In this document: one piece after another, positions 1 through 64,000 of the stretch | Layout of the letters: each line of letters starts with the position of its first letter | Numbering within the stretch: the first letter of the stretch is position 1 | Translations under genes and position numbers: made by a program | Source of the DNA: Clostridia bacterium | Lineage (GTDB): Bacteria > Bacillota > Clostridia > Oscillospirales > CAG-272 | Assembly (NCBI GenBank): GCA_017456005.1 | Contig: JAFTLJ010000096.1 | Span: 1,597-65,596 of the forward strand | DNA: 64,000 nt | Direction of reading: 5' to 3' | The notes under the pieces: generated by a model | Seen by the model: only the letters and a program-made list of their open reading frames with translations | Database searches by the model: none | What the model was told of the DNA's origin: nothing

Positions 1-97
1 CCGTCATTTCTTGCCGTCTTCTTTGCAGTATAGCGGTTTTTTTGCCGCTTTTCAAGCCCTTGCGGGTAAACTTAGTGTGAACGAATATGACAGCGCC

Positions 98-580
98 TCA
101 CGCCTCGGTGATCCGCTTGCCGCAAAGATGCTCCACCGACAGCGCTAAAAGCAGGGTGGCTTTGCCGAAATCGGCGATCTCTTTTTCCACGTAGCCGCCG
201 TCGGAGGTGAATTTTTCTGACAGTCTGCGGCAAACGGCTCTTACCGTCTCTTCATCGTCCACCACCTTGATCCGCCCGAAGACCACCAGGCTTTCAAAGC
301 GGTCTGCCCAGGGGAGGTGCTCGTCCTTTCCCCGCTCTGCCATCAGGCAAAAGGATGCCTTGTCACTTTCCCTTATGGCGTCGGCGCGGTGCCCTTTGCC
401 CCTTCCGCAGTGAAACCAGAGGAGCTTTTGCTCCTCGTCGTAAAAAAAGTTCATGGGCATCCCGTAGGGGTAGCCGTCCTGCCCGTTTACCGACAGCACG
501 CCCCGCTTTTCGCTTTTCAAAAGGGCGATGCACTCTTCAAGGCTTAACGCCTTGTTTTTTCTCTGTAGCTCCCGAAACAT
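98..580 (-). CDS. Pyridoxamine 5'-phosphate oxidase-like / NimA-type (5-nitroimidazole reductase-like) flavin-binding protein
   Basis: 160 aa; MFRELQRK start, GVLSVNGQDGYPYGMPMNF and FHC..GH motifs, ESLVVFGRI; resembles PNPOx/Nim family. Confidence 0.75.
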   Translation of the reverse strand: MFRELQRKNKALSLEECIALLKSEKRGVLSVNGQDGYPYGMPMNFFYDEEQKLLWFHCGRGKGHRADAIRESDKASFCLMAERGKDEHLPWADRFESLVVFGRIKVVDDEETVRAVCRRLSEKFTSDGGYVEKEIADFGKATLLLALSVEHLCGKRITEA

Positions 581-995
581 TTCTTTTTTCTCCTTTTTCC
601 TCGGTCTTTTCCCCGTTTTTTGCCTTTTTTGAAAGCGCGGGGCGCGCCAGCTCTCTTTCGATATACGCCATTAACAGATCCACGATCTTTTTCTGTTGCT
701 CTTCGTCAAGCGCCCTGCCCTTCTTCACCCGATACCACTTTTCAAGACACCCCCTGCAGCAGCAGGCGCAGGCGTGCTGGGCAACGAAGCAGGGATGCCC
801 CCGCATAGGGGTCTGCCTGCCGTCGTTTGGCGGCTCGGCGGGGGCAAGGCGGGTTCTTATAAAGTCGGCGCAGTGCCTTCTCACCGTATCCATCCCCACC
901 CTTTTGACGTACGCCCGATCGCTTTCCGACAGATGAAAGGAGGAGCGAAACGCCGAGCGCTCCAGGCGGTCAAGTGCCTCGTTGATGCTTGCCAT
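537..995 (-). CDS. DUF4186 family protein
   Basis: SAFRSSFHL, RLAPAEPPNDGRQTPMRGHPCFVAQHACACCCRGCLEKW signature; SD GGGGAAGGA; upstream minus-strand TTGACA-17-TATACT promoter at ~1031-1059. Confidence 0.85.
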   Translation of the reverse strand: MASINEALDRLERSAFRSSFHLSESDRAYVKRVGMDTVRRHCADFIRTRLAPAEPPNDGRQTPMRGHPCFVAQHACACCCRGCLEKWYRVKKGRALDEEQQKKIVDLLMAYIERELARPALSKKAKNGEKTEEKGEKRNVSGATEKKQGVKP

Positions 996-1180
996 ATCCT
1001 TCCCCCTTTTTTCTCTCGTTTTCTCCCTACAGTATACCCCGACGTTCCCCCAATGTCAAGACGGCAGAGGGGCAGAGAAGAAAAAAAGGTGAACCTCGCC
1101 TCTGCATTCTTAGCGGAGAAAACACGAACACCACCAAGGAAATCTCTTTGGTGGTGTTCTTTGTTGACGACGGCTAAGCA

Positions 1181-1205
1181 AAGCCTCCCTTGTGTAAAGG
1201 GAGCC
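1181..1205. repeat. Short palindromic REP/MITE-like repeat (CTCCCTTGTGTAAAGGGAG)
   Basis: Palindrome CTCCCTT-GTGTA-AAGGGAG; related copy on the opposite strand at 31411-31433. Confidence 0.55.
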
Positions 1206-1482
1206 TTATATGCGCCGTTCTTCTGCGGATAGTGGGTTCGGGCTTCTGCCCGATCGTGCGAGGATGTCCACGCGCTATGCTTGCCCCGGACGCCGGGCGT
1301 CGGGAAAGCGGAAAATGCGAGTTCGTAATTTGACTTTTTTATCTTTTTGTGTTAAACTATTGCTGTAAATATTAAAGCAAAAGTTGAATTGCGTTGGTAA
1401 ACTGCTTGGTGTAAAAGTTTAAAAAAGATATGTATAATTAGGGTACAAAAGCGCTTTTGAATTATCACAAAGGAGAATGATT

Positions 1483-2538
1483 ATGTCTATTGGAACTACA
1501 ATCAAAAAACTTCGTCGTGACAGAAATATCACACAGGAGCAGTTTGCTGAAATGTTGGGCGTTTCTACAAACGCTGTCTCGCAGTGGGAGTGCGACAAGA
1601 CCGCACCCGATATTTCACACCTTCCCGTGTTAGCAAATATTTTTGAGGTCAGCGCGGATGTCCTTCTTGAAATTGATATTGCCAAAAGCAAAAAGCAATC
1701 CGAGATCAAAGAATTTACAGCCAAGTACGCAGAATTTCACAGCCAAGGAAAAACAGAAGAAAGACTAAATCTCTGCCGTGCAATGCAGAAGAAATATCCA
1801 AACGACGAGACCGTGCGTTACTTCTTGATGAGAGTATTGCAAAACGGATATATCGACGAAAGCTTTGATGAGATTGTTATGCTCGGTGAACAGCTTATGG
1901 AATCCACCAATATGGAATATCGAATGGGAGCCATTCGCGGTCTGTGCTTTACCCATTTGCACAAGGGTAACAGAACTAAAGCTTTACAGTATGCGGATAT
2001 GATTCCTCCGACAGAAGATCTCCATTTACATGTTTTAGAAGGTAGTGAACTTGTAGAGCATTGTCAGAATTATTTCTGGAAGATTTGTGACAGAATGTAC
2101 CTCTACATGGCGTATTTGCTTGATTGCACGGAAGCCGGGTACACCCACGATGAAAAACATGAAATGTGGGATACTCTATACAATATGTTCCACATGATTT
2201 TCTCTAACCAGGATTTCGGATTTTGGCATGACCGCTTGGCTCGAATCAGCTTCTTTATGGCACTTGAAAGTGGGAAAGCAGGGACGTATGAAAAAGCAAT
2301 CTGTGAGCTTGAACAAATGCTTGCTCATATCGAAAGGGAACAAACCTTTACTAATATTTCACATTCGTCCTTGCTTGTCAATAGAATTAAAATCGATCAA
2401 ACCAATATTGCCAAGAGCAGCACAGAAACGCTCGGTCACGTTTATTTGAGATATCTCAATAACAATGATGCGGTGTTTGCCTCGATCAAGGATATGCCTC
2501 GCTATTTGAACATCAAAGAACGGCTTGCAGAGCTGTAA
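1483..2538 (+). CDS. XRE-family HTH transcriptional regulator with long helical (TPR-like) C-terminal region
   Basis: N-terminal IGTTIKKLRR..TQEQFAEMLGVSTNAVSQWE..PDI HTH_3 motif; SD AAGGAG 8 nt before ATG 1483; terminator GCCCCGC..GCGGGGC-TTTT follows the stop. Confidence 0.85.
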   Translation: MSIGTTIKKLRRDRNITQEQFAEMLGVSTNAVSQWECDKTAPDISHLPVLANIFEVSADVLLEIDIAKSKKQSEIKEFTAKYAEFHSQGKTEERLNLCRAMQKKYPNDETVRYFLMRVLQNGYIDESFDEIVMLGEQLMESTNMEYRMGAIRGLCFTHLHKGNRTKALQYADMIPPTEDLHLHVLEGSELVEHCQNYFWKICDRMYLYMAYLLDCTEAGYTHDEKHEMWDTLYNMFHMIFSNQDFGFWHDRLARISFFMALESGKAGTYEKAICELEQMLAHIEREQTFTNISHSSLLVNRIKIDQTNIAKSSTETLGHVYLRYLNNNDAVFASIKDMPRYLNIKERLAEL

Positions 2539-2703
2539 TGCTCGCCCCGCCACGCGCGGGGCTTTTCTTTGTTTCCTGCATATCAAAAGCCACCACGAAA
2601 AACGTGGTGGCTCATTTCAATTTTACCGCTAATTTTTCAGACCTTCCCCCGAGCTATTTTTTTGCTTGAATTATATTTATAAAGTTCTTTGAAAGGCTTT
2701 CTT

Positions 2704-4365
2704 TCAAGAAAGCGCGGTGGCTTTTGCCCATTCCACGATATTGCGTATGCCGGCTGTGCCTGTTTCTGCATAAGTTATGGTGAGAGTGTCGCCCTCGCGG
2801 ATAAAGAGAACGCTTTCATCCTCCGCAACGGAAACGCGGTAATAGTTGCCGTCGGAGCAAAGGAAATAGAAGAAAGAGTTGCCTTCTATAACGAGCTTTT
2901 CGATTTCTTTAACAGTTGTGTTTGCCAAGGTGTCTTCCGATGTGCCGCCGCTTATTCCGCTTTGTGAAAGGAGCTTTTTATATGCGTTCATGGCTTCTGC
3001 CTGTGTATCGCCTATGGCTACGATGCCAACCTGGCTTACGTTTACAAGTCCGTACTGCTTAACGTACCCGTTGGCATCCTTAAGCACCATAATGTACGTT
3101 GCCTCGCCCGATACGTTTATAAGCGCGGGGAAGGAGGCCTTGTAGTTCATGTGCTGGACCTCGCCCTCTGCCGCGTTCATAGCGGAGTATTCCTCTGCGC
3201 CCACAACGGAGTAATATTTATATTCGCCCGTGCGCGCGTTGGAAACGATAAAGCCTATATTGGAAGCGTCTGCCGTAACAGAGGTTACGCCCGTATAGTA
3301 CCATACGTCGTCGTCATACATAAGGTAGCCGAAATCGTCGGTAGTCTGCTTGCAGCCTTTGTTGCCGATAACGCTGTTCCAAAAGCCGCCGGAAAGAAGC
3401 CCGTGCCAGTTGTATTTATCCTCTGCAAGGTAGCCGTCGTAAACGATATCTATCCACTGCGGAACCTCGCCCACGGACACTTTTGTATGCGTGCCGTCGC
3501 ACGGGTTGAAGATGATCACTTCGGAAACGTCGTATGCGCCGAAAAGGCCTACTTTGGGTGTCATACAGGAAACTATGAAGTAGGGCGTGCCTTCTTCGTC
3601 TATTTCAAAGGCTATCGTGCCGAAAATTTTTGTGGGGTAATTGAAGCGGAGAGTGCGTAAAAGGTCGTCGCCGAAATAGCCGCTTTCCACATATTTTAAG
3701 GGTGTTGCGAGCTTCTTATATTCCGCCTTGTTGTTTACAGGGTCTACCATAATATATCCCGGAACGCCCTGCGCGCGATTGCCGAGCCATTTGAAGAAGC
3801 CGTCATATTCGAGGTTGGAAAGCTTCTGCGGTGTTCCGTGGTAGTTTATCTGGGTATAATTGCCGTTCACGATATACTGCGAAACAACGTCGGAAAGGTT
3901 GCCGAGCGCACGGTTGCCGATGGTAACGGCGGAATCGGAATCCATAAGCGCAATGTTGGTAACGCTGTTTGTTTCGGGCATATCCGTGGCGAAATCCGCC
4001 TCTTTTACGGAAATAACATCGGCATATCTTTTGGCGTTAAAAAACGTAGAGGAAACTATACTGCCTACTATAAGTACGGCTATGGGCAACGCCACAGCGG
4101 CGACCATTATTTTGAATTTCACAGTCCTTGTCTGCGGGGCGAACTCCACGCGAGTGGCGGAGCCGGGCAGGGAGTATACCTTAAAGAGCTTTGTGAGCCC
4201 GAAGGGCACGAGGTATATTGCCAGCACCGCTGTCAGGAAGATCCAGAATTCCGTGGAGCAGGGGTTGAGAGGCGGGAGGAAAATATAAAAGAGCAAGAAA
4301 ACGATTGCCGTGCTTACAAGAAGCTTTACTATTGCCGAAACGGCGGGGTTGATTTTTTTCATCAT
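2704..4365 (-). CDS. Conserved clostridial membrane protein (3 N-terminal TMs plus large extracytoplasmic domain)
   Basis: 553 aa ORF with SD GGAGG, hydrophobic N-terminus, motifs WYYTGVTS and GAEEYSAMNAAEGEVQ; function unknown. Confidence 0.75.
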   Translation of the reverse strand: MMKKINPAVSAIVKLLVSTAIVFLLFYIFLPPLNPCSTEFWIFLTAVLAIYLVPFGLTKLFKVYSLPGSATRVEFAPQTRTVKFKIMVAAVALPIAVLIVGSIVSSTFFNAKRYADVISVKEADFATDMPETNSVTNIALMDSDSAVTIGNRALGNLSDVVSQYIVNGNYTQINYHGTPQKLSNLEYDGFFKWLGNRAQGVPGYIMVDPVNNKAEYKKLATPLKYVESGYFGDDLLRTLRFNYPTKIFGTIAFEIDEEGTPYFIVSCMTPKVGLFGAYDVSEVIIFNPCDGTHTKVSVGEVPQWIDIVYDGYLAEDKYNWHGLLSGGFWNSVIGNKGCKQTTDDFGYLMYDDDVWYYTGVTSVTADASNIGFIVSNARTGEYKYYSVVGAEEYSAMNAAEGEVQHMNYKASFPALINVSGEATYIMVLKDANGYVKQYGLVNVSQVGIVAIGDTQAEAMNAYKKLLSQSGISGGTSEDTLANTTVKEIEKLVIEGNSFFYFLCSDGNYYRVSVAEDESVLFIREGDTLTITYAETGTAGIRNIVEWAKATALS

Positions 4366-4373
4366 AAACCTCC

Positions 4374-4712
4374 TCAGGTTATATTATCAGAATTATTAAA
4401 AACGGTTTCATCGAGCATATTGCCTTCGTCATCGAAAACGTATTCCTTCAGCTTTGTTTTTCCGTCGGTGTCGTAAACGGTAACCGTGGCTCCGCCGCCA
4501 CTGTTTTCGGTTACGGAGGCGTTGCAAACCACGCAGATGCCGTTGCTGCGGAATTCGTGCGGTGCTTCGTCTGTTTTTTTCTTGCATTCCGTGCATACGT
4601 GCCAGTGAGTATACTGATTTAAATGCCAATTTTCCACCGTGTGCCTGTGCCCGCAGGAAGCAAGCGAAAGCAACAGCGGAATGGCAAGGAATAAGGCTAG
4701 TAATTTCTTCAT
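4374..4712 (-). CDS. Small lipoprotein with His/Cys-rich motif
   Basis: MKK + hydrophobic stretch + LASC lipobox; HxH..HWHVCxxC..H..CxxC. Confidence 0.75.
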   Translation of the reverse strand: MKKLLALFLAIPLLLSLASCGHRHTVENWHLNQYTHWHVCTECKKKTDEAPHEFRSNGICVVCNASVTENSGGGATVTVYDTDGKTKLKEYVFDDEGNMLDETVFNNSDNIT

Positions 4713-4813
4713 GATTTAATATGCTCCCAAATAAAGTATATATTATATTATACACCATTTTAAGCGATAAATCAATAATGCCCGCGAAAAAACGCGGGCA
4801 TTAAAGCTATTAT

Positions 4814-6229
4814 TTATTTTTTTGCTTTCTTTTTTTCTTTAGGGACAACGTATGCTTTGGTTGCTTTGGCAACTACACCGCCAAGTGCAAAGAGCGCGAT
4901 GATGTTGGGCACAGCCATAAGCCCGTTGAAAATATCTGCAATGTTCCAAACAGCGGCAACCGTGAGGTAGGGACCTACAGCAACTGCGGCTATATAGAGG
5001 AAACGGTAAACGAGGCGAACCGCTTTGTTGCCGTGGGAAAGGTAATCGAGGCATTTTTCACCGTAGAAATCCCAGCCGAGTATAGTGGTGAAAGCGAAGA
5101 AAACGAGGCATACTGTGAGTATTGCCGTGGAAACCACCGTGGGGAAAGGAAGTGCTGTGGAAAAAGCGTCTATAGTGATGTCTACGCCTTCGAGCCCCTT
5201 GTTCCAAGAGCCTGCTATTATAACGGAAAGACCGGTGAGCGTGCAGATGACGATAGTGTCTATAAACGTGCCCGTCATTGTAACAAGGCCCTGGCGGCAA
5301 GCGTCTTTTGTCTGTGCGGAGGCTGTGGCGATGGGGGCGGAGCCGAGGCCGGCTTCGTTGGAGAAGATGCCGCGTGCCACACCCTTCTGCATGGCGATAA
5401 AGAGGCTGCCCACAACGCCGCCCGTTACGGCAGCGGGGTTGAATGCGCCCTCGAATATCTGCCAGATAGCTGCGGGGATAGCTGTTACGTTGAAGCAAAG
5501 AAGCGTTATGACCGTTACGGCATAGAGCATGGCCATAAAGGGAACTATAATTGTGGAAACAGAGGAAATGCCTTTTATACCGCCTATAACCACGAGCGCT
5601 GTGGCAATGGCGATGATCGCGCCGCCTATAACGACAGCCCAAGAATAGGAATTTTCGCCTATTGTAAATGCTATGCTTTCGCTGTTGGGGTCGAAGAGGT
5701 TTTTAACCGCAGATGAAATGCTGTTTACCTGCGTGAACGTGCCGATACCCATAAGCCCTGCAAGGGCTCCGAAGGCTGCGAAGAATTTTGCGAGCCAAAC
5801 CCATTTTTTGCCCATGCCTTTTTCTATGTAATAGAAGGGGCCGCCGGAGGGCTTGCCGTCTGCATCTATATGGCGGTATGTGATGGCGAGAAAGCCCTCT
5901 GCGTATTTGGTAGCCATACCGAGGAATGCCGCAACGAGCATCCAAAAGAGCGCGCCGGGGCCGCCTGCAGCGATAGCCGTGGCAACGCCTACGATGTTAC
6001 CTGTGCCTATCGTGGCGGAAAGCGCTATGCAAAGCGCAGAAAAGCTGGAAACCTCGCCCGTGCCGCCTTCTTCGTTTTTAACCATAAACTTCATTGAATT
6101 TTTAAAGTGCCTTATCTGCACAAAGCGTGTGCGGACGGTGAGATAAATACCTGCGGCAAGGATCAAAACTATGAGGGGTATACCCCATATGAAATCCGAA
6201 ACCGCTTTTGTAATATTATCGAGTGTCAT
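4814..6229 (-). CDS. Alanine/glycine:cation symporter (AGCS, AlsT-like)
   Basis: ATIGTGNIVGVATAIAAGGPGALFWM, GVARGIFSNEAGLGSAPI and FIDTIVIC motifs; SD AAGGAG. Confidence 0.93.
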   Translation of the reverse strand: MTLDNITKAVSDFIWGIPLIVLILAAGIYLTVRTRFVQIRHFKNSMKFMVKNEEGGTGEVSSFSALCIALSATIGTGNIVGVATAIAAGGPGALFWMLVAAFLGMATKYAEGFLAITYRHIDADGKPSGGPFYYIEKGMGKKWVWLAKFFAAFGALAGLMGIGTFTQVNSISSAVKNLFDPNSESIAFTIGENSYSWAVVIGGAIIAIATALVVIGGIKGISSVSTIIVPFMAMLYAVTVITLLCFNVTAIPAAIWQIFEGAFNPAAVTGGVVGSLFIAMQKGVARGIFSNEAGLGSAPIATASAQTKDACRQGLVTMTGTFIDTIVICTLTGLSVIIAGSWNKGLEGVDITIDAFSTALPFPTVVSTAILTVCLVFFAFTTILGWDFYGEKCLDYLSHGNKAVRLVYRFLYIAAVAVGPYLTVAAVWNIADIFNGLMAVPNIIALFALGGVVAKATKAYVVPKEKKKAKK

Positions 6230-6575
6230 GTGGTTTCTCCTTGAAAAAATGATAAAAATAAAAAATTATATTGAAATTGCCGCGCAAAAGATATATAATA
6301 ATTCTTGCTTGGCATCAGATGTGGAAAAGTATAACACAAATAATGCCGAAATTCAACAAAAAATTGCTTCTTCAAGCAAATTTGGCGTTAGATACAAAAA
6401 CTGCCAAAGAGATTTGGCGGCTGTGTTTTGAAAAGGAAACATAAGTCTTTCGGTGTACGTGCTTTGCGTACACGTGTATGCAAAGACGGAATTCGCACTA
6501 TTTATGCTTCGTTAAAAATGAAGCATAAGCGGTACAAAAAGAAAAATCCCATCGCAAAAACGATGGGAAATATTT

Positions 6576-6649
6576 TGGAGCGAGCGACGGGAATCGAACC
6601 CGCACATTCGGCTTGGGAAGCCGATGTTCTGCCACTAAACTACGCTCGC
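6576..6649 (-). tRNA. tRNA-Gly(CCC)
   Basis: Reverse complement GCGAGCGTAGTTTAGTGGCAGAACATCGGCTTCCCAAGCCGAATGTGCGGGTTCGATTCCCGTCGCTCGCTCCA forms a cloverleaf; anticodon CCC; encoded CCA. Confidence 0.95.
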
Positions 6650-6686
6650 GAAAACCAAAACAGCTCGGAAAACCGAGCTGAGTTGA

Positions 6687-6762
6687 TGGAGCTGGTGATG
6701 TGACTTGAACACACGACCTGCTGATTACGAATCAGCTGCACTACCGACTGTGCTACACCAGC
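6687..6762 (-). tRNA. tRNA-Thr(CGT)
   Basis: Reverse complement GCTGGTGTAGCACAGTCGGTAGTGCAGCTGATTCGTAATCAGCAGGTCGTGTGTTCAAGTCACATCACCAGCTCCA; anticodon CGT. Confidence 0.95.
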
Positions 6763-6863
6763 ATCTTTGCTAAAGCGATAATGATTGTAGCACAAAAAAA
6801 ACACTTTGTCAACCTCAATTTAAAAAATAATTTAAAAATTTTAATAAAAGCAAAGGAATATAA

Positions 6864-7718
6864 ATGAAACTGACCGATATGTCTTATGCCCACGAGGTTA
6901 TGGCGCGCCACGGCATAGCGCCGAAGAAAAAGTTTGGGCAAAACTTCCTTACATCAGATGCCGTAGTAAGCCACATAGCAGATACGCCGAGCGAGGATGC
7001 GGACGTGGGCGTGCTCGAAATAGGACCCGGCATAGGCACGCTTACAGAGGCGCTCGCGGAAAGATACAAAAAAGTGGTTTCCGTGGAAATAGACGAAACG
7101 CTCTTGCCCGTGCTTGCGGAAACCGTGGGCTGGCGTGAAAACGTGGAGATAGTAAACGGAGATGCCATGAAAATAGATTTTCCGGAATTTGTGCGTGAGC
7201 ATTTCGGCGATATGCGCGTGTGCGTTTGCGCAAATCTGCCATATTATATAACGTCACCGATTATTATGAAGATACTCGAATGCGGCGCTCTTTTTGAATC
7301 CGTAACGGTTATGATACAGAAAGAAGTGGCGGAACGCCTCTGTGCCAAAGCGGGAAGCGTCGATTACGGCGCGATAACCGTTTTTGCCGCTTACCTTGCA
7401 GATGTGGAAAAGTGCTTTAACGTGTCGCCCGGCAATTTTTTGCCGCAGCCGAAGGTTACGAGCGCGGTCATCCGCATGAAGCCGCACAAAACGCCGCCTG
7501 TGAGCGTTAAAAACCCCGAAAATATGCAAAAAATAATAAAAGCGGCGTTCGAACAGCGCAGAAAGATGCTGGCCGGTGCGCTTGCCGCCGCCACGGGCAG
7601 AGTGAGCAAGGCGCAGATATCGGAGAAAATAGCGGAGGCCGGCTTGCCGCAGGATGTGCGCGGCGAAAAGCTTTCGCTTGCGGATTTCGCACGCCTTTCA
7701 GATATACTTGAGATGTAG
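6864..7718 (+). CDS. rsmA: 16S rRNA m6,2A1518/1519 dimethyltransferase
   Basis: KKKFGQNFL, VLEIGPGIGTLT, ANLPYYITSPI and MIQKEVAERL motifs. Confidence 0.97.
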   Translation: MKLTDMSYAHEVMARHGIAPKKKFGQNFLTSDAVVSHIADTPSEDADVGVLEIGPGIGTLTEALAERYKKVVSVEIDETLLPVLAETVGWRENVEIVNGDAMKIDFPEFVREHFGDMRVCVCANLPYYITSPIIMKILECGALFESVTVMIQKEVAERLCAKAGSVDYGAITVFAAYLADVEKCFNVSPGNFLPQPKVTSAVIRMKPHKTPPVSVKNPENMQKIIKAAFEQRRKMLAGALAAATGRVSKAQISEKIAEAGLPQDVRGEKLSLADFARLSDILEM

Positions 7719-7732
7719 GAGTAAAACTTGAT

Positions 7733-9118
7733 ATGGACGAAAAACTTGAAAAATTTTCAGATTATATAAACGGCAAGACCGTGTCGCTTATCGGCGCGGG
7801 CGTGAGCAATATGGCGGCGGTGGATTTTCTGCTTTCCCGCGGCGCACGCCTTACAGTGCGCGATAAGCAAGAGGATGCGGAAAAAGCGGCGTTACTCGCC
7901 TCCAAAGGTGTAAAAACCGTTTTTGGCGAGGGCTATCTTGCCGATATGAGCGAAGACGTGCTCTTTAAATCCCCGGGTATACGCCCCGACGTGCCCGAAA
8001 TAGCGGCCGCCGCGGCAAGGGGAAGCGTGCTTACTTCCGAAATGGAAGTTTTCCTTGCGCTTTGCCCCTGCAAAATATACGCGGTTACGGGCAGCGACGG
8101 CAAAACGACCACAACAACGCTCGTTTCCGAAATATTAAAAAAAGAGCATGAAAAGCGCGGCGCGGGCAAGGTATACCTCGGCGGCAACATAGGCACGCCG
8201 CTGCTTCCTTTCCTTCCCGAAATGAGCGCGTGCGACACGGCGGTGGTGGAGCTTTCCAGCTTCCAGCTTTTTGCCATGAGCGCTCACGTGAACACGGCTA
8301 TTGTAACGAACGTAACGCCCAACCACCTCAACTGGCACGTGGATATGGAAGAATATATTTTTGCAAAGGCTAAAATTTTTGAAAACCATACCGCTTGCGA
8401 CCGCGTAGTTCTCAACGCGGAAAACGATGTGACGCGCGCCTTTGCGGAAAAAGCGAAAGGCGAAATCACGTTTTTTTCCTCACAACGCAAGCCAAAAGGA
8501 AAAAGCATTTACCTCGACGGCGACGAAATTTTCCACAACGACGGGGAAAAACTCACACATATTATGAGCCGTGCGGATATAAAGATACCGGGGATACACA
8601 ATGTGGAGAACTATATGGCGGCTATTGCGGCTACTTGGGGAGATGTAAGTCTTTCCTCTGTGCTGGAGGTAGCGCGCGGCTTCGGCGGTGTGGCGCACAG
8701 AATAGAGCTCGTGCGCGAGCATATGGGCGTGAAATACTACAACAGCTCCATAGACACAAGCCCTACGCGCACGGCGGCGGCGCTTAATTCCTTTAAAGAA
8801 AAGCTTATAGTTATTGTCGGCGGGTACGATAAAAAGATACCTCTGGAGCCTCTTGTTCCGCTCCTTACCGAGCACGCAAAATTTATAAGCGCTACGGGCG
8901 CTACGGGCGAAAAAATAATGAAACTTATGCTTGACAGCGGCTATCCTTGTGATAAAATAGTATATACGAAAGAATTCGACGGCGCTTTCCGCGCGGCGGT
9001 GAACGCCGCAAGCGAGGGCGACACGGTTATACTTTCGCCTGCTTGCGCAAGCTTCGATGCTTTCAAGAATTTTGAAACGAGAGGAAACTGTTTCAAAGAG
9101 CTCGTAAACGCGCTTTAA
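7733..9118 (+). CDS. murD: UDP-N-acetylmuramoyl-L-alanine--D-glutamate ligase
   Basis: KSPGI, AVTGSDGKTTTT, GGNIG, VELSSFQL, SPACASFD motifs. Confidence 0.95.
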   Translation: MDEKLEKFSDYINGKTVSLIGAGVSNMAAVDFLLSRGARLTVRDKQEDAEKAALLASKGVKTVFGEGYLADMSEDVLFKSPGIRPDVPEIAAAAARGSVLTSEMEVFLALCPCKIYAVTGSDGKTTTTTLVSEILKKEHEKRGAGKVYLGGNIGTPLLPFLPEMSACDTAVVELSSFQLFAMSAHVNTAIVTNVTPNHLNWHVDMEEYIFAKAKIFENHTACDRVVLNAENDVTRAFAEKAKGEITFFSSQRKPKGKSIYLDGDEIFHNDGEKLTHIMSRADIKIPGIHNVENYMAAIAATWGDVSLSSVLEVARGFGGVAHRIELVREHMGVKYYNSSIDTSPTRTAAALNSFKEKLIVIVGGYDKKIPLEPLVPLLTEHAKFISATGATGEKIMKLMLDSGYPCDKIVYTKEFDGAFRAAVNAASEGDTVILSPACASFDAFKNFETRGNCFKELVNAL

Positions 9119-9160
9119 AAAATGCAGAATTAAAAATATAACAGTACAAAGGAAAACAAA

Positions 9161-10408
9161 ATGGAATTTTCACAGAAGATCATAGACCTCGCAAACGAAG
9201 CGGAGGTTGAACTTAAAGAAAAATTTGCAGAAATAGACAAAATAGCATATATAAACACCGCGCGCGTGCTGGACAGCTTCCGTAATCACCGCATTTCTGA
9301 AGCGATGCTTTACGGCTCCACGGGCTACGGCTACGGTGACATGGGCAGAGATGCGCTCGACGAGGTTTATGCAGACGTTTTCGGCGCGGAGGCTGCTTTC
9401 GTGCGCCATAATATAGTAAACGGTACGCAGGCTATTGCTATCGCGCTCTACGGCATTTTGCGCCCCGGCGACGTAATGCTTTCCATAACGGGCAGACCGT
9501 ACGACACGCTTTCCGAGGTCATCGGCGATAAAACGAAAAACGGCGACGGCTCACTTGCGGATTTCGGCGTTATATACGACGACGTGGCGCTCAAAAACGG
9601 CGCGCCCGACTACGAAACAATAGAAAAGAAAATCGCTGCACACGGCGACAAGCTCAAGATGGTTTATATTCAGCGCTCCAAGGGATATGAAACAAGACCT
9701 ACTTTTTCCGCAAAGGAAATAGGCGAAATGATAGCTTTTGTTAAAGCGCGCACGGGCGCTTACGTTGCCGTGGACAACTGCTACGGCGAATTTTGCGATA
9801 CGGAAGAGCCCACGGCATACGGCGCAGACCTTATTATGGGCTCGCTCATAAAGAACCCCGGCGGCGGCCTTGCCGAAACGGGTGGCTACATAGCGGGTAC
9901 AAAACGTGCCGTGGAACTTGCCTCCTACCGCCTGACCACGGTAGGCATAGGCACGGAAGCGGGCGCGACCGTAGGTCAGCTCCGCAATATGTTCAAGGGC
10001 TTCTTCTTTGCGCCGCACGTTGTGGCGCAGGCTGTGAAAACGGCGGTTTTCGCGGCGTATATGTACGAAAAGCTTGGCTTTGAAGTGTTCCCCTCTTGGA
10101 AAGAGGCTCGCCACGACATCGTGCAGACGGTGAAGTGCGGCAGTGCAGAAAAGCTTTGCGCCTTCTGCCGCGGTATTCAGGCGGCTTCCCCCATAGACTC
10201 GTTCGTAACTCCCGAGCCTTGGGCTATGCCGGGGTATGAGGACGAGGTCATTATGGCGGCAGGCGCCTTCACGCAGGGCTCTTCCATAGAGCTTTCGGCA
10301 GACGGCCCTCTGCGTGCACCATTCACGGCTTATTTCCAGGGCGGTCTTACGTACGAAAGCGGCAAATATGCCATTATGATGTCTGCAGAAGAAATGCTCA
10401 AAAATTAA
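9161..10408 (+). CDS. Methionine gamma-lyase-like PLP enzyme (YnbB / aluminium-resistance family)
   Basis: GSTGYGYGDMGRD, DNCYGEF, GSLIKNPGGG and GSSIELSADGP motifs. Confidence 0.9.
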   Translation: MEFSQKIIDLANEAEVELKEKFAEIDKIAYINTARVLDSFRNHRISEAMLYGSTGYGYGDMGRDALDEVYADVFGAEAAFVRHNIVNGTQAIAIALYGILRPGDVMLSITGRPYDTLSEVIGDKTKNGDGSLADFGVIYDDVALKNGAPDYETIEKKIAAHGDKLKMVYIQRSKGYETRPTFSAKEIGEMIAFVKARTGAYVAVDNCYGEFCDTEEPTAYGADLIMGSLIKNPGGGLAETGGYIAGTKRAVELASYRLTTVGIGTEAGATVGQLRNMFKGFFFAPHVVAQAVKTAVFAAYMYEKLGFEVFPSWKEARHDIVQTVKCGSAEKLCAFCRGIQAASPIDSFVTPEPWAMPGYEDEVIMAAGAFTQGSSIELSADGPLRAPFTAYFQGGLTYESGKYAIMMSAEEMLKN

Positions 10409-10560
10409 ACGTAAAAATCCCGAAATTTTTTCGGGATTTTTTGTTTGCGAAAATGCACGAAATATGAGTGCATTTTTGTTTTTTCTTCCCCTTGTTGCGA
10501 CATAATATTCGCCTGGGTGAATGTATAATTTAGTTGTTACAGGCAAAGGAGTTTTTGAAA

Positions 10561-11424
10561 ATGACGGAATATATATACGGTGACGTGCTTTTTATAATAA
10601 ATTTCAGCATGGATTTTATATCGCTTTTTATCTGCGGCAAAATTATGCATTTTCGTATGAACCCGTGGCGTATGGCGCTTGCCGCCACGCTCGGCGGGGT
10701 GTACGGGGTGGCATCTATTTTCTTCACGCTCGGCTTTTGGGGGGATCTCGCGCTGGATGCCATTATGGCGCTTGCGCTGTGCTTTGTGGCGCATTACCAC
10801 GGCAGTGCTGTGAAGACATTCGGCATCACGGCTATTTTTTTGGCGGTGTCCATGCTTATGGGTGGAGCGATGACTGCGCTCTATTCCAAAATAGGTAAAT
10901 ACCAAACGTATATTGAAATAGGCGGCAAGATACAAACGGTTTTTGGCGATATGCCGCTTTGGCTCTTTGCTTTCCTAGCCGCTGTTTCCGCTTTTCTTAC
11001 GTTCTTTTTGCAAAAAGCCGCACACAGGCGAATGAGCGCGCGCGTATGCAGGGTGCGTATTACATTTTCCGAGGGAGTGTATGAGTTTTCTGCGCTTGTG
11101 GATACGGGTAATATGGCGAGCGAGCCCGTTTCGGGAGGTGCGGTTGTATTTCTTTCCGAATCTGCCGTGAAGCGCTTGCGCGGTAGAAGCCGCGAGCTGC
11201 TTTTTACCGATGCGGGAAGCGTAGAGGGCGAGGAAGCAAGGCTAGTGCGCTTCATACCCGTAAACACGGTTTCCGGATACACCCTGGTTTCGGCAATACG
11301 CCCGCAAAAATTTGAAATAGCGGCGAAGCGCGTTTTCGAGCCGAGAAACGTGCTTGTGGCACGCGATGGCTTTTCCGTTGACTACGGCGGAGCAGAAGCG
11401 CTAGTGCCGCATTCCTTACTATAG
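10561..11424 (+). CDS. spoIIGA: Sigma-E processing aspartic peptidase
   Basis: [14 protein letters not shown] start, 5 TMs, LVDTGN catalytic motif; lies directly upstream of sigE. Confidence 0.88.
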
Positions 11425-11452
11425 ATTTTATGATATATTTTTGGAGGATATA

Positions 11453-12160
11453 ATGCTTTTTTTGAAAATCAAACTTAAAATTTTTGCCTTGTTAAAAAGG
11501 CTGGGGCTTCTCGGCGGAACGTATTATATAAGCAGCGCGGAAACGTTGCCGCCGCCGATGAGCGCGGAGGAGGAAAACGACGTAATACTGCGCTTGGAGG
11601 AAGAGCCGGAGCTGCGCCGTGCGCTCGTGGAGCGCAACCTGCGGCTCGTGGTCTATATAGCGAAAAAATTTGAAAACACGGGCGTGAACATAGAGGACCT
11701 TATTTCCATAGGCACCATAGGGCTGATAAAGGCGGCGAACACGTTTCGGGCAGACAAAAACATAAAGCTCGCCACATATGCTTCGCGTTGTATTGAAAAC
11801 GAGATACTTATGTATATAAGGAAAAACAGCGGCAGGCGGCGCGAGCTTTCCTTCGATGAGCCGCTGAACGTGGATAGGGACGGCAACGAGCTCTTGCTTT
11901 CCGACATTTTGGGGAGCGAAGGCGATACTGTTAGCGAAAGTATAGAAACGGCAGAGGAAAAAAAGATAATAGAAGAAGCTGTGAAAAGCCTTTCGCGCCG
12001 CGAAAGGGAAATAATAGAGCTTCGCTTTGGCTTGGGAGGCAGGCGCGAACTTACGCAAAAAGAGACCGCAAAGGTGCTTGGAATCTCTCAATCTTACATT
12101 TCAAGGCTCGAAAAGAAGATAATTGAGCGCCTGAAAAAAGAAATTTCGGGAAAAATTTAA
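11453..12160 (+). CDS. sigE: RNA polymerase sporulation sigma factor pro-SigE
   Basis: Basic amphipathic pro-sequence then [12 protein letters not shown]; [43 protein letters not shown]. Confidence 0.93.
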
Positions 12161-12244
12161 ACTTTTTTCAGAAAACACTTGCAAAATGCAAATTTATATG
12201 GTATAGTAAACGCATATGAAAATCTTTAAGTGAGGTGTTAAGCG

Positions 12245-12448
12245 ATGAAAGAAGGAATACATCCTAACTACGTTGACGCGAAAATCATTTGCGCGTGCGG
12301 CGAAGTTATAAATACAAAATCTACAAAAGGTGACTACCACGTGGAAGTTTGTTCCAAATGCCACCCGTTCTTCACCGGTAAGCAGAAATTCGTTGATGCC
12401 GGCGGCCGTGTAGATAAGTTCAAAAAACGTCTTGAAAGCAAGAAATAA
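12245..12448 (+). CDS. rpmE: 50S ribosomal protein L31 (zinc-binding C+ type)
   Basis: [32 protein letters not shown]. Confidence 0.97.
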
Positions 12449-12590
12449 TTTTAATTTGAACTTTGCAAAGTGAGCGTGAAATCCGAGGGCGACTTTCGGG
12501 TTTTGCGCTCTTTCTCTTTGAAGGATTTTTTTATTTTGCATTTTACGGGGCATATCGTTTATTACCTTAGTTTTGAAAGGCGGTTTCACT

Positions 12591-13862
12591 ATGGCGGAAA
12601 ATAATATTTTTGAAAAAGACGGCGGCACGCGCGCGGTGCTTGTTTCCGTCGTACCAAAGGGCGCGGACGAGCGCGAATACGAGGTTTCCTTCGATGAGCT
12701 TGCACGCCTTGCCGACACGGCGGGGGCAGAGGTTTTTGCACGCCTTACACAGCAGAAGGAAAACCCCGACGTGCGCACTTATATAGGGAAGGGAAAAGTA
12801 GAGGAGCTGGCGAAGCTTTGTGAGGCAAACGACGTGGACGTTGTTATTTTCGATGACGAGCTCACGCCATCCCAGATAAAGAATATAGAAAATGATATAG
12901 GCGGCGACGTGCGCGTTATAGACCGCAGTATGCTCATACTGGATATATTTGCCCTTCATGCCGTAAGCGGCGAGGGCAAAACACAGGTAGAGCTCGCACA
13001 GCTGAAATACACAGTGCCGCGCCTTACAGGCAAGGGCACGGAAATGTCGCGCCTTGGCGGCGGTATAGGCACGCGAGGCCCCGGCGAAAGCAAGCTGGAA
13101 ACAGACAGGCGCCACATAAAAAGACGCATTGCAGCCCTGGAAGAGGATATACGCGAAATGGCGAAGAACCGCGCCACACAGCGCGTTCAGCGCGACCGTA
13201 CGGGCATTTTCAAAATAGCCATTGCGGGCTACACCAACGCGGGCAAATCCACACTGCTAAACTATCTTACGGGTGCCGGAATTTTGGCGGAGGACAAGCT
13301 CTTTGCCACGCTTGACCCCACCACGCGCAAATTCACTCTGCCGTGCGGCGACGATGTACTGCTTACGGACACGGTTGGCTTTATACGCAGGCTACCGCAC
13401 CAGCTTGTGAATGCCTTCCGTTCCACACTTGACGAGGTATCGTTTGCCGATGCCATTCTCGTTGTAATAGACGCTTCCGACCCGGAGGCGGATGCACAGG
13501 GCGATGTTTCCATGAAGCTTATCCACGAGCTGGGCGCAGAGGGCACGCCTGTGGTGTCCGTATACAACAAATGCGATATGGCGGCAGGCTTTATACCGCG
13601 TACTCCCACGGCGCAGAGCTTTCTTATATCCGCCAAAACGGGCGAGGGTATAGAAGCGCTTGTGGCGAAAATGGAAGAGATCGCGCACGACGGCACAAAG
13701 GAATATATTTTTGAAATACCGCACAGCGAAATGTACGCTATGAGCAAGCTGTATGAATTTGCGGCCGTTAAAGATGTGGAATACACGGAGAACGGCGCGA
13801 GCGTGCGCGCCGTGGCAGACAAGAAAAGCGCGGGTATGTTCGCGAAATACATAAAGAAGTAA
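12591..13862 (+). CDS. hflX: GTPase HflX
   Basis: GIGTRGPGESKLETDRR, GYTNAGKSTL, DKLFATLDPT, DTVGFI, NKCD motifs. Confidence 0.96.
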   Translation: MAENNIFEKDGGTRAVLVSVVPKGADEREYEVSFDELARLADTAGAEVFARLTQQKENPDVRTYIGKGKVEELAKLCEANDVDVVIFDDELTPSQIKNIENDIGGDVRVIDRSMLILDIFALHAVSGEGKTQVELAQLKYTVPRLTGKGTEMSRLGGGIGTRGPGESKLETDRRHIKRRIAALEEDIREMAKNRATQRVQRDRTGIFKIAIAGYTNAGKSTLLNYLTGAGILAEDKLFATLDPTTRKFTLPCGDDVLLTDTVGFIRRLPHQLVNAFRSTLDEVSFADAILVVIDASDPEADAQGDVSMKLIHELGAEGTPVVSVYNKCDMAAGFIPRTPTAQSFLISAKTGEGIEALVAKMEEIAHDGTKEYIFEIPHSEMYAMSKLYEFAAVKDVEYTENGASVRAVADKKSAGMFAKYIKK

Positions 13863-13872
13863 GGTGCGTGTT

Positions 13873-14496
13873 ATGGAAAAATTCAGAACCGTAAAAAAAG
13901 CGGGGCACGCCGAGCTTACAGAGAAAAAATCTGTTTTTATAGGCGACATTGCCCACGTTGAAAGCGAAGAAGAGGCAAAAGCCTTTGTGGAAGAGAAGCG
14001 CAAGGCATACCGCGATGCACGCCACGTAGTGTTTGCTTATATAGTAGGCAATACGATGCGCTACAGCGACGATGGCGAACCGCAGGGCACGGGCGGACCG
14101 CCTGTATTGGACGTTATAAAAAAGAACGGTCTTACGGGAGTGGTGCTGACGGTGGTGCGCATTTTCGGCGGCATTTTGCTCGGCGCGGGCGGGCTTACGC
14201 GCGCCTACTCCGGCGCGGCAGCAGCAGCTTGTGCGGCGGCAGAATGTGCTTTTTTTGAAGAATACGAAGAATACGCGCTCGAAATAGATTACACGGAGTA
14301 TCAAAAGCTGCTCTACGAAATAACTCAGGCTGGCGGAAAAATAACATCTACGGATTTTTCGAATAACGTAAGCCTTTGCTTTTCCTCGCCTGCGAGAATA
14401 GCGGGGCGTGTTTGCGCAAAAATAACGGCGGCGACAAACGGAAAGCGCACCCCTGCGCTCGTGCGCAAATATTTTGACGAAGAAAAGCTAAAATGA
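13873..14496 (+). CDS. YigZ/IMPACT family protein
   Basis: EKKSVFIG, SDDGEPQGTGG, VVRIFGGILLGAGGLTRAYS motifs. Confidence 0.92.
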   Translation: MEKFRTVKKAGHAELTEKKSVFIGDIAHVESEEEAKAFVEEKRKAYRDARHVVFAYIVGNTMRYSDDGEPQGTGGPPVLDVIKKNGLTGVVLTVVRIFGGILLGAGGLTRAYSGAAAAACAAAECAFFEEYEEYALEIDYTEYQKLLYEITQAGGKITSTDFSNNVSLCFSSPARIAGRVCAKITAATNGKRTPALVRKYFDEEKLK

Positions 14497-14705
14497 TAAA
14501 AAAATAAAAATTTTTTAAAAATAAAAAAGGTTTTTTAAAAAAAAATTCGTATCTTAGTATTAAAAGGTGTTTTTGCCTTTGATATTTCCGCGTGCAATAG
14601 GATTGAAAGCATCTTTAAAGAATATTATAAATACGCGGTCTGTTTTGGTCCGGATTTTAATTTGCTTCAATAATTTATATATAATATAAAACGGGAGGGT
14701 GGAAC

Positions 14706-16460
14706 TTGGTAATTACGCAAAGCTTTGTGGAAGAGCTGAAATACAGAAACAGAATAGAAGACGTTATATCCTCCTACGTTACACTTAAAAGAGGCGGCTC
14801 CAATAAAATAGGGCTTTGCCCGTTCCATTCGGAAAAAACGCCTTCCTTCACCGTTTTTACGGGCACGGAGACCTTCAAATGCTTCGGATGCGGCGCGGGC
14901 GGCGATGTTATCACGTTTATTATGCGTGCCGAGAACCTCGATTATATTTCCGCGCTGGAGTTTTTGGCGAAAAGATCGGGGCTTGAAATGCCCGGAGAAA
15001 CAGAAAATAAAAGCGAGATAGTAAAGCGCTCCCGTATGCATGAAATGAACAGGGAAGCGGCGAGGTACTTTAACAAAATGCTCTACGAGCCTTGCGCAGA
15101 GCCTGCGCGTGCGTACCTTGCCAAAAGAAAGCTTTCCTCTTCTGCGGTAAAGCGCTTCGGCTTGGGCTTTGCCCCACCGAGCTTCGATGCCCTGCGGAAT
15201 TATATGCACGCGAAGGGCTATCGCGACGAAGAGCTGCGCGAAGCCTTCCTTTGCGGCAAAAGCGAGCGCACGGGCAAATATTTCGACTATTTCCGCGGAA
15301 GGCTTATCTTCCCGATAATAGATAACCTTGGCAATGTTGTGGGCTTCGGCGGCAGAGCCACAGACGACGAAACGAAGCCGAAATACTTAAATACCTCGGA
15401 TACGCCTGTATTTAAAAAGAGCCGCAACCTTTTTGCACTCAATTTTGCGCGTACCTGTTGTGAGGAATATATTATTCTTTGCGAGGGGTATATGGACGTT
15501 ATAGCGGTCAACATAGCAGGCTTTGCCAATGCTGTCGCCACACTTGGTACGGCACTTACTTCAGACCAAGCGCGTATTATGGCTAAGTACACGAAAAAGG
15601 TCGTAATAGCATACGACAGCGACGAAGCGGGTCAGGCAGCGGCGAAACGCGCCATACCGCTTTTGGAGGAAGCGGGGCTGGAGGTAAGCGTGCTGAAAGT
15701 AAAGGACGCAAAGGACCCCGACGAATACATTAAAAAATTCGGTGCAGAAAAATTCCGCACACTGATAGAGGGAAGCCGCGGAAAATTCGATTTTCTGTGC
15801 GACAGCGTGCTGAAAAAGCACGATCTGGAAATTCCCGATGAAAAGGTGAAGGCGGCGCGCGAAATATGCGAGCTTATTGCGGATATATATTCAAACGTTG
15901 AACGCACCGTGTATATAGCCAAGGCGGCTGAAAGGCTGGGTATAGAGGCAAAGAGCCTTTCCTCCGACGTGGCGCGTATACGCCGCAAGAAGTACAAGGA
16001 AGACGAAAACGAAAAAATACGCAAAATAATTTCCGATACTTCCGGCTACGGCGACAGAGTAAACCGCGAAATGGTGGGCAATACGAAGGCCGCAAGGGCA
16101 GAGGAAGCCATAATAGGGCTGATTATGCTGAAGCCCGAGCTTTTTGGAAAAATAAAAAGCGGCGAGATACCGCTTTCCGCAGACGATTTCAAAACGTCCT
16201 TCGGCAAAAAGGTTTTCGAAGCTGTCGAAAGGCAGGAGGGCAGGGCGGATATCGGCTTGCTCGGCGCGGAATTTACCGTGGACGAAATATCGCGCATAAG
16301 CGATATGCAGCGAAAGCGCGCGGAGCTTGCGAAAAATGACGAAACCGTGCTTACAGACAGCATAAACACGCTGAAAAAAGAAAAAAATGTTGCGCAAAGC
16401 GGCGACGAGCTGGAAGACGCAATGAAAATAATACTTTTGAAGAAAAAAAGCAGTAAATAA
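14706..16460 (+). CDS. dnaG: DNA primase
   Basis: [11 protein letters not shown] zinc finger, [13 protein letters not shown], Toprim EGYMD and YDSDEAG; TTG start after GGAGGG. Confidence 0.97.
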
Positions 16461-16479
16461 AACTGTGGGAGGTTTTACA

Positions 16480-17760
16480 ATGGAAAACAACGAAAACAAA
16501 GAAGCTATGGAAGAAAAAGCTCCTCCGGCAAGAAAGCCGAGAGCGAAAAAGAGCTCTTCCTCTGCTTCCGGCAGTGCACCTAAAAGAAAGAAGAGAGAGG
16601 AAATAAACGTAGACGATTATCTCGGACACAATACTCCTGCAAAGCCGAAGGAAGACGTGCTTGCAGACGAAAAGCCTGTTAATATCCAGGATCTTATAGA
16701 CAAGGCGAAAGCGAAAGGCACGCTTTCCAACAGCGAGATCATGATGGCGCTCGGCAACAGCGATTACGACATAGACCAGATAGACAAGCTCTATGAAGCG
16801 CTCGAAGGGCTCGGAATAGACGTTACGGAATGCTTTGCAGACGATGACGGGCTCGACGATGATATCGAAAACGACCTTGAAAGCTACGAAAGCGCTGAAA
16901 ATATGGAAGCGCTTCTCGCGCAGAAGGGGCTTGCGATAGACGACCCCGTTAAGATGTACCTCAAGGAAATAGGCAAGGTTCCGCTTCTCACGCTCGAACG
17001 CGAAGCAGAGCTTTCAAAGCGTATGTCCGAAGGCGATGAAAAAGCAAAGCAGGAGCTTGTTGAAGCCAACCTCCGCCTTGTTGTAAGCATCGCGAAAAGA
17101 TACGTGGGCAAGGGCCTTTTCTTCCTTGATCTTATTCAGGAGGGCAACCTCGGCCTTATGAAAGCCGTTTCCAAATTCGACTATACAAAGGGCTACAAAT
17201 TTTCCACATACGCAACATGGTGGATAAGACAGGCTATCACGCGCGCTATAGCAGACCAGGCAAGAACTATACGTATCCCCGTGCATATGGTGGAAACCAT
17301 CCATAAGGTAACGAAGGTTCAGCGCCAGATGCTCCAGGAATGCGGACGCGACGTTTCCGCAGAGGAAATTGCAAAAGAGATGAATATGAGCTCCGAAAAG
17401 GTGCGCGAGATCATTAAGATCGCGCAGGACCCCATTTCTCTCGAAACCCCTGTCGGCGAGGAAGAAGACAGCCATATAGGCGACTTTATCGAAGACGATG
17501 CTTCCCCCGCGCCTGCGGATGCGGCAAGCTACACGCTCCTTCGCGAACAGCTCAACGAAGTACTCCATACGCTTACCCCCAGAGAAGAGCAGGTGCTCAA
17601 GCTCCGTTTCGGGCTTGAAGACGGCAGAACACGCACGCTCGAGGAGGTTGGCCAGCAGTTCAATATTACAAGGGAACGTATACGCCAGATAGAGGCAAAA
17701 GCGCTCCGCAAGTTGCGCCACCCCAGCCGTTCCAAGAAACTTAAGGATTATCTTGATTGA
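16480..17760 (+). CDS. rpoD: Primary sigma factor RpoD/SigA
   Basis: [65 protein letters not shown]; follows dnaG. Confidence 0.97.
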
Positions 17761-18068
17761 TTTGTTTAATTGCAGATGTACAAATTATTTTGCGAAAGTT
17801 GTGACAAATTCACATCGAATTGTGGATTTGGTAAAAAACGAACTTGAAACTTTGTGAAATATAACGGTAATTCATTAAAAAAAACCAAAAAAACTCATTT
17901 TAAGAGGCTTTTTGATGTCACTATGTTCCAAAAAAGAACTTGACACAAAAAGCCTTTTGGTGTACAATAGAATTGTTACATAATACCCTATATTTATGTG
18001 AAAAAGTATAGGAAAAGCTTTCGCACAAAAGCGAAAATTGTGCAGATTTTTTTCGGAGGGAGTTCCAA

Positions 18069-21000
18069 ATGTTAAAGAAAATTTTGTCGTTAACCCTTTG
18101 TCTTTGCATATGCCTCGGCGTAGTTTTTTCTGCGACCTCTTGCGGTTCTAAAGAAGAAACAACGAGCAACACGGGCAGCACAGACGCAGTACCCACAACA
18201 CTCAGCTTTTTGGGCGTAACATCCGAGGTTACAAACCAGGAAAATGTTCAGATGGTTGAAGATGCTCTCAATGATATTTTTTCAGCGAGATACAAAACAA
18301 AAATAGACCTTACTCTTGTTACTGAAAATGAGTATATGGACCTCATTAAAGAAAGAGTAGAGCAAGCTGAATACTGGAAAAAATACGATGAATCCATCGC
18401 TCAGTATAATGCTTATATCAAAACCAAAGCTAACCAGACGGGCACAGGCACCGATAAAATATTCGGTAACTGGATAGCTAACGAGGTTGTTGTAAGTCTT
18501 GAAACACTCGCAACACGCCTTATCTATGTTTCCGAGCAGACAACTGTATACGAAGACGGCAGAGTTGAAACTCTTTACCCGGAAGCAACACCTATCGACA
18601 TTGTTATGATCCTCGATGAGGAAATGTACGATGAGTTCAACAACATGGGCCTTTTGCTCAGCACTATCGACCCCAACTACGCTTGCTATAAAACTCTTCA
18701 GAAATATATTTACCCGACGTTCTTTACAGAACTCAATAACCTTAAAGGTACTATAAACGCTATCCCCAACAATAACTTGCTCGCAGAATCCACATACCTC
18801 GTTGTAAACAAAGAGGTTGCTGATATTGCGAAGTTCGATATCAATACTTTCAAAGGTTACGGAGATCTCGTAGGCGTTCTTGCTGCCGCAAAAGCACAGG
18901 GTAAATACGCACCCTTCAAAGAAGTTCCCGAAGCGCTCGGCGTTTTCAAACTCTTCTCCGAAGATGTTGCTATCGGCGCATACTTCGACCCCATGGTTGG
19001 TTATAATCCTTCCGAAGGCGAAGAATATGCAGGATATGATATAAAGAACCTCTTTGAAATTCCTGAATATGTAAACCATCTTGAACTTATGGAAGCATAT
19101 ACAAAAGAAGGTTACTTCTCCAAAGAGCATATGGCTAACGGTTATGCGGTTCAGGTTGTTAAAGGCGATGCTTCCGTATATGAAAAATATGCGGCAAAAG
19201 ATTCCGAATATTATGTAAAAGAGATCCAGATCCCGTTCGTTCTCAGAGAAGCTATCTTCGACGGTATGCTTGCTCCTACCTCCTACACGGAAAGCCCCGA
19301 ACGCGCAATGGAGATCATTACTGCTATCAACACAGACCCCGAAGTTAAAAACCTTCTTCAGTACGGTATATACGAATATAACTATATCAAGAACGAAGAA
19401 GACGGCACTGTTATCAGACTTAACTCTGAATATATGATGGAAAACGCATATACGGGTAACGTATATATGGGTCTTCTTGAATTCGATATGGGCGAAACAT
19501 CTTGGGCATACGTTAAGCAGACAAACCTTGCTTCTGCTGCTTCTCCTTTCCTTACGTTCCCCGTTGACGAAAAATATTTGCAGTCTAACCTTAAAAAGAT
19601 CCTTCAGGATGCAGCTCTTGCAGAAGCTCTTTACACAGGAATAAAGATCACTTTCGATGAATACAGAAATGCTTCCGGTTCTACATTGGTAAGTTACAAC
19701 GGTATGCTTAAAAATGCATATAAGGACTATTTCCTTAAACGACTTGTAGATGACAGCAAAGCTACAGCCGATACTGCTGAAAGCGTATTCCTTGGTTCCA
19801 GCGTGGCTATTTCTTGGTACGAAGAACAGATCGCAAACAAGATAATCTCTGAAAAATACGATTACATCCGCACTCTCGAAGAAACCGATGTTCTTGTAGG
19901 CAGCAAGCTTTCCGCAGGTATCGTATCCTACGATGACTACGAAAAAGCAAGAACAAAAGCTCAGGACTATATCGAACAGATCGAAAGCCTTAAGGTTATC
20001 ACACGTATCACTCTCTTCGACAACTTGTCCGAAGCGGAATACAACGAAAGATACGGCAAACTCGATATGGCTTCTTTCGAAACGGCTGTATATAACTACA
20101 TCCGCGATAACTTTATTAAAGAAAACAATATCACGGATGAAGACTACGAAAAACTCGTACAGGACTTCATCGCTGTAGAATTCAAATTTGTAAACGCAAA
20201 CAAAGTTGAGTATACATACACTTGGGAAGATTTCGAAAAGATCAAAGCAGATGCAAAGAAGTTCTCTGAAGCACTCGATAAAGCAAGAACTGAATATGCA
20301 GAAATGCTTGCAAACGAAGGTATTAAAGAAGAAGCTATCAATTCTAAAACAGATGAAGAATTGGTTCAGGTAATTCTTGATACTATCAGAATGAACTACT
20401 ACCGTTCCAAGAACTATACTCCCGAAGCGTTCAAGACAAATATTTACAACAGCGTTGTTCTTAAAAAGTACAATTATACTTATGAAGAATTCAATAAGCT
20501 CAAAAATACAGATAACGAAAAATATAAGAGCCTTTTGAAGACAATTAAGAAAGACTACAAGAAGCAGCTTCTCGAAATGTACACAAAAGAAGAATATGAG
20601 CTTCTTGCAGACAACAAGGCATTTGCTGCTTTGGCAGATTACTACATTGAGTACTACTCCAAAGCCGAAGCAAGCCTCCGTGATGTAATGGGTCTTTCCA
20701 AAACGGAATATAAAGATCTTTATTACCACGCTTGCGAATATATCAAGTGCGTAGAAAAGATTAAAAAATACTTCATTTACACACTTAGTACAATGTATGA
20801 TGATGCTTATATCAACTCCTTGAGCATTGAAGAACTTGAAGAGGTTGTTTACGGTGCAGTTTACAATTCCGGCTACTACATGAGCCAGGTTGCACAGTGC
20901 ATAGGTACAGACCTTTCCACCTATAACAGCTCCAAGGGCGATGCTGCTGCATACCTCAAATACCTTGATACTATTGTAGAAACTTATAAGACGAAGTTGC

Positions 21001-21293
21001 AGGCTAAAGGCTATGACCTTACAGAACTCAAATCCTACAGCCCCAACAAGATTGAAGAAATCGTTCGTGAAATTATAAGAGAAGAGCAGTTCAGCAACTA
21101 CAAGACGATCGACGTTGTAATCGCGGAAATGTGCAAAGACAGACTTGCCGGTGTTGAAACAACATACACCAATATCGGCGACTACTGCAAAAAACAGGCG
21201 GCAGAGCTTTCCGACAATTACCTCTTCAAAGCGCTTGTAACTTACCTCAACAACGACCTTCAGGCACAGCTTGAAGCAAATAATGCAAAATAA
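18069..21293 (+). CDS. Very large lipoprotein: N-terminal extracellular solute-binding-like domain plus ~570-aa helical Tyr/Lys/Glu-rich extension
   Basis: Lipobox ATSC; SBP-like segments (VEDALNDIF..KTKIDL, AIPNN, PERAMEIITAINTDPEVKNLLQYG); codon usage like dnaK/guaB; own terminator at ~21316-21352. Confidence 0.75.
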   Translation: MLKKILSLTLCLCICLGVVFSATSCGSKEETTSNTGSTDAVPTTLSFLGVTSEVTNQENVQMVEDALNDIFSARYKTKIDLTLVTENEYMDLIKERVEQAEYWKKYDESIAQYNAYIKTKANQTGTGTDKIFGNWIANEVVVSLETLATRLIYVSEQTTVYEDGRVETLYPEATPIDIVMILDEEMYDEFNNMGLLLSTIDPNYACYKTLQKYIYPTFFTELNNLKGTINAIPNNNLLAESTYLVVNKEVADIAKFDINTFKGYGDLVGVLAAAKAQGKYAPFKEVPEALGVFKLFSEDVAIGAYFDPMVGYNPSEGEEYAGYDIKNLFEIPEYVNHLELMEAYTKEGYFSKEHMANGYAVQVVKGDASVYEKYAAKDSEYYVKEIQIPFVLREAIFDGMLAPTSYTESPERAMEIITAINTDPEVKNLLQYGIYEYNYIKNEEDGTVIRLNSEYMMENAYTGNVYMGLLEFDMGETSWAYVKQTNLASAASPFLTFPVDEKYLQSNLKKILQDAALAEALYTGIKITFDEYRNASGSTLVSYNGMLKNAYKDYFLKRLVDDSKATADTAESVFLGSSVAISWYEEQIANKIISEKYDYIRTLEETDVLVGSKLSAGIVSYDDYEKARTKAQDYIEQIESLKVITRITLFDNLSEAEYNERYGKLDMASFETAVYNYIRDNFIKENNITDEDYEKLVQDFIAVEFKFVNANKVEYTYTWEDFEKIKADAKKFSEALDKARTEYAEMLANEGIKEEAINSKTDEELVQVILDTIRMNYYRSKNYTPEAFKTNIYNSVVLKKYNYTYEEFNKLKNTDNEKYKSLLKTIKKDYKKQLLEMYTKEEYELLADNKAFAALADYYIEYYSKAEASLRDVMGLSKTEYKDLYYHACEYIKCVEKIKKYFIYTLSTMYDDAYINSLSIEELEEVVYGAVYNSGYYMSQVAQCIGTDLSTYNSSKGDAAAYLKYLDTIVETYKTKLQAKGYDLTELKSYSPNKIEEIVREIIREEQFSNYKTIDVVIAEMCKDRLAGVETTYTNIGDYCKKQAAELSDNYLFKALVTYLNNDLQAQLEANNAK

Positions 21294-21445
21294 TTGTTTG
21301 AGCAAAGTTTAATTAAAAAAGACAGAGAATTTTAAAATTCTCTGTCTTTTTTGTGTATTCAAGCATAGTTTTTTATTCTAAAACTTCATTTATTTGAGAG
21401 CAAAAACAAAAGAAAAAAGCACTCGCTGATGCAAGTGCTTTTTAG

Positions 21446-21546
21446 TGGTGCGAGAAATGTAGGGCGGTTAAGAAAACGTCCTAAACGGACGTTTTTACGC
21501 CCGGAGTTTGTGGGCTGTGCGCACAAACTGTATCGTTTCTCGACCA
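21446..21546 (-). ncRNA. Structured three-way-junction element ending in the tRNA-Leu 3' 12-mer (TTTCTCGCACCA)
   Basis: Closing stem TGGT.CGAGAAA/TTTCTCG.ACCA, arms GGGCG..AAAACGTCC/GGACGTTTT..CGCCC and AGTTTGTG/CACAAACT; followed on the minus strand by a hairpin/T-tract at 21414-21443. Confidence 0.45.
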
Positions 21547-21631
21547 TAAGGAGTAAATATAAATTTGAAATTTTGATAAAGGCGCTTTTTATAAAATAAA
21601 AAAGGGATTGAGCTATTAACTCAACCCCTTA

Positions 21632-21715
21632 TGGTGCGAGAAACGGGACTTGAACCCGTACGGTGAATCCACACGCCCCTCAAACGTGCGCGTCTGCCAG
21701 TTCCGCCACTCTCGC
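21632..21715 (-). tRNA. tRNA-Leu(GAG)
   Basis: Reverse complement GCGAGAGTGGCGGAACTGGCAGACGCGCACGTTTGAGGGGCGTGTGGATTCACCGTACGGGTTCAAGTCCCGTTTCTCGCACCA; long variable arm; anticodon GAG. Confidence 0.95.
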
Positions 21716-21968
21716 AAATCGTGCAAAGGATATTTCCCTCACAACGCTAATTATTATAAACCAACTGTTTCCAAATGTCAATACATTTTTTGAAAAAAAT
21801 TAAAAAAATTGCTTGATTTTGAAAATAAACTAAAAAAATAAACAATCTTTTTTTAAATATTCATAACTAATTCATTGATTTATTTAAAGGTGCGTGATAT
21901 AATAAAATTATAATAGCGATATTATCGCAACAGAAGAAAATTTATTTAATTTTTGGAGGAAACTAATT

Positions 21969-23798
21969 ATGGCACAGAACAGATATGTTGGCGATTACCC
22001 CGTTATCGGTATTCGCCCTATCGTTGACGGACGCCGTGGCCCCCAGATGATGCGTGAATCTCTGGAACCCCAGGTTTGGGCAATGGCAGAAGCTGCAAAA
22101 AAACTTTTTGAAGAAAACCTTTTCTATTCCAACGGTGAGCCCGTTAAGGTTGTTATGGCAGATACTTGCATCGGCCGTGTACCCGAAACAGCGGCTTGCG
22201 CAGACAAATTTAAAAAAGAGGGTGTTTCCATTACTCTCTCCGTAACTCCTTGCTGGTGCTACGGTTCCGAAACAATGGATATGGACCCCACAACGATTAA
22301 AGCTGTTTGGGGCTTTAACGGCACAGAAAGACCCGGCGCGGTTTACCTTGCAGCAGTTCTTGCAGGCCACGCACAGAAAGGTCTTCCCGCATTCGGTATC
22401 TACGGTCACGAAGTTCAGGACCGCGACCAGGTTAGCGAAATTCCCGAAGACGTAAAAGAAAAGCTCCTTCGCTTCGGCCGCGCTGCTTTGGCGGTTGCAA
22501 CAATGCGCGGCAAATCTTACCTTCAGATCGGTTCCCAGTGCATGGGTATCGCAGGCTCTATTATCGACCAGGATATGATGGAAAGCTACTTCGGTATGCG
22601 TGTTGAATCTGTAGACGAGGTTGAAATACTCCGCCGTATGGAAGAAGGCATCTACAACGAAGAAGAATACCAGAAAGCTCTCGCTTGGACAAAGGAACAC
22701 TGCAAAGAAGGCAGAGACGATAACCCCGAATCCGTTAACTTCCTCGGCGAAGAACGCCGCATTAAATTCACACCCGAAGAAAAGGAAAAACAGTGGGAAT
22801 TCACGGTTAAGATGTACTGCATCATAAAAGACCTTATGTGCGGCAACAAGAACCTTTCCGATGCTTTTGAAGAAGAAAAAGTTGGTCACAACGCTATCGT
22901 TGGCGGCTTCCAGGGGCAGCGCCAGTGGACAGACCATTGGCCCAACTGCGACTACCCCGAAGCGCTTCTTTCCTCTTCCTTCGACTATGAAGGTGCGCGT
23001 GAACCCTATACACTCGCAACAGAAAACGACGTTCTCAACGGTATGTGCATGCTCATGATGCGCTTGCTTACACACCGCGCACAGATATTTGCAGACGTTC
23101 GTACATACTGGTCCGGCGAAGCTACAGAGCGCGTAACAGGCTACAAGCTTGAAGGCAAAGCTGCTGAATCCAACGGTATCATTCACCTTCTCAACTCCGG
23201 TGCTGCTTGCCTCGATGCTTCCGGTGTTTGCACGGATGAAAACGGCAACGCTACGATGAAGAAATGGTGGGAAGTAACAGACGAAGACATCAAGAAGATG
23301 ACAGATGCAACAGTTTGGTGCGAAGCAGGCCAGGATAACTTCCGCGGCGGCGGCTTCTCCTCTCATTATACCACAAAGGCTGAAATGCCCTGCACGATGA
23401 TCCGTATGAACCTCGTTAAAGGCCTCGGCCCCGTTCTTCAAATCGCTGAAGGCTGGACTGTAAACCTTCCCGATGACGTTTCCGATACACTTATGGAACG
23501 CACGAACCCCACATGGCCTTGCACATGGTTTGCTCCTCGTTGTGATGGCAAGGACGGATCTCCTTTCAAGACAGCATATGAAGTTATGATGAACTGGGGT
23601 GCTAACCACGGTGCTATCTCCTACGGTCACATCGGTGCAGACCTTATTACAATGTGCTCTATGCTTCGTATCCCCGTTTGCATGCACAACGTTCCTGCAG
23701 ACGATATCTATCGCCCTGCAGCTTGGAATGCATTCGGTATGGACAAAGAAGGTCAGGACTACAGAGCTTGCGCTACATACGGTCCTCTCTACAAATAA
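21969..23798 (+). CDS. fucI: L-fucose (D-arabinose) isomerase
   Basis: IGIRPIVDGRR, VTPCWCYGSETMD, GFQGQRQWTDHWPN, ATEND, WGANHGA motifs; SD GGAGG. Confidence 0.95.
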   Translation: MAQNRYVGDYPVIGIRPIVDGRRGPQMMRESLEPQVWAMAEAAKKLFEENLFYSNGEPVKVVMADTCIGRVPETAACADKFKKEGVSITLSVTPCWCYGSETMDMDPTTIKAVWGFNGTERPGAVYLAAVLAGHAQKGLPAFGIYGHEVQDRDQVSEIPEDVKEKLLRFGRAALAVATMRGKSYLQIGSQCMGIAGSIIDQDMMESYFGMRVESVDEVEILRRMEEGIYNEEEYQKALAWTKEHCKEGRDDNPESVNFLGEERRIKFTPEEKEKQWEFTVKMYCIIKDLMCGNKNLSDAFEEEKVGHNAIVGGFQGQRQWTDHWPNCDYPEALLSSSFDYEGAREPYTLATENDVLNGMCMLMMRLLTHRAQIFADVRTYWSGEATERVTGYKLEGKAAESNGIIHLLNSGAACLDASGVCTDENGNATMKKWWEVTDEDIKKMTDATVWCEAGQDNFRGGGFSSHYTTKAEMPCTMIRMNLVKGLGPVLQIAEGWTVNLPDDVSDTLMERTNPTWPCTWFAPRCDGKDGSPFKTAYEVMMNWGANHGAISYGHIGADLITMCSMLRIPVCMHNVPADDIYRPAAWNAFGMDKEGQDYRACATYGPLYK

Positions 23799-24157
23799 TT
23801 CCAAATATGAATATAAAAAATGCAACTCGCGAGGGTTGCATTTTTTGTTGACAAAACGGGTGAAAAATGGTACAATGTATATGCCAAACGAACTTAATAA
23901 AACGGAAAAATGGGGAGTATTTTGCTTTTTGGGATACTCTTTGTTCTTTATACTCTTTTTTTGCATAGAGCGACGCACTACTATGTATAATGAATTTTGA
24001 AAAAATGCAAATTCCAATATACGTAGTAATAGCGATTTTGACATTATATCCCTATTTCCGTGTAAGTTTGTTTGGCGACAACCGGAGTTTGCGTTTTTAT
24101 GCGCCCGCTTCGGCTGGCGCATTTTTATTTTTACAAACATTTGCAGGAGGGAATTAT

Positions 24158-25345
24158 ATGAAAAAAATCGACCTTAAGTTTGTTTCTGTCAGCATAGCAC
24201 GTGCGCTTGCCGCATACGGTTGCTTTGCGCTTATATCGTTTATAATGCTTATTTGCTTCAAGCTGGAAATAGCAGAGCAAAGATATTATCTTATATGCGG
24301 CGAGATGCAGCCGTGGGAAATAGCGTTCTATTGCGCGCTTGGCGTGTATCTTATTTTGTTTTGCGTGATCTATGCTTTTGCAAAGCATAACTGGCTCGCG
24401 CGAGCGCGCTATCTTGCGGAAAAGCCGCAGGAATTTCGCTTTTTGGCAGAGCTTAAAAACGTGGTTTGCTCGGCAGATTTTATAGCGGAGGCGGCTTGCT
24501 TTCTGCTTTTTACGGCTATTTTTGCAAGAGAATATCTGTTTGCGGATATAGGAAATATGTTTTTACCAAACGGCGAGAGCGTAGTAAAAAGCCTTTGTAT
24601 TATAGCCACGGTGACGCTCGTTGCGTGTATAAGCGGAGCTTTACACCGCGTTTTCGCGCGCAGAACTTGGTTTTACTCACGATATTCTGAGGAAAAGAGC
24701 ATCACGTCGTGTATTGTGAAAAATGTAGTTTACGTAGCTGTTATCGGCGTGATGTTTGCGCTTTTCTGGGTTTATTCGCCTGTTTTGCAGAAGAATTTCC
24801 CCGTGTTTCTTATGGTGGCACAAATAATTTTGCCGTTTATCGTTGTTCCCGTTGTTTTTATAGCGCTTGTTCGTTACATATCGGCGGTACGCGCGAGAAG
24901 TGCATTTATTGCACGGCTTAAAAAGACCTGCAAAGCGGAAAACGCCGCGATTTTGAATATGAAAAACAAATATTCCTTTATATTTATAAGGAATAGAGGT
25001 GTAAATTTCATTTTGGAGCATGGCGGTAAAAAATATGCCTGCAAATTTATTGCCAGCTTGCAAAAGGGAGTTTCTATCATTTTGGATGGGGAAGGAAGCG
25101 GGCTCTACGTTCATACTTTCTCTGTAGCGGGGGCTGTTTTGGGAATGTGGCATACGCGTTTTAAATACGGCTTTGAAAGCGAAGAGGAAAAGGTGCTTAT
25201 AGTTTGCCCTCGTCCGCAGAATATGAGCGCTGTGGACGGCGGAAGGCTTCGAGCGATAGATTCGGGCGACCGCGTGGGGGATGCAAAACTATTCAGCGCA
25301 GAAGGCTTCCTGCGCGCCATAGAGCTTGATAATTTGGATATGTGA
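24158..25345 (+). CDS. Multi-pass membrane protein with C-terminal soluble domain (hypothetical)
   Basis: SD AGGAGG before ATG 24158; about 6 TMs then a soluble domain similar to the 27029-27595 product. Confidence 0.75.
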   Translation: MKKIDLKFVSVSIARALAAYGCFALISFIMLICFKLEIAEQRYYLICGEMQPWEIAFYCALGVYLILFCVIYAFAKHNWLARARYLAEKPQEFRFLAELKNVVCSADFIAEAACFLLFTAIFAREYLFADIGNMFLPNGESVVKSLCIIATVTLVACISGALHRVFARRTWFYSRYSEEKSITSCIVKNVVYVAVIGVMFALFWVYSPVLQKNFPVFLMVAQIILPFIVVPVVFIALVRYISAVRARSAFIARLKKTCKAENAAILNMKNKYSFIFIRNRGVNFILEHGGKKYACKFIASLQKGVSIILDGEGSGLYVHTFSVAGAVLGMWHTRFKYGFESEEEKVLIVCPRPQNMSAVDGGRLRAIDSGDRVGDAKLFSAEGFLRAIELDNLDM

Positions 25346-25387
25346 AAAGTAAAAAAGCAACTCCAAGGTAAGGAGTTGCTTTTTTAC

Positions 25388-25454
25388 TTGACAAAGCAAT
25401 ATATGGTATGCTATAATTATATCGTCAAACGATATATCGCTTGACGATATAATT
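25388..25454 (+). promoter_or_regulatory. SigA promoter overlapped by a 40-bp palindromic operator (putative PadR autoregulation site)
   Basis: TTGACA (25388)-18-TATAAT (25412) with TG; AATTATATCGTCAA-A-CGATATATCG-C-TTGACGATATAATT (25415-25454). Confidence 0.7.
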
Positions 25455-25473
25455 CTGGAGAGGATTGATATAT

Positions 25474-25788
25474 ATGGGAAATTCAAATACAGCACTTACG
25501 GAAACAGCTTTTTATATTCTTCTGTCTTTGCAAGAGCCTTTGCACGGATATGCGATTATGCAGAATATAAAAACAATAACAAATGGTAGAGTGTGTATGG
25601 GGGCAGGAACTTTATATGGCGCTTTGAGTGCTTTAAACGATAAGGGATTTATAGAAGAATGTGAATGCAAAGACCCCTCCAAAAGAGAGTATGTTATTAC
25701 GGAAAAAGGAAGAACTGTTTTGAAAAAAGAGATTATACGTTTATCGGAATTGGTTTTTAATGCGAAAAAATATTTTAAGGAGAATTGA
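25474..25788 (+). CDS. PadR family transcriptional regulator
   Basis: LTETAFYILLSL..HGYAIMQ..GAGTLYGALSAL..RxYxITEKG. Confidence 0.92.
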   Translation: MGNSNTALTETAFYILLSLQEPLHGYAIMQNIKTITNGRVCMGAGTLYGALSALNDKGFIEECECKDPSKREYVITEKGRTVLKKEIIRLSELVFNAKKYFKEN

Positions 25789-25790
25789 TA

Positions 25791-26417
25791 ATGAAAAATA
25801 AAATTATTACTAAAATACGTTTTTTTGCAAATTTGGAAAAAGAACTTGAATTTATAAATAAAATGAATTCCTTGGGGTATAAGTTGATTTTTGTTCAGTT
25901 TGGTATATTTTATAAATTCAAAAAGGTTTCTTATAGCGATGGTTTTACAATAATTTATGCTACCGATAAAACAAAAATATCAGATATTTCTGCGGCGGCT
26001 TTATTAGGCGGATATGATATAATCAACCATACATTCGATGGGATGGGAAATTTTTTATATCTTACCGGAAGAAGATGTAAGGCGGATGAAGATTTTGTAA
26101 GCGATAATGAAGGAAAACTTACATATTATAATTCGCTAAAATCATATTACCGATTTTCCGCGATACTTTCTCTCTTGGCTTTTGCAGGTTGCTCTATGCC
26201 ATTATTTGTTTCACTTTCGAGAATTATATTTATTCTTCAAAATTATGAGAATTTGATGAATAATAAAATACCGACAGTGTTCGCTATTGCCATAATATTA
26301 ATAATGTTTTTTGCCGGAATAGCTTTTCTGTGTGCGTCGGTATATCTATTTATACTTTACCATAAGGCTCACAGAAATTGCAGAAAAATTATTTTGGATA
26401 TGAATTTGTATGAATAA
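25791..26417 (+). CDS. DUF2812-like membrane protein
   Basis: KIRFFANLEKELEFINKMNSLGYKL..YKF N-terminus, two C-terminal TMs; typical partner of PadR. Confidence 0.7.
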   Translation: MKNKIITKIRFFANLEKELEFINKMNSLGYKLIFVQFGIFYKFKKVSYSDGFTIIYATDKTKISDISAAALLGGYDIINHTFDGMGNFLYLTGRRCKADEDFVSDNEGKLTYYNSLKSYYRFSAILSLLAFAGCSMPLFVSLSRIIFILQNYENLMNNKIPTVFAIAIILIMFFAGIAFLCASVYLFILYHKAHRNCRKIILDMNLYE

Positions 26418-26438
26418 CATAATGAAGGAAACTGAAAT

Positions 26439-27017
26439 ATGAAAAAAGAGAAAAAACAAAAATACGAGCAGGATACCTGGGATATAGCTAAGGATATGTT
26501 CCTTCTTTCGGCAGGCTCGTACTTTCTTTCGATTGCTTTGACGTATGTAATTCGCGTGATGCTGGCTTATATCGTTTTCCCGGGGATTGGTGCGGTTGTG
26601 CCCTCAGTGGATGAATTTTTTACACACGGAAGCAGGGAAGAACGCGAAGCTTTCAACATAATGGCATACGACATTTGCCTTTTGGTTTCGTTTTTTATTT
26701 CTATGTACGTGTTGGCTCCTTTTGCGAGTAATATGAAAACAATTTTCATAAAATTCGAAAAGGGCGAGTTCATTTCTCCTTGGCGAGGGATGATGCATCA
26801 TTTTAAGTATAATGGTGAATGTATGTTTATGGTGGTGCTTGAGGTTTCTGTTTTGAGCGTTTTAATAGGGGAAGGTCCGTTTGCCATACTGTTTCGGTAT
26901 TTTGATACTGTTCAAAGCGTGCTGTTGGTTGCTGTGCTAACTTTTGCAGGGGAGCTTATTTGCATACTTCCTGCGCAGAAGCGCTGGCTCATAGATTATT
27001 ATATAGGGGAAGATTAA
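26439..27017 (+). CDS. Hypothetical membrane protein
   Basis: 192 aa, about 4 TMs, SD AAGGA; C-terminus PAQKRWLIDYY resembles FARRTWFYSRY of the 24158 product. Confidence 0.7.
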   Translation: MKKEKKQKYEQDTWDIAKDMFLLSAGSYFLSIALTYVIRVMLAYIVFPGIGAVVPSVDEFFTHGSREEREAFNIMAYDICLLVSFFISMYVLAPFASNMKTIFIKFEKGEFISPWRGMMHHFKYNGECMFMVVLEVSVLSVLIGEGPFAILFRYFDTVQSVLLVAVLTFAGELICILPAQKRWLIDYYIGED

Positions 27018-27028
27018 GGGGGGACTAT

Positions 27029-27595
27029 ATGTCGGCGGTTATTGCATATACAGTAGAGATCATACTATTGATTTGGGTAGCAAAGATAATATTTAATTTT
27101 GTGCGTGCAATCGTTTTGCGCGTGCGCTTTTACATAAAACTAAAAAATATCTGTGCCGAGAAAGGCTATATACTTACCAAAAACAGAGCTTTGTTTGCTT
27201 CGTTTTTCGGAATATCAAAAAAATCTGATATTACCGTAAGCACGGGCAGTACGCGCTATTCCGTAAGGCTGCTTACCTGCTTTGCACACAAAAGAGCGTA
27301 TCATTTTATAAACGAGAGCTACTACATTCGTTTTGCAAGATTCGGCTATATTTTGCCTATGTCCAAGAATATAAATAAAATCCACTTCTTTGAAAGTATC
27401 AAAAAAATGCCGTTGCTCTCACGGGAACAGGATGACGATACAAGGCAGATTCTTCTGCTGAACCCATCGCCGGCGGAAGTGTTCCAGCTCGAGGGCAACA
27501 GAATGAAAAAATCCTTGGTACGGGACGGTGCGGAAATGTACGGCTGGAACGTTTACGGTGCAAAAGGCTTTTTGGATTTTTTAACGGAAAAATAA
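27029..27595 (+). CDS. Hypothetical single-TM protein, paralog of the C-terminal domain of 24158-25345
   Basis: SD AAGGGGG; aligns with 24158 product (RFYIKLKNIC vs AFIARLKKTC; YGAKGFLDFL vs FSAEGFLRAI). Confidence 0.75.
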   Translation: MSAVIAYTVEIILLIWVAKIIFNFVRAIVLRVRFYIKLKNICAEKGYILTKNRALFASFFGISKKSDITVSTGSTRYSVRLLTCFAHKRAYHFINESYYIRFARFGYILPMSKNINKIHFFESIKKMPLLSREQDDDTRQILLLNPSPAEVFQLEGNRMKKSLVRDGAEMYGWNVYGAKGFLDFLTEK

Positions 27596-27695
27596 GAACA
27601 AGGCAGGGAAACCTGCCTTGTTTGATGCATCGAAAACATCGCGCCTTGATTTTACCAGAGTTATTTTGCCTACTTTTCTGCGAAAGAAAAGTAGG

Positions 27696-27911
27696 TTACC
27701 TCGCTTTTTTATACGCTTCGCTTCCGTCGAGGGCGGTTACGGGAGCATCTGTGCAAATATCGTTATAGGAGCTTGCTGCTTCTTCGCTGTCGGGTATGCG
27801 CGGTACAAAGCCTGTGTAATCTGTGACGGATGCAATAGGGTTTTCAAACATAGCTTTTGCGGAAAGCTCCGTTACGTCGGGCTCGCGCTTTCTGATTCTC
27901 TTTTTCTTCAT
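27696..27911 (-). CDS. Small conserved hypothetical protein
   Basis: SD AGAGGTG; 71 aa with ASVTDYTGFVP..EEAASSY motif; hairpin after the stop. Confidence 0.6.
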   Translation of the reverse strand: MKKKRIRKREPDVTELSAKAMFENPIASVTDYTGFVPRIPDSEEAASSYNDICTDAPVTALDGSEAYKKAR

Positions 27912-28038
27912 TTTTACACCTCTTTTCTTTTACAAATAATATTTTTAGATAAAATTCATTTTTTTATTCCGATTAGTTATTGACAAAAATAAAAAGCTGG
28001 TGTAAAATTATATAAATACTTTTATAAATAACTTTTAG

Positions 28039-29547
<1,509 letters not shown>

Positions 29548-29618
29548 TAGAACATATAAAACGGCGATTTCCAAATCGCCGTTTTGTTTTGAAAAAATAC
29601 TTCAAAAAGGTTGATTTT

Positions 29619-31331
29619 ATGAATACGACAACTAAAAGAATTGCGGCGTTGCTGGCAGTGATTATGCTTTTGACATCTTGTGCGATGCTTGTTTCCTGCG
29701 GAAAAGGAAGCACAGAAAATAACGACACGAACAATACAGACCAAGCCCTGCCTGCCTCCGAAGGGCTCGCATACGAAGTGAACGATGATGGTACTTGCAC
29801 GATTACCGGCATAGGCACGTGCAAGGATACGGAAATCGTTATTCCTCAGATGATAGAGGGGCACCGTGTTTCCGCAGTAGCGGAAGGCGCTTTCAAAAAC
29901 GCGGTTGTGGACTATGCTCCATATGCTGACGGTGAAGGCGCAGGGCCTGAGCAGAACGAAGAGCAACCACCACTCGAAAAAATAGTAAAAGTTAAATTCC
30001 CGAATTTGGCGATAGATATAGGTGACGAGGCTTTCTATGGCTGCGAAAGCCTTGCCGAAATAGATACGCCGAATATAACGAGCCTTATTGGCAAGGATGC
30101 TTTTAAAGAAACGGCTTACTACAACAACGAGGAAAATTGGGAAAACGGTGCGCTCTACCTCGAGGAATACCTCGTGGCGGTTAAAGAAAATATAAGCGGC
30201 ACATTCACTGTAAAAGACGGCATAAAAAATATTGCCGACAGAGCTTTTTACGGGCGCACGCGGCTTGAATACGTAATAATACCGGAATCTGTTATTTCCA
30301 TAGGAAGGGAAGCGTTTTCCGGTTGCACGGCACTTAAAGAAGTTAATATACCGGGCTTTGCCTATATATACGAAAGTGCTTTCGAGGGCTGCACTGCACT
30401 TAAGAAGGCTCACGTCGGCATCGACAAAGAGCCGACAAAAGCACCCCAGCTTGAAAGCGATGTAAGCATAAGTATAGGGCAGATAAACGGTGGTGCATCC
30501 GGCGGAAACGGAAATATTATCTATGGAACGAATATTGCCGGCGGAAACTTCGGAAATGTTTTCAGCGGAGGCGGTTTTGCCACCATTTATTATGAGGGCG
30601 TGACAAACCCCAACGGTACAATATCTCTTGTACATAACGCTACTGTACTTCGTTCAGGTGTATTTAAAAATTGTACTGCTTTGGAAAAGATTACTTTCGG
30701 CAAAAGCGTTACGCTTATAGGCAACGCCGCTTTCTGTGGCTGTACGGCGCTTAAAGAAATAGAAATTCCCGAAAATGTGACCGAAATTACCGGCGGCGAC
30801 ACCTTCTACGGTTGCTCTTCGCTGGAAAAGGTGAACCTCGGGGAAAATATAACTGAGATAGGACTTGCTGAATTTCAAGGCTGCACTTCGCTTAAAAATA
30901 TAGTTATTCCCGATAGCGTTAAGAAAATCGGGCAGGATGCCTTCCGTGGCTGCACCTCGCTTGAATACGTGGCATTGGGAAGCGGGCTTGAACGCATAGA
31001 AATGTATGCTTTTGCGGAATGCAAATCGCTAAAAGAGCTTATTTTCCCCGATAGCCTCAAGTACGTTGGCGAAAGAGCTATTTTCGGCTGCAGCTCTATA
31101 GAAAAAATAGTTATAAACGTCGGTATAGAAGAATTCGGCGATTGCGCGCTCAACGAATGTGCGTATTATGAATATAAGGGCACGTTAGCGCAGTGGAACG
31201 CCGTTGAAAAAGACGATAAGGGTTGGATGGTCGGCATTCCCTTGGAAAACGGTATGATAGGTTATTTCAGAAATTCCTATACGCTCGTATGCACGGACGG
31301 CACGATAAAAGACGGAAAAATTGAAGGATAA
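29619..31331 (+). CDS. BspA-type leucine-rich repeat (LRR_5) surface lipoprotein
   Basis: LVSC lipobox; repeated L..I.IP.SV..IG..AF.GCT.L units. Confidence 0.88.
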   Translation: MNTTTKRIAALLAVIMLLTSCAMLVSCGKGSTENNDTNNTDQALPASEGLAYEVNDDGTCTITGIGTCKDTEIVIPQMIEGHRVSAVAEGAFKNAVVDYAPYADGEGAGPEQNEEQPPLEKIVKVKFPNLAIDIGDEAFYGCESLAEIDTPNITSLIGKDAFKETAYYNNEENWENGALYLEEYLVAVKENISGTFTVKDGIKNIADRAFYGRTRLEYVIIPESVISIGREAFSGCTALKEVNIPGFAYIYESAFEGCTALKKAHVGIDKEPTKAPQLESDVSISIGQINGGASGGNGNIIYGTNIAGGNFGNVFSGGGFATIYYEGVTNPNGTISLVHNATVLRSGVFKNCTALEKITFGKSVTLIGNAAFCGCTALKEIEIPENVTEITGGDTFYGCSSLEKVNLGENITEIGLAEFQGCTSLKNIVIPDSVKKIGQDAFRGCTSLEYVALGSGLERIEMYAFAECKSLKELIFPDSLKYVGERAIFGCSSIEKIVINVGIEEFGDCALNECAYYEYKGTLAQWNAVEKDDKGWMVGIPLENGMIGYFRNSYTLVCTDGTIKDGKIEG

Positions 31332-31376
31332 ATAACGTTAAAAAGAGCTCTTGGCAAAAGGGGCTCTTTTTTTGAA

Positions 31377-31433
31377 AACAATCTCTCCGTCTTTTGCTTC
31401 GCAAAATCCACCTCCCTTTGTACAAGAGAGACT
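31377..31433. repeat. Partial palindromic MITE/REP-like repeat
   Basis: TTTTGC-TTC-GCAAAA hairpin plus CCTCCCTTTGTACAAGAGAG, the reverse complement of a variant of 1182-1203. Confidence 0.5.
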
Positions 31434-31736
31434 ATGCGGCTATCCCCCCTCGGTGCTTTGTTATGCAATTTACTTTTTTTGTTAAGGTTTACTCATTTTT
31501 CAAAAGTGAAGAAAAAGATGTAGAAGATACAATAAAAAAAGAAGAAAACAAAAAATAATTTACGGGGCGGGTATACCGCCCCGAAATTTTTGCAAAAAAC
31601 TGATATTTTCATCAACTTTTTTAACAAAACCCCTTTATTTTTTTTGTACAATGTGATATAATTCTATTTTGTAATGTGAAATAAAAACCCTATGAAAATA
31701 AACGGTGCCAAGCACCTTAAAAGCGAGGTAATCACT

Positions 31737-33572
31737 TTGGTAAGAGAAGATTTAAGAAATATTGCAATTATCGCTCACGTTGACCATGGTAAAACAACGC
31801 TCGTTGACGAAATGCTCAAGCAGGGCGGTATCTACCGCGAAAATCAGGCTGTTGAAGACAGAGTTATGGACTCTAACGCTATCGAACGTGAACGCGGTAT
31901 CACGATTATGGCTAAAAACACGGCTATCCACTACAAAGGCGTAAAGATCAATATCATCGATACCCCCGGACACGCAGACTTCGGCGGCGAGGTTGAACGT
32001 ATACTTAAAATGGTAAACGGCGTTATCCTCCTCGTAGACGCGGCAGAAGGTCCTATGCCCCAGACACGTTTCGTGCTCCAGAAAGCGCTTTCCCTCAATC
32101 ACCCCGTAATTGTTGTTGTTAACAAAATAGACAAGCCCGACGCACGCCTTGACGAAGTCGGCGACGAAGTTCTCGAGCTTCTTCTCGACCTCGGCGCTAC
32201 AGACGAGCAGTTCGATTCCCCCACGCTTTGGTGCTCCGGCAGAGCGGGCACGGCATCCCTTTCCCCCGATGAACCCGGTGTAGACCTCCAGCCCCTCTTT
32301 GACACTATTCTCGAATATATTCCCGCGCCTGAAGGCGACGAGGAAGGCCCCCTCCAGATGCTCGTTTCCTCTATCGACTACAACGACTACGTTGGCAGAA
32401 TAGGTATAGGCAGAATCGAACGCGGCTCTATCAAGCAGAATCAGGACGCTATGATCTGCAACTACTTCAAACCGGACGCAGCACCCGTTAAAACGAAGAT
32501 CGTAAGCATCAGCCAGATAGACGGTTTGCGCCGTGTGCCCGTTACGGAAGCAAAAATGGGCGATATTATCTGCTTCTCCGGTGCGGAAAGCATTTCTATA
32601 GGCGATACTATCACGGCGGTAGACGCGGTAGAACCCATTGAATTCCTTAAAGTAGGCGAACCTACAATGGAAATGACGTTCTCTGTTAACGACAGCCCCT
32701 TCGCAGGGCAGGACGGCAAATTCGTAACCTCCCGTCAGCTCCGCGAAAGACTCTACAAAGAGCTTCTCAAGGACGTTTCTCTCCGTGTTGAAGACGGCGA
32801 CACGACAGACTCCTTTATCGTTTCGGGCCGTGGCGAAATGCACCTTTCCATTCTTGTTGAAAATATGCGCCGCGAAGGCTACGAGCTTTGCGTAAGCACG
32901 CCCCGCGTACTTTACAAAGAAATAGACGGTAAGACATGTGAGCCTATAGAAAACGTTGAGGTTGAGGTTCCCCAAGACTACTGCGGCACGGTTATGGAAA
33001 AGCTCGGCGCACGCAAAGGCGACCTTATCAATATGACTCCCCGTGGCGACAGAATGCACCTTCAGTTCCGCATACCCACACGCTGCCTCTTCGGCTACAG
33101 AAGCGAATTTATGACAGATACGCACGGCGAGGGCATCATAAGCTCTGTGTTCGATTGCTACGAGCCCTACAGAGGCGAGATCACACGCCGTTTCACAGGC
33201 TCTCTTGTAGCGAGCGAAGCGGGTGTTTCCACATCCTACGGTGTGTTCAACTCTCAGGACAGAGGCGTTATGTTCATCAGCAGCCAGTGCCCCGTATACG
33301 AGGGTATGATCGTAGGCGAGAACCCCAAAATGGGCGATATTGCTGTTAACGTATGCAAAGAAAAACACCTTACGGCTATACGTTCCACCGGCGCAGACGA
33401 AGCGCTCCGCCTCGTTCCCCCGAGAATAATGAGCCTTGAGGAAGCTATAGAATTTATAGCAGACGACGAGCTTATAGAGGTTACACCCCATAATATTCGT
33501 TTGCGTAAGAGAATTCTTTCCAACGATATGCGCTACAAGCTTGCAGGCAAGCTCAAAAAAGAAGGAAAATAA
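31737..33572 (+). CDS. typA: Translational GTPase TypA/BipA
   Basis: [56 protein letters not shown]; TTG start after GAGGT. Confidence 0.96.
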
Positions 33573-33589
33573 TTGAAAGGGAAGAGTTT

Positions 33590-34297
33590 ATGGAAGCAAG
33601 ATTTTCCAGAACGGCTCTCCTCCTTGGTGAAAACGGCGTAGAACGGCTGAAAAACAGCCGTGTCGCCGTTTTCGGCGTTGGAGGGGTAGGTTCTTTTACA
33701 GTAGAGGCACTGGCAAGGCTTGGCATAGGTCATATCACGCTTGTGGACCCAGATAAGGTGGCGGAATCTAACCTGAACCGCCAGCTCGTGGCGCTGCATT
33801 CCACGCTCGGGATGTACAAGGTGGATGCGGCAAGGGCGCGTATTTTGGATATAAACCCCGAAGCGGAGGTGGAGGTGCTGAAAATGTTCTATCTGCCGGA
33901 AAACGCAGATTGCTTTGATGTTTCGCGCTTCGATTGTATTGTAGATGCCATAGACACGGTCTCGGCGAAAATAGAGCTTATTGTCCGCGCAAAAAAAGCA
34001 GGTGTACACATTGTAAGCTCTATGGGCACGGGGAACAAGCTGCACCCCGAGATGCTGGAAATAGCGGATATTTCCAAAACGTCGGTTTGCCCGCTTGCCA
34101 GGGTCATGCGCAGGGAGCTTCGCGCTCGCGGTATAGAGCACCTCGATGTGGTTTATTCCAAGGAAGAGGCGATAAAGCCGCGCGAAGATATTCTGCAGGA
34201 AAACGGAAAAAAGACAGTGGGAAGCGTTTCTTTTGTGCCGAGCGCGGCAGGGATATTGCTTGCCGGCAGGGTTTGCAGGCTTATTTTGAATGAATAA
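33590..34297 (+). CDS. tcdA: tRNA threonylcarbamoyladenosine dehydratase (ThiF family)
   Basis: RFSRTALLLG, VFGVGGVGS, SNLNRQ, SSMGTGNK, TSVCPLARVMRRELR. Confidence 0.88.
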   Translation: MEARFSRTALLLGENGVERLKNSRVAVFGVGGVGSFTVEALARLGIGHITLVDPDKVAESNLNRQLVALHSTLGMYKVDAARARILDINPEAEVEVLKMFYLPENADCFDVSRFDCIVDAIDTVSAKIELIVRAKKAGVHIVSSMGTGNKLHPEMLEIADISKTSVCPLARVMRRELRARGIEHLDVVYSKEEAIKPREDILQENGKKTVGSVSFVPSAAGILLAGRVCRLILNE

Positions 34298-34448
34298 AAA
34301 CAGCTTATTGTGAAAAACTAACAAAAGTCCTATACTGTATTATGCTTTTATGTAGAATTACTTAAAAAAGGTTGACTTTTAGAGCTTTTTTTGGTATTAT
34401 ATAGTTAAAAGCATACAAACAAATTTTTTTATGAAAGGCTTAAACGTT

Positions 34449-35549
34449 ATGAAAAAAATCATCTCTTTACTCCTCGTTTTTGTTCTCGCATGCGGCATGC
34501 TCGCTTCCTGCAACGGACCTGAACAGCCCCCGGTAACAGATCCCGATGGTATTTTGACGCTTGACCCCAACCTTCCCGTAGAAGAAGGCTTCGGTCTCGA
34601 CGGCAAAACACCCACAGACATCAAACTCTTCAAATACAAAGAACTTGAAGATGGTACAATCTCCATCACAGGCGCTTACATTGAAGAAATGAACAAGCTT
34701 ACAGAACTTGTTGTTCCTGCTGTTATCGACGGCAAAAAGGTTTCCACGATCGGCGAATCCGCTTTTGCTAACCTCAGCAATATCGAAGCACTTGTTATCG
34801 GCGACTATGTTACAGACATTCAGGCATACGCTTTCCGCGACTGCGAAAAGCTCGTTTCCATCAAACTTCCCAAATACGTTAAAAAACTCGGAATGGGCGT
34901 TTTCTCCGGTTGCAGCGCTTTGCAGGCTATCGATTTTATCCCTATGTCCGTTGAAGAACTCGGCGAACGTGTATTTGAAAACTGCACAGCTCTTAAAAAA
35001 GTTGTTATTCCTGACAGCGTAAGCAAAGTTGGTTCTTACACATTCGTTGGTTGCACATATATCGAAGAAGTACAGTTCTCCAAGAGAATGACAGCAATTC
35101 CCGAAAGAATGTTTATGGGTTGCTCCACACTCGTTAGATCTACAGGTGCTGAAGCAGGTCTCGCTATTCCCGAAGGTATCACATCTATCGGTAAATACGC
35201 ATTCTATGAATGTCAGGGTCTCAAATCCGTAGTTATCCCCAATACAGTTACAAGTATCGGCGCAAACGCATTTGATACATGCAGACTTTTGGGTGAGGTT
35301 ACTATCCCTGCAAGCGTAACATCTATCGGTGCAAACGCATTTAATAAATGCACAAAGCTCGCAACTGTTACGTTTGAAGGCGGTGCTGATGTAAATATCG
35401 GCAAGGATCTCTTTGTAGACTCTAAGAAGATTGCAACATTCAATGTTAAAGCAGGTTCTGCTGCTGAAACATATTGCAACGCTTGGAAAGCAATAGTTGA
35501 TGCTGATTCTTCTTACAAAACAAAACCCGTTATAAATGTTGTTGGTTAA
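34449..35549 (+). CDS. BspA-type leucine-rich repeat surface lipoprotein
   Basis: MKK..LASC lipobox; IP..VTSIG..AF..C repeats. Confidence 0.88.
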   Translation: MKKIISLLLVFVLACGMLASCNGPEQPPVTDPDGILTLDPNLPVEEGFGLDGKTPTDIKLFKYKELEDGTISITGAYIEEMNKLTELVVPAVIDGKKVSTIGESAFANLSNIEALVIGDYVTDIQAYAFRDCEKLVSIKLPKYVKKLGMGVFSGCSALQAIDFIPMSVEELGERVFENCTALKKVVIPDSVSKVGSYTFVGCTYIEEVQFSKRMTAIPERMFMGCSTLVRSTGAEAGLAIPEGITSIGKYAFYECQGLKSVVIPNTVTSIGANAFDTCRLLGEVTIPASVTSIGANAFNKCTKLATVTFEGGADVNIGKDLFVDSKKIATFNVKAGSAAETYCNAWKAIVDADSSYKTKPVINVVG

Positions 35550-35604
35550 TTAGCAAAACAAAGCAAAAATCCTCCGAAATTTCGGAGGATTTTTTTCGTT
35601 TTGG

Positions 35605-36231
35605 TTAATTGAACTTTGAGATTATTACAAGCAGCAAGCCCTTTTCAAGCGTTATTTCTGCGGTTTCCGCAGTTATCTCATTACTAAGACCAAGGGGAAA
35701 ACGGTTTGTGAGAGTGCCCCTCGAAAGAGGGTATTTAACACCGGAAAGGCTGATGCCGCTTGCTTCGGCATCGTATGAAAAGACGGAAAGAGAATGACCG
35801 ATTTTGCGCGCAAGCTTTGTTTTGCCGGGTGAGAGCATAAAGGCTGTATTTTCGCCGTCTGTAATGGTTATATCGAGTCCATGCTTCTTGCCGTAGGCCA
35901 GCATCTGAAGATTAGCAAAGGTGTGATCAAGCCTTCCGCTGATACCGCCCACGATGGTTATTTCCGTATATCCGTGTGCCGCAGCCGCCTTTACGCAGAG
36001 CATGCTGTCGGCATCGTCTTTTTCTACAGGGAATCGCAAGACTTCCGTGCTTTCCGGAAAGGATATTGGTGCCCCTGTATCGAAATCGCCTATTATAAGG
36101 TCGGGCTTTATGCCTTGTGCCATGGCCGTGGGGAATGAATTGTCTGCACAGATGACAAAATCATCTGTGCAGATTTCTATTGTTTCGCGGATTTTATTTT
36201 TGAGGCAAGGGGTGATAATAATTGCTTTCAT
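35605..36231 (-). CDS. thiN: Thiamine diphosphokinase
   Basis: ICAD, PDLIIGDFD, FPVEKD, GRLDH, GVKYPL, GLSNE motifs; downstream of thiT. Confidence 0.9.
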   Translation of the reverse strand: MKAIIITPCLKNKIRETIEICTDDFVICADNSFPTAMAQGIKPDLIIGDFDTGAPISFPESTEVLRFPVEKDDADSMLCVKAAAAHGYTEITIVGGISGRLDHTFANLQMLAYGKKHGLDITITDGENTAFMLSPGKTKLARKIGHSLSVFSYDAEASGISLSGVKYPLSRGTLTNRFPLGLSNEITAETAEITLEKGLLLVIISKFN

Positions 36232-36240
36232 TATATAAAT

Positions 36241-37059
36241 TTAACTTTCTTTTGTTTTTTGTGCGGATTTTTGTATTATGAGGAGCACGGCGGCAATTAC
36301 AAAAGCCACAGCGGTTACGGTGATTACTTCCATCCAGTTTACAGAGGAAATGGCTGTGATAGTAAATTCACCTGTTTCTTTATTTTGTAGCTTTTCGAAA
36401 ATTTCGGCAACGTCAAATATAACGGCACCGCAAACGAGAAGACCTGCCGCAGGCTTTGCCCAGAATATATCGTTTTCTTCTTTTTCGGAAACCATGCGTT
36501 TGGGGGCAGCAGGGCGAAAATCTACAAGCGAACCGACGTAGAGCGCTGCAACCGCTAAAACTATTGTTTCGGGAATCATATATGTTGCGTTATAAATGAA
36601 GGAATATGCGAGCGCCGCCGCCGTGGGAATGGAAATGCCTGCCCAAACAGTAGCGCCGGCAATAACGTGAAATGCATAGCGAATAACGGAAAAGAGGAGT
36701 GCGCCTGCTGTAAGAGCTGCAGCTTGATTTTTCAGGACTTTGCGGAATACACCCGAAATGCCGACAAAGGTGAATGCAAGAATGTAATCGAGCATTACGA
36801 TAGCTACGGCACTTTGCCATGAGGTGGCATAGGAAAGAGCCGAAAGCCCCAGAACGAGCTGCAATGCGGCGTGCACCGCGCCTGCGAAAAGACCTGTTTT
36901 TAAACCGTATCTGTACGCTATTATAACCATCGGAAGTGCAGAGGCGATGGTTACAGAGCCGCCGTATGGCATATCGGCAAGCTTCAAAACGCTTAATACG
37001 GTAGAAAGAGCTATCATTATAGCGCTTTCTGTAAGCAATTTTGTTTTTGTAGGTTTCAT
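36241..37059 (-). CDS. thiT: ECF-type thiamine transporter S component with C-terminal extension
   Basis: MPYGGSVT, LDYILAF, HVIAGATVW, YSFIYNATYM; preceded by a TPP riboswitch. Confidence 0.88.
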   Translation of the reverse strand: MKPTKTKLLTESAIMIALSTVLSVLKLADMPYGGSVTIASALPMVIIAYRYGLKTGLFAGAVHAALQLVLGLSALSYATSWQSAVAIVMLDYILAFTFVGISGVFRKVLKNQAAALTAGALLFSVIRYAFHVIAGATVWAGISIPTAAALAYSFIYNATYMIPETIVLAVAALYVGSLVDFRPAAPKRMVSEKEENDIFWAKPAAGLLVCGAVIFDVAEIFEKLQNKETGEFTITAISSVNWMEVITVTAVAFVIAAVLLIIQKSAQKTKES

Positions 37060-37162
37060 TTTGAAAACCCTCCTGTAAATATAAATTTACCGCACCGAAA
37101 AGATCCGTGCGGTAATTATATAACAAGAGAAAAATTCCACATATAATGTGAAAACTTTATAT

Positions 37163-37258
37163 AATCTTCCTACGCCGGTATTATCCGTTTCAGGTTAAAG
37201 GGTTCTCGGAAAAATATCCTCATCTCAGCCGACTATTTTATCAGCACCCCCGACTATT
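37163..37258 (-). promoter_or_regulatory. TPP riboswitch
   Basis: Minus strand GGGGTGCT..GGCTGAGA..ACCCTTTAACCTGAAACGGATAATACCGGCGTAGGAAG; candidate expression-platform hairpin TTACCGCAC..GTGCGGTAA at ~37087-37115. Confidence 0.93.
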
Positions 37259-37599
37259 CAGTTGCGGTTTACTATATGATAATACAAAATAAGCGTTTTG
37301 TCAAGGTTATTTATCAATTTTCGGCAAAACCGTCATACGTAGCTTGCGATTTGATTTTTGCAATATTCATATTTCTCTCTGAAAATAAACAGAATATTTT
37401 TTCTATTCTAATTATATAATAGTATGGGCAATATTGCAATAGCGTGAAAAAAATTGGTATTTTTTTGCGCTTTTTGAATTGTTTGTGCGATTTTTGGCAA
37501 ACAATTTGCCAAAGTGATTGAAATTCACAATTTATTAACAAAAAAATGGAGGAAAAGTCTTGACAAAAAGTCATTTTAGTGGTAAATTCTTTATAGAAG

Positions 37600-37626
37600 T
37601 TAGCACTTGATGCTTTTGAGTGCTAA
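37600..37626 (+). promoter_or_regulatory. CIRCE operator (HrcA site)
   Basis: TTAGCACTT-N9-GAGTGCTAA downstream of TTGACA (37560)-17-TAAATT promoter. Confidence 0.93.
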
Positions 37627-37643
37627 AAAGTGAAGGTGATGAA

Positions 37644-38711
37644 ATGTCCGGCGAACTTATTTACGGCGGTCCTCTCTCGGAGAGAAAAAAACGAATACTT
37701 CGTTCCATAATAGACGCCCATATCGCTATGGGCGAACCTATCGGTTCCAAATACCTTGTCACTTCCGCAGAAATCCCGTTTTCGTCTGCCACCATACGCA
37801 ACGAAATGGCAGAGCTTACGGAGATGGGTTATCTTGAACAGCCGCATACTTCTGCGGGGCGCGTGCCCACACAGCTCGGCTACCGATTCTATGTGGATTC
37901 GCTTATGGAAAGCTACAAGCTTACCGCCACGGAAATAGTGGCGCTCAACAATATGTTGAAAAGCAAAATAGGCGAGCTTGATACGATAATACAGAGCGCC
38001 TCCAAGCTGGTGGCAAACCTTACGAACTATACTTCGGTTGCCATTAAAGCGAGCGAAAGAGAAACGGTGCGCGCGTTTTCGCATATGGTGCTTGACGAGC
38101 ATAACTTTCTTATGGTTATGAAAATGAGCGGCGAAAACGTAAAGACTAAACAGGTGCACACAGACATCGTGCTCGATGAAAACAACGTTTCGCGCCTTAT
38201 GTCGCTTTTCAACGCATATTGCGTGGGGGTAACGCCCGAGGATATAACGTACGCAACCATAGTTAAAATGGAGAGCGCTATGGGAAGTGCCGCAGCGCTC
38301 GTAAACCCTGCTGTAAAAGCTTTTTACGATGCGGTGGCTACGTCTACGGATTCCAACGTAAGGTTCGAGGGTGTTAACAAGTTGCTCGAATACCCCGAGT
38401 TTTCCAGCGTAGACCAGCTTAAAAGAGTGTTCTCTATGATAGAGAACAAGGAAGATTTCCTCGATATGCTTTCAAATTCCGACAGGAACAAAATAAACGT
38501 TTTTATCGGTGACGAGGAAAGCCGCTTTGCTTCCAATTCCGCGTTTATTTTCCGCCCGCTGACGGTAGACGGCAAGGTAATAGGCGCGATAGGCGTTTTC
38601 GGCCCGAGCCGAATGGATTATTCCAAGGTTATCTCCACAGTGGAATATTTAACGCAGAAAATAACAGGTATAATAGAAGGAAGGGCACTGCCCGAACCGG
38701 GTGAAGAATAG
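37644..38711 (+). CDS. hrcA: Heat-inducible transcription repressor
   Basis: EPIGSK, SSATIRNEMAEL..GYLEQPHTSAGRVPT..GYRFYVD, GPSRMDY. Confidence 0.96.
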   Translation: MSGELIYGGPLSERKKRILRSIIDAHIAMGEPIGSKYLVTSAEIPFSSATIRNEMAELTEMGYLEQPHTSAGRVPTQLGYRFYVDSLMESYKLTATEIVALNNMLKSKIGELDTIIQSASKLVANLTNYTSVAIKASERETVRAFSHMVLDEHNFLMVMKMSGENVKTKQVHTDIVLDENNVSRLMSLFNAYCVGVTPEDITYATIVKMESAMGSAAALVNPAVKAFYDAVATSTDSNVRFEGVNKLLEYPEFSSVDQLKRVFSMIENKEDFLDMLSNSDRNKINVFIGDEESRFASNSAFIFRPLTVDGKVIGAIGVFGPSRMDYSKVISTVEYLTQKITGIIEGRALPEPGEE

Positions 38712-38746
38712 CCCAACCGATTTTATATATTGAAAGGAAACCTATA

Positions 38747-39268
38747 ATGGACGAAAAAGTAAAAGAAGCCCCCGAAACGGAGCTTGAAAAGGAAGAAACA
38801 GCTTCCGAAGAAACAAATACTGAAAGCACGGAAACCCAAAAGCTTTCCGAAGAGCTTGAAGAAACAAAAAGAAAATACCTTGTAATGCTCGCGGAATACG
38901 ATAACTTCCGCAAAAGAGCGCAGAAGGAACGCGAAAACGCATACGGCGATGCTTATGCAGATGCTCTTTCGGCTCTTCTCCCCGTTTTCGATAACCTCGA
39001 GCGCGCAAGCACATTTGCGGGCGGCGACGGCATGGCAGAGGGCATTACGATGATAATTCATCAGTTTGAAGCTGCGCTCAAAAATATGGGCGTGGAAGCA
39101 TACGGTGCCGTGGGCGACGAATTCAACCCCAATTTGCACAACGCGATTATGCAGGAAGAAAACGAGGAATACGGCGAGAACGCTATTTCCGAGGTTTTCC
39201 AGAAGGGCTATAAGCGCGGCGAGAAAATCATTCGTTTTGCAATGGTAAAGGTTGCAAACTGCGGTTAA
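38747..39268 (+). CDS. grpE: Nucleotide exchange factor GrpE
   Basis: AEYDNFRKR, LLPVFDNLERA, FNPNLHNA, FQKGY..IRFAMVKVA. Confidence 0.96.
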   Translation: MDEKVKEAPETELEKEETASEETNTESTETQKLSEELEETKRKYLVMLAEYDNFRKRAQKERENAYGDAYADALSALLPVFDNLERASTFAGGDGMAEGITMIIHQFEAALKNMGVEAYGAVGDEFNPNLHNAIMQEENEEYGENAISEVFQKGYKRGEKIIRFAMVKVANCG

Positions 39269-39356
39269 ATAAAGAAAAATAGCATAAGTTAATAAAATCA
39301 TTCATAAACATATAAAATAATTTAAGAAAACAGATTTTTTACGGAGGATATATATT

Positions 39357-41177
39357 ATGGGAAAAATCATTGGTATCGACCTTGGTACAACAAACTCTTG
39401 CGTGGCCGTATTTGAAGGTGGCGAACCTTCTGTTATCACAAACCCCGAAGGTGCGAGAACAACACCTTCCGTTGTAGCTTTCAACAAAGCCGGCGAAAGA
39501 CTTGTTGGCCAGGTTGCTAAAAGACAGAGCATCACAAACCCCACAAAAACGATCATGAGTATCAAACGCCATATGGGTTCCGACCACAAGGTTGAGATCG
39601 ACGGCAAAAAATACACACCCCAGGAAATTTCCGCTATGATTCTTCAGAAGCTTAAAGCAGACGCGGAAGCTTACCTCGGCACAAGCGTAACACAGGCTGT
39701 TATCACAGTTCCCGCATACTTCTCTGACTCCCAGCGTCAGGCAACAAAGGACGCAGGCAAGATAGCAGGTCTTGAAGTTATGCGTATCATCAACGAGCCC
39801 ACAGCGGCAGCGCTCGCTTACGGTGTAGACAAAGAAGAGATCGACCAGAAGGTTATGATCTTCGACCTTGGCGGCGGTACATTCGACGTTTCCATTCTCG
39901 AAATTTCCGACGGCGTATTTGAAGTTCTTGCTACAAACGGTAACACAATGCTCGGTGGCGACGACTTCGACAACAGAGTTATCGATTGGATCGCAGACAC
40001 GTTCAAGAAAGAAGAGGGCATCGACCTCAGAAACGACAAATCTGCCCTCCAGCGCCTCAAAGAAGCTGCAGAAAAAGCGAAGATCGAGCTTTCCGGTATG
40101 ACAAGTGCAAACATCAACCTTCCCTTTATCACAGCTGATGCAACAGGCCCCAAACACTTCGATGCAACGCTCACACGTGCTGAGTTCGACAGAATCACGG
40201 CAGACCTTGTTGCCGCTACACTCGAGCCCTGCCGCAAAGCGCTTTCCGATGCAGGTCTTTCCATTTCCGAAATCGACAAAGTGCTTCTCGTAGGCGGTTC
40301 CACAAGAATCCCTGCCGTTCAGGAAGCTGTTAAGAAATTCACAGGCAAAGAACCCTTCAAGGGCATCAACCCCGACGAATGCGTTGCTATCGGCGCGGCT
40401 ATCCAGGGCGGCGTTCTCGGCGGCGAGGTTAAAGACCTCCTCCTTCTCGACGTAACACCCCTTTCTCTCGGTATCGAAACACTCGGCGGCGTTTGCACAA
40501 GAATTATCGAACGCAACACCACGATTCCCGTTAAGAAATCCCAGGTATTCTCTACAGCGGTAGATAACCAGCCCTCTGTTGAAATCCACGTTCTTCAGGG
40601 CGAACGCGAGCTCGCAAGCGGCAACACAACGCTCGGCAGATTCTCGCTCGACGGCATTCTTCCTGCACGCAAAGGCGTTCCTCAGATCGAAGTTACATTC
40701 GATATAGACGCAAACGGTATCGTTAACGTAACTGCAAAAGACCTCGGCACAGGCAAAGAACAGCACGTTACTATCACTTCCTCCACAAATATGAGCAAGG
40801 AAGATATCGACCGTGCGGTTAAAGATGCAGAAAAATTTGCAGACGAAGACAGAAAAGTTAAAGAAGCTGTAGATACAAAGAACGAAGCAGAAGCGCTTCT
40901 TTACCAGAGCGAAAAAACGCTCGAAGAAATGGGCGATAAGGTAGACGCAGAGGATAAAGCAAAAGCTCAGGCAGAAGCAGATAAGCTCCGCGAAGCGCTC
41001 AAATCCGACAACACGGAAACAATCAAAGCGGCTATCGAGGCTTTCAAGAAAGTATTCTATGAAATTGCCGAAAAGCTCTATAAAGCAAACGCTCCCCAGG
41101 ATGCACAGGGTGGTGCACAGGGCGGCTTCCAGAACGACGACGGCAGCTTCAACGCAGATTTCACGGAAAAGAAATAA
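39357..41177 (+). CDS. dnaK: Chaperone DnaK
   Basis: [45 protein letters not shown]. Confidence 0.98.
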
Positions 41178-41250
41178 AATTTTAAAAACGAGGGCGGGCG
41201 CTTTTGTCCGCCCTTGTTGAAGTCATATAAGTATTAGGACGGAGAACATA

Positions 41251-42399
41251 ATGAAAGATTGCTATGAAGTTCTCGGTGTGGAAAAAAGCGCGAGCGATGC
41301 GGAAATTAAATCTGCCTACAGAAAACTTGCAAAAAAATACCACCCCGATATGAACCCCGACAATAAAGAGGCGGAAGAAAAATTTAAAGAAGTAAACGAT
41401 GCGTATGCGATCCTTTCCGATCCCGAAAAGCGCAAAATGTTCGATACCTATGGCGCGGCTGCTTTCGAGCAAGGTGGCATGGGCGGCGGTGGCGCAGGCT
41501 ACGGCGGCTTCGGCGGTATGGATTTCGACCTTGGCGACATATTCGGCGACCTTTTCGGCGGCGGCTTTGGCGGTATGGGCGGTGGCGGCAGTGGCCGCAG
41601 AAACGGCCCTGTGCGCGGCGACGACCTTTTGCAGAGAGTTTATATTTCCTTTGAGGAAGCCGCATTCGGCTGCAAAAAGGATATAAAATACACCAGAGTT
41701 GAAAAATGTAAAGATTGCGGCGGCAACGGTGCCGCACCCGGCACGCGCCCACAGACTTGCTCGAAATGCGGCGGTACGGGCAGAATGACCGTTCAGCAGA
41801 GAACCCCCTTCGGCATGATGCAGAGCACGCGCGCGTGTGACGCCTGCGGCGGCATGGGCGAAACTATTGCAAACCCCTGCAAAAATTGCCGCGGCACGGG
41901 TGTGCAGAGCGTTTCCAAAACGCTGGAGATGAATATTCCTGCAGGTATCGACCACGGCCAGAGAATAACGGCGCGCGGTATGGGTAACGAGGGCACGCGC
42001 GGCGGCGGTGCCGGAGACCTTTACGTTTCCGTAAACGTTCGCCCTCATCCTATATTCGAGCGTGACGGCTTTGACATTTACTGCGAAATTCCAATCACGT
42101 TTACGGATGCGGCACTCGGTGCGGAGATTTCCGTGCCTACTCTCGAAGGAAAAACAACCTACGACATTCCGGAGGGAACGCAACCCGGCACAACATTTAC
42201 CATAAAACAGCAGGGTATTCCCAACATAAACGGCAGGGGCAGGGGCGACCTTATTTTCAAGGTTGCAGTGGAAGTGCCCAAAAACCTTACGGGCGCGCAA
42301 AAAGATGCTTTGCGCAAATTTGCAGAGCAGTGCGGCAAGGGGAACTATTCCAAAAAAGAAAAATTCTTCTCTAAAATCTTTGGAAAGGACAGTAAATAA
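41251..42399 (+). CDS. dnaJ: Chaperone DnaJ
   Basis: HPD J-domain, G/F region, four CxxCxGxG repeats. Confidence 0.97.
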
Positions 42400-43325
42400 T
42401 GAAGTGGAACCAGCTTAAAGTTAATTGCGACACGGCAGAGCTCGATACTGTGGCGGCTGTTATGTCAATGCTCGACGAAGGGCTTATGATAGACGATTAC
42501 AGCGATGCTATGGAGGGCGCAAACAAGGTTTACGGCGAGCTTGTGGACGAAAGCATACTCACGGCAGACGTAACGCGCGCCGCAGTAAGCATTTTTGTGG
42601 AGGAAAGTGTGAATTTGGAGGGATATTTCGAGTTTATCAAATCTCACCTCTCTGCGCTTAGCGGTAAATATGATATAGAAGTTATTTCCTCCGACGAAGA
42701 CGACTGGAGATATGCTTGGAGAAAATACTACAAGCCCACGCGCATAGGCAAAAACCTTATAATCGTGCCGGACGGCGACTCCTACGAGGCGGCGGAGAGC
42801 GACGTGCGCATAGATCTAGAGCCGGGGCTTGCTTTTGGTACGGGTACGCACGAAACCACGCGCCTTTGCGCGGCTTTCCTTGAAGAATACGTAAAAGGCG
42901 GCGATTATATGCTCGACGTTGGTGCAGGCAGCGGTATTCTTGCCATTTGCGCTTCCAAGCTTGGCGCAGAATACTGCGCGGCTTGCGATATCGACCCCAT
43001 AGCGGTGCGCACGGAAAAAGAAAATGCGCTTCTCAACGGTTGTACAAATATAGACTGCTTTGTTTCGGACCTTCTTTCCGATGTTACGCTTAAAGAGGGC
43101 AGAGCATACGATATCGTTACGGCAAATATAGTGGCAGACATTATTATAAAAATGTCGCCCGAAATCGGTGCTTTTGTGAAAAACGACGGTCTTGTTATAA
43201 CCTCCGGTGTTATCTGTGAGCGCGAAGCAGAGGTAGATGCGGCTATGGCGGCAGGCGGCTTTGAAAAGGTTACTTCCAAGTATGACGGCGGCTGGTGCGC
43301 AGGCGTGTTCAAGAAAATAAAATAA
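42399..43325 (+). CDS. prmA: Ribosomal protein L11 methyltransferase
   Basis: PGLAFGTGTHETTRLC, LDVGAGSGILAI, ANIVAD; TAATG overlap with dnaJ. Confidence 0.95.
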   Translation: MKWNQLKVNCDTAELDTVAAVMSMLDEGLMIDDYSDAMEGANKVYGELVDESILTADVTRAAVSIFVEESVNLEGYFEFIKSHLSALSGKYDIEVISSDEDDWRYAWRKYYKPTRIGKNLIIVPDGDSYEAAESDVRIDLEPGLAFGTGTHETTRLCAAFLEEYVKGGDYMLDVGAGSGILAICASKLGAEYCAACDIDPIAVRTEKENALLNGCTNIDCFVSDLLSDVTLKEGRAYDIVTANIVADIIIKMSPEIGAFVKNDGLVITSGVICEREAEVDAAMAAGGFEKVTSKYDGGWCAGVFKKIK

Positions 43326-43656
43326 TTTGAAAAAAATATACAAAAATCTTTGACAAATGAAAAAAGATGTTGTATAATAATAAAACAATCAGCAAGCGGG
43401 AATGATACAGGCAATATCTTCCCGCTGTGCTTTTGTGTTTAAGGCTTTTTTTGAATTTTTTCGCCCAAACTCTGCGCTAAATGACATTTTTTAGGAATTT
43501 TTTTGCGTTTGGTGTAATATATACGAGAAAAAATGCGATATTTTATATATTTTTACAAGAAAACTATTGAAATTTAACAAAATGTGAGTTAAAATATATA
43601 CTGTAAAATATAATAACAGAGAGTTACTCACAATTTTTGAAAGGGGATTACATAAA

Positions 43657-44745
43657 ATGTCAGGAAGACTTTTTCAAGGTGTTATTCACCAAATGAAAGA
43701 TGCTATCGGCCGCACCATCGGCGTTATAGATGAAAACGGCGCTGTTATTGCTTGCAGCGACCTTATGAAAATAGGCGAAACAAGACAGGCTGTAAAGGAG
43801 GAAATGATATACTCCGCAGAATCTGTTGTATACTCCGGCTATACTTACCGTACCATGGCTTCGGATTCCCACCCGGAATACATAGTATTCGTTGAAGGTG
43901 AGGACGTTATGGCGGATAAATTCGCTATGATACTTGCGATTTCCTTTAACAATATCAAGAGTTTCCACGATGATAAATACGATAAAACGTCTTTTATCAA
44001 AAATATACTGCTTGATAATATTCTCCCCAGCGATATTTACGTAAAGAGCAAGGAGCTCCACTTCGCATCCGACGTTACGCGCGTAGTGTTCCTTCTCAAA
44101 TTCAATACGAACGGCGAAACATCTCCTTATGATATAATCCTCAATATGTTCCCTAATACAAACCAGGATTACGTTATAAGCATGGGCGAAAACGACGTCG
44201 TTCTCGTTCGTGAGCTCAAGCCCGCGACGGTAGACCTCCACGAAACGGAAAAGATAGCAAAAACCATTGCAGATACAATAGCTTCCGATTTCTTTACAAA
44301 GGTTTCCATCGGTATCGGTACACCCGTAACAAATATAAAAGACGTTTCCCGTTCCTACAGAGAAGCACAGGCGGCGCTCGAGGTTGGCAGAGTTTTCGAT
44401 ACGGATAAAAACATAATAAGCTACGAAAACCTCGGCATCGGCAGACTTATCTACCAGCTACCCACAACGCTTTGCGAAATGTTTTTGAACGAAGTATTCC
44501 AGAAGAGCTCGCTCGATTCGCTCGACCGCGAAACGCTGCTCACCATTCAGTGCTTCTTTGAAAACAACCTCAACGTTTCCGAAACGTCCAGAAAAATGTT
44601 TGTTCACAGAAATACGCTCGTATACCGACTTGACAAGATCAAGAAGATAACAGGTCTTGACCTTCGTGAATTCGAAAACGCTATTACATTTAAGGTTGCG
44701 CTCATGGTTAAGAGCTATCTTTCCTACAAGCCCAACAGATATTGA
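43657..44745 (+). CDS. CdaR/PucR family transcriptional regulator
   Basis: N-terminal sugar-diacid recognition-like domain; C-terminal NLNVSETSRKMFVHRNTLVYRLDKI HTH. Confidence 0.9.
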   Translation: MSGRLFQGVIHQMKDAIGRTIGVIDENGAVIACSDLMKIGETRQAVKEEMIYSAESVVYSGYTYRTMASDSHPEYIVFVEGEDVMADKFAMILAISFNNIKSFHDDKYDKTSFIKNILLDNILPSDIYVKSKELHFASDVTRVVFLLKFNTNGETSPYDIILNMFPNTNQDYVISMGENDVVLVRELKPATVDLHETEKIAKTIADTIASDFFTKVSIGIGTPVTNIKDVSRSYREAQAALEVGRVFDTDKNIISYENLGIGRLIYQLPTTLCEMFLNEVFQKSSLDSLDRETLLTIQCFFENNLNVSETSRKMFVHRNTLVYRLDKIKKITGLDLREFENAITFKVALMVKSYLSYKPNRY

Positions 44746-44846
44746 TTTAAGCCAAAATCAAGCGACCCCGCCGCAAAAGCCAAACGCGGCAGGTTCGCTT
44801 TCTGTGTATATATATTACAATTTTCTTGTGTATGTTTGAGGTATTT

Positions 44847-46118
44847 ATGAATCAAAACGAAAACAAAAACGAAAAATCCACATTTGGTGGGGAAGCCTAC
44901 GCTCCGCCCCAAAAGGCGCCGAAGCAGCCGAGAACGGTTTCTTTGCCTATGACGATAGTGCTCGTGCTTTTGGCGGTGCTTATAACGTTCCAAACGACTT
45001 ATGTGGTGTTGACTGTTAAACATACTCTTGAGCTTACAAAGACAAAAGCTACCGTCGGCAATTTCAGCGTGCTGATGGAAGCAATGGGATATTACGACGA
45101 AAATTATCTTTACGAAATAGACGAAGACACGCTTATAGACCATATGCTTTCCGCTTTCAGCGGTCAGGATAAATACTCTACGTATTATACCCGTGAAGAG
45201 TTTATGGAAATGATAGCCTCCGGCAACGGCAACGCAAAGGGTGTGGGTGTGTACGTTTCCGGTACGACCACGTCTATTGTGATAACTTACGTTATGGGCG
45301 GTTCTCCTGCGGAAGCGGCAGGGCTTCGTATAAACGACGAGATACTTGCTGTAGACGGTGCGTACGTTTCCCAGATCGGGTATACGGAAGCGGTGGCGCG
45401 CGTTGCCGGTGAGGCCGGCACGAGCGTTGTTCTAACTATACTTCGCGATGGCAAGGAAATGAACGTTTCCGTTACGCGCGGCGAATATACACCGGAAACG
45501 GTTATATACTCGGAAATGACGAAAAACGGCGAAAAAGTTGGCTATATACGCATTATTCAGTTCGATAAAATTACCGATTCACAATTTAAAACGGCGATGG
45601 AAACGCTGGGTAAAAATGGGTGTGAAAAATTTATTTTCGACCTGCGCGATAACCCGGGCGGTAACCTTGACGCCATCATAGAAATACTCGATTACCTTTT
45701 GCCGGAAGGACCCATAGTTCACATTTTGGATAAGGATATGAACGTGCTCGAAACGCACAAGTCCGATAAAAACGAGGTGGATGCAGAAATGGTGGTGCTC
45801 ACAAACGGCAACACGGCATCTGCCGCAGAGCTTTTCACCTCTGCTCTGCGCGATTATAAAAAGGCAACGCTCGTAGGTACGAAAACTTACGGTAAGGGCT
45901 GCGGTCAGACACCGTATATGCTTTCCAACGGGGGCGTGCTCTATATAACGGCTTTCTTCTACAACCCACCCTTCGGCGAAAACTATGACGGCAAGGGGAT
46001 AGAGCCGAATATAACCAAAGAACTGCCCACAGAATACAAAAACAAAAACCTATTTATGCTGCCGCAGGAAAAAGATACACAGCTTGAAGCTGCCCTGACG
46101 GCTATTACAAATAAATAA
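44847..46118 (+). CDS. S41 family C-terminal processing peptidase with PDZ domain
   Basis: DKYSTY, GVGV, GSPAEAAGL, DLRDNPGG, TASAAELF, TYGKG motifs. Confidence 0.92.
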   Translation: MNQNENKNEKSTFGGEAYAPPQKAPKQPRTVSLPMTIVLVLLAVLITFQTTYVVLTVKHTLELTKTKATVGNFSVLMEAMGYYDENYLYEIDEDTLIDHMLSAFSGQDKYSTYYTREEFMEMIASGNGNAKGVGVYVSGTTTSIVITYVMGGSPAEAAGLRINDEILAVDGAYVSQIGYTEAVARVAGEAGTSVVLTILRDGKEMNVSVTRGEYTPETVIYSEMTKNGEKVGYIRIIQFDKITDSQFKTAMETLGKNGCEKFIFDLRDNPGGNLDAIIEILDYLLPEGPIVHILDKDMNVLETHKSDKNEVDAEMVVLTNGNTASAAELFTSALRDYKKATLVGTKTYGKGCGQTPYMLSNGGVLYITAFFYNPPFGENYDGKGIEPNITKELPTEYKNKNLFMLPQEKDTQLEAALTAITNK

Positions 46119-46143
46119 AAACTACTAAGGAGATTTTAGAATT

Positions 46144-46629
46144 ATGGCAAAACAGATTACATCCGTAACAGAAGCAGGCTACCAGAAGCTTAAAGAAGAA
46201 CTTGACTATTTGAAAAACGTGAAACGCCGCGAAGCCGCTGAACGTGTTGGCGAAGCTCGCTCCTACGGCGACCTTTCCGAAAACAGCGAATACGATGACG
46301 CTAAAAACGAGCAGGCTAAGGTGGAAGCCCAGATTGCCGAGCTCGAAGAAACTATTGCACACGTTAAAATCGTTAACCACGAAGATATAAATACAAACGT
46401 TGCAAACATCGGTCTTACAGTAAAGGTTCTTTATGTTGAAGACGATGATGAAGTTGAATACAGCCTCGTAGGTTCCCGTGAGGTTGATGTACTCAACAAC
46501 AAAATTTCCGATCAGTCACCCATCGGCAAAGCTATTATGGGCACAAAAGCAGGCGACAGCGTAACGGTAGATATCCCCTCCGGCAGAATCCAGCTTAAAA
46601 TCCTCGAAGTTAAAAAGACAGAAAACTAA
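46144..46629 (+). CDS. greA: Transcription elongation factor GreA
   Basis: ARSYGDLSENSEYDDAK, ISDQSPIGKAIMG. Confidence 0.97.
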   Translation: MAKQITSVTEAGYQKLKEELDYLKNVKRREAAERVGEARSYGDLSENSEYDDAKNEQAKVEAQIAELEETIAHVKIVNHEDINTNVANIGLTVKVLYVEDDDEVEYSLVGSREVDVLNNKISDQSPIGKAIMGTKAGDSVTVDIPSGRIQLKILEVKKTEN

Positions 46630-46661
46630 TATATAACCATCTATTATTCAGGAGAACTTAA

Positions 46662-48173
46662 ATGAAAGACGCAGTAAACAACGTAAACGTAACAGAAGAA
46701 ATGACCGAAGAAAAAATGAGCGAAATTCTCAAGGTTCGCCGCGATAAGCTTGCCGCGCTCAAAGAAGCGGGCAAAGACCCTTTTAAAATCGTTAAATATG
46801 ACGTAACGGCAAATTCTGCAGAAATTTTCGCAAATTTCGAGGCTATGGAAGGCAAAGAAGTTTCCGTTGCGGGCAGAATGATGAGCCGCCGCGTTATGGG
46901 TAAAGCATCCTTTGCACACATTGCAGACGCTACGGGCAAAATTCAGGCATACGTAAAACGCGACGATGTTGGCACAGACGATTATGCAGACTTTAAAAAA
47001 TGGGATATCGGCGATATCATCGGTATCACGGGTACTGTTTTTAAAACACAGACAGGCGAAACTTCCATTCACGCGCACAGCGTAAAACTCCTTGCTAAAT
47101 CCTTGCTCCCTCTCCCCGAAAAATTCCACGGTCTTAAAGATACAGACCTCCGCTACCGTCAGCGCTACGTTGACCTTATCGTTAACCCCGAGGTTCGCGA
47201 TACGTTTGTAAAACGCTCACAGATACTCAAGGAAGTTCGCGCATACCTCGACAGCAAGGGATTTCTTGAGGTTGACACACCTATCCTCCTTCCTATTGAG
47301 ATCGGCGCTTCCGCTCGCTCTTTCAAAACTCACCACAATACGCTCGATATGGATATGTACCTCCGTATAGAAACGGAGCTTTACCTCAAACGTCTTATCG
47401 TAGGCGGTATGGACAGGGTTTACGAGGTTGGCCGTATCTTCCGTAACGAGGGTATGGATACAAAGCACAACCCTGAGTTTACAACGGTTGAGCTTTACCA
47501 GGCATTCACGGATTACCACGGCATGATGGACCTTGTTGAAGAGCTCTACAAGCAGCTGGCAGAAAAGGTTTGCGGTTCGCTCGTTATCACATACCAGGGC
47601 AAGGAAATAAACCTCGGCAACTGGGAAAGACTTACAATGGTAGAAGCAGTTAAGAAATATTCCGGCTGCGACTACAACGATTGGGCAACAGACGAAGATG
47701 CACGCGCTTGCGCAAAAGAGCACCACGTTGAAGTTCCCGAAAACGCTACAAAGGGTACGGTTCTCGCAGAGTTCTTCGATGCATTTGTTGAAGAAAAGCT
47801 TATTCAGCCTACGTTTATCTACGACTACCCTGTGGAAAACAGCCCCCTTGCAAAGCGCAAACCCGGCAATCCTGCTTTCACGGAAAGATTTGAATACTTC
47901 ATCAACGCTACAGAATTCGGCAACGCATTCAGCGAGCTCAATGACCCCATCGACCAGAAAGAACGCTTCGAAAAACAGGTTGCCGCTAAGCTTGCGGAAG
48001 ACCCGAGCAGCAAGGCAGAAGTTGACTACGACTTTATCACGGCTCTCGAATATGGTATGCCCCCCACAGGCGGCCTTGGCTTTGGTATAGACAGACTTGT
48101 AATGCTTCTTACAGACTCTGCTTCCATTCGCGACGTTCTTTTGTTCCCCACTATGAAGCCTATCAATGACTAA
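46662..48173 (+). CDS. lysS: Lysine--tRNA ligase (class II)
   Basis: LPEKFHGL..RYRQRYVDL, FRNEG..HNPEFT, YGMPPTGGLGFGIDR. Confidence 0.97.
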   Translation: MKDAVNNVNVTEEMTEEKMSEILKVRRDKLAALKEAGKDPFKIVKYDVTANSAEIFANFEAMEGKEVSVAGRMMSRRVMGKASFAHIADATGKIQAYVKRDDVGTDDYADFKKWDIGDIIGITGTVFKTQTGETSIHAHSVKLLAKSLLPLPEKFHGLKDTDLRYRQRYVDLIVNPEVRDTFVKRSQILKEVRAYLDSKGFLEVDTPILLPIEIGASARSFKTHHNTLDMDMYLRIETELYLKRLIVGGMDRVYEVGRIFRNEGMDTKHNPEFTTVELYQAFTDYHGMMDLVEELYKQLAEKVCGSLVITYQGKEINLGNWERLTMVEAVKKYSGCDYNDWATDEDARACAKEHHVEVPENATKGTVLAEFFDAFVEEKLIQPTFIYDYPVENSPLAKRKPGNPAFTERFEYFINATEFGNAFSELNDPIDQKERFEKQVAAKLAEDPSSKAEVDYDFITALEYGMPPTGGLGFGIDRLVMLLTDSASIRDVLLFPTMKPIND

Positions 48174-48381
48174 TTGGCAAAAAAATACACAATAAAGTGT
48201 TATTTTTATACTATATCGTACCATATTTTGAATTTTTTAAGTAGCTTTTTAGCGTTTACTAAAAATTTACTAAAATATAATCAAAGCAGAAACAGCCCGA
48301 TTCACTTAGAATCGGGCTGTTTTTGCTAAATGTGATATATAGTAGTGCGACAAGGAAAATTTTTTATTTTATAGCTCGGGA

Positions 48382-49134
48382 TTACCCCAAAAGCACGTCT
48401 GAAACGAGCATCACGCAGAAGCCCACGAGCAGGGAGTATGTTGCGCCGCGCTCGCTGCCGTGCGCGTGAGTTTCGGGTATCATTTCATCGCTGACAACGT
48501 AGAGCATGGTGCCACCTGCAAAAGCGAGAGCGAAGGGAAGGATAGCGGAAGCAAGGCTTACAGCAAAATAGCCGATAAGCGTGCCAACTACTTCCACAAG
48601 CCCTGTTATCATAGCGCAAACAAAGGTTTTGCGCGGTGTTACGCCTGCGGCAAGCATTGGGCCTATAATTACCATCCCCTCGGGGATGTTTTGCAGCGCG
48701 ATACCGCCTGCGATGAGAAAGGCTTGCGATGTGTTTCCGGAGCCAAAGCCAACGCCTGCGGCAATACCCTCCGGCAGGTTATGTATAGCTATTGCCATGA
48801 CGAAAAGCAAAACCTTGGAAAGGTTGGCATTTTTGTGGTCTTCTATGTCTGCGCCGATAAGCTTGTGCAGGTGAGGAACGAGCTTGTCGATTACGTTAAG
48901 GCAAAGTGCGCCGGCAAAAATACCGGCTACTGTTATAAGCAAGCCGAATTTGCCGCCGTATTCGATAGATGGGATTATAAGACCCAGCACCGCCGCCGCG
49001 AGCATTACGCCTGCCGCAAAGGCAAGCACTATATCTGAAAATTTATGTGATGCTTTTTTGAAAATAAACCCTATAAGCGAGCCTATCACGGTTGCACCGC
49101 CAACACCAAGGGCAGTTAATAAAACGGGTGCCAT
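48382..49134 (-). CDS. ZIP family metal transporter (ZupT/GufA-like)
   Basis: FAAGVML, IHNLPEG, QNIPEG, AGGTMLYVVSDEMIPE. Confidence 0.92.
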   Translation of the reverse strand: MAPVLLTALGVGGATVIGSLIGFIFKKASHKFSDIVLAFAAGVMLAAAVLGLIIPSIEYGGKFGLLITVAGIFAGALCLNVIDKLVPHLHKLIGADIEDHKNANLSKVLLFVMAIAIHNLPEGIAAGVGFGSGNTSQAFLIAGGIALQNIPEGMVIIGPMLAAGVTPRKTFVCAMITGLVEVVGTLIGYFAVSLASAILPFALAFAGGTMLYVVSDEMIPETHAHGSERGATYSLLVGFCVMLVSDVLLG

Positions 49135-49286
49135 ATAAAAATCCTCCCTGAAAGTAGGTTTTTTTCTATGATAACATAATAAATGCCAAAAGTCAAGAAT
49201 ATGCAGAAGTATTTTCTTTTCGGATTATTATTGAAAAACGGCAAATATTATGGTATCATAAAGAAAAATGATTTGGGAAGTGCTTT

Positions 49287-51524
49287 ATGAACGGATATTG
49301 GATTGCTACTGTACAAAAACCTACAGAAACCGCTTTTTATAATTTTACAAAGACGTTTGTTCTTTCGCAAAAAGCCATTTCTTTCGAAATAAACGTAAGC
49401 GCAGATACGCGCTATAAGCTTTACGTAAATGAAAATTTTGTTTGTGAAGGCCCTTGCCAGGGCGGTAAAGATACACAGTATTTTGAAAGCGCAGATGCTG
49501 TGGAATTTTTGCACGTGGGCGAAAACACCTTGCGCATATACGTGCAACACGTTGTGGGTGATATGTTTCTTTCGGAATACCGCAGGGAACAGCCCGCGGT
49601 TTGGTTTAGCTCCACTCTAAAGCTGGAAACCGGCGAAAAAACGGAAATAGTAAGCGACAAAACATGGGCTTGCAGCGAGGATTTGGGCGCGAAAACGCAC
49701 GTTTGCAAGGATATGCACATAACAATGCCGCCAAATGAAACGGTGTTTTTTGATAAAGCAGAAAAAACACATGAAATAGAGGAGCTTTATAAGCCGTGCC
49801 TCGAAACTAAATGTGTTACACGCTGGGGTGATGCACAGAAATACATGCTTGCGCCGCGCCCCATTCCTCTTTTTCATGCAGAGGAAGCTCGGGAGCTGAA
49901 GCCCGAGCGAACAGGCGAGAATTTCTTTGAATTTGATGCAGAAGAATACACCACGGCATATGTGCGTGTGCGCTTCAAAGCCCCAAAAGGCTATGCCGTG
50001 CGCATAATATACTCCGAATGCCGCGCCTTCGAAGAGCATTACCATGATGAAGACGGCGACCTGCGTGTGCGCACGATAAAAAAGAACCGCGACGATGCAG
50101 AGGGGAAAATTTTCGGCGCTTACGACCTTCTGTACGGTGCGGGGGAAACGAGAGAGCACACGTTTTTCTGGTTCCGCGCATTCCGCTATATCCGCATTGA
50201 ATGTGATGTGCCGTTCGAAGTTCAGCTTTTCACAGCGAGATACGTTTACCCTTTTACAAAATTTGCGTGCAGAGAGGGCGTGGGAAGCTTTGTCTCTAAC
50301 CAAAAAATGCTTGACGATATGTGGAAAATAAGCATAAACACCGTGGAATGCTGCACGCACGAAACCTTTGTAGATTGCCCGTATTACGAGCAGGGGCAGT
50401 ATTCTATGGACGGGCTTTTGGAATCGCTGTTTGCGCTTCGCCTTTCCAACGATACATCTATGCCGAAGAAATTTATAGAGGACCTTGCACGAGGGCAAAA
50501 TGCAGAAGGGCTTGTGCCTGCAAAAGCGCCTTGTACCTTCGATCAGCTTATACCGACGTTTGCACTTTTTTGGGTTATGACGGTGCGCGAATACCTGAGA
50601 TATACGGCAGACGCGGAGTTTGCAAAGAAATACACGGGCACGATCGACAAAGTGCTCGAATGCTTCAATTCTTTCATAGACGAGCGTGGCTTGGTCGGTG
50701 AAACACACTATTGGAACTTTATAGATTGGGTGCCCGAATGGAGCAGAAACGGCTCTATAGATGAGGGCAGGACAACGCTTACCGTCTACAGCATGATCTA
50801 TGCCGCGGCGCTTGTCGATGCGGCTGATATAGCTGAGAAATGCGGCAGACACGGGCTTGCGGCAGAGTACAGAGAGCGCAAGGCGGCGCTCGTTTGCGCG
50901 ATAAACGAGCATTGCTACGACGAAGAAAAGGGAATGTACACAGACGTTCCCGGCAGAAGGCTTTTCAGCCGCCACACTACGATTTGGGCGGTGCTTTCGG
51001 GTTGCGCTTACGGAATGGCGGCAAAGGTGCTTATAGAGCGCACATTCGCCTATAACGACGTGAGCCTTACCACGTTTTCTATGAACTATTTCACGTTCCG
51101 TGCGCTCGAAAAGACGGGACTTTACGAAAAATATGCACCTTCTGTTTTCGGCGGATGGAAAAAAATGCTCGATCTTAACTGCACCACTTGGTGCGAAAAC
51201 CCCGACAGCCCGAGAAGCGAATGCCACGGCTGGAGCAGCACGCCGATGTACGAAATTTCCGCGATGGTGCTCGGTGTTTACCCCACGGAGGATGGCTTTG
51301 CCAAAGCACGCATAGCCCCTGTGAGCGTACCGGAGGGCTTCCGCGCAAGCGGCAGAGTGCCGATTCCCGAAGGGTACATAGATGTCGCCGTTTCGCGTGT
51401 TGGCGAAAAAATGAGCCTTTCCGTGAATGCTTCGCGCGAAATAGAGCTTGAAATAAAGCTGCCGGGATACGAAGCCGAGAAGGCTTATACGAAAAAATAC
51501 TTTGCGGAGTGTAAAATTTTATGA
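49287..51524 (+). CDS. Alpha-L-rhamnosidase-like glycoside hydrolase (GH78)
   Basis: SADTRYKLYVN, FVDCPYYEQ.QY.MD, FIDW, TTWCE..RSECHGWS. Confidence 0.85.
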   Translation: MNGYWIATVQKPTETAFYNFTKTFVLSQKAISFEINVSADTRYKLYVNENFVCEGPCQGGKDTQYFESADAVEFLHVGENTLRIYVQHVVGDMFLSEYRREQPAVWFSSTLKLETGEKTEIVSDKTWACSEDLGAKTHVCKDMHITMPPNETVFFDKAEKTHEIEELYKPCLETKCVTRWGDAQKYMLAPRPIPLFHAEEARELKPERTGENFFEFDAEEYTTAYVRVRFKAPKGYAVRIIYSECRAFEEHYHDEDGDLRVRTIKKNRDDAEGKIFGAYDLLYGAGETREHTFFWFRAFRYIRIECDVPFEVQLFTARYVYPFTKFACREGVGSFVSNQKMLDDMWKISINTVECCTHETFVDCPYYEQGQYSMDGLLESLFALRLSNDTSMPKKFIEDLARGQNAEGLVPAKAPCTFDQLIPTFALFWVMTVREYLRYTADAEFAKKYTGTIDKVLECFNSFIDERGLVGETHYWNFIDWVPEWSRNGSIDEGRTTLTVYSMIYAAALVDAADIAEKCGRHGLAAEYRERKAALVCAINEHCYDEEKGMYTDVPGRRLFSRHTTIWAVLSGCAYGMAAKVLIERTFAYNDVSLTTFSMNYFTFRALEKTGLYEKYAPSVFGGWKKMLDLNCTTWCENPDSPRSECHGWSSTPMYEISAMVLGVYPTEDGFAKARIAPVSVPEGFRASGRVPIPEGYIDVAVSRVGEKMSLSVNASREIELEIKLPGYEAEKAYTKKYFAECKIL

Positions 51525-51709
51525 ATATTATAAAATTCAACGTGGGCGACACGCTGGAAATGAAAAAGCCGCACCCCTGCGGCGGGCAGAAATTTTTGGT
51601 GCTTCGCACCGGTTCCGATATACGTGTGAAGTGCTTGACGTGCGAAAGAGATATGACTTTGCCGCGTGTGAAGCTTGAAAAGAACATAAAGCGCGTTTTT
51701 AATGAATAA
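51521..51709 (+). CDS. DUF951 family protein
   Basis: GDTLEMKKPHPCG..LRTGSDIRVKCLTC. Confidence 0.9.
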   Translation: MNIIKFNVGDTLEMKKPHPCGGQKFLVLRTGSDIRVKCLTCERDMTLPRVKLEKNIKRVFNE

Positions 51710-51910
51710 ATGCGACGATTTTTAACCGTGTAATTTGTGAAAATTGTATAAATTTACTAATTTTCCTTAAATTGTTCGTGAATACTCTTGAAAAATTCAC
51801 AAAAAAAGTGTATTATATTAGTAAGAAGAAGGCAGACCGAAAAAAACGGACGGCTTGCGACGGAAGAGCCGTGTTGCCTCTGATTTGTCCGTCGAGAAAG
51901 TTGGCTAAGT

Positions 51911-52318
51911 ATGCTTAAAATGATCGTTGGTGTAAAAGGCACCGGTAAAACAAAAACACTTATTTCCATGGTAAACGCTGCAACCGAGCTTTCCGCAGGT
52001 TCTGTTGTTTGCCTTGAAAAGGGCACAAACCTTCGCTTTAACGTTAAATATCAGGCAAGACTTATTAACGTTGACGAATACGCTCTCGCTGATGCACAAT
52101 CTCTCTACGGTTTTATCGCAGGTGTATATGCATCCAACCAGGATATAACACATATTTTTGTTGACGGAACATACAGAATCTGCAACAAAAATATTGCTGA
52201 ATTTGAAAAATTTGTTCTTGAATCTGCTAAATTGGCAGAAGAAGCTGACATTAACATTGTTATGACGGTTTCCATGCCTCTTGAAGAAATTCCCGAGAGC
52301 ATTAAAAAATATATGTAA
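51911..52318 (+). CDS. Small conserved P-loop-like protein
   Basis: G.KGTGKTK N-terminal motif, LYGFIAG..ASN.DI..IFVD; codon usage like highly expressed genes. Confidence 0.8.
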   Translation: MLKMIVGVKGTGKTKTLISMVNAATELSAGSVVCLEKGTNLRFNVKYQARLINVDEYALADAQSLYGFIAGVYASNQDITHIFVDGTYRICNKNIAEFEKFVLESAKLAEEADINIVMTVSMPLEEIPESIKKYM

Positions 52319-52476
52319 TTTTTAAAAAAGTTATATCCGAAATTTAAGCGGCGGTGCAGTTTGCTCTGCCGCTTTTTCCTGTGTAGGGAAGAGAGCAACA
52401 AAAAAACAGGCTTGACGCCTGCACATCCTAATATAATAGAAATAACCCTTGATTACTCTTTCACCGTAACCAAGGG

Positions 52477-52509
52477 TTATTTCTGTTCACTCTTGAAGTC
52501 TAATTTCAT
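52477..52509 (-). CDS. Putative 10-aa peptide MKLDFKSEQK
   Basis: Strong SD AAAGAGAGGA then AAAT ATG; stop lies in the arm of the 52439-52483 hairpin. Confidence 0.35.
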   Translation of the reverse strand: MKLDFKSEQK

Positions 52510-52704
52510 ATTTTCCTCTCTTTCTATGTATTGCCTGCTGTAAAATCTTTTTGGGAAACTTTTTTCACATTGCTTAAGTTGCTGTTTTTTTGATTAAAAT
52601 TTTTTGCTTTAAGATATTACCTTTTAGCAACCCCACAACTAAAACGCTTTATCTTTTGGCTTTAGATTTTAATCTTTTGTGTGAGTTTACTTTGAGTTGA
52701 AGCA

Positions 52705-53005
52705 TCAGGTTTTCATTGGAGTATACCTCTTCTTAAAAATTTATTTTTAGAAAAGAACTTAGGTTTTCATTGGAGTGTACCTCTTTTTAGAATTTGGTTT
52801 GGAAAAAATTCAGATTCTCATTGGAGTATACCTCATATAGAATTTCCGTTTTTTGTGTGAGTTTTTTGATAAAGATAGAAGTTAAATGTTGGAATGCACC
52901 TCTTTCATTTAAGGCTTATTCTTTTGATAAAAACTAAACCGGAATTTTGGAATGCACCTCTTCCATAGAATATAAAATTGATTTTCATTTGATTGGTACG
53001 TACCT
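52705..53005. repeat. Degenerate tandem array of six TTGGWRYRYACCT motifs (period 46-68 bp)
   Basis: Copies at 52716, 52770, 52821, 52889, 52947, 52993; secondary repeat TTTTGTGTGAGTTT at 52675 and 52851. Confidence 0.85.
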
Positions 53006-53368
53006 GTTATAAGATTGAGCGCTCTTATAATTTTAAAGAATTTTGAGTTCACTTGTGTGTTACTCTTTCTTTGTGATTTTATTATAGCATATATTTTTTG
53101 CGTTTTCAATTGACAAATTATAAGAATTGCACAATATTTTTTTGTATAATAGGGAGAACTTTGTGCAGTATTATAAATTATGCTTTACAAATACACATTG
53201 GATATGATATAATATTCTTGTAGCGCGGGTTTTGTGTGCCCGTGCTTTTTTTATTTTTGCGCAGTATTCAAAAAACTTGTGTCAATAAAACATTTTTCGC
53301 CATAAAATACGGTAGGAGAAGAAGCTCGGCAAGGGCTTTTCTCAATTACTTTTGGAGGAAGATGTTTT

Positions 53369-54217
53369 ATGCCTGAAAACAGAAATAACGTATGCGCAGG
53401 TGTAGACTTCGGACGCGACACGGTGTATATCGATACAAACAGAATTCTCGATTGCTGCCGCGATAAGGATTGCTTCGAGGACGTACCCGTTTACCTCGCC
53501 TCCCCCTGTGCTGAAGTTTTGCAGACTTGTGTAAATATCAGGACAAAAAGCGCCGAGATCATCGCCGCAAATATAGGGCTCGACGAAATTCCGTTCAGCC
53601 CCGGATTCTACCAAATAAATATAAGGATGTTCTTAAAAATAAAATTTGAAGTTTGCCTGGCAAACGGCAGGGCAGAGGAGGTTTGCGGGCTCTGCGTGCT
53701 CGACAAAAGCGTGATACTTTTTGGTGGCGAGGGCAACGTAAGCGTGTTCCGTTCCAAGGCGGAGGAGGGCTCCTTCTGTGCAGGTATACTTACGGGTAAG
53801 AAGCACACGAACCTGCCCACAGCCGTATTTGAGGTAGCGGCACCGATTATCCTCGGCACAAAGGTGGCAGATCTTATGCCCGGCATGCGTTGCGGCGTGT
53901 GCCCGTGCGACATTCCCGAATGCGTGGCGGATTGCTTCGACGGCTGTATGTCATACACTTCCAATATGCCGCGTATAATTACGGTTTCCATAGGGCTTTT
54001 CTCTGTTGTGCGTGTGGAGCGCCCGGGGCAGTACCTCGTTACGGGAACGGAATATGCCGTGCCGGAAAAGGTGTGCCCGCCCGATTGCCCGGAAAACCCC
54101 TGCGAAATGTTCCGCAGAATGAGCTTTCCCGTGAACGAATTTTACCCTCCCTCTGCCATAGGCTACCAGCCGAAGGTGCAGGCGCAGGGCGGCTGCGGAT
54201 GCGGCAAAGCAAAATGA
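53369..54217 (+). CDS. Cys/Pro-rich conserved hypothetical protein (possibly spore coat/exosporium)
   Basis: SD GGAGG; ILDCCRDKDC, many Cys, PCEMF..FPVNEFYPP, terminal GCGCG. Confidence 0.75.
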   Translation: MPENRNNVCAGVDFGRDTVYIDTNRILDCCRDKDCFEDVPVYLASPCAEVLQTCVNIRTKSAEIIAANIGLDEIPFSPGFYQINIRMFLKIKFEVCLANGRAEEVCGLCVLDKSVILFGGEGNVSVFRSKAEEGSFCAGILTGKKHTNLPTAVFEVAAPIILGTKVADLMPGMRCGVCPCDIPECVADCFDGCMSYTSNMPRIITVSIGLFSVVRVERPGQYLVTGTEYAVPEKVCPPDCPENPCEMFRRMSFPVNEFYPPSAIGYQPKVQAQGGCGCGKAK

Positions 54218-54334
54218 CATAAAAGAAAAAAACAGACTGTCGTCTCTGCTTTCTTAGCGGAGAAATAGGCTGCACAAAAAACATCGTCAGAGAACTTGTT
54301 TTCTCTGACGATTTGTGTTATAATGGAATGGGTG

Positions 54335-54874
54335 ATGAAGATGGATAACGAAAAAGAATTACCAAAACGAAAAGATATCCGTTTGAAAAACTTTGACTAT
54401 AGTTCTCCCGGTGCCTATTTTGTGACAATATGTACTGAAAACCGGAAAAATTACTTTTGGAGTGGTGAACTGAATCCGCAAATATTTGAATGGCACTCCG
54501 TAGGGGCGAACTGTGTTCGCCCGCAAAATCTCCCATTGTCCAACATTGGAAATGCCGTTCTAGAGGAATTGGAAAAATGGCATAAAACATATGAATCTGT
54601 GGCATTGTGTTCATACGTTATTATGCCGAATCATTTGCATATTATGATTTTCATCTCTGCCGATGAATACGGGCGACCGCAGGTCGCCCCTACGATAGAT
54701 AGGATGGTAAAGCAATTTAAGGGATCTGTTACCAAAAAGATTGGACATCCTATTTGGCAGAAATCTTTTATGGAACACGTAATCCGAAACAAGCATGATT
54801 TTGAAACCAGATCAAAATATATCTACGAAAACCCTCTTCGGTGGTACTATGACGAATTGTACGCGGAAGAATAG
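54335..54874 (+). CDS. REP-associated tyrosine transposase (RAYT, Y1 HUH family)
   Basis: RKDIRL..FDYSSPGAYFVTICT, YVIMPNHLH (HUH), WQKSFMEHVIR, YIYENPLRW. Confidence 0.9.
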   Translation: MKMDNEKELPKRKDIRLKNFDYSSPGAYFVTICTENRKNYFWSGELNPQIFEWHSVGANCVRPQNLPLSNIGNAVLEELEKWHKTYESVALCSYVIMPNHLHIMIFISADEYGRPQVAPTIDRMVKQFKGSVTKKIGHPIWQKSFMEHVIRNKHDFETRSKYIYENPLRWYYDELYAEE

Positions 54875-54932
54875 GGGCATGGGCTTTGCCCGATGCCTTT
54901 GTAAAACAAAGGCGAAACTGGCGCGATAAAAC

Positions 54933-55313
54933 ATGGAAGGAAAAAATATGAATATTCTGTATGATTTATATATTAGTTGCACTGAGGAAGAATGCGGCAA
55001 AAAATATTGGGCAGAGCATCTTATAGGTACTTTCAAAACTAAAGATAAAGCCACTACTACGATGAAAAAAGTAATGAGTGAAGGTAAACCGTTTTCAAAG
55101 CCCGATTGTGAGCCACGAATACAGGAGGTGGAATTAGTTGGAGAAATTTTAAATGTTGATTCTGTATATCGCTTTTTTGGATATAACAAAGATGGAGATA
55201 TAATTTGTAGCTCTTATTATGCAGAAAAAGCTACAGCAATCCAAGATTTCATAAGGGCAAAGAAAAACAATTATGGACGAGATTGGTCTTTGAACACCTA
55301 TAAATTAGGATAA
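54933..55313 (+). CDS. Hypothetical protein (AT-rich cargo)
   Basis: 126 aa ORF (start may be 54948), followed by hairpin CCCCCGACAGA..TCTGTCGGGGG. Confidence 0.6.
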   Translation: MEGKNMNILYDLYISCTEEECGKKYWAEHLIGTFKTKDKATTTMKKVMSEGKPFSKPDCEPRIQEVELVGEILNVDSVYRFFGYNKDGDIICSSYYAEKATAIQDFIRAKKNNYGRDWSLNTYKLG

Positions 55314-55408
55314 TTACCGTTTTTTTATACAAAAATCCCCCGACAGACTTTAGAAAAATCTGTCGGGGGGTATCTCTTTGTTTTTTGCGGATCAAATATT
55401 GCTTATCC

Positions 55409-55456
55409 GTAGGGGAGACCTGCGGTCTCCCGCGGGCGAACACAGTTCGCCCCTAC
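55409..55456. repeat. GTAG-type REP doublet (REPIN-like)
   Basis: GTAGGGGAGACCTGCGGTCTCCC-GC-GGGCGAACACAGTTCGCCCCTAC; sister REPs at 54500-54522 and 54671-54693. Confidence 0.88.
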
Positions 55457-55535
55457 CGTGTGTTTGTGAAAGATTTTGCGCTTTCTCCGCTAATTTTGCA
55501 CGCGCTCGTGCGACAGTCTGTTTTGCTATGTAAGC

Positions 55536-56024
55536 TTATTTTTCGGGAATGAATGCTCTGATAACAGCGAATACACCGTTGATTATGAGTATTACACCTG
55601 CAACGATAACAGTCCATTCGATAGCGGCGCCGCGGCTTGTGATAAGGAAGAAGGAAGCAACAAGACCGAGAGCAGGCTCGATAAGACCGAGAACAGTTGC
55701 GAGAATTTTGATCTTTCTGTTTTTAACAACTGCTACTATTGTTCTGATGATTTCGGCAAGGCTGTAAACGAGGATAACGATGCCGAGAACGAGGAGCGCG
55801 ATGTCGAGAAGCAACCAACCGATAAGAAGAACGGCTGCGCCGAGAAGAACTTTTACAATGCCGGATGCTATAGCGCCGCGAACGAGGTCGAGAATTGCGA
55901 GTACGATGAGGGCAACACCGAGAACGGAGATGCAAATGCCGATAACGTCAGCTTTTAGAATAACAAAGAGGATACCAAGTGCCAAGGTCATAGCAGCAGA
56001 GATGAGATGGGATGTGGTTTTCAT
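55536..56024 (-). CDS. DUF308/HdeD-like membrane protein
   Basis: SD AAGGAG; about six hydrophobic segments in repeated LG...L pattern. Confidence 0.7.
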   Translation of the reverse strand: MKTTSHLISAAMTLALGILFVILKADVIGICISVLGVALIVLAILDLVRGAIASGIVKVLLGAAVLLIGWLLLDIALLVLGIVILVYSLAEIIRTIVAVVKNRKIKILATVLGLIEPALGLVASFFLITSRGAAIEWTVIVAGVILIINGVFAVIRAFIPEK

Positions 56025-56311
56025 TGACAAACTCCTTAAAAAAATTGAATTTATACTTATTTAAAAGTATATGAATATATGGTTTCCGTTGCTGTTTAAC
56101 ATAATATCACAAAATATGTGTAAAGTCAACAAAAAAACAAAAAAATATTGTGCTGTACGACAATTTTTCGGTGTATCAAAATGCAAACATTTTGCATAAA
56201 AAGCATTGACAAACCCAAATCTATATGATATCATATTGATATCACAAGACAATGGTGTTTTATTATAAATATAGTAACTGTGCCGCTTCGCGGCAGAAGG
56301 AGTGTGCTTAT

Positions 56312-57025
56312 ATGCTGAAAATAGAAAATTTTACAAAATCATATGGGGAAAAGAAGGCGGTGGACTCGCTTTCGTTACATATACAAAAAGGCGAAATATA
56401 TGGCTTTATAGGCCATAACGGTGCGGGTAAAACCACGACGCTGAAGGCGGCGACGGGTATTCTCGATTTTGAGAACGGCGAAATATACGTAGACGGCGTT
56501 TCAATACGCAAGGACCCGATATCCTGCAAGAGAAAAATTGCTTATATCCCCGATAACCCCGATCTTTATGAATTCATGACAGGTATAAAATACCTTAATT
56601 TTATTGCAGACGTTTTCGGCGTGGGTGCGGCGGAGCGTGGCGAGCGTATACGCAAATACGCGGGGCTTTTTGAGCTTACGGCGAGCCTTGGTCAGCCTAT
56701 AAGCTCTTATTCACACGGTATGAAGCAGAAGCTTGCCATAATTTCCGCGCTTATACACGAACCCAAACTTATTATAATGGATGAACCATTTGTAGGACTT
56801 GACCCGAAGGCGGCGCATATTTTAAAGGAGATTATGCGCGAAATTTGCGCTCATGGCGGTGCGATATTCTTTTCCACTCACGTTCTGGAGGTCGCGGAAA
56901 AGCTTTGCGATAAGGTTGGAATTATCAAAGGCGGTAAGCTTATAAAATCCGGTACGATGGAAGATGTAAAGGGCGATGCTTCGCTTGAGGCTGTGTTCCT
57001 GGAGCTGGAGGAAGAAGATGATTAA
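56312..57025 (+). CDS. ABC transporter ATP-binding protein
   Basis: GHNGAGKTT Walker A, YSHGMKQK signature, IMDEP, STH. Confidence 0.93.
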   Translation: MLKIENFTKSYGEKKAVDSLSLHIQKGEIYGFIGHNGAGKTTTLKAATGILDFENGEIYVDGVSIRKDPISCKRKIAYIPDNPDLYEFMTGIKYLNFIADVFGVGAAERGERIRKYAGLFELTASLGQPISSYSHGMKQKLAIISALIHEPKLIIMDEPFVGLDPKAAHILKEIMREICAHGGAIFFSTHVLEVAEKLCDKVGIIKGGKLIKSGTMEDVKGDASLEAVFLELEEEDD

Positions 57026-58625
57026 AACTCTTATAAAAAAACAGCTTTTAGAGCTTTTTGCCACGATGTTCGGCAGAAGTGCTATTGGGAAAAAGGGAAA
57101 TAAAAAGGGCATGGTGGCGCTTTACGCCGTGTTGCTCGTTTACGTTTTCGGCGTATTTTCCTTTTTGTTTTACGGCACGGCAGATATGCTTTTCGGCTCG
57201 TTTGTGCCCATGGGGCTTGCTTGGCTTGTGTTTGCATTACTCGGTATAGCGGCCACGGGCTTTGGCGTGCTTGGCACGGTATTCCTTGCAAATTCCATGC
57301 TGTACAATGCAAAGGATAATGATCTTTTGCTTTCTATGCCGATAAAACCGAGCAACATAATAATTTCGCGTGTGTTTACCATATATATTATGGACTTTTT
57401 CTATGAAGCGATGATAATGTTGCCTTGCTTTGCGGCGTACATCGTGCGAGGCAACGTTTCATTCGGTATAATTTTCGGTGCCTTGGTGCTTCTTTTTGCG
57501 TTGCCGCTGCCCGCGCTTGCTATTTCGCTGGTGCTTGGCTTCATAGTGGCTCTTTTCTCCGGTAGAGTGAAGAATAAGAGCCTTGTTACAATGATCATTT
57601 CCGTGGCATTTATAATTGTTTATTTCTACGTCATTATGCAGGTGGAAAATTATATTGCCATGCTTGTATCAAACGGTGAGGCTATAGGGGCAGGCATAAA
57701 AACTTTCGTTTACCCACTCTATTCCATTGGCTTGGCGGGCACCGGAGATCTTCTCCATTTGCTTATTTTCACGCTTTTCTCTGTGGCTTTGTTTGCAATT
57801 ATATATTTGGTGGTTTGCAAAAGCTTTTTGAAGCTTGCTACTATGAAAAAGGGCGGCAAAAAAGCCGTATACCGCGAAAAAGCGTACAAAAACCGCGGCG
57901 GCGACATTGCCTTGCTGGGCAAAGAGCTTTCTCACATATGGGCATCCCCTATGTATCTTATGAACAGCTCGGCAGGTTCTCTTATATTGATAATAGGCGC
58001 AGTGGCTCTTTTGATAAAGCTTAATGATGTTTTGGTTATTTTGGAGTCGTTCCCCGCTTTTTCCGGCATTTTGCCTCTTATAGTGGGAGCAGCGATACTT
58101 TCTATATCCTCTATGAATCTTGTAACGGCACCATCTATTTCTTTGGAAGGTAAAAATATGTGGCTTTTGCGTTCGCTTCCCATTTCTGCGTGGAGCGTGC
58201 TTAAAAGCAAGCTTTCTTTGCATATGATTGTAAACGGTATTCCTACGCTTATTTTTGCAGTGATTTGCGCTGTGTTTTTGCCTATGAATATTGTTTCTCG
58301 TATATTTTTGCCCGTTTTGGCGATAGTTTTTAATCTTATGTTTGCCGCGATAGGCCTTGCGGCGAACCTGAAGCATCCGAGCTTCGATTGGACAAACGAG
58401 GTAGTGCCTGTAAAGCAGGGGCTTTCCGTGTTGCTCACGATGCTGGTGGGAATGGGTGTTACCATGTTCTTTGTCATAGCCTACATCGTGCTTGTGTTTG
58501 CGCTGGAGCTGGCATTGCCTGCGGAAATATTCCTCTTTGCTGTGTTTGTTATATGCTCTGCCGCTACAGTTTTGCTTTATTCCTGGCTTTACAAGCGCGG
58601 CACCAAAATATTTGAAACATTCTGA
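57018..58625 (+). CDS. ABC-2 type exporter permease
   Basis: About 12 TMs; LYNAKDNDLLLSMPI, SISLEGKNMWLLRSLPI, FDWTNEVVPVKQ. Confidence 0.85.
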   Translation: MIKTLIKKQLLELFATMFGRSAIGKKGNKKGMVALYAVLLVYVFGVFSFLFYGTADMLFGSFVPMGLAWLVFALLGIAATGFGVLGTVFLANSMLYNAKDNDLLLSMPIKPSNIIISRVFTIYIMDFFYEAMIMLPCFAAYIVRGNVSFGIIFGALVLLFALPLPALAISLVLGFIVALFSGRVKNKSLVTMIISVAFIIVYFYVIMQVENYIAMLVSNGEAIGAGIKTFVYPLYSIGLAGTGDLLHLLIFTLFSVALFAIIYLVVCKSFLKLATMKKGGKKAVYREKAYKNRGGDIALLGKELSHIWASPMYLMNSSAGSLILIIGAVALLIKLNDVLVILESFPAFSGILPLIVGAAILSISSMNLVTAPSISLEGKNMWLLRSLPISAWSVLKSKLSLHMIVNGIPTLIFAVICAVFLPMNIVSRIFLPVLAIVFNLMFAAIGLAANLKHPSFDWTNEVVPVKQGLSVLLTMLVGMGVTMFFVIAYIVLVFALELALPAEIFLFAVFVICSAATVLLYSWLYKRGTKIFETF

Positions 58626-58700
58626 TTTTGCTATTTACTTTTTTCAGCTTTTGTTGTAAAATAATGTTAGCTAAATTTCTTTTGCTAAGGAGGCAACATT

Positions 58701-58952
58701 ATGAAAAAAAGAATTTACAGAACGGAAAAAGATAAAAAGCTATGCGGTGTTTGCGGCGGCTTGGCTGAATACCTCGATTTAGATCCCACGCTCATGCGCC
58801 TTTTATGGGTGCTGGTGGCTTGCTTTACGGCAGGCACTGCTTTCGTTGCATATATAGTTGCGGCTATTATTGTGCCCAATAAATCCGAAGTGGAAAAAGA
58901 AATGCAGGAAGAAGCAAAAAAATCCGACGAAAATGTCAACGAAAATAAATAA
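58701..58952 (+). CDS. PspC domain protein
   Basis: KRIYRTEKDKKLCGVCGGLAEYLDLDPTLMR..YIVAAIIVP. Confidence 0.92.
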   Translation: MKKRIYRTEKDKKLCGVCGGLAEYLDLDPTLMRLLWVLVACFTAGTAFVAYIVAAIIVPNKSEVEKEMQEEAKKSDENVNENK

Positions 58953-59024
58953 TTTACGAAAAGCCCGCGCAGGTAAAATCCTGTGTGAGGGCTTTTTCGT
59001 CATTTTGAAAGGAATATATATTTT

Positions 59025-59888
59025 ATGAAGAAGATAATTTCTCTTATACTTGCGCTTTTATGCGCTTCCATGCTTACGGGGTGCAATTTTGGTATCAACT
59101 TTGTAAATCGTTATGGCAACTATGCCGATGCGAGTAAATATTCCGTGGGCAGCTTTACCTATGCCGCGGAAGACGTAGACGCCGTGGAGATAAACTGGGT
59201 AAACGGTGAAATAGAAATAGTGCAGAGCGAGCTTGCAGAGCTTTCTGTAACGGAAAATGGCGAAACACTCGATTCCGAAGAGCAGATGCACTATTATATC
59301 CGCAACGGCAAGCTCATTATACACTATTGCGAATCGGGCCATTTCGGCGAAATAAATTCCGCAAAGAAAAAGCTCCGCGTGGAAATACCCGTAGATGTAG
59401 ACGTAGATATAGATAACGTAAGTGCGGATATAAGCATAGGCGAAATGCGCGTGGGTGATTTCGAGCTTACCAACGTTTCGGGCGATGTAAGCTTTGCAGG
59501 TATTACCGCAGATTGGGATATAGATATCGAAATAGTAAGCGGAAAAATAGATGTAAAAAGCGTTTGTGCGCGTACATTTTCCGTAAACGGTGTTTCGGGC
59601 AATATAAATGCCGCAAAAATAGATGCAGACGAAATAGATATAGAAATAGTATCCGGAAAAACGGAGCTTGTGCTCGCGAGAGCGTGTGAAGTAGATATTT
59701 CCGGTGTGAGCGGCAACGTAAAGATCACCTTGCCGGAGGGTATCGGGGCAGAGGTAGAGCTCGACAGCGCAAGCGGAAACCTACACTCCGACAGAGATTA
59801 TACAAAAAAAGGCGACACTTATTTTTTCGGTGGCGGTGAAGCAAAAATAGATGTGGAAACCATCAGCGGAGAATTGTATATTTATTAA
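59025..59888 (+). CDS. DUF4097 beta-strand-repeat lipoprotein
   Basis: LTGC lipobox; repeated I..VSG.I/V units. Confidence 0.85.
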   Translation: MKKIISLILALLCASMLTGCNFGINFVNRYGNYADASKYSVGSFTYAAEDVDAVEINWVNGEIEIVQSELAELSVTENGETLDSEEQMHYYIRNGKLIIHYCESGHFGEINSAKKKLRVEIPVDVDVDIDNVSADISIGEMRVGDFELTNVSGDVSFAGITADWDIDIEIVSGKIDVKSVCARTFSVNGVSGNINAAKIDADEIDIEIVSGKTELVLARACEVDISGVSGNVKITLPEGIGAEVELDSASGNLHSDRDYTKKGDTYFFGGGEAKIDVETISGELYIY

Positions 59889-59906
59889 AATCAAAGGGAG
59901 AACATT

Positions 59907-61895
59907 ATGAAACAGGCAAAATGGATTTGGGCGCCGAAGGCGTTTGAGCTTTACCACGGAATGCTCGTACACAACAGAAGAACCATAGGCGGCACGTATC
60001 ATCCGCCGATGTGGCGTGTGGACGCACCGAGCAGAAATCTTTTCTTATATAAAACAGCGGTGCTTGAAAAAGAGGAAACGCTCGTTTTCCATGCTAATAC
60101 GAAAGATGCGGCGATCCGTGTAAACGGCAACGAATGGTGCCCGGAGGGCTCTGTGGTTAAATTGCCCGCCGGCAAGGTTATGGTAAAGGCGAATGCATAT
60201 AAAGACGGCGGCTTTCCCGCGTTTTATATAGAGGGGGACACGTTTGCCTCCGACGAAAGCTGGAAGCTTGGCTCCTACGGGCTTTCAGACCTGCCTGCAG
60301 GCACAAACGATATGTACACCGAGCTTTCAGATAACCCCGAGGTGTTCAAATTCGCATATAAGCGAATTTTCCCAACATCAAGCGAAAGCGTGTGCGGCGG
60401 CACCCTCTACGATTTCGGCAAGGAATGCTTTGGTAAAATAGTGGTTGAAAACGCCGAAAAGGAATGCTTCGAGGTTTTCTGCGGTGAATCGCGCGAGGAA
60501 GCGCTCGATACGCCCAATTCTATTGTAAAGCTTAGCATAAAATGCCAAAACGGCACGTGTAGCACCGAAAGCGTGGCTTTCCGATTTATTTTTGTGCCGA
60601 ATGAAGCGGGGAAATGTGATGTTTCCGCAGATTTTGAGTATTTGCCCGTAGAAAACCGAGGCTCCTTTACCTGCGAAGACGAGCTTGTGAACAAGATCTA
60701 CGATATGGCGGTCTACACGCTGGGGCTTAACTCTCGCGAAGCATATTTCGACGGCATAAAGCGCGACCGCTGGGTTTGGGGCGGCGACGCATACCAGAGC
60801 TTTCTTGCAAACTATTACCTCGCTTTCGACCTCGACACGGTGCGCCGCACCCTGCGTATTTTGCGCGGAGACGGCAAAATAGGCACGCACGTAAACACTA
60901 TACCCGATTATACGTTCTATTGGATAATAAGCCTTTGGGAATACTACTGTTACACGGGCGATAAGAGTTTCATTTTCTCTGCTTACCGCGATATGCAGGA
61001 TCTGCTCGAATTTTCCGAAAGTAGGCTTTCGGAAGATGGGCTCTATAAAAAAGGGCGCGGCGACTGGATTTTTGTGGATTGGGCAAATAACTTCGATAAG
61101 GATGCAGGGCCTATCTGCGCAGAGCAGATGCTGCTTTGCCACGCATATGAGTGCGCCGCAAAATGCGCCGAGCTTGTGGGCGATGTGGAAAAAGCACCTG
61201 TTTATGCGGCGCGTGCGCTCGATGTGCGCGAAAAAGTAAACGCGCTCTATTGGGACGAAGAAAAGCACGCATTTATAGACGATTATAAGAGCGGCAACAG
61301 AAACGTTACTCGCCATGCGAACATTTTCGCTATACTCTACGACCTTACGAGCGCAGAGCGCAAAGCGGAAATTATAGAAAAGGTTATAAAGAACGATGCT
61401 GTACCCGCCATTATAACACCTTACTTCAAGTTTTTCGAGCTTGCGGCAATGTGTGAAATAGGCGACCTTGCTTACGTTACAAATATGCTCCGTTCCTATT
61501 GGGGAGGAATGATAGCAGAGGGTGCCACGACCTTCTGGGAAACATACGATCCGAATATGAATGGTGCAGAGCATTACGGAATGTACGGAAGACCATACGG
61601 TAAGAGTCTTTGCCACGCTTGGGGTGCCACAACGCCGCTGTATATATTCGGCAAATACATTTTGGGCGTGCGCCCCACAGATGCAAACTATGCCAGCTTC
61701 GAGGTGCAGCCGTGCACGCAAACGCTGGGCTTAGGCGCATTTTCCGGTGTTGTACCCACGCCGCACGGCGATATAAAGGTCTGCGTAGGCAAGAGAAGCG
61801 TGAAAGTGCTTTCCGAGCTTTCGGGCGGCAAGCTCATAGTGGGCGGAAAAACGTACGAGATAGAAAAAGACAAAGAGATATGTATTGAAATCTAA
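59907..61895 (+). CDS. Alpha-L-rhamnosidase-like glycoside hydrolase (GH78)
   Basis: DGIKRDRWVWGGD, WIFVDW, GATTFWE, KSLCHAWGA. Confidence 0.88.
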   Translation: MKQAKWIWAPKAFELYHGMLVHNRRTIGGTYHPPMWRVDAPSRNLFLYKTAVLEKEETLVFHANTKDAAIRVNGNEWCPEGSVVKLPAGKVMVKANAYKDGGFPAFYIEGDTFASDESWKLGSYGLSDLPAGTNDMYTELSDNPEVFKFAYKRIFPTSSESVCGGTLYDFGKECFGKIVVENAEKECFEVFCGESREEALDTPNSIVKLSIKCQNGTCSTESVAFRFIFVPNEAGKCDVSADFEYLPVENRGSFTCEDELVNKIYDMAVYTLGLNSREAYFDGIKRDRWVWGGDAYQSFLANYYLAFDLDTVRRTLRILRGDGKIGTHVNTIPDYTFYWIISLWEYYCYTGDKSFIFSAYRDMQDLLEFSESRLSEDGLYKKGRGDWIFVDWANNFDKDAGPICAEQMLLCHAYECAAKCAELVGDVEKAPVYAARALDVREKVNALYWDEEKHAFIDDYKSGNRNVTRHANIFAILYDLTSAERKAEIIEKVIKNDAVPAIITPYFKFFELAAMCEIGDLAYVTNMLRSYWGGMIAEGATTFWETYDPNMNGAEHYGMYGRPYGKSLCHAWGATTPLYIFGKYILGVRPTDANYASFEVQPCTQTLGLGAFSGVVPTPHGDIKVCVGKRSVKVLSELSGGKLIVGGKTYEIEKDKEICIEI

Positions 61896-61965
61896 AAAAG
61901 AAAGGCTAAGAGGCCTTCCATAAAGCAGGGTATGACTTGCCGAAAAGCAAAAGGAGTACGAGCAA

Positions 61966-62324
61966 TTGGCGCGATACTCCGATAAGAGTATCACGCCAGT
62001 TCTATTCGCCTCTCGGCGAGTTCTATTGCTTTGCAGTGATATTCGGCTTACGCCGAGTGATATTCGCTTCGCGAGTTTTGGAGGCGAATAGAATATCACT
62101 GTGAGGCGTAACCGAACAATATCACTGCCCGCAAGGGCAATATCACTCTTTGCGAAAGCAAAGAATATCACTCATAGACAGCAGAAAAAGAGAGAGTCTT
62201 ACGGAATTTTGCTTCCGCATGACTCTCCCTTCTGTTTTATCGCGCCAGTTTCGCATTTGTTTTACAAATGCATCGGGCTGCGCCCATACCCCTATCTTAA
62301 TTTATCCGATAAGAACATCACACA
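61966..62324. repeat. Composite palindromic element with AGTGATATT/AATATCACT hairpin array
   Basis: Four AGT(G/T)(A/C)TATT units and four AATATCACT units, mostly separated by short hairpins; nested in an 18-bp IR (61948-61965 / 62327-62344). Confidence 0.75.
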
Positions 62325-62465
62325 TTTTGTTCGTACTCCTTTTGAGTCTTTTTATAACATAGGAAATTGCGCGCAAATCGTGCGCAATTGCTTGTTCAAA
62401 AAAAGTTTTCCTTATGCAAAAATGCCCGATTTTCGGGCATTTTATAGTTGCCGAAGGCAACTTTT

Positions 62466-63536
62466 TTATTTTTTAAAAAGCTCTGAATATTCTTTGTAAT
62501 CACGAATTGTATTAAAACTTTTTCGTTTACACATTGCCTCAATATCATCTAAAAGCGTAGTATTTCCGGTATGACACCATTTGCGTGAGTCAATTGTTAA
62601 TTTATTGAAAAGCGGTGCGCTAAAAGCATATTCGCCGGGAGATATGCTATCCAATAAATCATATTCTTTTGCGTGGTATATTGATTTCTTTAAAAGCTCT
62701 ACAGCTTCATTTATATGCTGTTCCTTGGCTTCAATTTCAGCTTTGCGAAATTGAATGTGAGCCATTTCATAATGATAGCTGCAATAGTTTCCGTCGGGTA
62801 TCATAGCATTTATGATTTCTTCAGCGGCTTTGCAAGTATATTTATTTTCGGATATATTATTCCACAAAAGCGTGTCGATCAAAACCATAAAAGTTCCTTC
62901 CAAATAATGTTGTTTGTGCTTTATTTGCTCTTCTCCTTCCAAACACATTCCGAGCAATTTGTCTTTATCGGAAGGAATAATTTTTGCTTCGGGAAATAGA
63001 TCAACGTATTTTTTTGCTTCTTTTTTACACCCCTTGCCGCATAAGCATTGTACAATTCCCGTAATTGCGTCTACTTTGATTTTGTCATCGTCTGTGTTTT
63101 CAATAACGGTATCAAATAACCTAATTGCTTTCTCGCGCTCCTGTTCGTAGGCTTCACCATCGAGTTCCCCTATGTCACGGCACCAAACAGTCCATGCATA
63201 GTTATTTAGCCACTTCATATCACCGGGATATTCTTTCACGGCGGTTTCACACACATTGAGCCTGGCAAGCATATCACCATTTTTAAAGGTTTCGTCATAA
63301 TCAGCTTTCAATTCAGCATAACGCATATCATTGTTTTCGGGAATAGCTCCAAGTAATTCGTCGGTGGTAACGTTCAAAAGCTTTGCTAATGGAACGATCA
63401 ACGCAAGGTCCGGGCTTGACAAACCCGTTTCCCATTTGGAAACAGCCTGATACGATACGCATAGAAAATCAGCAAGTTTTTCTTGTGTTAAATCATTCTT
63501 TTTTCTTAATTGCTTAATTCTTTCGCCAATCGTCAT
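62466..63536 (-). CDS. XRE-family HTH transcriptional regulator with TPR-like C-terminal region
   Basis: MTIGERIKQLRKK..TQEKLADFLCVSYQAVSKWETG..PDL; 356 aa; same architecture as 1483-2538. Confidence 0.87.
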   Translation of the reverse strand: MTIGERIKQLRKKNDLTQEKLADFLCVSYQAVSKWETGLSSPDLALIVPLAKLLNVTTDELLGAIPENNDMRYAELKADYDETFKNGDMLARLNVCETAVKEYPGDMKWLNNYAWTVWCRDIGELDGEAYEQEREKAIRLFDTVIENTDDDKIKVDAITGIVQCLCGKGCKKEAKKYVDLFPEAKIIPSDKDKLLGMCLEGEEQIKHKQHYLEGTFMVLIDTLLWNNISENKYTCKAAEEIINAMIPDGNYCSYHYEMAHIQFRKAEIEAKEQHINEAVELLKKSIYHAKEYDLLDSISPGEYAFSAPLFNKLTIDSRKWCHTGNTTLLDDIEAMCKRKSFNTIRDYKEYSELFKK

Positions 63537-63766
63537 AAAATTACCTCGTAAAAATAATTGAATCCGGATTCTGTATTTATTATATCATACACCCAAATTC
63601 AATACAATAACTTGTTTTTTGACTTAAATGCAACTACCGGTTGAGCTTGAGAACAAAAACTTGACGCACTCGCTTTTTTGTATAAAGCAGATAAAAGGCT
63701 ATTGATTTTTGGCGTATAAAGTGGTATTATATTATATAAAGTTATTTTCGATTTTTGGGAGATGCT

Positions 63767-64000
63767 ATGAAGCAGAATAAAATAAAGGTCATATTGTTTG
63801 CTGCTATAGGCGCAATTTTGCTGTTGCTATTGATATTTTTTGCTTTTTCCTTGCTCGGCAGCGGAGGCAGTCTTCGCCATCAGCATAATTTCAAAGAAAT
63901 TGTAAGCTTCGATGCCGAAACACATAGCTTAAAGTGCAAATGCGGAAAAACGCAGGAAGCGGAGCACGTATACGGTGCCGAATACGAGCTGCAAACAGAA
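63767..64000 (+). CDS. Partial membrane-anchored protein with His/Cys motif (runs off window)
   Basis: SD GGGAG; MKQNKIKVILF..TM, then HQHNF..HSLKCKCG..EHVYG; no stop before the end. Confidence 0.65.
   Translation, partial: MKQNKIKVILFAAIGAILLLLLIFFAFSLLGSGGSLRHQHNFKEIVSFDAETHSLKCKCGKTQEAEHVYGAEYELQTE

Follow-up and report, generated by a model that had tools for sequence, protein, structure and literature searches.

An undescribed RNA gene family of gut Clostridia with three-codon reading frames

What kind of gene has its own promoter and terminator, six copies of a motif resembling a Shine-Dalgarno (SD) sequence, and only the shortest of reading frames? This question is raised by an intergenic locus in a 64,000-nt stretch of DNA from a Clostridia bacterium, the whole of which is called the window here. 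A preliminary description, made from the sequence alone, had offered three alternatives, namely a CsrB-like protein sponge, a ribosome-engaging minigene array, and an orphan type III antitoxin-like repeat RNA, and only the minigene array is favoured by the comparative data. The locus belongs to a hitherto undescribed family of RNA genes carried by gut Clostridia, chiefly Oscillospirales, and represents a derived copy: the family norm is one or two 5' modules, and here there are six.

The transcription unit and its surroundings

The near-consensus minus-strand sigA promoter that had been proposed for the RNA is present (53081..53109), with TTGAAA at 53109-53104, a spacer of 17 nt, and TATAAT at 53086-53081 with its TG extension (TG-n-TATAAT). 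It matches at 11 of 12 positions and is kept in the ortholog and in family members. From a likely start at about 53074, the RNA would begin with a 5' stretch (53007..53074, minus strand) in which both hairpins suggested earlier appear in the computed fold (53072-53035 and 53030-53007). This two-hairpin stretch is inserted in the window copy and its ortholog alone, the latter from another species of the same genus and 85% identical. The genome also holds a second copy of the cassette, a paralog, in which AAAUCACAAA runs directly into the SD without an intervening 5' hairpin insertion. The order of parts is identical in the paralog and in related loci.

At the 3' side, an intrinsic terminator does stand where it had been placed (T2, 52399..52422, minus strand; GCAGGC/GCCUGU and U7, with the stem at 52422-52406 and the T-run after it), and it is the second of two. 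The first, T1 (52435..52487, minus strand), is a 22-bp hairpin with a U-rich tail, and T1, not 52400-52422, may be the main 3' end; RNA contigs from four studies end at 52484-52488. Among 131 family units, 119 have at least five T within 9 nt after T1, and 74 have a second hairpin and T-run no more than 115 nt from it. The predicted RNA is about 590-650 nt long and A-rich, with 40% A and 15% C in its body, as against 27% and 23% in the genome.

Six RNA runs contain the locus. Contigs from four RNA runs, belonging to four metatranscriptome studies, give cover on 52484-53070 only; such contigs reveal neither strand nor true transcript ends. Zero contig cover was found at 53139-53381 in these four runs, and 52086-52409 is without cover in three of the four. 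The contig of run X14 ends at 53070, where adapter letters are found, and word depth in this run is 197-1400 on the unit versus 6-26 on the neighbouring gene, contig depth being a poor measure. By that measure, the RNA gene is highly expressed and its product abundant in RNA libraries. The promoter, the terminator, the confinement of the RNA contigs to the unit, and the variable neighbours support the proposed stand-alone transcription unit.

The conserved cassette extends beyond the promoter. On the plus strand, a divergent promoter-like site (53184..53213; TTTACA, 18 nt, TATAAT with TG) matches at 11 of 12 positions, and among 100 distinct regions upstream of family members, 78 have a promoter on the opposite strand with a score of 10 of 13 or more. 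About 9 nt past the divergent -10 lies a terminator hairpin with a T-run (53222..53256, plus strand), an arrangement shared by 58 of the 100 regions, where the hairpin mostly starts 8-11 nt past the -10. The predicted divergent transcript would be about 35 nt, too small for libraries of this kind, and has no RNA contig cover. The two promoters are separated by a conserved, putatively regulatory spacer (53110..53183, no strand assigned) with TTTKYACAA-like repeats (here ..TTATACAAAAAAATATTGTGCAA..), as seen in 104 upstream regions and in column conservation counted from the -35. An attempt to derive a transcription factor from these repeats was abandoned, as the -35-anchored column conservation is blurred by spacing differences and unfit for a genome scan.

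Of 201 genomes from the same family, 45 carry the cassette; at the level of the order it occurs in 19 of 151 genomes, and at that of the class in 11 of 151. Profile searching gave 167 qualifying hits on the forward strand, which reduce to 142 distinct units. The cassette is self-contained and independent of neighbouring genes, with no fixed neighbour gene and the commonest neighbouring protein cluster found at 12 of the 142 units. A phage origin was considered and rejected; an 18-nt pattern searched on viral contigs gave two matches, both within unrelated coding sequence.

The novelty claimed for the element holds in both Rfam and the literature. A search of 52250-53400 against Rfam 15 gave no match at the gathering threshold, and at an E-value limit of 10 the sole matches were to miRNA models, through hairpin resemblance at T1 (31 bits against 90); six typical family loci likewise gave chance hairpin matches only. 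Literature searches of article text on minigenes, three-codon uORFs, mccA, and Oscillospiraceae small RNAs gave no prior description, and passages of one related article contain nothing similar (PMC11109978).

The repeated motif and the short reading frames

The six AGGURYRYWCCAA motifs are real: AGGTRYRYWCCAA has six matches in the region, all on the minus strand (52716, 52770, 52821, 52889, 52947, and 52993), where 0.05 would be expected by chance and where none of 100 shuffles gave six. The rest of the 2.12-Mb genome holds only four further matches, and a reversed control pattern has none. Only copies 4 to 6 have a correctly placed AUG, so three of the six modules are intact. These are module 4 (52810..52834; GAGGU-N8-AUG AGA AUC UGA), module 5 (52759..52783; GAGGU-N8-AUG AAA ACC UAA), and module 6 (52705..52729; GAGGU-N8-AUG AAA ACC UGA), all on the minus strand, and they read as had been claimed, that is, as SD-led tripeptide frames MRI* (52821-52810), MKT* (52770-52759), and MKT* (52716-52705). 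The same spacing, GAGGT-N8-ATG, is indeed also the ribosome binding site geometry of rpmE (window 12245). Modules 2 (52947..52960) and 3 (52889..52902), both GAGGUGCAUUCCAA on the minus strand, have an intact motif, here and in the ortholog, with AAA and ACA, respectively, at the place of the AUG. Module 1 (52993..53006, minus strand; CAGGUACGUACCAA) is degenerate and lacks the SD core; an AUG 8 nt further on is not conserved, reading ACG in the ortholog. In runs X15 and X18, the contigs have a single additional unit, about 53 nt long, at module 6. The two AAACTCACACAAAA copies noted earlier are likewise real and belong to repeat family D6 (AAACUCACACAAAA, minus strand; copy 1 at 52851-52864, copy 2 at 52675..52688).

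Comparison of motif conservation with spacer divergence, a check that the preliminary description had itself suggested, was made with the ortholog and found the motifs to be the more constrained. The six 14-nt motifs differ at 3 of 84 columns and the remainder of the three mini-ORFs at 4 of 33, compared with 50 of 186 spacer columns (Fisher p 1.8e-6). Every stop is retained: the UGA of module 4 is TAA in the ortholog, module 5 has a synonymous change from ACC to ACT, and module 6 reads MKI* with TAA. To judge from this constraint, the motif is conserved more tightly than its spacers and is probably functional. In the fold, the motifs (AGGU-N5-CCAA) sit in unpaired RNA. Because modules 2 and 3 are perfect in two species without an AUG, the SD-like motif may matter even without translation, a pattern which fits docking of 30S subunits and, equally, a sponge.

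The three-codon frames are not a peculiarity of this copy. We collected 121 distinct 5' modules from the family without any condition on the sequence after the ATG; 107 of them have three codons, 10 have two, and 4 are longer or open, while first stops in the other two frames are scattered. With two to three codons in 117 of 121 modules, the SD-led minigenes of the preliminary description are both real and conserved. Their peptides are diverse (MYK 19, MYR 18, MNR 13, and about 40 other kinds), and since the residues vary, the selected feature is length rather than sequence. Several 5' modules per RNA occur beyond the window copy and its ortholog, in units L051/L133, L173, L165, and L047, and in two further units within the aligned cluster.

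The claim that the region holds no long ORF stands for long frames; it overlooked a short conserved one. An SD (GAGAGGA, 52514..52520, minus strand), lying in sequence and in alignment A2 inside a family-wide AGAAAGAGAGG block, precedes a conserved 10-codon ORF, MKLDFKSEQK* (52477..52509, minus strand; AUG AAA UUA GAC UUC AAG AGU GAA CAG AAA UAA). By sequence comparison, this 3' SD together with an ORF of 8-10 codons, fused to the terminator hairpin, is the best-conserved element of the family. In all 36 distinct units gathered by blastn alone, the ORF is intact, has 8-10 codons, and has the same end point, and its final residue is K, R, I, E, or Q, never N. Departures at the L, D, and K codons are synonymous in 9 cases and non-synonymous in 1, counted among related sequences in which events are non-independent, and E/D and K/R swaps and in-frame 3-nt deletions occur as well. 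Read from aligned sequences, this substitution pattern is of the coding type. A hairpin over the 3' start codon, predicted by RNAalifold, was set aside because it is inconsistently kept in alignment A2.

The 5' arm of T1 holds the last codons and the stop of this ORF. In 90 sequences, 17 pairs of the stem are paired at 98.8%, and 11 pairs have changed on both sides, which none of 500 shuffles matched; the second base of the stop codon forms G-C in 58 sequences and A-U in 32, and is unpaired in none. The sequence of the stem is conserved far beyond the needs of a terminator.

Longer ORFs in the region were considered as genes and rejected, as they are not conserved. They comprise a 66-aa ORF (52909-53109, minus strand) that begins inside the -35 hexamer, a frame of 27 aa that follows module 1, and the frames MEEVHSKIPV and MKEVHSNI, which span modules 2 and 3; in the ortholog, ACG replaces two of the ATGs of such frames. 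The 3' end of the 16S rRNA, sought for computing SD pairing, is missing from the MAG assembly.

Little conserved folding accompanies these frames. For the middle of the RNA, 16 aligned Acutalibacteraceae-type members yielded no consensus fold, and two alignments, each with 16 sequences, gave no consensus pairing near the modules. Between the module UCC and the 3' SD, a weak helix of 4 bp is predicted, without covariation, and pairing of the 5' end with AAACUCACA-like boxes, seen by eye in two paralogs, is not general. Fold z-scores are low (-3.07 for the window RNA with 20 shuffles, -3.18 for the paralog with 100), probably owing in large part to the strong terminal hairpin, and we do not take them as a sign of a global fold. 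In an older, 'classic' subfamily, covariation is confined to two elements, a small pseudoknot-like structure of 3+3 bp and a single long-range helix near the 3' SD; both are missing from the window copy. These structures hint at an RNA-level function that the window copy would have lost.

How the RNA may act

The family's only universally conserved parts, as far as sequence alignments can tell, are ribosome start sites for three-codon and 8-10 codon frames, which suggests that the RNA acts through being translated. It is most likely, then, that we are dealing with neither a classical protein gene nor a folded RNA. The reading that we prefer, at a likelihood somewhat short of even, is by analogy that of a ribosome-loaded RNA with tiny ORFs, built on the logic of the mccA message. 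The selected parts would be the translation signals, that is, the 5' three-codon modules and the 3' SD and ORF, and we infer that these frames are translated at all from their conservation. The three-codon ORFs would be short enough for repeated translation without ribosome release, and ribosomes kept on them could shield the unstructured, A-rich RNA and thereby raise its steady-state level. The 3' ORF would be translated as well, the active principle being its peptide or the ribosome making it. Since T1 has to be melted by a ribosome that reaches the stop codon, occupancy would decide whether T1 forms, and T2 would be the back-up when it does not.

Several observations sit uneasily with this ribosome-loaded RNA. 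Modules 2 and 3 are conserved in two species despite their missing AUG, the classic subfamily has extra conserved RNA structure, and the T1 stem is preserved past what termination requires. In addition, one 5' stabiliser should be enough, so that six or seven copies are not explained by stability alone.

The RNA may instead be a trans-acting device of translation, a minigene array that engages the translation machinery itself and whose peptides are by-products; we consider this possible, although on balance doubtful. Such an RNA might park or cycle ribosomes or 30S subunits and use up initiator tRNA, release factor, and peptidyl-tRNA hydrolase capacity, and in this way buffer or sense translational capacity or the stalling of initiation by inhibitors, with its abundance or the T1/T2 isoform as the read-out. 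Selection on the length of the 5' modules rather than on the peptide speaks for it, as do the 2-7 modules per RNA in several other units, which vary between strains as expected from dosage selection on binding sites, and the SD-like motif kept in modules that lack an AUG. The RNA is also abundant, A-rich, and unfolded, and the conserved repeats upstream of its promoter suggest regulation. A precedent for sensing exists in the vmlR uORF(MIN), which responds to lincomycin-stalled initiating ribosomes (PMC9226507). Such a device leaves the amino-acid-level conservation of the 3' ORF unexplained, known three-codon sensors lie in resistance-gene leaders whereas here there is no cis target, and the RNA would have to hold a meaningful share of ribosomes.

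It is tempting to speculate further and to see in the family a dedicated chromosomal 'minigene RNA' of gut Clostridia, either a trans-acting gauge or buffer of translational status or a source of formylated tri- and nonapeptide signals. Ribosomes would cycle on one to seven three-codon ORFs and on a nine-codon ORF whose stop lies inside its own terminator; occupancy would set the stability of the RNA and the choice between the T1 and T2 ends; and the array would tie up ribosomes, initiator tRNA, and release and recycling capacity. Taken as a whole, this picture is rather unlikely to be correct in its entirety. If it were, the family would be the first case of a minigene array that occurs naturally in cells and has a physiological role.

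A sponge for an RNA-binding protein or small RNA, with AGGU..CCAA sites titrating a regulator of mRNA SD regions as CsrB does its protein, would account for repeated conserved sites in an unstructured, A-rich RNA, two of them conserved without a start codon. We think this improbable. CsrA (PF02599) has no match in the locus's own genome, which is 94.65% complete, nor was Hfq found there, with controls positive in 3 of 14 and 5 of 14 genomes, respectively, and the CsrC model of Rfam reaches 10 bits, its cut-off being 61. The CsrB-like alternative of the preliminary description is therefore unsupported. Moreover, the usual family member has just one or two sites, and an exact three-codon ORF behind each site would be without a role.

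A cis-acting leader or attenuator, in which read-through to a gene lying downstream would depend on the tiny ORFs and T1, has in its favour the classical layout of SD, short ORF, and terminator, and the tandem terminators found in 74 of 131 units. It is very unlikely all the same: the longest downstream ORF of 111 units runs in the same direction in only 63 (46 opposite, 2 absent), no gene family recurs there, and T2 follows directly after T1. The next gene in the window converges on the unit, which contradicts this reading at the present locus.

The repeated motifs, and the 10-bp palindrome GGTACGTACC in the first copy, could also evoke an orphan type III antitoxin-like RNA or an array of DNA-binding sites without RNA function, to which we give the least credence of all, as there is no ToxI-like Rfam hit, no regular short tandem unit (the motifs are spaced at 46, 58, 68, 51, and 54 nt), no toxin gene seen beside the unit, and no constancy of neighbours, and as the strand-specific SD, AUG, stop two codons on, and stop-to-stop changes are conserved and the stretch is found in RNA libraries. 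Regarding the toxin, PF13958 (ToxN) has no match in the genome, a search whose control was likewise positive in 0 of 14 genomes, and no same-strand ORF follows the unit because its neighbour converges on it.

The three-codon ORFs known to act as sensors belong to the leaders of a few resistance genes, and minigenes have been a curiosity of the laboratory or of phages. Here, minigenes form the conserved centre of an RNA gene that is independent and abundant; about a fifth of the genomes sampled from a major gut family carry it, and it extends to further clostridial orders. Should its ORFs be translated, the gene family offers a natural system for the reiterative translation of ultra-short ORFs, for RNA protection by ribosomes in bacteria without RNase E, and for the coupling of a terminating ribosome to an intrinsic terminator, in addition to the biology of a conserved nine-residue peptide, too short for the size limits that gene callers and protein databases apply. 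The locus also illustrates how a striking repeat array in a single genome can be decoded via simpler relatives.

Comparison with known systems

Regulatory RNAs of several kinds share single traits with the family. CsrB, CsrC, and RsmZ carry many GGA motifs, mostly in hairpin loops, that bind CsrA or RsmA. Like CsrB and RsmZ, the RNA described here is a stand-alone transcript with repeated, short, purine-rich sites; unlike them, it has no GGA-in-loop motif, no CsrA found, and no model match, and its sites precede conserved three-codon ORFs. ToxI-type antitoxins are built from a unit of about 34-36 nt, regularly repeated in tandem and folding into pseudoknots, beside an endoribonuclease toxin gene, whereas here the spacing is irregular and the motif alone is conserved while the spacers diverge. 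RNAIII (hld) and SR1 are highly folded dual-function RNAs that act by base pairing and encode peptides of 26-39 residues. The family resembles them in that its RNA, about 400-650 nt long, stands alone, is strongly expressed, and has a short ORF and its own regulated promoter beside a divergent one; it differs in its poorly conserved, unfolded middle and in its ORFs of 3 and 8-10 codons.

The 5' modules have partial counterparts of their own. STAB-SD-type 5' stabilisers of Bacillus mRNAs are single, need no ORF, and occur on ordinary mRNAs. Like them, the modules place a strong SD near the 5' end of an RNA in a Firmicute, which would be able to protect the RNA downstream; here, in contrast, the start and the stop two codons later are conserved and the module is repeatable. 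The bar minigenes of phage lambda are very short SD-led ORFs that act on the translation machinery by peptidyl-tRNA drop-off, and they are phage-borne and known from their toxicity in hydrolase-deficient hosts. The present frames are equally short and SD-led, but chromosomal and conserved across orders of Clostridia, and because their last sense codons vary, no single tRNA would be targeted as in the bar case.

In sequence layout, a parallel is the B. subtilis vmlR uORF(MIN), a three-codon frame with interchangeable residues through which a leader senses lincomycin-stalled initiating ribosomes (PMC9226507). Both have an SD, an AUG, two codons, and a stop, with swappable residues: MIN, MDN, MDK, and MRK are described for vmlR-type uORFs in that study, and MYK, MNR, MRI, MKT, MRK, and MIN are found here. 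As described there, the vmlR uORF is borne by a leader, inside an anti-antiterminator hairpin, and switches on a downstream ABCF gene (PMC9226507). Three-codon sensors of the vmlR and lmo0919 type are located in leaders of resistance genes (ABCF or similar), where the uORF is part of one of two mutually exclusive structures, an anti-antiterminator and an antiterminator, whereas the unit described here is stand-alone and has no recurrent downstream gene, its modules are in unstructured RNA and possibly several in number, and the two alignments of 16 sequences gave no alternative pairing.

In architecture, the family resembles mccA, the message of the microcin C operon. Ribosomes bound to the 7-codon mccA ORF trigger termination at the next terminator and confer great stability on the RNA (PMC4231749), reiterative translation with no release of the ribosome is possible for ORFs of 2-8 codons (PMC6495379), and the length of the mccA ORF is conserved while MccA peptide sequences are not (PMC4231749; PMC6495379). 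The shared features are a strong SD, a tiny ORF (7 codons in mccA, 8-10 here), an intrinsic terminator directly behind it, and a very abundant short transcript. The family described here has no MccB or other fixed neighbour, and the peptide of the window copy ends in Lys rather than in an obligatory Asn; without a linked modifying enzyme, the analogy is architectural only. Other features set the family apart from mccA: its stop is within the stem instead of preceding it, a 5' part of 300-600 nt with three-codon ORFs stands ahead of the ORF, and the sequence of its peptide is conserved.

A predicted minus-strand RNA gene with a six-fold module array

The preliminary description placed a stand-alone RNA gene at 52400-53110, and our sequence check agrees with its main elements. 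On the minus strand, ~670 nt lacking a long conserved ORF run from a promoter close to consensus (53109-53081; TTGAAA, 17 nt, TG-n-TATAAT; 11/12 positions) to an intrinsic terminator with its stem at 52422-52406 and a T-run. The six AGGTRYRYWCCAA copies reported there, beginning at 52993, 52947, 52889, 52821, 52770 and 52716, all lie on the minus strand, against 0.05 expected by chance; none of 100 shuffles reaches six, the rest of the 2.12-Mb genome holds only four more matches, and a reversed control pattern gives none. Copies 4-6 do read as tripeptide minigenes, in which GAGGU-N8-AUG and two codons are followed by a stop (MRI, MKT and MKT), and their SD-to-start geometry matches that of rpmE in the window. 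Copies 2 and 3 have an intact motif with AAA or ACA at the expected AUG position, and copy 1 is degenerate. In the test of motif against spacer suggested there, the motif is kept while the spacers have diverged in the ortholog of a congeneric species: 3/84 motif columns and 4/33 columns in the remainder of the mini-ORFs are changed (two TGA-to-TAA, one synonymous, one T-to-I), compared with 50/186 spacer columns (Fisher p 1.8e-6).

The stretch is present in six metatranscriptome runs. Contigs from four of the RNA runs, belonging to four studies, cover 52484-53070, the remaining contig pieces lie only on coding regions at both sides, and 53139-53381 is covered by none. In one run (X14), both contig ends are flanked by adapter letters and word depth is 197-1400 on 52484-53070 versus 6-26 on the neighbouring gene. 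These contigs show the stretch in RNA libraries; neither strand nor exact ends can be read from them, and the minus strand is taken from the promoter and terminator. Contigs of two runs (X15 and X18) contain one extra ~53-nt repeat unit at 52711-52738, where the sequence jumps from 52738 to 52711 across 25 letters of other origin. Array length therefore differs among strains, with related strains carrying seven modules.

A widespread family built from two modules

A blastn search with the unit returned one full-length ortholog and, in several genomes, matches covering the final 100 nt of the unit, one of them at a second locus in the genome of the window. The parts of this paralog, on contig C4, come in an unchanged order with a single motif copy: promoter, AAAUCACAAAC, AGGAGGUACAGUCCA AUG AGA AUC UAA, ~330 nt, an SD and AUG AUG UUA GAU AUC AAA AUC GAA CAG AAA UAA entering a long hairpin, after which comes a second terminator. 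With the paralog as query, matches were found in 45/201 genomes and 32/97 genera of the family; one relative carries three tandem units, ~590 nt apart. The hairpin-arm pattern occurs in at least 119 stretches of named species genomes. The matches listed are mostly MAGs assigned to Oscillospiraceae, Faecousia, Acutalibacteraceae, Avispirillum, Flemingiibacterium, Lawsonibacter or plain Clostridia, and most were sampled from the guts of animals and humans; a smaller number of hits in unrelated phyla, with no SD, ORF or hairpin, were rejected as chance. A covariance model built on the 3' module matched 19/151 genomes of an order sample (11/30 of the families listed) and 11/151 of a class sample, in which members from other orders retain the entire architecture. 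A profile search over the collected loci gave 142 distinct units. The distance between the -10 and the point where the 3' module ends is 220-762 nt, with a median of 412 nt.

At the 5' end, 109/142 units fit a simple pattern of a purine-rich SD right after the -10, a GGU..CC spacer, AUG, one or two codons and a stop. To avoid circularity, 121 distinct modules were gathered by SD, spacer and ATG alone. Three codons were present in 107, two in 10, and 4 were longer or open. First stops in the two remaining frames are scattered. The peptides differ (MYK 19, MYR 18, MNR 13 and ~40 further kinds), and the stops are TAA in 94, TGA in 19 and TAG in 6. Because length is nearly constant while residues vary, the sequences indicate that ORF length, and not the peptide, is under selection. 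Other family units also have more than one module, and thus the six-fold array of the window is, judged from these comparisons, the family's 5' module in amplified form rather than a novel type of repeat.

The 3' module was absent from the preliminary description. It comprises an SD (GAGAGGA, 52520-52514, minus), the ORF AUG AAA UUA GAC UUC AAG AGU GAA CAG AAA UAA (52509-52477, minus) and a 22-bp hairpin, T1 (52487-52435, minus). An ORF of 8-10 codons, with its stop directly before CCC, is retained in 36/36 distinct units of the blastn-only set. Among these related sequences, whose events are not independent, departures from the commonest Leu, Asp and Lys codons are synonymous in 9 cases and non-synonymous in 1, and variants include E/D and K/R exchanges and in-frame 3-nt deletions. 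Over 90 sequences, 17 pairs of the T1 stem are 98.8% paired, with both-side changes at 11 pairs, and shuffles and slid registers all fall far below the observed values. Within T1, the stop codon's central base is paired as G-C in 58 sequences, as A-U in 32 and unpaired in 0, a fixed geometry in which a terminating ribosome must, if the predicted stem forms, open the hairpin. At least 5 T within 9 nt follow the stem in 119/131 units, and 74/131 have a second terminator within 115 nt. The base after the stop is invariably C in the alignment, and TAG is the stop in 0/36 unbiased units. In E. coli, a C in this position makes for weak termination, so release at this stop might be slow.

Surroundings and RNA body

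No recurrent neighbour protein family was detected, the best cluster accounting for 12/142 units. Downstream ORFs in 111 units have the same orientation in 63, the opposite in 46 and are absent in 2, and the next gene in the window is convergent, so that a leader is ruled out. Neither flanking ORF (51911-52318, plus, 135 aa; 53369-54217, plus, 282 aa) matches Pfam at E 0.001, and a 745-aa ORF (49287-51524) is a rhamnosidase-like glycoside hydrolase. Elsewhere, the window contains a Gut-1 RNA match (RF01706; 61997-62068, plus; 51.3 bits, cut-off 50), a TPP riboswitch (37150-37261, minus, 63.4 bits) and three tRNA genes (6579-6762 and 21635-21715). A weaker partial Gut-1 match (L025:3039-3094, 34 bits) adjoins tandem units of another genome. 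No recognisable 16S rRNA 3' end was found in the MAG itself.

The upstream part of the cassette holds conserved repeats and a promoter on the opposite strand, which scores at least 10/13 in 78/100 regions and is followed by a terminator hairpin in 58/100, mostly 8-11 nt past the -10. In the window, this divergent near-consensus promoter and a GC-rich terminator hairpin within ~10 nt occupy 53184-53256 (plus); such pairs also occur at family loci such as L101, L137 and L168. The predicted RNA is ~25-76 nt long (median ~36), with a variable stem sequence. The pair may serve as insulator or RNAP sink, or it may make a tiny RNA. Upstream of family promoters (53110-53183 in the window) lie two TTTKYACAA-like boxes ~24-25 nt apart (counted by eye in examples), and the -35 is preceded by an ATTTCTGYG box as well; these are probably operator sites of some regulator.

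The RNA body is 40% A and 15% C, versus 27% and 23% in the genome, and one 16-member alignment yielded no consensus fold for its middle. Two structures, each with compensatory changes, are found in a 'classic' subfamily that includes the paralog: a compact pseudoknot-like element and, next to the 3' SD, a long-range helix. The window copy has neither. In the paralog locus (L029:1516-1964) and the other loci compared, the compact element reads CAC-G-GCG-GUG-N5-CGC, with GCG:CGC replaced by ACG:CGU in 4 sequences and CAC/GUG by CAU/AUG in one; the helix, GCCUUUUGC/GCAAAAGGU, is immediately 5' of the 3' SD. The two together may be a binding domain for a ligand or a protein.

Possible functions and known systems

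We tentatively favour, at somewhat under an even chance, a ribosome-protected tiny-ORF RNA, a choice that follows from the elimination of other readings together with partial precedents. Ribosomes on the three-codon ORFs would shield the unfolded A-rich RNA, the conserved 3' ORF would provide an active peptide or nascent chain, and ribosome position would set the choice between T1 and the second terminator, T2 (52399-52422). The main rival, which we rate clearly less probable, is that the RNA acts in trans to sense or buffer translation, with the peptides as by-products. Three observations that the tiny-ORF reading does not account for keep this rival alive: modules 2 and 3 are conserved although they lack an AUG, the array has grown to six or seven copies, and the T1 stem is conserved in sequence.

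The other proposals fare worse. A CsrB-like sponge is disfavoured: neither CsrA nor Hfq was found in the 94.65%-complete genome, the motif contains no GGA and an ordinary member offers one or two sites. Against a ToxI-like antitoxin stand irregular spacing, conservation confined to the motif, no model match and no toxin gene recognised beside the unit; a ToxN search of the genome gave no match, but as its control search gave none either, it carries no weight here. The strand specificity of the conserved translation signals speaks against a DNA site array. With sponge, antitoxin, DNA array and leader set aside, what remains is an RNA that would act through its translation.

In keeping with the initial impression of an undescribed element, the unit matches no Rfam family at gathering or relaxed thresholds, and no published description of the family was found in the article texts searched. 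For a stand-alone, widely conserved gene built from tiny-ORF, termination and SD elements we found no precedent in the literature or Rfam; its single elements (tiny ORFs, termination that depends on ribosomes, stabilisation by a 5' SD) do have precedents. Repeated translation of 2-8 codon ORFs is possible without ribosome release (PMC6495379). Other precedents for parts of the unit are the mccA message, where a tiny ORF precedes an intrinsic terminator and ribosome binding induces termination and renders the RNA very stable (PMC4231749), and the vmlR leader, whose three-codon uORFs have interchangeable residues and sense ribosomes stalled at initiation (PMC9226507).

Follow-up and report, generated by a model that had tools for sequence, protein, structure and literature searches.

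A non-autonomous gene cassette inside a host transcription terminator of a Clostridia bacterium, and a large serine recombinase that may move its family

Positions 54242-55505 of the 64,000-nucleotide stretch of Clostridia DNA analysed here (the window) are best read as a non-autonomous mobile gene cassette that interrupts a host transcription terminator at its apex; the two genes on either side are convergent. The insertion is polymorphic, its ends recur in a widespread family, an identical dinucleotide flanks it on either side, its target is of a type common to the family, and copies with these ends that carry a recombinase occur in related genomes. As judged from sequence comparisons, the favoured and moderately probable account is that a multi-targeting serine recombinase acts in trans on the cassette to move it.

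Insertion site and empty allele

The strings quoted in a first, sequence-only reading of this DNA were found in their places, and the flanking genes are convergent as it had described. All 4 public runs examined (4 studies) yielded contigs of the same species that lack the insert and bridge position 54239 to 55506, with 1266 bases skipped and four ambiguous bases, TCGT, at the joint. This true empty allele reads AAAACAGACTG-TCGT-GCGACAGTCTGTTTT and forms a stem of 13-14 bp. The stem of 18 bp that had been obtained by deleting the insert on paper was over-extended, since GCACGCGC (55498-55505) is part of the element's right arm and not of the target. The element thus delimited spans 1264 bp and is bordered by a 2-bp direct repeat, TC on left and right (4 bp of identity at this copy), in place of the duplication of at most 1 bp formerly proposed. 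An intact empty hairpin, which had been anticipated in relatives, is present both in close strains and in a sister species (G005), where a naive terminator lies between both conserved flanking genes; two more empty terminators, corresponding to other copies of the family, were found in G002 and G005. The contigs of the four runs hardly cover the interior of the cassette (54932-55316), and there they are uninformative beyond the bridging contigs. The coordinates of all the features are collected in Table 1.

Table 1. Features of the focal cassette, its target and two further family members in the window.
Feature	Position	Strand	Evidence or remark
Left half of split host terminator (A-tract and stem AAAACAGACTG)	54229..54241	.	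empty allele in 4/4 runs and G005
TC, copy 1 of flanking dinucleotide	54240-54241	.	last two bases of left terminator half
Left 12-nt outer arm GTCTCTGCTTTC; family consensus CTCTCTGCATTC	54242..54253	+	67 distinct L ends
Left inverted-repeat box TTAGCGGAGAAA	54254..54265	+	repeat matches; best-conserved part of the ends
Left-end hairpin, terminator-like on both strands	54283..54312	.	module recurs at many L ends
Extended -10-like string TGTTATAAT after left-end hairpin	54316-54324		seen by eye; not listed by the scan
Cargo gene 1, RAYT-like HUH/Y1 protein	54341..54874	+	177 aa from ATG at 54341
REP-like hairpin (GTAG and palindrome) inside RAYT-like gene	54500..54522	+	sequence
Further REP-like hairpin copies	54671-54693, 55409-55431, 55434-55456	-, +, -	sequence, self-matches on opposite strands
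Conserved leader-like module before cargo gene 2, repeated in many cassettes	54872..54932	+	
Cargo gene 2, 126-aa ORF	54933..55313	+	
Terminator-like hairpin closing cargo, also facing convergent host gene	55337..55369	.	
Right inverted-repeat box, TTTCTCCGCTAA on + strand	55482..55493	-	repeat matches
Right 12-nt outer arm TTTTGCACGCGC, R1 type; consensus TTTTGCACGCCC	55494..55505	-	46 distinct R1 ends
TC copy 2 (55506-55507), remaining loop and right half of host terminator	55506..55524	.	sequence, empty allele
Second family member	1098..2644	+	L arm 1098-1109, box 1110-1121
Second member, right side	2621-2632, 2633-2644		R box, R arm
Second member cargo, HTH(XRE)-type regulator gene	1477-2538		
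Second member, flanking TC	1096-1097 and 2645-2646		
MITE-like member of 357 bp without ORF, inside terminator	61968..62324	-	
MITE-like member, flanking TT	61966-61967 and 62325-62326		

Anatomy of the ends

Both ends of the family are symmetric and consist of a 12-nt outer arm followed by TTAGCGGAGAA. The 12-bp inverted repeat TTAGCGGAGAAA was confirmed at both ends of the focal cassette, with a third copy in the second member, and once the ends are corrected it sits 12 nt inside both of them, which does away with the asymmetry first ascribed to it. At one mismatch or fewer, the window holds three matches to this string against 0.58 expected, and 4 of 100 shuffles reach three; the count within the window is weak alone and decisive genome-wide. 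Conservation is strongest in the box (positions 13-23, counted from the tip) and poor at the arm tips (positions 1-4) across the family, and one end variant is a perfect 12-6-12 palindrome. Variants of the box read TTAGCGG, TTATCGG and TTAACGG, and the arms are of L, R1 and R2 types. Hairpins inside both ends had also been described correctly, and that of the left end probably stands in for the upstream host gene's own terminator, which the insertion disrupts.

The cassette family and its targets

About 40 family ends were counted in the source genome of the window (G000, 94.65% complete), and the family is widespread in related Oscillospiraceae/Eubacteriales MAGs of gut Clostridia, with diverse cargo, which bears out the proposal that gene cassettes with common ends and unrelated contents form a repeated family directed at terminators. 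A phyletic profile of ends with the pattern TTANCGGAGAA lay above control in most of family f1, a signal too noisy to be read as presence or absence. The second member in the window has its true end at 2644 instead of the 2636 first given; its two flanks are unpaired, the partner of the right flank lying at the end of contig C28. The MITE-like member contains a match to the Rfam motif Gut-1, the sole Rfam match reported. Moreover, the cargo of a cassette on contig C35 is 96% identical in G004, which indicates that cassette cargo is exchanged between species; in G004 it lies in a different context, from which no empty site was gained.

When arms of 12 nt are assumed at both ends, the flanking dinucleotides are identical in 23 of 24 automatically paired members, against just 0-7 of 24 for any other combination of arm lengths. 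The dinucleotide tracks the subfamily (TT in 36/39, TC in 16/19), as expected of a conservative 2-nt crossover core and not of a random duplication, and it lies in the loop of the flanking hairpin or next to it.

Similar borders might be left by a DDE-type transposase that makes a 2-bp target-site duplication, as in the IS30 family, and prefers palindromes, with the cassettes as its mobile insertion cassettes (MICs) and the LSR (large serine recombinase) described below as mere cargo. IS30 generates duplications of 2-3 bp and favours palindromic hot spots, IS1397 and ISKpn1 insert in the loops of REPs, and IS1630 targets terminator-like repeats, so that palindromic or stem-loop targets downstream of genes are common to these elements and to the cassettes. 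The inverted terminal repeats with a short flanking direct repeat fit such an origin, as do the varied dinucleotides of the MITE-like copies (AT, AA, TT and TA). It is nonetheless an unlikely one: no transposase with family ends was found, no cassette examined contains a DDE gene, the terminal arm bases are not conserved and the dinucleotide is subfamily-specific. In the source genome, the rve matches are only an IS481-like insertion sequence, which has its own inverted repeats and is inserted into a cassette, and an IS3-like one in an unrelated island, and PF01609 has no match. Furthermore, IS1397, ISKpn1 and IS1630 are DDE elements of the IS3 and IS30 families with their own transposase, and the duplication made by IS1630 comprises the entire repeat.

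The 24 paired targets are alike in architecture, not in sequence, and their terminator stems have no sequence in common. This bears on the analogy with the IS1111 group (IS110 family) drawn in the sequence-only reading. In an element of this type a DEDD recombinase with an RNA guide would act on subterminal repeats and stem-loop targets. The likenesses are stem-loop targets, little or no duplication and repeats set in from the tips, and a 2-nt core is compatible with the chemistry of the IS110 family. A fixed guide, however, could not specify targets that differ in sequence, the repeats are symmetric (12 nt from both tips), a 2-bp repeat flanks the element, and no element examined holds a DEDD gene. 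In the source genome PF01548 has one match of 23.4 bits, below the cut-off of 29 bits, in a 1411-aa ORF, and PF02371 has none, which at 94.65% completeness does not prove absence. With no DEDD transposase above cut-off in the genome, the analogy is not supported, and this mode of movement appears hardly credible.

The terminator of the xer gene itself holds a cassette in the source genome and, independently, in G008. In IMEX elements and in the pdif modules of Acinetobacter, inverted strings resembling recombinase sites bracket gene modules, and the inverted site-like strings around the cassettes, together with the Xer-like gene beside one copy, recall these systems. The sole housekeeping Xer-like tyrosine recombinase, whose gene is present in 39 of 41 relatives, might then move the cassettes, with the arm-TTAGCG-arm strings, perfectly palindromic in the 12-6-12 variant, serving as dif-like sites. 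This idea was rejected because the empty targets are naive terminators without any pre-existing dif-like site and because the crossover takes place at the arm tips, the 2-nt flanking repeat being 12 nt outside the putative spacer. Inverted sites at the two ends would, moreover, yield inversion and not insertion, all of which makes a role for Xer very improbable.

Cargo of the focal cassette

The focal cargo comprises a RAYT-like HUH gene, REP hairpins belonging to it and one ORF without family match, and contains no LSR. The RAYT-like gene had been overlooked in the first reading. Its protein shows visible HLH and YIYENP motifs and scores 63 bits against NF047646, the model of REP-associated tyrosine transposases (cut-off 80), and no Pfam family, Y1_Tnp included, matches it at E<=0.01. 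Of 41 related genomes, 19 contain homologues. Four GTAG-palindromes are spread over the gene and the DNA after it; the first pairs with the fourth and the second with the third in inverted orientation, and in metagenome contigs these hairpins show a very high summed depth and REP-doublet joints. The leader-like module reaches a depth of 318-2386 in the same kind of contigs, compared with 4-19 in the flanks. For the 126-aa product of the second gene domain-profile searches gave no family match, and Rfam at gathering thresholds reported nothing in the focal cassette.

The presence of this gene raises the question of whether the RAYT-like HUH (Y1) protein, encoded in this and many sister cassettes, could mobilise the family via single-stranded DNA, with insertion into the exposed loop of a terminator hairpin. 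In favour of this, the only intact RAYT-like gene of the source genome lies in the focal cassette. By eye, 8 loci in different species show a cassette right end with the REP-hairpin module that typifies RAYT cassettes behind it; insertion is into a hairpin loop, and both ends carry hairpins. HUH Y1 transposition, however, gives no flanking repeat that co-varies with the target, and the protein has classical REP substrates of its own (GTAG and palindrome), doublets of which are dispersed in these communities. Some genomes, such as G036, have cassette modules without any RAYT-like match, and the gene is often degraded; this route seems quite improbable.

Recombinase-bearing copies

A search for copies enclosing a recombinase, whether of the IS110, serine or tyrosine type, had been suggested in the first reading, and an LSR turned up. 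This protein of 547 aa combines the Pfam domains Resolvase, Recombinase, Zn_ribbon_recom and DUF4368, and ends 60 nt inside a family L end at 6 loci across G041, G042, G043, G044, G005 and G004. Of 17 metagenome loci examined whose LSR is a close relative (83-98% identity), 10 have the same arrangement, and two of these share a flank. Intact LSR genes lie, for instance, in G005 (C195:1391-3031) and at locus L172 (923-2563). Each copy adjoins a different flank of GC-rich stem and T-run, amounting to about 15 different terminators. The LSR is 93-100% identical across hosts in 5 of the 6 genome loci (the copy of G044, at 58%, is truncated), and flanking core DNA is 71-86% identical between species within genus g1. 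A complete copy of 5.9 kb on contig C10 of G041 also possesses an R end of the family; TA borders it on left and right, and its flanks are complementary to each other. The dinucleotides of the LSR-bearing copies are TT (8), TA (2), TG (1), TC (1) and AT (1). About 32 nt of the L end and about 25 nt of the R end are common to cassettes and LSR element, and both have the 2-nt repeat. In one contig (run X3) an R end is joined to an L end as R arm-TT-L arm, exactly 12+2+12 nt, which could be a circle junction or a head-to-tail pair; no R-core-L junction was found in the source genome or in the other assembled genomes and loci examined.

Two other groups of candidates were discarded. In 9 related genomes, family ends are absent after the more distant LSR homologues (35-44% identity), and a small resolvase of the source genome (C62:118745-119311) occurs in just 12 of 41 relatives and is missing from cassette-rich genomes. 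The closest plasmid-borne relatives of the LSR are at most 44% identical.

Mobilisation in trans by a serine recombinase

No cassette-moving recombinase is recognisable in the window, in agreement with the earlier proposal; that the cassettes move in trans, its other half, is an interpretation. The DUF4368 LSR with matching ends is the probable enzyme, and we infer both its catalysis of the movement and the manner in which it reads terminators. The master element with the same ends would encode this multi-targeting (TndX/TnpX-like) LSR, which would act on the cassette in trans and excise it as a circle, with the joined ends forming R arm, 2-nt core and L arm. Flanked by the inverted boxes, these joined ends would make up an attP-like site of about 50 bp with dyad symmetry, able to recombine with a terminator, whose DNA is likewise dyad-symmetric (A-tract, GC-rich stem, loop, stem and T-tract). 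A staggered cut of 2 nt, made in a T-Y dinucleotide that coincides with the dyad centre or lies near it, would leave the same dinucleotide on both sides of the cassette. The cassette itself supplies terminator-like hairpins, a promoter-like string and the cargo.

Several observations count against the LSR. The source genome (94.65% complete) has no ortholog, its best match being 26-28% identical, and the cassette-rich relatives G021, G008 and G006 have no close copy either. The LSR clade is narrow, mostly 93-100% identical, and the cassette ends are old and diverse. Both ends are seen only in the copy of G041, where the LSR gene is interrupted by an in-frame stop; in metagenome contigs neither an R end within 8 kb upstream of the LSR nor a partner flank was found. 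The varied dinucleotides of the LSR copies are not simply predicted by a strict core-matching serine recombinase, and neither the poorly conserved arm tips nor the terminator stems, which share no sequence, account for target recognition.

Relation to known systems

In Tn4451 and Tn5397 a circular joint is formed by the two ends. The system described here resembles Tn4451/Tn4453 (TnpX), Tn5397 (TndX) and the DUF4368 clade (Durrant et al. 2022, PMC10083194) in having a DUF4368 LSR at one end of the element, many insertion sites and a 2-nt core at both junctions. DUF4368 marks the clade of multi-targeting LSRs that includes TndX-like transposases, and for one such LSR 21 attB sites with a TT core and T/A-rich ends are described (PMC10083194; PMC13137831); this TT core with A/T-rich outer flanks is a further likeness. 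Unlike in those systems, insertion here is into the loop of intrinsic terminator hairpins, and many self-expressed gene cassettes without recombinase share the ends. Neither 'terminator' nor 'palindrom' occurs in the main text of PMC10083194 or PMC13137831, and we found no literature report of terminator-targeting serine-recombinase cassettes; the supplements of PMC10083194 (target-site motifs and attB lists) may already include this LSR or terminator-like targets.

Like MICs and MITEs, the cassettes hold passenger genes or non-coding sequence bracketed by the terminal repeats of an autonomous element, contain no transposase and would move in trans. MICs, for instance MIC231 of Bacillus cereus, and MITEs are derived from DDE insertion sequences, whereas the autonomous partner here appears to be a serine-recombinase element and the common part is just about 25-32 nt per end. 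The terminal and flanking repeats of the cassettes are those of the autonomous LSR element, whose recombinase is absent inside. Unlike the IS1111 group, on the other hand, they combine the lack of a DEDD transposase with symmetric 12/12 ends and sequence-varied targets.

The cassettes of integrons are also small, diverse and often single-gene, belong to a common pool exchanged between species, and have hairpin-forming DNA at the recombination point. In contrast to them, there is no IntI, attI or attC here (the sole Xer-like protein of the source genome scores 87 bits on integrase_gron, cut-off 265), the cassettes are dispersed over terminators instead of arrayed, and each bears its own promoter-like and terminator-like modules.

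Biological meaning

As a tentative proposal, to which we give somewhat less than even weight, the system might be a dispersed, non-arrayed serine-recombinase counterpart of the integron. The LSR would recognise terminators by their architecture (A-tract, GC stem, T-Y at the dyad and T-tract) and not by their sequence, and would service a genus-spanning pool of self-contained cassettes, each with promoter, structured leader and replacement terminators, that could be parked in any terminator without harm to the flanking genes and exchanged between gut Clostridia.

Multi-targeting LSRs are under development as tools for genome engineering (PMC10083194, PMC13137831), for which a natural rule of target choice would be useful. 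If the account given here is true, transcription terminators, which follow most genes and form a structural class of sites, can serve an LSR as safe landing pads, and serine-recombinase transposons give rise to large families of non-autonomous gene cassettes just as DDE insertion sequences do. The account would also explain widespread repeats in ruminant and other gut Clostridia, including the Rfam Gut-1 motif, and small accessory genes (regulators, immunity-like proteins, RAYT) would have in the cassettes a means of passing between species.

Boundaries of the Focal Cassette and Its Ancestral Site

All the strings quoted in the sequence-only reading of this DNA were found in the window, where the 12-bp inverted repeat (box) of the focal cassette recurs in a second cassette. 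Within the window alone, this recurrence is only weakly beyond chance (three matches at ≤1 mismatch against 0.58 expected, a count reached by 4 of 100 shuffles), and across the whole source genome (G000, assembly GCA_017456005.1; 2.12 Mb, 101 contigs, 94.65% complete) it is decisively so. Contigs from 4/4 public runs, belonging to four studies, bridge position 54239 to 55506 with 1266 bases skipped and four ambiguous bases (TCGT) at the junction. These contigs, which come from the same species (5–6 differences per ~1 kb flank), therefore give the ancestral site as AAAACAGACTG-TCGT-GCGACAGTCTGTTTT, with a short loop and without the TTAGCG box, and in the sister species G005 the two conserved flanking genes are separated by this same plain terminator. 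The 18-bp terminator stem originally proposed is in fact one of 13–14 bp, as GCACG...CGTGC came from the right arm of the element itself. The corrected cassette has the box 12 nt from the tip at both ends and TC on either side, and it is nearly certain that it represents a polymorphic, 2-nt-flanked insertion of a non-autonomous family member at a terminator apex.

Coordinates of the cassettes and related features (window positions unless a contig is named)
Feature	Position	Remark
Left half of split terminator, AAAACAGACTGTC	54229-54241	
Focal cassette	54242-55505	1264 bp
Box TTAGCGGAGAAA, focal cassette	54254-54265 (+); 55482-55493 (-)	12 bp
Box TTAGCGGAGAAA, third copy	1110-1121	second cassette
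REP-like GTAG+palindrome hairpins	54500-54522; 54671-54693; 55409-55431; 55434-55456	focal cassette
Second cassette	1098-2644	
Partner of its right flank	G000 C28:17322-17641	contig end
MITE-like member	61968-62324	357 bp
Gut-1 RNA	61997-62068 (+)	inside MITE-like member
Palindromic MITE-like ends	61968-61997; G000 C8:17091-17125, C60:25460-25494, C42:433-467	
Solo palindrome	G000 C62:18206-18235	30 bp
IS481-like element	G000 C20:1-2620	
Cassette in xer terminator	G000 C63:22686-24582	
Locus L186, holding an LSR-bearing copy	G041:C10:12300-19400	

End Types and the Flanking Dinucleotide

About 40 boxes were found in G000, each preceded by a 12-nt arm of type L (CTCTCTGCATTC), R1 (GGGCGTGCAAAA, read inward) or R2 (TGTGTGATGTTC), and outside every arm lie a variable GC-rich stretch and an A-run, that is, half a terminator. 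Each half-end conserves TGCA at positions 6–9 and TTAGCGGAGAA at positions 13–23. When ends were paired automatically by flank complementarity only (24 pairs from G000, the related genomes G008 and G041, and contig-scan loci), 12-nt arms on both sides left identical flanking dinucleotides in 23 pairs, and all remaining arm-length pairings between 10 and 14 nt did so in 0–7. The single mismatch (G000 C96) is one base off, with a 3-nt ATT repeat. The same 2-nt rule was obeyed by additional pairs recognized by eye, namely G000 C10, two split pairs (C9/C1, C28/C88), G008:C5 and the MITE-like members of the window and of C8, C60 and C42. A solo arm-TTATCG-arm palindrome, lying without cargo at a terminator apex, breaks it. 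The dinucleotide sits in the loop or at the stem top, at the dyad or within about 3 nt, and is TT in 36/39 L ends of the 'cggcagag' type and TC in 16/19 of the 'acacgaacacc' type. Such a dependence on element subfamily is a prediction of a conserved crossover core, and random target duplication would not show it.

The copy previously placed at 1098-2636 is indeed a second family member with TC on either side, although its span had to be corrected and its flanks are unpaired. The terminator matching its right flank is empty in the related genome G002 and in G005, and the flanks are unpaired either because two cassettes recombined or because the assembly was joined via the shared left-end module.

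The MITE-like member of the window has no ORF, is TT-flanked within a terminator, and has sister copies in C8, C60 and C42. The Gut-1 RNA inside it (RF01706, 51.3 bits, cut-off 50), the only Rfam match near the family, may belong to this mobile element and not be an independent sRNA gene. One end of these members is a perfect 12-6-12 palindrome, whose TTAWCG centre is inverted in 2/6 copies as if the hairpin loop had flipped.

Candidate Enzymes

The IS110-like affinity initially suggested was not borne out, as PF01548 gave only a sub-threshold match (23.4 bits) and PF02371 had none in G000. A DDE enzyme was also set aside: a search of G000 gave no match to PF01609, and two rve matches belong to unrelated insertion sequences, one nested in the RAYT-like gene of another cassette. 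An IS481-like element so placed has a 438-aa open frame, an rve domain and its own inverted repeats.

The Xer-like protein is a single-copy housekeeping protein found in 39/41 relatives, and naive empty targets and inverted sites oppose this route. The terminator of its own gene is occupied by a cassette in G000, empty in G002, and independently occupied in G008 (C21, L067) by a different cassette with another end type; the site may be a hot spot, or it may be connected with the terminus region. Just upstream of xer, two order-level relatives (L040, L041) carry a near-perfect 13-6-13 palindrome, AATTATACAAAA-N6-TTTTGTATAATT, of which genus g1 conserves the right half alone; this palindrome may represent dif or an operator.

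The RAYT-like protein is likewise disfavoured as the mover, since it has its own GTAG-palindrome REPs, with doublets dispersed in these communities, and occurs in only 19/41 relatives. The four REP-like hairpins of the focal cassette, two of them within the RAYT-like coding region, form two nested inverted pairs, and in metagenome contigs these hairpins recur as doublets, at very high summed depth and with spacers of about 16–26 nt.

A Large Serine Recombinase at Family Ends

The clue to a candidate enzyme came from unpaired family ends. In G041, an L end (CTCTCTGCATTC-TTAGCGGAGAA-ATAGGCGGC) is followed by a hairpin and then by the stop codon of an outward-reading gene for a large serine recombinase (LSR) with Resolvase, Recombinase, Zn_ribbon_recom and DUF4368 domains; a family R end lies 5.9 kb beyond, with TA on either side and complementary terminator halves as flanks. 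The LSR gene of this sole complete copy has an in-frame stop in the zinc-ribbon region. Two genomes, G043 and the G000 congener G005, have intact genes with 94–96% identity to it; contig-edge fragments come from G042 and G004, and G044 has a decayed copy of 58% identity. In metagenomes, the L end lies exactly 60 nt past the LSR stop in 10/17 examined loci with a close LSR relative, each of the ten adjoining a different GC-stem and T-run flank except two with a common one. LSR-bearing elements also encode an S24/LexA-like repressor, and locus L201 an AAA_13 ATPase.

We therefore lean, with some reserve, towards the cassettes being moved in trans by the LSR. Our confidence is held there because this LSR was searched for and not found in G000 and several cassette-rich relatives, both ends are visible in one LSR copy only, the dinucleotides at LSR-bearing copies are mixed (TT 8, TA 2, TG 1, TC 1, AT 1), and the clade is young and narrow in comparison with the diverse cassette ends, which counts against this reading. 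In an excised circle, the joined ends would form a site (box'-R arm-core-L arm-box) about 50 bp long and dyad-symmetric, with the size and layout of an LSR attP. Terminators are likewise dyad-symmetric, with A/T tracts about 8–18 nt from the centre, and exactly the observed junctions would result if strands were exchanged with a 2-nt stagger at a T-Y dinucleotide on the dyad. In the public metagenome run X3, one contig (depth 13) has an R end linked to an L end by exactly 12+2+12 nt with a TT centre (joint 55501->54243), and no R-core-L junction was seen in the assembled genomes examined; the X3 joint is either a circle junction, possibly of a sister cassette, or a rare head-to-tail pair.

Both serine-recombinase transposons and multi-targeting LSRs have been described before, and for DDE elements MICs and MITEs are known. 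In the main text of Durrant et al. (PMC10083194), DUF4368 marks a 'multi-targeting' LSR clade including TndX-like transposases, for one of which 21 target sites are reported, their core being TT and their ends T/A-rich; PMC13137831 makes the same statements on this clade, and the main text of neither paper speaks of terminators or palindromes. Our literature search returned no report of recombinase-less gene cassettes with LSR-element ends, nor any account of terminator loops as an LSR target, points on which the supplements of PMC10083194 may bear.

Cargo and Spread of the Cassette Family

The cargo is diverse, usually one or two small genes. HTH(XRE)-TPR regulators are found, as are membrane proteins, small unknown proteins and a DUF559-like protein together with an AAA-kinase-like one; the focal cassette carries a 126-aa unknown ORF and a RAYT-like HUH protein that scores 63 bits against NF047646 (cut-off 80). 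Of ten further genomes in the genus, nine contain cassette modules, which also occur in several other genera, and the contig scan detected such ends in many MAGs of Oscillospiraceae, Eubacteriales and Clostridia, from animal guts according to record labels. The terminator-like hairpins at cassette ends could replace the split host terminator. Moreover, the cargo gene of G000 C35 shows 96% identity to its G004 copy, whereas the flanks are only 67–78% identical, and hence cargo moves between species.

Follow-up and report, generated by a model that had tools for sequence, protein, structure and literature searches.

Some mobile elements have kept their recombination ends and lack the enzyme, which is supplied in trans. 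CIMEs, ccr-less pseudo-SCC elements and MITEs are of this kind, and some of them arose by internal deletion. TnpX and TndX have GA as their core dinucleotide. TnpX has a 2-bp target and Tn6104, one of the clostridial mobilisable transposons, carries a TnpX-related large serine recombinase (LSR); its 2-bp repeat recurs in the circular form and at the empty site, as described in the available text of PMC3158075. A clade of multi-targeting LSRs, 63% of them with DUF4368, was reported in a preprint (10.1101/2021.11.05.467528), and in an example from its available text, T- and A-rich sequence surrounds a TT core.

The window, a stretch of 64,000 nt from the MAG of a Clostridia bacterium, harbours a cassette inserted into a terminator hairpin. 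The cassette itself is without an LSR and is at best a non-autonomous relative of Tn4451/Tn6104-like elements. It is composed as follows (positions of the window; strand given where assigned):

54229-54241, + strand: left flank, host terminator with its A-run and 5' arm; TC at 54240-54241 is the proposed left crossover dinucleotide
54242-55505, + strand: cassette, 1264 bp between two TC dinucleotides, from the empty alleles and the family boundary rule
54242-54265, + strand: left arm, GT-CTCTGCTTTC and then the 12-bp inverted repeat (IR) TTAGCGGAGAAA; proposed recombinase half-site
54283-54312: 12-bp hairpin with a T-run after it on either strand, from a terminator-like scan
54296-54324, + strand: inward promoter-like site, TTGTTT, 17 nt, TGT-TATAAT (extended -10), read from the sequence
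54341-54874, + strand: cargo gene 1, RAYT-like Y1 HUH protein of 177 aa with HLH motif and YIYENP
54500-54522, + strand: REP-like hairpin in the RAYT coding sequence, GTAG and GC-rich hairpin
54671-54693, inverse sense: second REP-like hairpin, ending in CTAC, also inside the RAYT coding sequence
54872-54923, + strand: conserved module of 52 nt, GGGGYATGGGCTTTGCCC...GCGAAACTGGCG, between slot 1 and the cargo gene
54948-55313, + strand: cargo gene 2, protein of 121 aa, function not assigned
55337-55369: cargo terminator hairpin with 15 pairs, CCCCGACAG...CTGTCGGGG conserved in other copies
55409-55456, + strand: REP-like doublet before the right arm, GTAG-hairpin-hairpin-CTAC
55482-55505, + strand: right arm, IR TTTCTCCGCTAA followed by TTTTGCACGCGC; proposed second half-site
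55506-55524, + strand: right flank, right TC copy (55506-55507), remaining loop, 3' arm and T-run

The insertion at 54242-55505 is real and recently mobile. A search for cassette-free alleles, which the earlier note on this DNA had proposed, was successful in all four other public runs (X2, X4, X8 and X3), whose contigs contain the same locus without the cassette and with flanks of ~99% identity. In these contigs, position 54239 is joined to 55506 and 1266 nt are skipped, while the four letters TCGT fit either side. As 1266 nt correspond to 1264 nt plus one TC, the cassette ends at 54242 and 55505. The empty allele reads ...AAACAGACTG-TCGT-GCGACAGTCTGTTTT with a stem of 10-13 bp and the loop GTGC, and contains TC(GT) in a single copy. 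The corresponding site in a relative at 80% identity is AAACAGGCTGTC-GCGC-GACAGCCTG.

The earlier note had recognised an insertion inside a terminator hairpin between convergent genes, which agrees with the sequence. It had also reported the 12-mer TTAGCGGAGAAA, which is present at 54254-54265 (+) and 55482-55493 (-) and in a third exact copy at 1110. Its right end at 55497 was 8 nt short of the end given by the empty alleles. The perfect 18-bp stem that it assigned to the empty site has no natural counterpart and resulted from the inner 5 bp, which are the right terminus of the element (GCACG) pairing with CGTGC. Instead of a duplication of at most 1 bp (G), the junction repeat is 2 bp (TC), with up to 4 bp (TCGT) being ambiguous at this cassette. 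The asymmetry it described for the subterminal IRs was caused by the misplaced right boundary; after correction, the 12-bp IR is located 12 nt from each end and is symmetric. It runs on imperfectly to the tips of the cassette, where TGCA is shared here and CTCTGCA/TGCAGAG in other copies.

The hairpin at 54283-54312 is conserved in 57 class A left ends; it lies directly inward of the left arm and resembles a bidirectional terminator with an insulating role. The site at 54296-54324 is conserved across class A as well and may act as inward promoter; it was missed by a simple consensus scan because its -35 element matches only 3 of 6 bases. With an insulating hairpin, a promoter, cargo and a terminator of its own, the cassette could thus land between genes without breaking them. 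The 52-nt module has 34 near-identical instances in other loci and its borders reappear as joints in metagenome contigs. It matched no Rfam family, and the Rfam search of 54000-55800 with E-values up to 1 resulted in chance matches only, all below gathering scores. The module is too conserved for a covariation test, its one variable pair showing both compensated and broken cases. No Pfam or NCBIfam match was obtained for the 121-aa protein, and its 13 homologues outside its own cluster are all without a domain. The REP-like doublet is also found at four other loci (L033, L074, L084 and L088).

The RAYT-like HUH gene was absent from the earlier note's account of the cassette. Its product matched the NCBIfam model REP_Tyr_transpos with an E-value of 2.9e-17 and 62.9 bits, under the cut-off of 80, and the TnpA-REP structure PDB 4ER8 with 5.5e-5, the HUH motif and the Tyr being aligned. 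The match to Pfam Y1_Tnp was weak (E 0.03). A RAYT-like gene directly follows the promoter at 11 of 115 left ends by pattern and at 13 by eye.

The cassette belongs to a family. Approximately 14 left ends were counted in the source MAG (2.1 Mb) and at least 115 loci in GTDB species genomes, so the further paired ends that had been predicted genome-wide are indeed numerous. Within the order, 11 of 301 genomes contain cassette ends, and the source MAG has more of them than any other genome. Most copies are 0.7-2 kb in size and carry promoter, cargo and terminator, but no recombinase; the cargo is diverse. A second member lies in the window itself:

1098-2644, + strand: second family member, class B ends, TC at 1096-1097 and 2645-2646
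1483-2538: cargo of this member, regulator of 351 aa with HTH_3 and TPR-like parts

Unrelated cargo between the same ends had been noted there with a right end at 2636; the cargo is confirmed as this HTH_3 and TPR-like protein and the end lies at 2644. Its site is not a clean hairpin, as it folds at -3.0 kcal/mol and no better than shuffled controls.

All 32 complete copies follow one boundary rule. The dinucleotide to the left of NN-CTCTGC is the same as the one after the 8-nt right terminus, and thus both flanks carry an identical dinucleotide (32/32). A 4-bp target duplication and a longer right end were tried on all pairs and rejected, because only the first two nucleotides always agree. 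The core is mostly TT or TC across the family. Variability is greatest in the outermost 2-5 nt of both ends.

The targets are alike in structure, not in sequence. When the empty site was rebuilt, 23 of the 32 complete copies yielded a strong terminator with A-run, hairpin and T-run, folding at -10 kcal/mol or below compared to -2 to -7 kcal/mol for shuffled controls. In 20 of these 23 strongly folding sites, the distance between core and loop centre is at most 2 nt. An A-run was found upstream of 109 of the 115 left ends. For two other insertions (C9 and C8), the orthologous sites in the relative G005 have differing terminators. A genuine tandem junction was not found among the retrieved family loci; the single match to the tandem pattern (L110) is spurious since it is without a right arm.

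Polymorphic copies break MAG assemblies, and eight of the ~14 left ends in the source MAG are situated within ~500 nt of a contig end. In ruminant gut metagenomes, the conserved modules of the cassettes are very abundant. The contig depth of the left end, as a community-wide sum and not as copy number, was 445-3615 versus 4-19 for single-copy flanks. A literature search retrieved no paper with the 17-nt left end and no account of this cassette family or of terminator targeting.

The same ends also belong to larger elements with an LSR. The 21-30 nt of the left arm terminate recombinase-bearing elements, and 17 of 115 left ends (class C) are located 78 nt past the stop codon of an LSR gene; its coding sequence is visible at 14 of these loci, the other three being too short to tell. 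The LSR has 547 aa and the domains Resolvase (5.5e-28), Recombinase (2.4e-20), Zn_ribbon_recom (3.8e-13) and DUF4368 (1.1e-13). Intact copies of its gene are present in G334:C90 and G342:C2. Its gene resides on elements of 6 to >10 kb that carry an S24 repressor. One of them (L262) encodes a relaxase (PF03432, MobA/VirD2, 2.1e-38) and MobC/NikA, whereas no relaxase was detected among the scanned ORFs of L258 or G333. Both ends were seen in a single case, the element of ~5.9 kb in G333:C10 with hairpin flanks and core TA, which adds one further case of the dinucleotide rule to the 32. Among 16 examined metagenome contigs that carry all or a piece of an LSR with 90-98% identity, the left end is 132-134 nt from the gene in 11, off the contig in three and missing in two. 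Three loci (L058, L089 and L101) retain just the last 87-119 LSR codons and appear to be internal-deletion derivatives of LSR elements. No LSR was found in viral contigs.

Given the ends shared with LSR-bearing mobilisable elements, the cassettes are most likely non-autonomous passengers of this LSR. We regard it as fairly probable that they are integrative cassettes moved by a multi-targeting, DUF4368-tailed LSR supplied from the larger mobilisable elements. This is in line with the earlier proposal of a non-autonomous, terminator-targeting family whose recombinase is not in the window; the probable recombinase lies outside the MAG as well. Copies enclosing a recombinase, which had been suggested as a check, do exist; the enzyme is an LSR and not an IS110-type DEDD recombinase. 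The ends of a cassette, imperfect inverted repeats of ~24 bp, would form an attP-like site when joined in a circle, with right arm, 2-bp core and left arm. The transposon-type LSR encoded by the larger elements with the same ends would bind these arms, excise the cassette as a circle and insert it again by conservative recombination. Its 2-bp crossover, mostly TT or TC, would take place at the dyad centre of palindromic terminators with A-run, hairpin and T-run. One joint of a right to a left end (..GCACCACC-TTCT-CTCTGC..) was found in contigs of run X3 at the 90% likeness setting and might derive from such a circle or, instead, from a tandem pair. The right-end/left-end junction pattern had no match in JGI metagenome contigs.

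Several observations count against this role of the LSR. The only element with both ends (G333) has an in-frame TGA in its LSR gene. The source MAG contains no close LSR homologue, the best of its six serine recombinases being 29% identical, and no homologue of more than 48% identity was found in the 301 genomes of the order, though 11 of these hold cassette ends. Among LSR copies of 94-100% identity, the core varies between TG, TC, TA, TT and AT (AT read from flanks), while a conservative 2-bp crossover should lock it.

This last point would suit a DDE transposase, for instance an IS30-like one, that acts in trans on MITE-like cassettes with IRs of ~24 bp, a 2-bp duplication and palindromic targets. 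IS30 duplicates 2 bp of its target and prefers a palindromic hot spot. Terminal IRs with a 2-bp repeat are present in 32/32 copies, near-identical copies differ freely in this repeat, as expected of a true target duplication, and an IS30-family transposase is encoded in the source MAG (C33, 223 bits). A 2-bp crossover and a 2-bp target duplication by a DDE enzyme would be inseparable by sequence alone. We nevertheless consider this explanation unlikely. Cassette-like IRs occur at none of 30 IS30-family loci of the order, and the IS30 family is present in 3 of 11 cassette genomes compared to 46 of 290 genomes without cassettes. No element was found to contain a DDE gene, and the sole recombinase found to be bounded by these ends is the LSR. 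Ends that vary most in their outermost nucleotides are, moreover, unusual for DDE elements and usual beside a recombinase crossover. Concerning other DDE families, DDE_Tnp_1 had no match in the genome; of two rve matches, one is an ordinary IS3-like gene and the other an IS inserted into a RAYT gene on contig C20.

The RAYT-like Y1 HUH protein might itself be the transposase and insert single strands into hairpin loops by "peel and paste" in the manner of IS200/IS605, the remaining cassettes being its non-autonomous relatives. It is the sole nuclease-like gene that recurs in small cassettes, its HUH motif and Tyr are conserved, hairpin loops are single-stranded targets, and RAYT-like genes are found in 6 of 11 cassette genomes compared to 67 of 301 overall. 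Still, this possibility appears quite improbable. Outside of cassettes lie 26 of 30 homologue loci, several of them beside REP-like hairpins of the form GTAGGGGCG...CGCCC, the expected substrate. The GTAG-headed GC-rich hairpins of the cassette (about 10 copies in the genome) also flank RAYT homologues outside of cassettes. Five of the 11 cassette genomes (completeness 85-99%) have no homologue. The dinucleotide after the right terminus follows the target even within a lineage (TT in L040 and L043, TC in L112, L113 and L120), which a fixed right cleavage site of a HUH enzyme would not give, and the ends are inverted repeats instead of two like-oriented subterminal hairpins. An assignment of the cassette to the IS200/IS605 (Y1 HUH) elements was rejected for its inverted-repeat ends and duplicated, target-set dinucleotide, despite the Y1-like gene. 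According to the available text of PMC5581495, RAYTs are usually single-copy domesticated genes, and the most IS-like of their groups, group 1, is represented in Clostridia.

In the four nucleotides at the junction, the first two are always common to both sides and the next two more often than by chance. This resembles a partial-homology overlap and would be compatible with a heterology-tolerant tyrosine recombinase. Overlaps of this kind are known from Tn916/CTnDOT-like coupling sequences. The genome encodes three tyrosine recombinases, but none is bounded by cassette ends. An XerC-like gene next to the C63 copy only flanks it, and the tyrosine recombinase at L066 is part of a different element, by which the HTH gene of a cassette is interrupted. 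A tyrosine recombinase is therefore a very improbable candidate.

Hairpin targeting without a long duplication is IS1111-group-like behaviour, yet a DEDD (bridge-RNA) recombinase of the IS1111/IS110 type, to which the earlier note had drawn its analogy, is hardly tenable, as no DEDD_Tnp_IS110 match over the cut-off exists in the genome and no DEDD gene among the 59 largest plus-strand ORFs of 80 loci (up to 4 kb flank), the IRs are symmetric after boundary correction with a 2-bp repeat in 32/32 copies, targets that share structure and not sequence could not be read by a fixed guide RNA, and the enclosed recombinase is an LSR.

If the LSR indeed moves the cassettes, expression-ready genes would be inserted naturally at the apex of terminators with host genes left undisturbed. 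For a multi-targeting LSR this target logic would be new, and it could explain the spread of accessory genes among uncultured gut Clostridia. As integration tools, LSRs that combine short att sites with a ubiquitous target defined by its structure are of practical interest. More tentatively, a dispersed "plug-in" gene system similar to integrons may exist in Clostridia of gut and rumen. In it, hundreds of self-expressing cassettes, each built of insulator, promoter, leader module, one or two cargo genes and terminator, would be dropped by a multi-targeting serine recombinase into any bidirectional terminator loop, and modules including RAYT and REPs would be shuffled between cassettes. Each terminator between genes would thereby offer a safe landing pad.

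The cassettes combine properties of several known systems. With REPIN/RAYT systems, they share a RAYT-like gene as cargo and GTAG-headed GC-rich hairpins in and beside it; here, however, this gene and its REP-like hairpins ride inside another mobile unit. Like integron gene cassettes, they are small and mobile, comprise one or two genes, have diverse cargo and probably obtain their recombinase from elsewhere. In contrast to these, they have no attC/attI structure and form no array (0 genuine tandem junctions in the retrieved loci), each has its own promoter, they are dispersed in terminators and the proposed recombinase is of the serine and not the tyrosine type. Recombination ends without an enzyme, and the apparently deletion-derived loci L058, L089 and L101, are reminiscent of CIMEs, pseudo-SCC elements and MITEs. 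The cassettes differ from them in being a large modular family with self-contained expression signals, many unrelated cargo genes and many dispersed sites per genome. The LSR has the same four-domain architecture as the multi-targeting DUF4368 clade of Durrant et al. (10.1101/2021.11.05.467528), a likeness by domain content. Further similarities are the many different attB sites and, in an example given there, a TT core between A/T-rich flanks. LSRs and their att sites are catalogued there; recombinase-less cassettes and terminator-apex targeting are not mentioned in the available text of that preprint. There is also a resemblance to Tn4451, Tn4453 and Tn6104 as far as they are described in the available text of PMC3158075: class C elements have the LSR at one end as well as a relaxase and MobC (in L262), and the family has imperfect IR ends, multiple target sites and a 2-bp repeat at both junctions that is single in the empty allele. 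The family differs in its variable core instead of that of TnpX/TndX, in the predominance of recombinase-less derivatives and in its target, the apex of terminator hairpins.

The query cassette lies between two convergent genes, the plus-strand one ending at 54217 and the minus-strand one at 55536. As read from the window, the region has the order AAAACAGACTGTC / GTCTCTGCTTTC-TTAGCGGAGAAA ... TTTCTCCGCTAA-TTTTGCACGCGC / TCGTGCGACAGTCTGTTTT. An exact-match search of the window detected three copies of the 12-mer TTAGCGGAGAAA, at 1110 (+), 54254 (+) and 55482 (-), and thus confirmed the 12-bp inverted repeat (IR) at both ends of the insert. The second unit with the same ends around unrelated cargo, claimed by the earlier note, was also found.

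Members of the cassette family in the window
54242-55505: query cassette (1264 bp), between two TC dinucleotides, delimited by empty-allele contigs
~1098-2644: second member, same ends as the query cassette, cargo a HTH_3 + TPR-like regulator

Logan contigs from four further public runs (X2, X3, X4 and X8), which represent at least three studies, were aligned to window positions 53600-56100. In each of the four runs, one contig spanned both flanks at ~99% identity (3-7 differences per 420-640 nt) and joined 54239 to 55506, so that 1266 nt were skipped and TCGT fits either side. The sole difference at the X2 joint was a one-A indel in an A-run. The natural empty site is therefore AAACAGACTG-TCGT-GCGACAGTCTGTTTT, with a 10-13 bp stem and the loop GTGC. 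The corresponding site of the closest species-level relative (80% identity) reads AAACAGGCTGTC-GCGC-GACAGCCTG, and its stem changes are compensating. The insertion in the terminator loop that the earlier note had proposed, with an empty hairpin allele in close strains as a check, is real and was recently mobile, but its right boundary, stem and duplication needed correction. The insert runs to 55505 and not to 55497, since the contigs rejoin at 55506. The perfect 18-bp stem was not the pre-insertion site because the contigs of all four runs show the shorter natural one; its inner five pairs come from the cassette's own right tip (GCACG). Instead of a duplication of at most 1 bp (G), a TC dinucleotide flanks both sides. 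With the end at 55505, the IR is located 12 nt from each tip and the reported asymmetry of subterminal IRs is gone.

Searched for the 22-nt left end with as many as 3 mismatches allowed, the window's own MAG (2.12 Mb, 101 contigs, 94.65% complete) gave 12 matches, compared to 0 for a reversed control. A looser scan yielded ~14 left ends (15 pattern matches, one on C87 apparently spurious) and matching right ends; eight of these left ends sit less than ~500 nt from a contig end. In one genome per GTDB species, the exact 21-mer of the left end was detected at at least 115 loci, and the matches listed were all in gut or rumen Clostridia MAGs (Oscillospiraceae, 'Eubacteriales', Anaerotruncus, Avispirillum). 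The further paired ends sought by the earlier note are thus present. Of 301 genomes sampled evenly across the order, 11 from at least six families contained the left end with no more than 2 mismatches, and the window's own MAG had the highest count (11). By the sequence that follows the shared 21-30 nt, the 115 matches listed fell into class A (57), B (33), C (17), D (6) and other (2). In class A the shared part is followed by a hairpin and TTGTTT-17-TGnTATAAT, in class B by a GAACACCACC hairpin and, in most cases, a HTH_3(+TPR) gene.

Cargo was surveyed with Pfam on 59 ORFs starting less than 1 kb from a left end, in 80 loci whose flanks extended to at most 4 kb; a small number of them fall outside the element. 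The survey gave 14 HTH_3, three Y1_Tnp plus four more RAYT-like proteins judged by their N-termini, two each of DUF559, GNAT and DUF4304, and one each of NUDIX, EamA, S51 peptidase, DUF6487 and TnpV. One GH32 and one methyltransferase are probably outside the element, and the remaining ORFs had no Pfam match. No transposase besides the Y1-like gene was found among the 59 ORFs. In one class B cassette (L066:4389-6391), the HTH gene is truncated by another element with TnpV (5.8e-33), a HTH protein and a tyrosine recombinase.

For every two-ended element, the 4 nt left of CTCTGC (X4), the 8 nt after ..CCGCTAATTTT (R8) and the next 4 nt (Y4) were extracted. X4 and Y4 began with the same two letters in 32 of 32 elements (TT, TC and once AC), while later letters agreed only partially. 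Left-end dinucleotides among the 115 matches listed were TT (65), TC (38), TA (5), AC (4), TG (2) and CT (1). In both arms the outermost 2-5 nt vary, and conservation (TGCA...TTAGCGG..AAA) is found further inward. Empty sites rebuilt as left flank + Y4 + right flank formed a hairpin of -10 kcal/mol or below in 23 of 32 cases, compared to -2 to -7 for shuffled right flanks; the nine others include the window's first copy (~1098-2644) with -3.0. The dinucleotide was at most 2 nt from the loop centre in 20 of the 23 hairpin sites and exactly central in seven. It is at -3 in the query and C35 sites, whose loops GTGC and GTAC have no T-pyrimidine step, and the last offset (16) is a mis-assignment. 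An A-run was present within 30 nt in the left flank of 109 of the 115 left ends listed, and the left neighbour gene is oriented into the cassette in 24 of the 32 two-ended elements. The junction and folding data therefore place the element at the centre of symmetry of bidirectional terminator-like palindromes, with one copy of a 2-bp sequence on each side.

The cassettes are mosaic. A 52-nt module (GGGGTATGGGCTTTGCCC...GCGAAACTGGCGATAAA) was found at 34 other loci (e.g. L047:3710-3779). In class A cassettes it immediately precedes the ribosome-binding site of the cargo gene, both with and without a RAYT gene before it. It matched no Rfam family, its covariation was ambiguous, and its summed contig depth was 292-2186 in four metagenomes. 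Metagenome contigs over 53600-56100 join the modules in many other combinations, which shows that the left end with promoter, REP hairpins, 52-nt module and right-end modules recombine. Class A leaders without RAYT are made of the GC-rich palindromes GCCTCCCTCCGAGAGGGAGG and GGGACCGCGTTAGCGGTGG in many cassettes (e.g. G000:C8:30170-30330, L183:2700-2890); both also form 3' ends of DUF559 cargo genes (protein tail ...KASLREGGG).

Modules inside the query cassette
54341-54874: RAYT-like ORF
54500-54522 and 54671-54693: REP-like hairpins (GTAG + GGGCGAAC..GTTCGCCC) inside the RAYT-like coding sequence, encoding VGANCVRPQ and GRPQVAPT
54872-54923: 52-nt module
55409-55456: REP-like doublet, downstream of the RAYT-like gene
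54325-54328, 54497/54523, 54669, 54871/54872, 54923 and 55337-55433: module joints in metagenome contigs

The ORF 54341-54874 is, on its profile matches, a putative RAYT relative. It matched NCBIfam REP_Tyr_transpos (E 2.9e-17, 62.9 bits, below the cut-off of 80) and PDB 4ER8 (TnpA-REP, E 5.5e-5; HLH aligned to HMH, YIYENP to YIYINP), and Pfam Y1_Tnp only with E 0.03. Its GTAG-headed GC hairpins, with a doublet after the second cargo gene, recur within or beside homologues in other genomes. Among the 301 genomes, 67 had such homologues, with at most nine matches in any one. Only four of 30 inspected loci were in cassettes, several of the other 26 were beside hairpins of the same sort (GTAGGGGCG...CGCCC), and five of 11 cassette-bearing genomes had no homologue. 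RAYT and its REPs were read as cargo of the cassette. In a variant cassette (L187, G000:C20:780-2660) with the left end CTCTGTTGTTCTTAACGGAGAA, a second RAYT-like gene is interrupted directly after its HUH motif by a rve-domain IS (425-aa transposase). At L142 (G251:C5), a local hairpin ~70 nt upstream of a RAYT homologue (69% identity) contains the cassette promoter together with a portion of the left arm (GCGGA-TAGGTTGCA). Cassette ends are absent there, and the locus may be an immobilised remnant.

Copies enclosing a recombinase, which the earlier note had suggested looking for, were found with class C ends. In 14 of the 17 class C loci listed, the stop codon of a long opposite-strand ORF is visible 78 nt inside the tip, the other three being too short. 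The intact copy L059 (547 aa) is a large serine recombinase (LSR) with Resolvase, Recombinase, Zn_ribbon_recom and DUF4368 domains; copies with 94-100% identity are in G333 (one in-frame TGA), G334, G335, G336 and G342. Among 16 examined metagenome contigs with an LSR copy or piece (90-98% identity), the left end was 132-134 nt from the gene in 11, would fall off the contig in three and was missing in two. A whole element of ~5.9 kb on G333:C10 has both ends (left flank AAAAAATGAAGGATGGCT-TA-CT/CTCTGC..., right ...TTTTACCGCTAATTATGCACCCCC-TA-GCCATCCTTTATTTTTT), with arms, junction rule and hairpin target as in the cassettes. LSR elements also encode a S24/LexA-like repressor, and L262 additionally a MobA/VirD2 relaxase and MobC/NikA; from this gene content they are predicted to be integrative mobilisable elements. 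L058, L089 and L101 kept only the last 87-119 LSR codons, as expected of internal-deletion derivatives. LSR-bearing genomes also contain cassettes. Four left ends were counted in G333, and two of these lie in the terminators of tRNA genes next to each other (flanks end in T-arm and CCA). The two terminators (L255:730-790 and 6800-6875, G333:C10) are near-identical; one holds the 5.9-kb LSR element and the other a class A cassette.

It is therefore fairly probable that the cassettes are moved in trans by the LSR; the earlier note's non-autonomous family moved in trans is partly supported, with an LSR rather than an IS1111-type enzyme. The LSR clade was not found in the window's MAG (best 29% identity), and no homologue in the sample of 301 genomes exceeded 48% identity, so that trans-mobilisation rests on shared ends and junction signature and not on co-occurrence. 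The core dinucleotide differs between near-identical LSR elements, although a conservative 2-bp crossover should keep it; possible sources are mutation of the excised form, different chemistry, or interior exchange between copies, which the mosaic joints show to occur. The only candidate for the circular right-end/left-end junction proposed as a check was one X3 contig (depth 13, joint 55501->54243), where ..TTTTGCAC + CACCTTC + TCTCTGC.. gives right arm, TTCT and left arm; it may stem from a circle or from two head-to-tail copies of a related cassette. On sequence alone, a DDE enzyme making 2-bp duplications is a possible mover as well; DDE_Tnp_1 was absent from the MAG. The RAYT-like protein is an unlikely mover, since the right-junction dinucleotide varies with the target inside one cassette lineage, which is not what a HUH enzyme cutting at a fixed right-hand site would give. 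Within the MAG, IS110 gave no match over cut-off, two rve genes were unrelated to cassette ends, none of three tyrosine recombinases was bounded by them, and relatives of the one IS30-family gene (G000:C33:1540-2605, L188; 223 bits, 2.6-kb contig ending at its stop codon, no cassette-like IRs) had no cassette IRs in 30 loci. Six serine recombinases are present in the MAG.

In our literature search, which lay outside subscription journals and ISfinder, no description was found of a recombinase-less, self-expressing cassette swarm with these arms, of a terminator-apex target (terminator-targeting phrases had no match) or of a RAYT/REP system nested inside such cassettes, and no paper contained the 17-nt cassette end. 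For Tn6104 of C. difficile, published work (PMC3158075) describes a TnpX-related LSR, a mob gene, a 2-bp repeat also found in circle and empty site, and a 2-bp target for TnpX. The preprint by Durrant et al. (10.1101/2021.11.05.467528) describes a multi-targeting LSR clade, 63% with DUF4368 and including TndX-like transposases, and an example LSR with 21 targets, a TT core and T/A-rich flanks. Enzyme class, 2-bp rule and multi-site behaviour are therefore already known from these systems.

Follow-up and report, generated by a model that had tools for sequence, protein, structure and literature searches.

Small gene cassettes with inverted-repeat ends that probably move into the tips of terminator hairpins in gut Clostridia

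The window, a 64,000-nucleotide stretch of a contig from a Clostridia bacterium (JAFTLJ010000096.1, assembly GCA_017456005.1), contains a 1262-bp insert at positions 54244-55505, called copy A here. It lies between two genes that converge as had been predicted, one at 53369-54217 on the forward strand and one at 55536-56030 on the reverse strand, and occupies the apex of a terminator made of an A-run, a stem, and a T-run. The left half of this terminator (54229-54243) holds the A-run and a 13-nt arm (54229-54241), and the right half (55506-55524) holds two loop bases and then a 13-nt arm with the T-run (55512-55524). A 4-bp direct repeat, TCGT, borders the insert at 54240-54243 and 55506-55509. 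The left terminal inverted repeat (54244-54265) is composed of a 10-nt tip, CTCTGCTTTC, and a 12-bp core, TTAGCGGAGAAA (54254-54265), while the right one (55482-55505) is composed of the core, which reads TTTCTCCGCTAA on the forward strand (55482-55493), and a 12-nt tip, TTTTGCACGCGC (55494-55505). The cores form the perfect 12-bp inverted repeat of the original prediction. The letters GCACGCGC (55498-55505) are part of the element.

All the stranded features inside copy A are read on the forward strand. Behind the left end, a palindrome (54283-54312) that nearly all family members keep, called as a hairpin on both strands, overlaps a promoter, and the two together span 54283-54324. The promoter, read from the sequence, has a -35-like TTGTTT (54296-54301), a 17-nt spacer, and a TG-extended -10 box, TATAAT (54319-54324); it was not listed by the consensus scan because its -35 box matches at only three of six positions. 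The palindrome is possibly an operator, and it is also a predicted bidirectional terminator. An ORF of 179 codons follows (54335-54874), and within it are two REP-like hairpins, one tagged with GTAG before the HUH motif (54499-54523) and one after that motif with CTAC at its end (54670-54694). The family leader (54872-54932), whose start coincides with the stop codon of this ORF in copy A, contains a GGGC-TTT-GCCC hairpin, then a GCCTTTGT-AAA-ACAAAGGC hairpin, and then GAAACTGGCG. The variable slot is filled by a cargo ORF of 121 aa without a family match (54948-55313, alternative start at 54933). It is followed by the conserved terminator hairpin of the cassette (CCCCCGACAGA ... TCTGTCGGGGG, 55337-55369) and by a REP-like double hairpin with GTAG at one border and CTAC at the other (55409-55456), the stems of which match both hairpins of the upstream ORF. 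The hairpins that had been predicted inside both ends correspond to 54283-54312 and 55337-55369.

A second member with the same end type, copy B, was found at about 1099-2644 on the forward strand. Its cargo is an HTH_3 regulator of 351-353 aa (1477/1483-2538), in line with the expectation that the same ends enclose unrelated cargo at 1098-2636. A search of the window gave two occurrences of the 22-nt left-end motif (1100-1121 and 54244-54265), against none in 100 shuffles, and two exact ones of the 16-nt right-end motif (2621-2636 and 55482-55497). The internal left hairpin of copy B differs from that of copy A, and its borders were set by analogy with copy A.

The 179-aa ORF was overlooked in the original prediction, and its matches indicate that copy A encodes a homologue of the RAYT-family (HUH/Y1) transposases. 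Pfam gave no match for it at E ≤ 0.01, with Y1_Tnp at E 0.03. NCBIfam NF047646 was matched at E 2.9e-17 with 62.9 bits, which is below the cut-off of 80, and the structure of TnpArep (PDB 4ER8) at E 5.9e-5 in an alignment that spans HxH and YIYxNP. The HUH motif is HLH and the C-terminal tyrosine motif is YIYENP. Both are kept in nine full-length aligned homologues; the tenth row, copy C20 of the genome holding copy A (G000), is shortened by an inserted IS and has the HUH motif only. This gene has one and the same slot, immediately downstream of the promoter palindrome and ahead of the leader, in G000 copy A, G002, G008, G018, G009, G017, G020, and G006. Both cassette ends surround it in copy A, G002, and G008, a left end was seen in G018, and beta-type ends in G006. 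The positions of its two internal hairpins are kept in the homologues and the stem sequences differ. GTAG hairpins are located inside the ORF and in the doublet 535 nt downstream, with none upstream of the gene. Across the 2.1 Mb of the genome, the three REP words have only 19, 11, and 16 matches, a good part of which fall at cassette loci, and no abundant extragenic REP family was seen there.

The borders of copy A were fixed by natural alleles that do not contain it. Two contigs, X8 and X2, which come from two public runs of two other studies, are unoccupied at this site, and their flanks differ from the window at 6 of 735 and 8 of 727 letters, respectively (about 99% identity). The original prediction had proposed a search for an empty hairpin allele in close strains, and these contigs provide it. 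In X8, position 54239 is joined directly to 55506, so that 1266 bases are absent and four letters can be assigned to either side; in X2, 54231 is followed by seven letters and then 55506, which is the site of X8 minus one A. Since the contigs bridge 54239 and 55506, the insert is 54244-55505 and TCGT, single in the empty alleles and double around the insert, is the duplicated target. The flanks of copy A were not covered in runs X4 and X6, and the evidence for the empty site is from X2 and X8. A sister species of the same genus, G005, has the identical short hairpin without an insert at the syntenic position.

In the ancestral hairpin, 54229-54241 pair with 55512-55524 in a stem of 13 bp that closes a 4-nt loop. 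The original prediction had instead deleted 54242-55497, which does produce a perfect 18-bp stem on paper, but we reject this reconstruction since the empty alleles of X2, X8, and G005 show 13 bp. Its further proposal of at most a 1-bp (G) duplication gives way to the 4-bp TCGT duplication. The asymmetry of 12 and 4 nt that it described for the inverted repeat arose from a misplaced right border; with the border corrected, the core is set in by 10 nt on the left and by 12 nt on the right, and the ends are therefore nearly symmetric, imperfect inverted repeats of about 22-24 bp. The tips are also partly paired (TGC at equal distance), so the ends can be read equally well as subterminal or as imperfect terminal repeats. 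No joint of a right end to a left end, as in a circle, was present among the joints listed for the contigs of four runs, and contigs drop rare forms.

Copy A belongs to a large family. In G000, the 2.1-Mb genome that holds it, we counted at least 23-30 cassettes, based on 12 left ends of the alpha type, which is that of copy A (0 with a reversed-pattern control), 23 promoter palindromes, 30 leader matches, and 35 beta-type ends. The common plan is an end, a palindrome with the promoter, the conserved leader, a variable small ORF, a terminator, and an end; copy A has in addition the RAYT homologue gene between promoter and leader. The ends that enclose this frame are of at least two types, alpha and beta, which are unrelated to each other. 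The leader is about 60 nt long, was present in 58 of 66 extracted copies, and has one covarying pair; its pairs were counted by hand, and RNAalifold returned no consensus fold from an alignment contaminated by a few chance matches. At E ≤ 0.1, the leaders of 13 loci had no match in Rfam, and there was no Rfam family for the ends either. The only Rfam family matched was Gut-1, whose hits fall on tandem hairpins in left ends of the gamma type. The 12-bp core of the ends is perfectly conserved, the 6-12 nt of the tips are more variable, and on either side conservation is at background level once 10-13 nt beyond the core (the left-end profile has 16 rows that passed the filter, two of which are chance matches in unrelated sequence). 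The right tip GCA[CG][AG][CT] is kept in 10 of 11 right ends.

The cargo differs between copies. Among 15 cargo proteins, four were above Pfam cut-offs (DUF4279, DUF2695, DUF3795, and DUF3784), two had weak matches, and nine had none. The number of beta ends ranges from 0 to 35 per genome across 11 genomes of the genus, which together with the empty alleles of X2 and X8 constitutes insertion polymorphism. The RAYT cassette of copy A is also found at different loci in G002 and G008. Within the taxonomic family, the alpha left end was detected in 14 of 61 genomes and 13 of 60 genera. Scans of metagenomes and viruses gave 136 examined loci, of which 11, all from metagenomes, had a leader or promoter-palindrome match (0 of 16 among the viral loci); the metagenome pattern of 15 nt was too loose, and several matches on soil and water contigs are possibly due to chance.

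The targets of the family were compared through 14 paired insertions in G000. Removing the insert rebuilt a hairpin with z < -2 in 13 of the 14 (dG -12.6 and z -7.1 for copy A), and every one had the A-run on the left and the T-run on the right. The 14 hairpins are all different; shape and T-rich loop triplets are what they have in common, not sequence. Copy B and C35 are not in this count, nor is the cross-contig pair C82-C10; their right-end cores deviate and were absent from the list on which the count is based. When judged by eye, C35 restores a palindrome without mismatches, and copy B yields just a weak 4-bp stem. The junction triplets are identical on both sides in 10 of the 14 pairs and have a single mismatch in the remaining four. 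The duplication is 4 bp at copy A and 3 nt in most other copies, and under a strict 3-bp duplication the left border shifts by 1-2 nt among copies. Beta and gamma pairs had TTT at both junctions in eight of 11 cases and TTT with CTT in the other three, and the triplets of alpha pairs vary (TCG, TTC, ATT, and TTT).

The end counts, rebuilt hairpins, and empty alleles bear out the proposal of a terminator-targeting mobile gene-cassette family. Copy A is best explained as a recent insertion from a large family of small, transposable cassettes for gene expression in gut Clostridia. We put the probability at roughly three in four that the cassette is mobile, with inverted repeats as its ends and the tips of terminators as its targets, and that it duplicates a short target on entry. 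A caution is that the filled and empty alleles may stem from strain-to-strain exchange and not from recent transposition.

The original prediction had likened the cassette to the IS1111 group of the IS110 family, in which a DEDD recombinase encoded elsewhere would move elements with asymmetric subterminal repeats into stem-loop targets without duplication. The perfect 12-bp repeat set 10-12 nt inside both ends, the tips that vary more than the core, the hairpin-forming targets, and a structured RNA of about 100-250 nt encoded after the promoter near the left end would all fit such a system. We nevertheless regard it as very improbable and have rejected it, as it is contradicted by the 4-bp duplication and by the many different terminators that were hit, which share structure only and no one guide-matched sequence; the ends are also nearly symmetric. 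The leader cannot encode end-specific guides because alpha and beta leaders are near-identical and their ends differ. The ORFs of copy A are the RAYT homologue and an unmatched protein, and a DEDD gene (PF01548) was not above cut-off anywhere in G000, which is 94.65% complete. PF01548 was above cut-off in just three of 11 cassette-bearing relatives and was missing from G004 and G005, which have 12 cassette promoter palindromes each.

Another explanation is that a circular cassette is integrated by a tyrosine or serine recombinase, with the abutted ends as the recombination site and the loop triplet as the crossover core. The near-constant TTT of the beta junctions does resemble a shared core more than a random duplication, and the swappable cargo frame recalls integron cassettes. 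G000 also contains three tyrosine and six serine recombinases. Two of its three Phage_integrase genes are away from cassettes, however, and the only recombinase gene linked to one is Xer-like, at C63, where it shares the targeted terminator with a cassette. (Elsewhere, a large serine recombinase lies near an unpaired end in L072.) Known recombinase core sites have spacers of 2-8 bp, and with the corrected borders the 12-bp arms would here be separated by roughly 13 nt in beta and 22 nt in alpha elements. The alpha triplets vary, and the cassettes stand singly at scattered terminators and not in arrays. We therefore consider a site-specific recombinase unlikely.

We infer that a transposase binds both ends and pairs them, and that it opens the exposed tip of a terminator, extruded or palindromic, with cuts offset by 3-4 bp, favoring T-rich loop triplets. 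This could be a DDE-type enzyme supplied in trans and unseen in the assemblies. We give this somewhat less than an even chance, and it is slightly likelier than an enzyme encoded by the cassette RAYT gene. The cassettes would then be passengers similar to MICs and MITEs, and the RAYT homologue would serve the GTAG-tagged REP hairpins nested in them. Several observations speak against a DDE enzyme. The outermost bases of the tips are more variable than the inner core, which is unusual for DDE ends, and no DDE transposase gene was found between cassette ends. The latter search covered all core matches in G000, 14 complete pairs (626-3337 bp) among the matches listed in GTDB genomes, which are incomplete MAGs, and 55 inward ORFs of at least 220 aa at 31 unpaired ends, also among the matches listed and judged by eye from their first 70 residues.

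Genes for DDE enzymes outside the cassettes of G000 were considered as well. DDE_Tnp_1 was absent from this genome, and clustering of its contig ends disclosed no unassembled multicopy IS. There are two rve genes. One is IS481-like and lies inside a broken RAYT cassette, which has ends of different types and unmatched flanks; the ends of this IS are unrelated to those of the cassettes, and we rejected it as the partner. The other is IS3-like, is located in an AT-rich island, and was rejected likewise on account of its unrelated ends. An rve gene was not found in three of 11 cassette-bearing relatives, including G005 with its 12 promoter palindromes (85% complete).

It is also possible, if rather doubtful, that the RAYT-family Y1/HUH enzyme is itself the transposase of the family. 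Copy A would then be an autonomous TIRtron, and the cassettes without a RAYT gene would be non-autonomous, cargo-carrying derivatives resembling the end pairs of REPINs. The element would enter the loop of the folded terminator as single-stranded DNA, and the apparent duplication would be a left target triplet plus a similar cleavage triplet at the right end, as in IS200/IS605. The RAYT gene is the sole transposase-like gene that was found inside members, where it has one special slot ahead of the cargo slot, and in copies without it exactly this ORF (54326/9 to 54872/4) is replaced by a short hairpin. Of 11 genomes that have the promoter palindrome, 10 contain a RAYT-like gene, as do nine of 30 genomes that lack the palindrome, a comparison confounded by linkage and kinship. 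A hairpin is a suitable target for an enzyme acting on single-stranded DNA, the empty allele with its single TCGT fits precise HUH excision equally well, and the failure to find a DDE partner also favors this explanation.

Several findings argue against such a role. Known Y1 enzymes, such as those of IS608 and ISDra2, recognize hairpins and not inverted-repeat ends, and they are not known to duplicate a target. The RAYT homologue of copy A has GTAG-tagged REP hairpins of its own in the gene and in the cassette doublets, like a classical RAYT, and so needs no second substrate. Alpha and beta ends are unrelated and both carry RAYT genes, and the left-end subtype TTAACGGAGAA carries RAYT homologues that share only about one third of their residues (by eye; G000 C20 and G018). 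These few cases speak against RAYT clades that follow end types. The right triplet equals the copy's own left triplet in 10 of 14 pairs, which a duplication explains better than an end that was carried along. Finally, one intact RAYT gene was assembled in G000, and the other copies are truncated or at contig ends. In the original prediction, RAYTs had been set aside as acting on REPs and not on inverted repeats. This overlooks TIRtrons, or TIRYT, for which the available portions of two papers describe RAYT-like Y1 genes located between terminal inverted repeats that also form repeat families (Di Nocera et al. 2013, PMC3733652; Quentin et al. 2018, PMC6006769, subclass 2.1).

Whichever enzyme is responsible, the family has implications beyond this locus. 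The mobility of RAYT-like enzymes and small repeats has so far been inferred mainly from copy patterns, and a family with exact borders, a structural target, natural filled and empty alleles, and a candidate enzyme can be tested at the bench. It offers a route for spreading small accessory genes in which each brings along a promoter, a leader, and a terminator of its own, and landing in the tips of intergenic terminators interrupts no coding sequence. The cassettes also break up genome assemblies in this clade; in G000, a cassette mark is at most 400 nt away from 28 of the 202 contig ends. The family further accounts for some, at least, of the occurrences of Gut-1, an orphan Rfam motif that is here part of a cassette end. 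More speculatively, gut Clostridia may contain a dispersed, integron-like pool of single-gene cassettes that express themselves, in which master copies such as 54244-55505 would encode a RAYT-family HUH enzyme, and this enzyme would carry units with inverted-repeat borders into the single-stranded tips of terminators. We offer this only tentatively. If true, it would be the first RAYT/TIRYT system in which the mobile unit, target, junctions, recent activity, and cargo derivatives ("giant REPINs") can be read from sequence. The common promoter palindrome and leader would put the cassette pool under one regulator, for which the HTH-TPR proteins encoded in cassettes of the copy B type are candidates, and the pair of GTAG hairpins around the HUH-coding segment would be a site of self-directed control or recombination.

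Among known systems, the cassettes are similar to MICs, such as MIC231 of Bacillus cereus, and to cargo-bearing MITEs in their inverted-repeat ends, short target duplication, unrelated passengers, and many dispersed copies, most of them without a cognate transposase. They differ in that no parent IS was seen among the matches listed for G000, the GTDB pairs, and the unpaired ends (incomplete MAGs), in the conserved promoter palindrome, leader, and terminator that all members have as a frame for one exchangeable ORF, in having at least two unrelated end types, and in the use of terminator-hairpin tips as the target. With TIRtrons, the cassette of copy A shares a RAYT-like gene with HUH and tyrosine motifs between inverted repeats that form a genomic repeat family. 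The inverted repeats of TIRtrons mostly have a GGGGWSAS motif (PMC3733652), and the subclass 2.1 proteins have a C-terminal HTH (PMC6006769). Neither feature was seen in the cassettes, which in turn have GTAG-tagged REPs alongside their inverted-repeat ends; the available portions of those papers describe no target, duplication, empty site, or cargo derivative. Unlike IS200/IS605, the cassettes have inverted ends and a duplication, and the Pfam Y1_Tnp match of the RAYT homologue is marginal.

IS1397 and ISKpn1 of the IS3 family likewise enter extragenic hairpin loops with a 3-4-bp duplication. Those elements are autonomous, with a DDE transposase and TG...CA ends, and target one REP family, whereas the cassettes have other ends, had no DDE gene that we could find, and enter ordinary terminators of many sequences. 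The IS1111 group resembles the cassettes in its conserved 12-bp repeat set inward and its hairpin-like targets, but the cassettes show a duplication, nearly symmetric ends, targets defined by structure, and no DEDD gene. Integron cassettes are comparable as a pool of small, mostly uncharacterized single ORFs in a standard swappable frame; the clostridial cassettes differ in having their own promoter and inverted-repeat ends and in standing singly at terminators, without an integrase platform or array. The Correia elements of Neisseria are likewise small, have inverted repeats, and supply intergenic sites with promoters and terminators, and no transposase is known for them. They have no ORF and duplicate TA, whereas each cassette is a full expression unit placed at the tip of a terminator.

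The empty hairpin allele, for which the original prediction had suggested a search in close strains, was found in contigs of two public runs from other studies. A 1459-nt contig from run X8 (study P5) passes from 53900-54239 directly to 55506-55900, with 4 letters ambiguous between the two sides, and an 8077-nt contig from run X2 (study P2) has the same empty junction with an A-run one A shorter. Relative to the window, the X8 flanks have 6 mismatches in 735 positions and the X2 flanks 8 in 727. Because both contigs join the flanks at the empty site, the insert (copy A) is 54244-55505, 1262 bp long, between 4-bp direct repeats of TCGT, rather than 54242-55497 with at most a 1-bp duplication as first proposed. 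The two flanks are also adjacent in G005, a genome of the same genus, where they meet in a short palindromic hairpin; this aligns gap-free to the window only when 54244-55505 and one TCGT are left out. In its ancestral form the terminator was a 13-bp stem, 54229-54241 paired with 55512-55524, closed by a 4-nt loop; the predicted stem of 18 bp came about because the insert's own right tip, 55498-55505, chances to pair with loop-side bases.

Other parts of the original prediction were borne out. A repeat search of the window returned the perfect 12-bp inverted repeat (54254-54265 and 55482-55493), hairpins are present inside both ends, and the neighboring genes, 53369-54217 (+) and 55536-56030 (-), are convergent. 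The corrected borders place the 12-bp core 10 nt inside the left end and 12 nt inside the right one, instead of the asymmetric offsets of 12 and 4 nt. A 22-nt left-end word has 2 matches in the window, compared to 0 in 100 shuffles, and a 16-nt right-end word is exact at both corresponding places, in copy A and in a second member, copy B (~1099-2644). As predicted, copy B has the same ends around unrelated cargo, here an HTH_3 regulator.

Copy A contains a palindrome (54283-54312) whose loop holds a -35-like TTGTTT, followed after 17 nt by a putative TG-extended -10 TATAAT (54319-54324). This promoter was read by eye and was not listed by a consensus promoter scan. Downstream is an ORF (54335-54874) for a homologue of the RAYTs, the REP-associated Y1/HUH transposases, as assigned by profile and structure-database matches. 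It matched NCBIfam REP_Tyr_transpos with E 2.9e-17 and 62.9 bits, under the profile's cut-off of 80, Pfam Y1_Tnp with E 0.03, and E. coli TnpArep (4ER8) with E 5.9e-5, the HxH and YIYxNP motifs being aligned. From the RAYT stop onward, a conserved leader occupies 54872-54932. It is followed by an ORF of 121 aa, which had no match in a family search, by the cassette terminator (55337-55369), and by a double hairpin bracketed by GTAG and CTAC (55409-55456). The ~60-nt leader is nearly invariant across genera, in this copy and 58 others, and one position of its hairpin covaries (C:G 38, A:T 11, G:T 3). It has no match in Rfam; possible roles are that of a regulatory RNA and that of a DNA site at which cargo is swapped.

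The RAYT gene itself holds two in-frame GTAG/CTAC-tagged hairpins, 54499-54523 and 54670-54694, which flank the HUH-coding segment. When nine full-length homologues were aligned (copy A and eight others, 41-80% identical to it; loci L298-L306), seven had a hairpin at both sites, one at the second site alone, and one had a GTAG hairpin in an N-terminal extension alone. The stems differ in sequence while self-complementarity is kept; two homologues have the same stem at both sites, and at the first site a truncated RAYT on contig C20 of the genome searched for the family (G000) bears the other REP type. REPs within genes are a known phenomenon, and the sections consulted of the paper describing them (PMC3733652) do not speak of RAYT genes with a conserved pair.

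The G000 assembly (2.1 Mb, 101 contigs, 94.65% complete) contains 12 matches to the left-end word, many adjoining contig ends, compared to 0 for the reversed control, as well as 23 promoter palindromes, 30 leader matches, and 35 ends of a second type, beta. The copies are built alike. After the first end come the palindrome with its promoter and 100-250 nt of structured sequence closing with the leader; a ribosome-binding site then precedes the variable ORF, and the terminator (CCCCGACAGA..TCTGTCGGGG) separates that ORF from the second end. This frame is enclosed by ends of at least two unrelated types: alpha, with core TTAGCGGAGAA and two variants of the right tip, and beta, with core TTCTCATAAGGA. 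In the gamma left end, a beta core leads into a tandem array of GTGATAT-spaced hairpins, known in Rfam as Gut-1; copy B and its relatives have alpha ends and a different interior. The Gut-1 matches at 61997-62068 (+), L024 911-1011 (-), and L016 1006-1076, one of 51.3 bits (gathering score 50) and two weaker, are these hairpins, which in gamma cassettes lie immediately inward of the beta-type left end. In these cases at least, the orphan motif belongs to the end of a mobile element. A further stretch resembling a cassette, the third and a degenerate one, lies at 61960-62460 (-), in which an alpha-type right-tip word (GTGTGATGTTC + TTATCGGA) directly abuts the leader, followed by a short ORF running into Gut-1-like hairpins; the same end-leader join occurs at G000 C8:16781 and C60:25154.

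Cargo varies between copies. Among 15 proteins scanned, four passed Pfam cut-offs (DUF4279, DUF2695, DUF3795, DUF3784), two matched weakly, and nine had no Pfam match. HTH-TPR regulators and GNAT-like, DUF559-like, and four-helix-bundle-like proteins occur elsewhere, labels read from translations and not from profile scans. Copy B encodes a 353-aa HTH_3 protein (1477-2538) with a long helical C-terminal part, and a 3.3-kb beta-ended element in another MAG (locus L111, 181-3517) carries three paralogues of this kind. Such proteins might be the regulators binding to the shared promoter palindrome. Cassette marks lie within 400 nt of 28 of the 202 G000 contig ends, and the largest cluster of mutually similar ends (27 members) is composed of cassette blocks. 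The cassette family is a main cause of fragmentation of this assembly. In four public runs the conserved blocks had a summed depth in the hundreds and unique cargo little or none.

The predicted targeting of terminators held across the family. Empty sites were rebuilt for the 14 G000 insertions with both ends assigned, by joining the left flank to the right flank minus 3 nt; three more pairs (B, C35, C82-C10) stand outside this count. Thirteen of the 14 fold as strong hairpins, with z < -2 relative to 200 shuffles and in most cases between -7 and -9, and all 14 have a left A-run and a right T-run. Junction triplets are identical on the two sides in ten and differ by one base in four. Beta and gamma pairs have TTT at both junctions (8/11) or TTT at one and CTT at the second (3/11). 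Alpha triplets are TCG, TTC, ATT, or TTT, and the alpha left border must float by 1-2 nt if a strict 3-bp repeat is required in every copy. Eleven genomes of the genus have between 0 and 35 beta ends each, and the alpha left end occurs in 14 of 61 genomes and 13 of 60 genera of the family. A GTDB search gave at least 122 stretches, most of them from MAGs of gut Clostridia; some, in unrelated phyla, were chance matches. Relatives of the copy-A RAYT cassette, ~80% identical, occupy other loci in two further genomes (G002 and G008).

No DDE, DEDD, tyrosine, or serine recombinase, including the IS110 DEDD, serine, or tyrosine enzyme for which the original prediction had suggested a search inside copies, was found in the elements examined (core matches in G000, complete end pairs from GTDB genomes, and ORFs inward of unpaired ends, judged by eye). 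G000 has three tyrosine and six serine recombinases, and movement by a site-specific recombinase appears improbable. DDE_Tnp_1 was not found in G000, nor was a multicopy IS hidden at its contig ends. There was no DEDD match over cut-off, and copy A lacks three of the four defining features of the IS1111 group, the analogy first drawn; an IS1111-like enzyme is very improbable. Two rve genes are present, one IS481-like within a broken RAYT cassette and the other IS3-like, both with ends unrelated to the cassettes. The former (C20:716-2516, locus L159; 425 aa) cuts the RAYT after its HUH motif. That cassette has an alpha-like left end, a beta right end, and unpaired outer flanks, which suggests IS-mediated rearrangement or misassembly.

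The RAYT itself could be the mover. It always occupies its own slot between promoter and leader, and copies without it swap out exactly its ORF, a pattern expected of autonomous and deleted copies. The promoter palindrome is present in 11 of 41 genomes (G000 and 40 relatives), of which 10 have a RAYT-like gene, 8 rve, and 3 DEDD over cut-off; the corresponding numbers in the 30 palindrome-free genomes are 9 for RAYT-like genes and 14 for rve. The sections consulted of PMC3733652 and PMC6006769 describe RAYT-like genes between inverted repeats as TIRtrons or TIRYT. However, the copy-A RAYT has GTAG hairpins of its own, one left-end subtype holds two RAYTs sharing just ~1/3 of residues (alignment judged by eye), and most right-hand triplets equal the left triplet of their own copy. 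No Y1 enzyme is known to act on inverted-repeat ends or to duplicate its target. Weighing these points with the enzyme survey, we tentatively favor (probability about 0.4) a transposase that binds the ends and is supplied in trans from an unseen gene, and consider movement by the RAYT somewhat less likely.

An integron cassette, an IS200/IS605 element, and a classical REPtron were each rejected as the identity of copy A. It matches both sequence-readable features of TIRtrons in the consulted part of their published description; the third, TIRtron-type action of the RAYT on the repeats, is putative for the published cases and copy A alike. In its workings the element resembles a mobile insertion cassette, or cargo MITE, with passenger genes between inverted-repeat ends and a short duplication of the target. 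The parent IS by which such families are defined was sought for these cassettes and not found among the elements examined. For such a choice of target the nearest precedent is IS1397/ISKpn1, elements that enter the loops of palindromic units and duplicate 3-4 bp. No account of the cassette family was found in the literature searched. Compared to the known kinds, it is new in having one conserved expression frame common to cassettes with unrelated ends, a fixed RAYT slot, and a target that natural alleles, filled and empty, show to be the tip of ordinary terminators.
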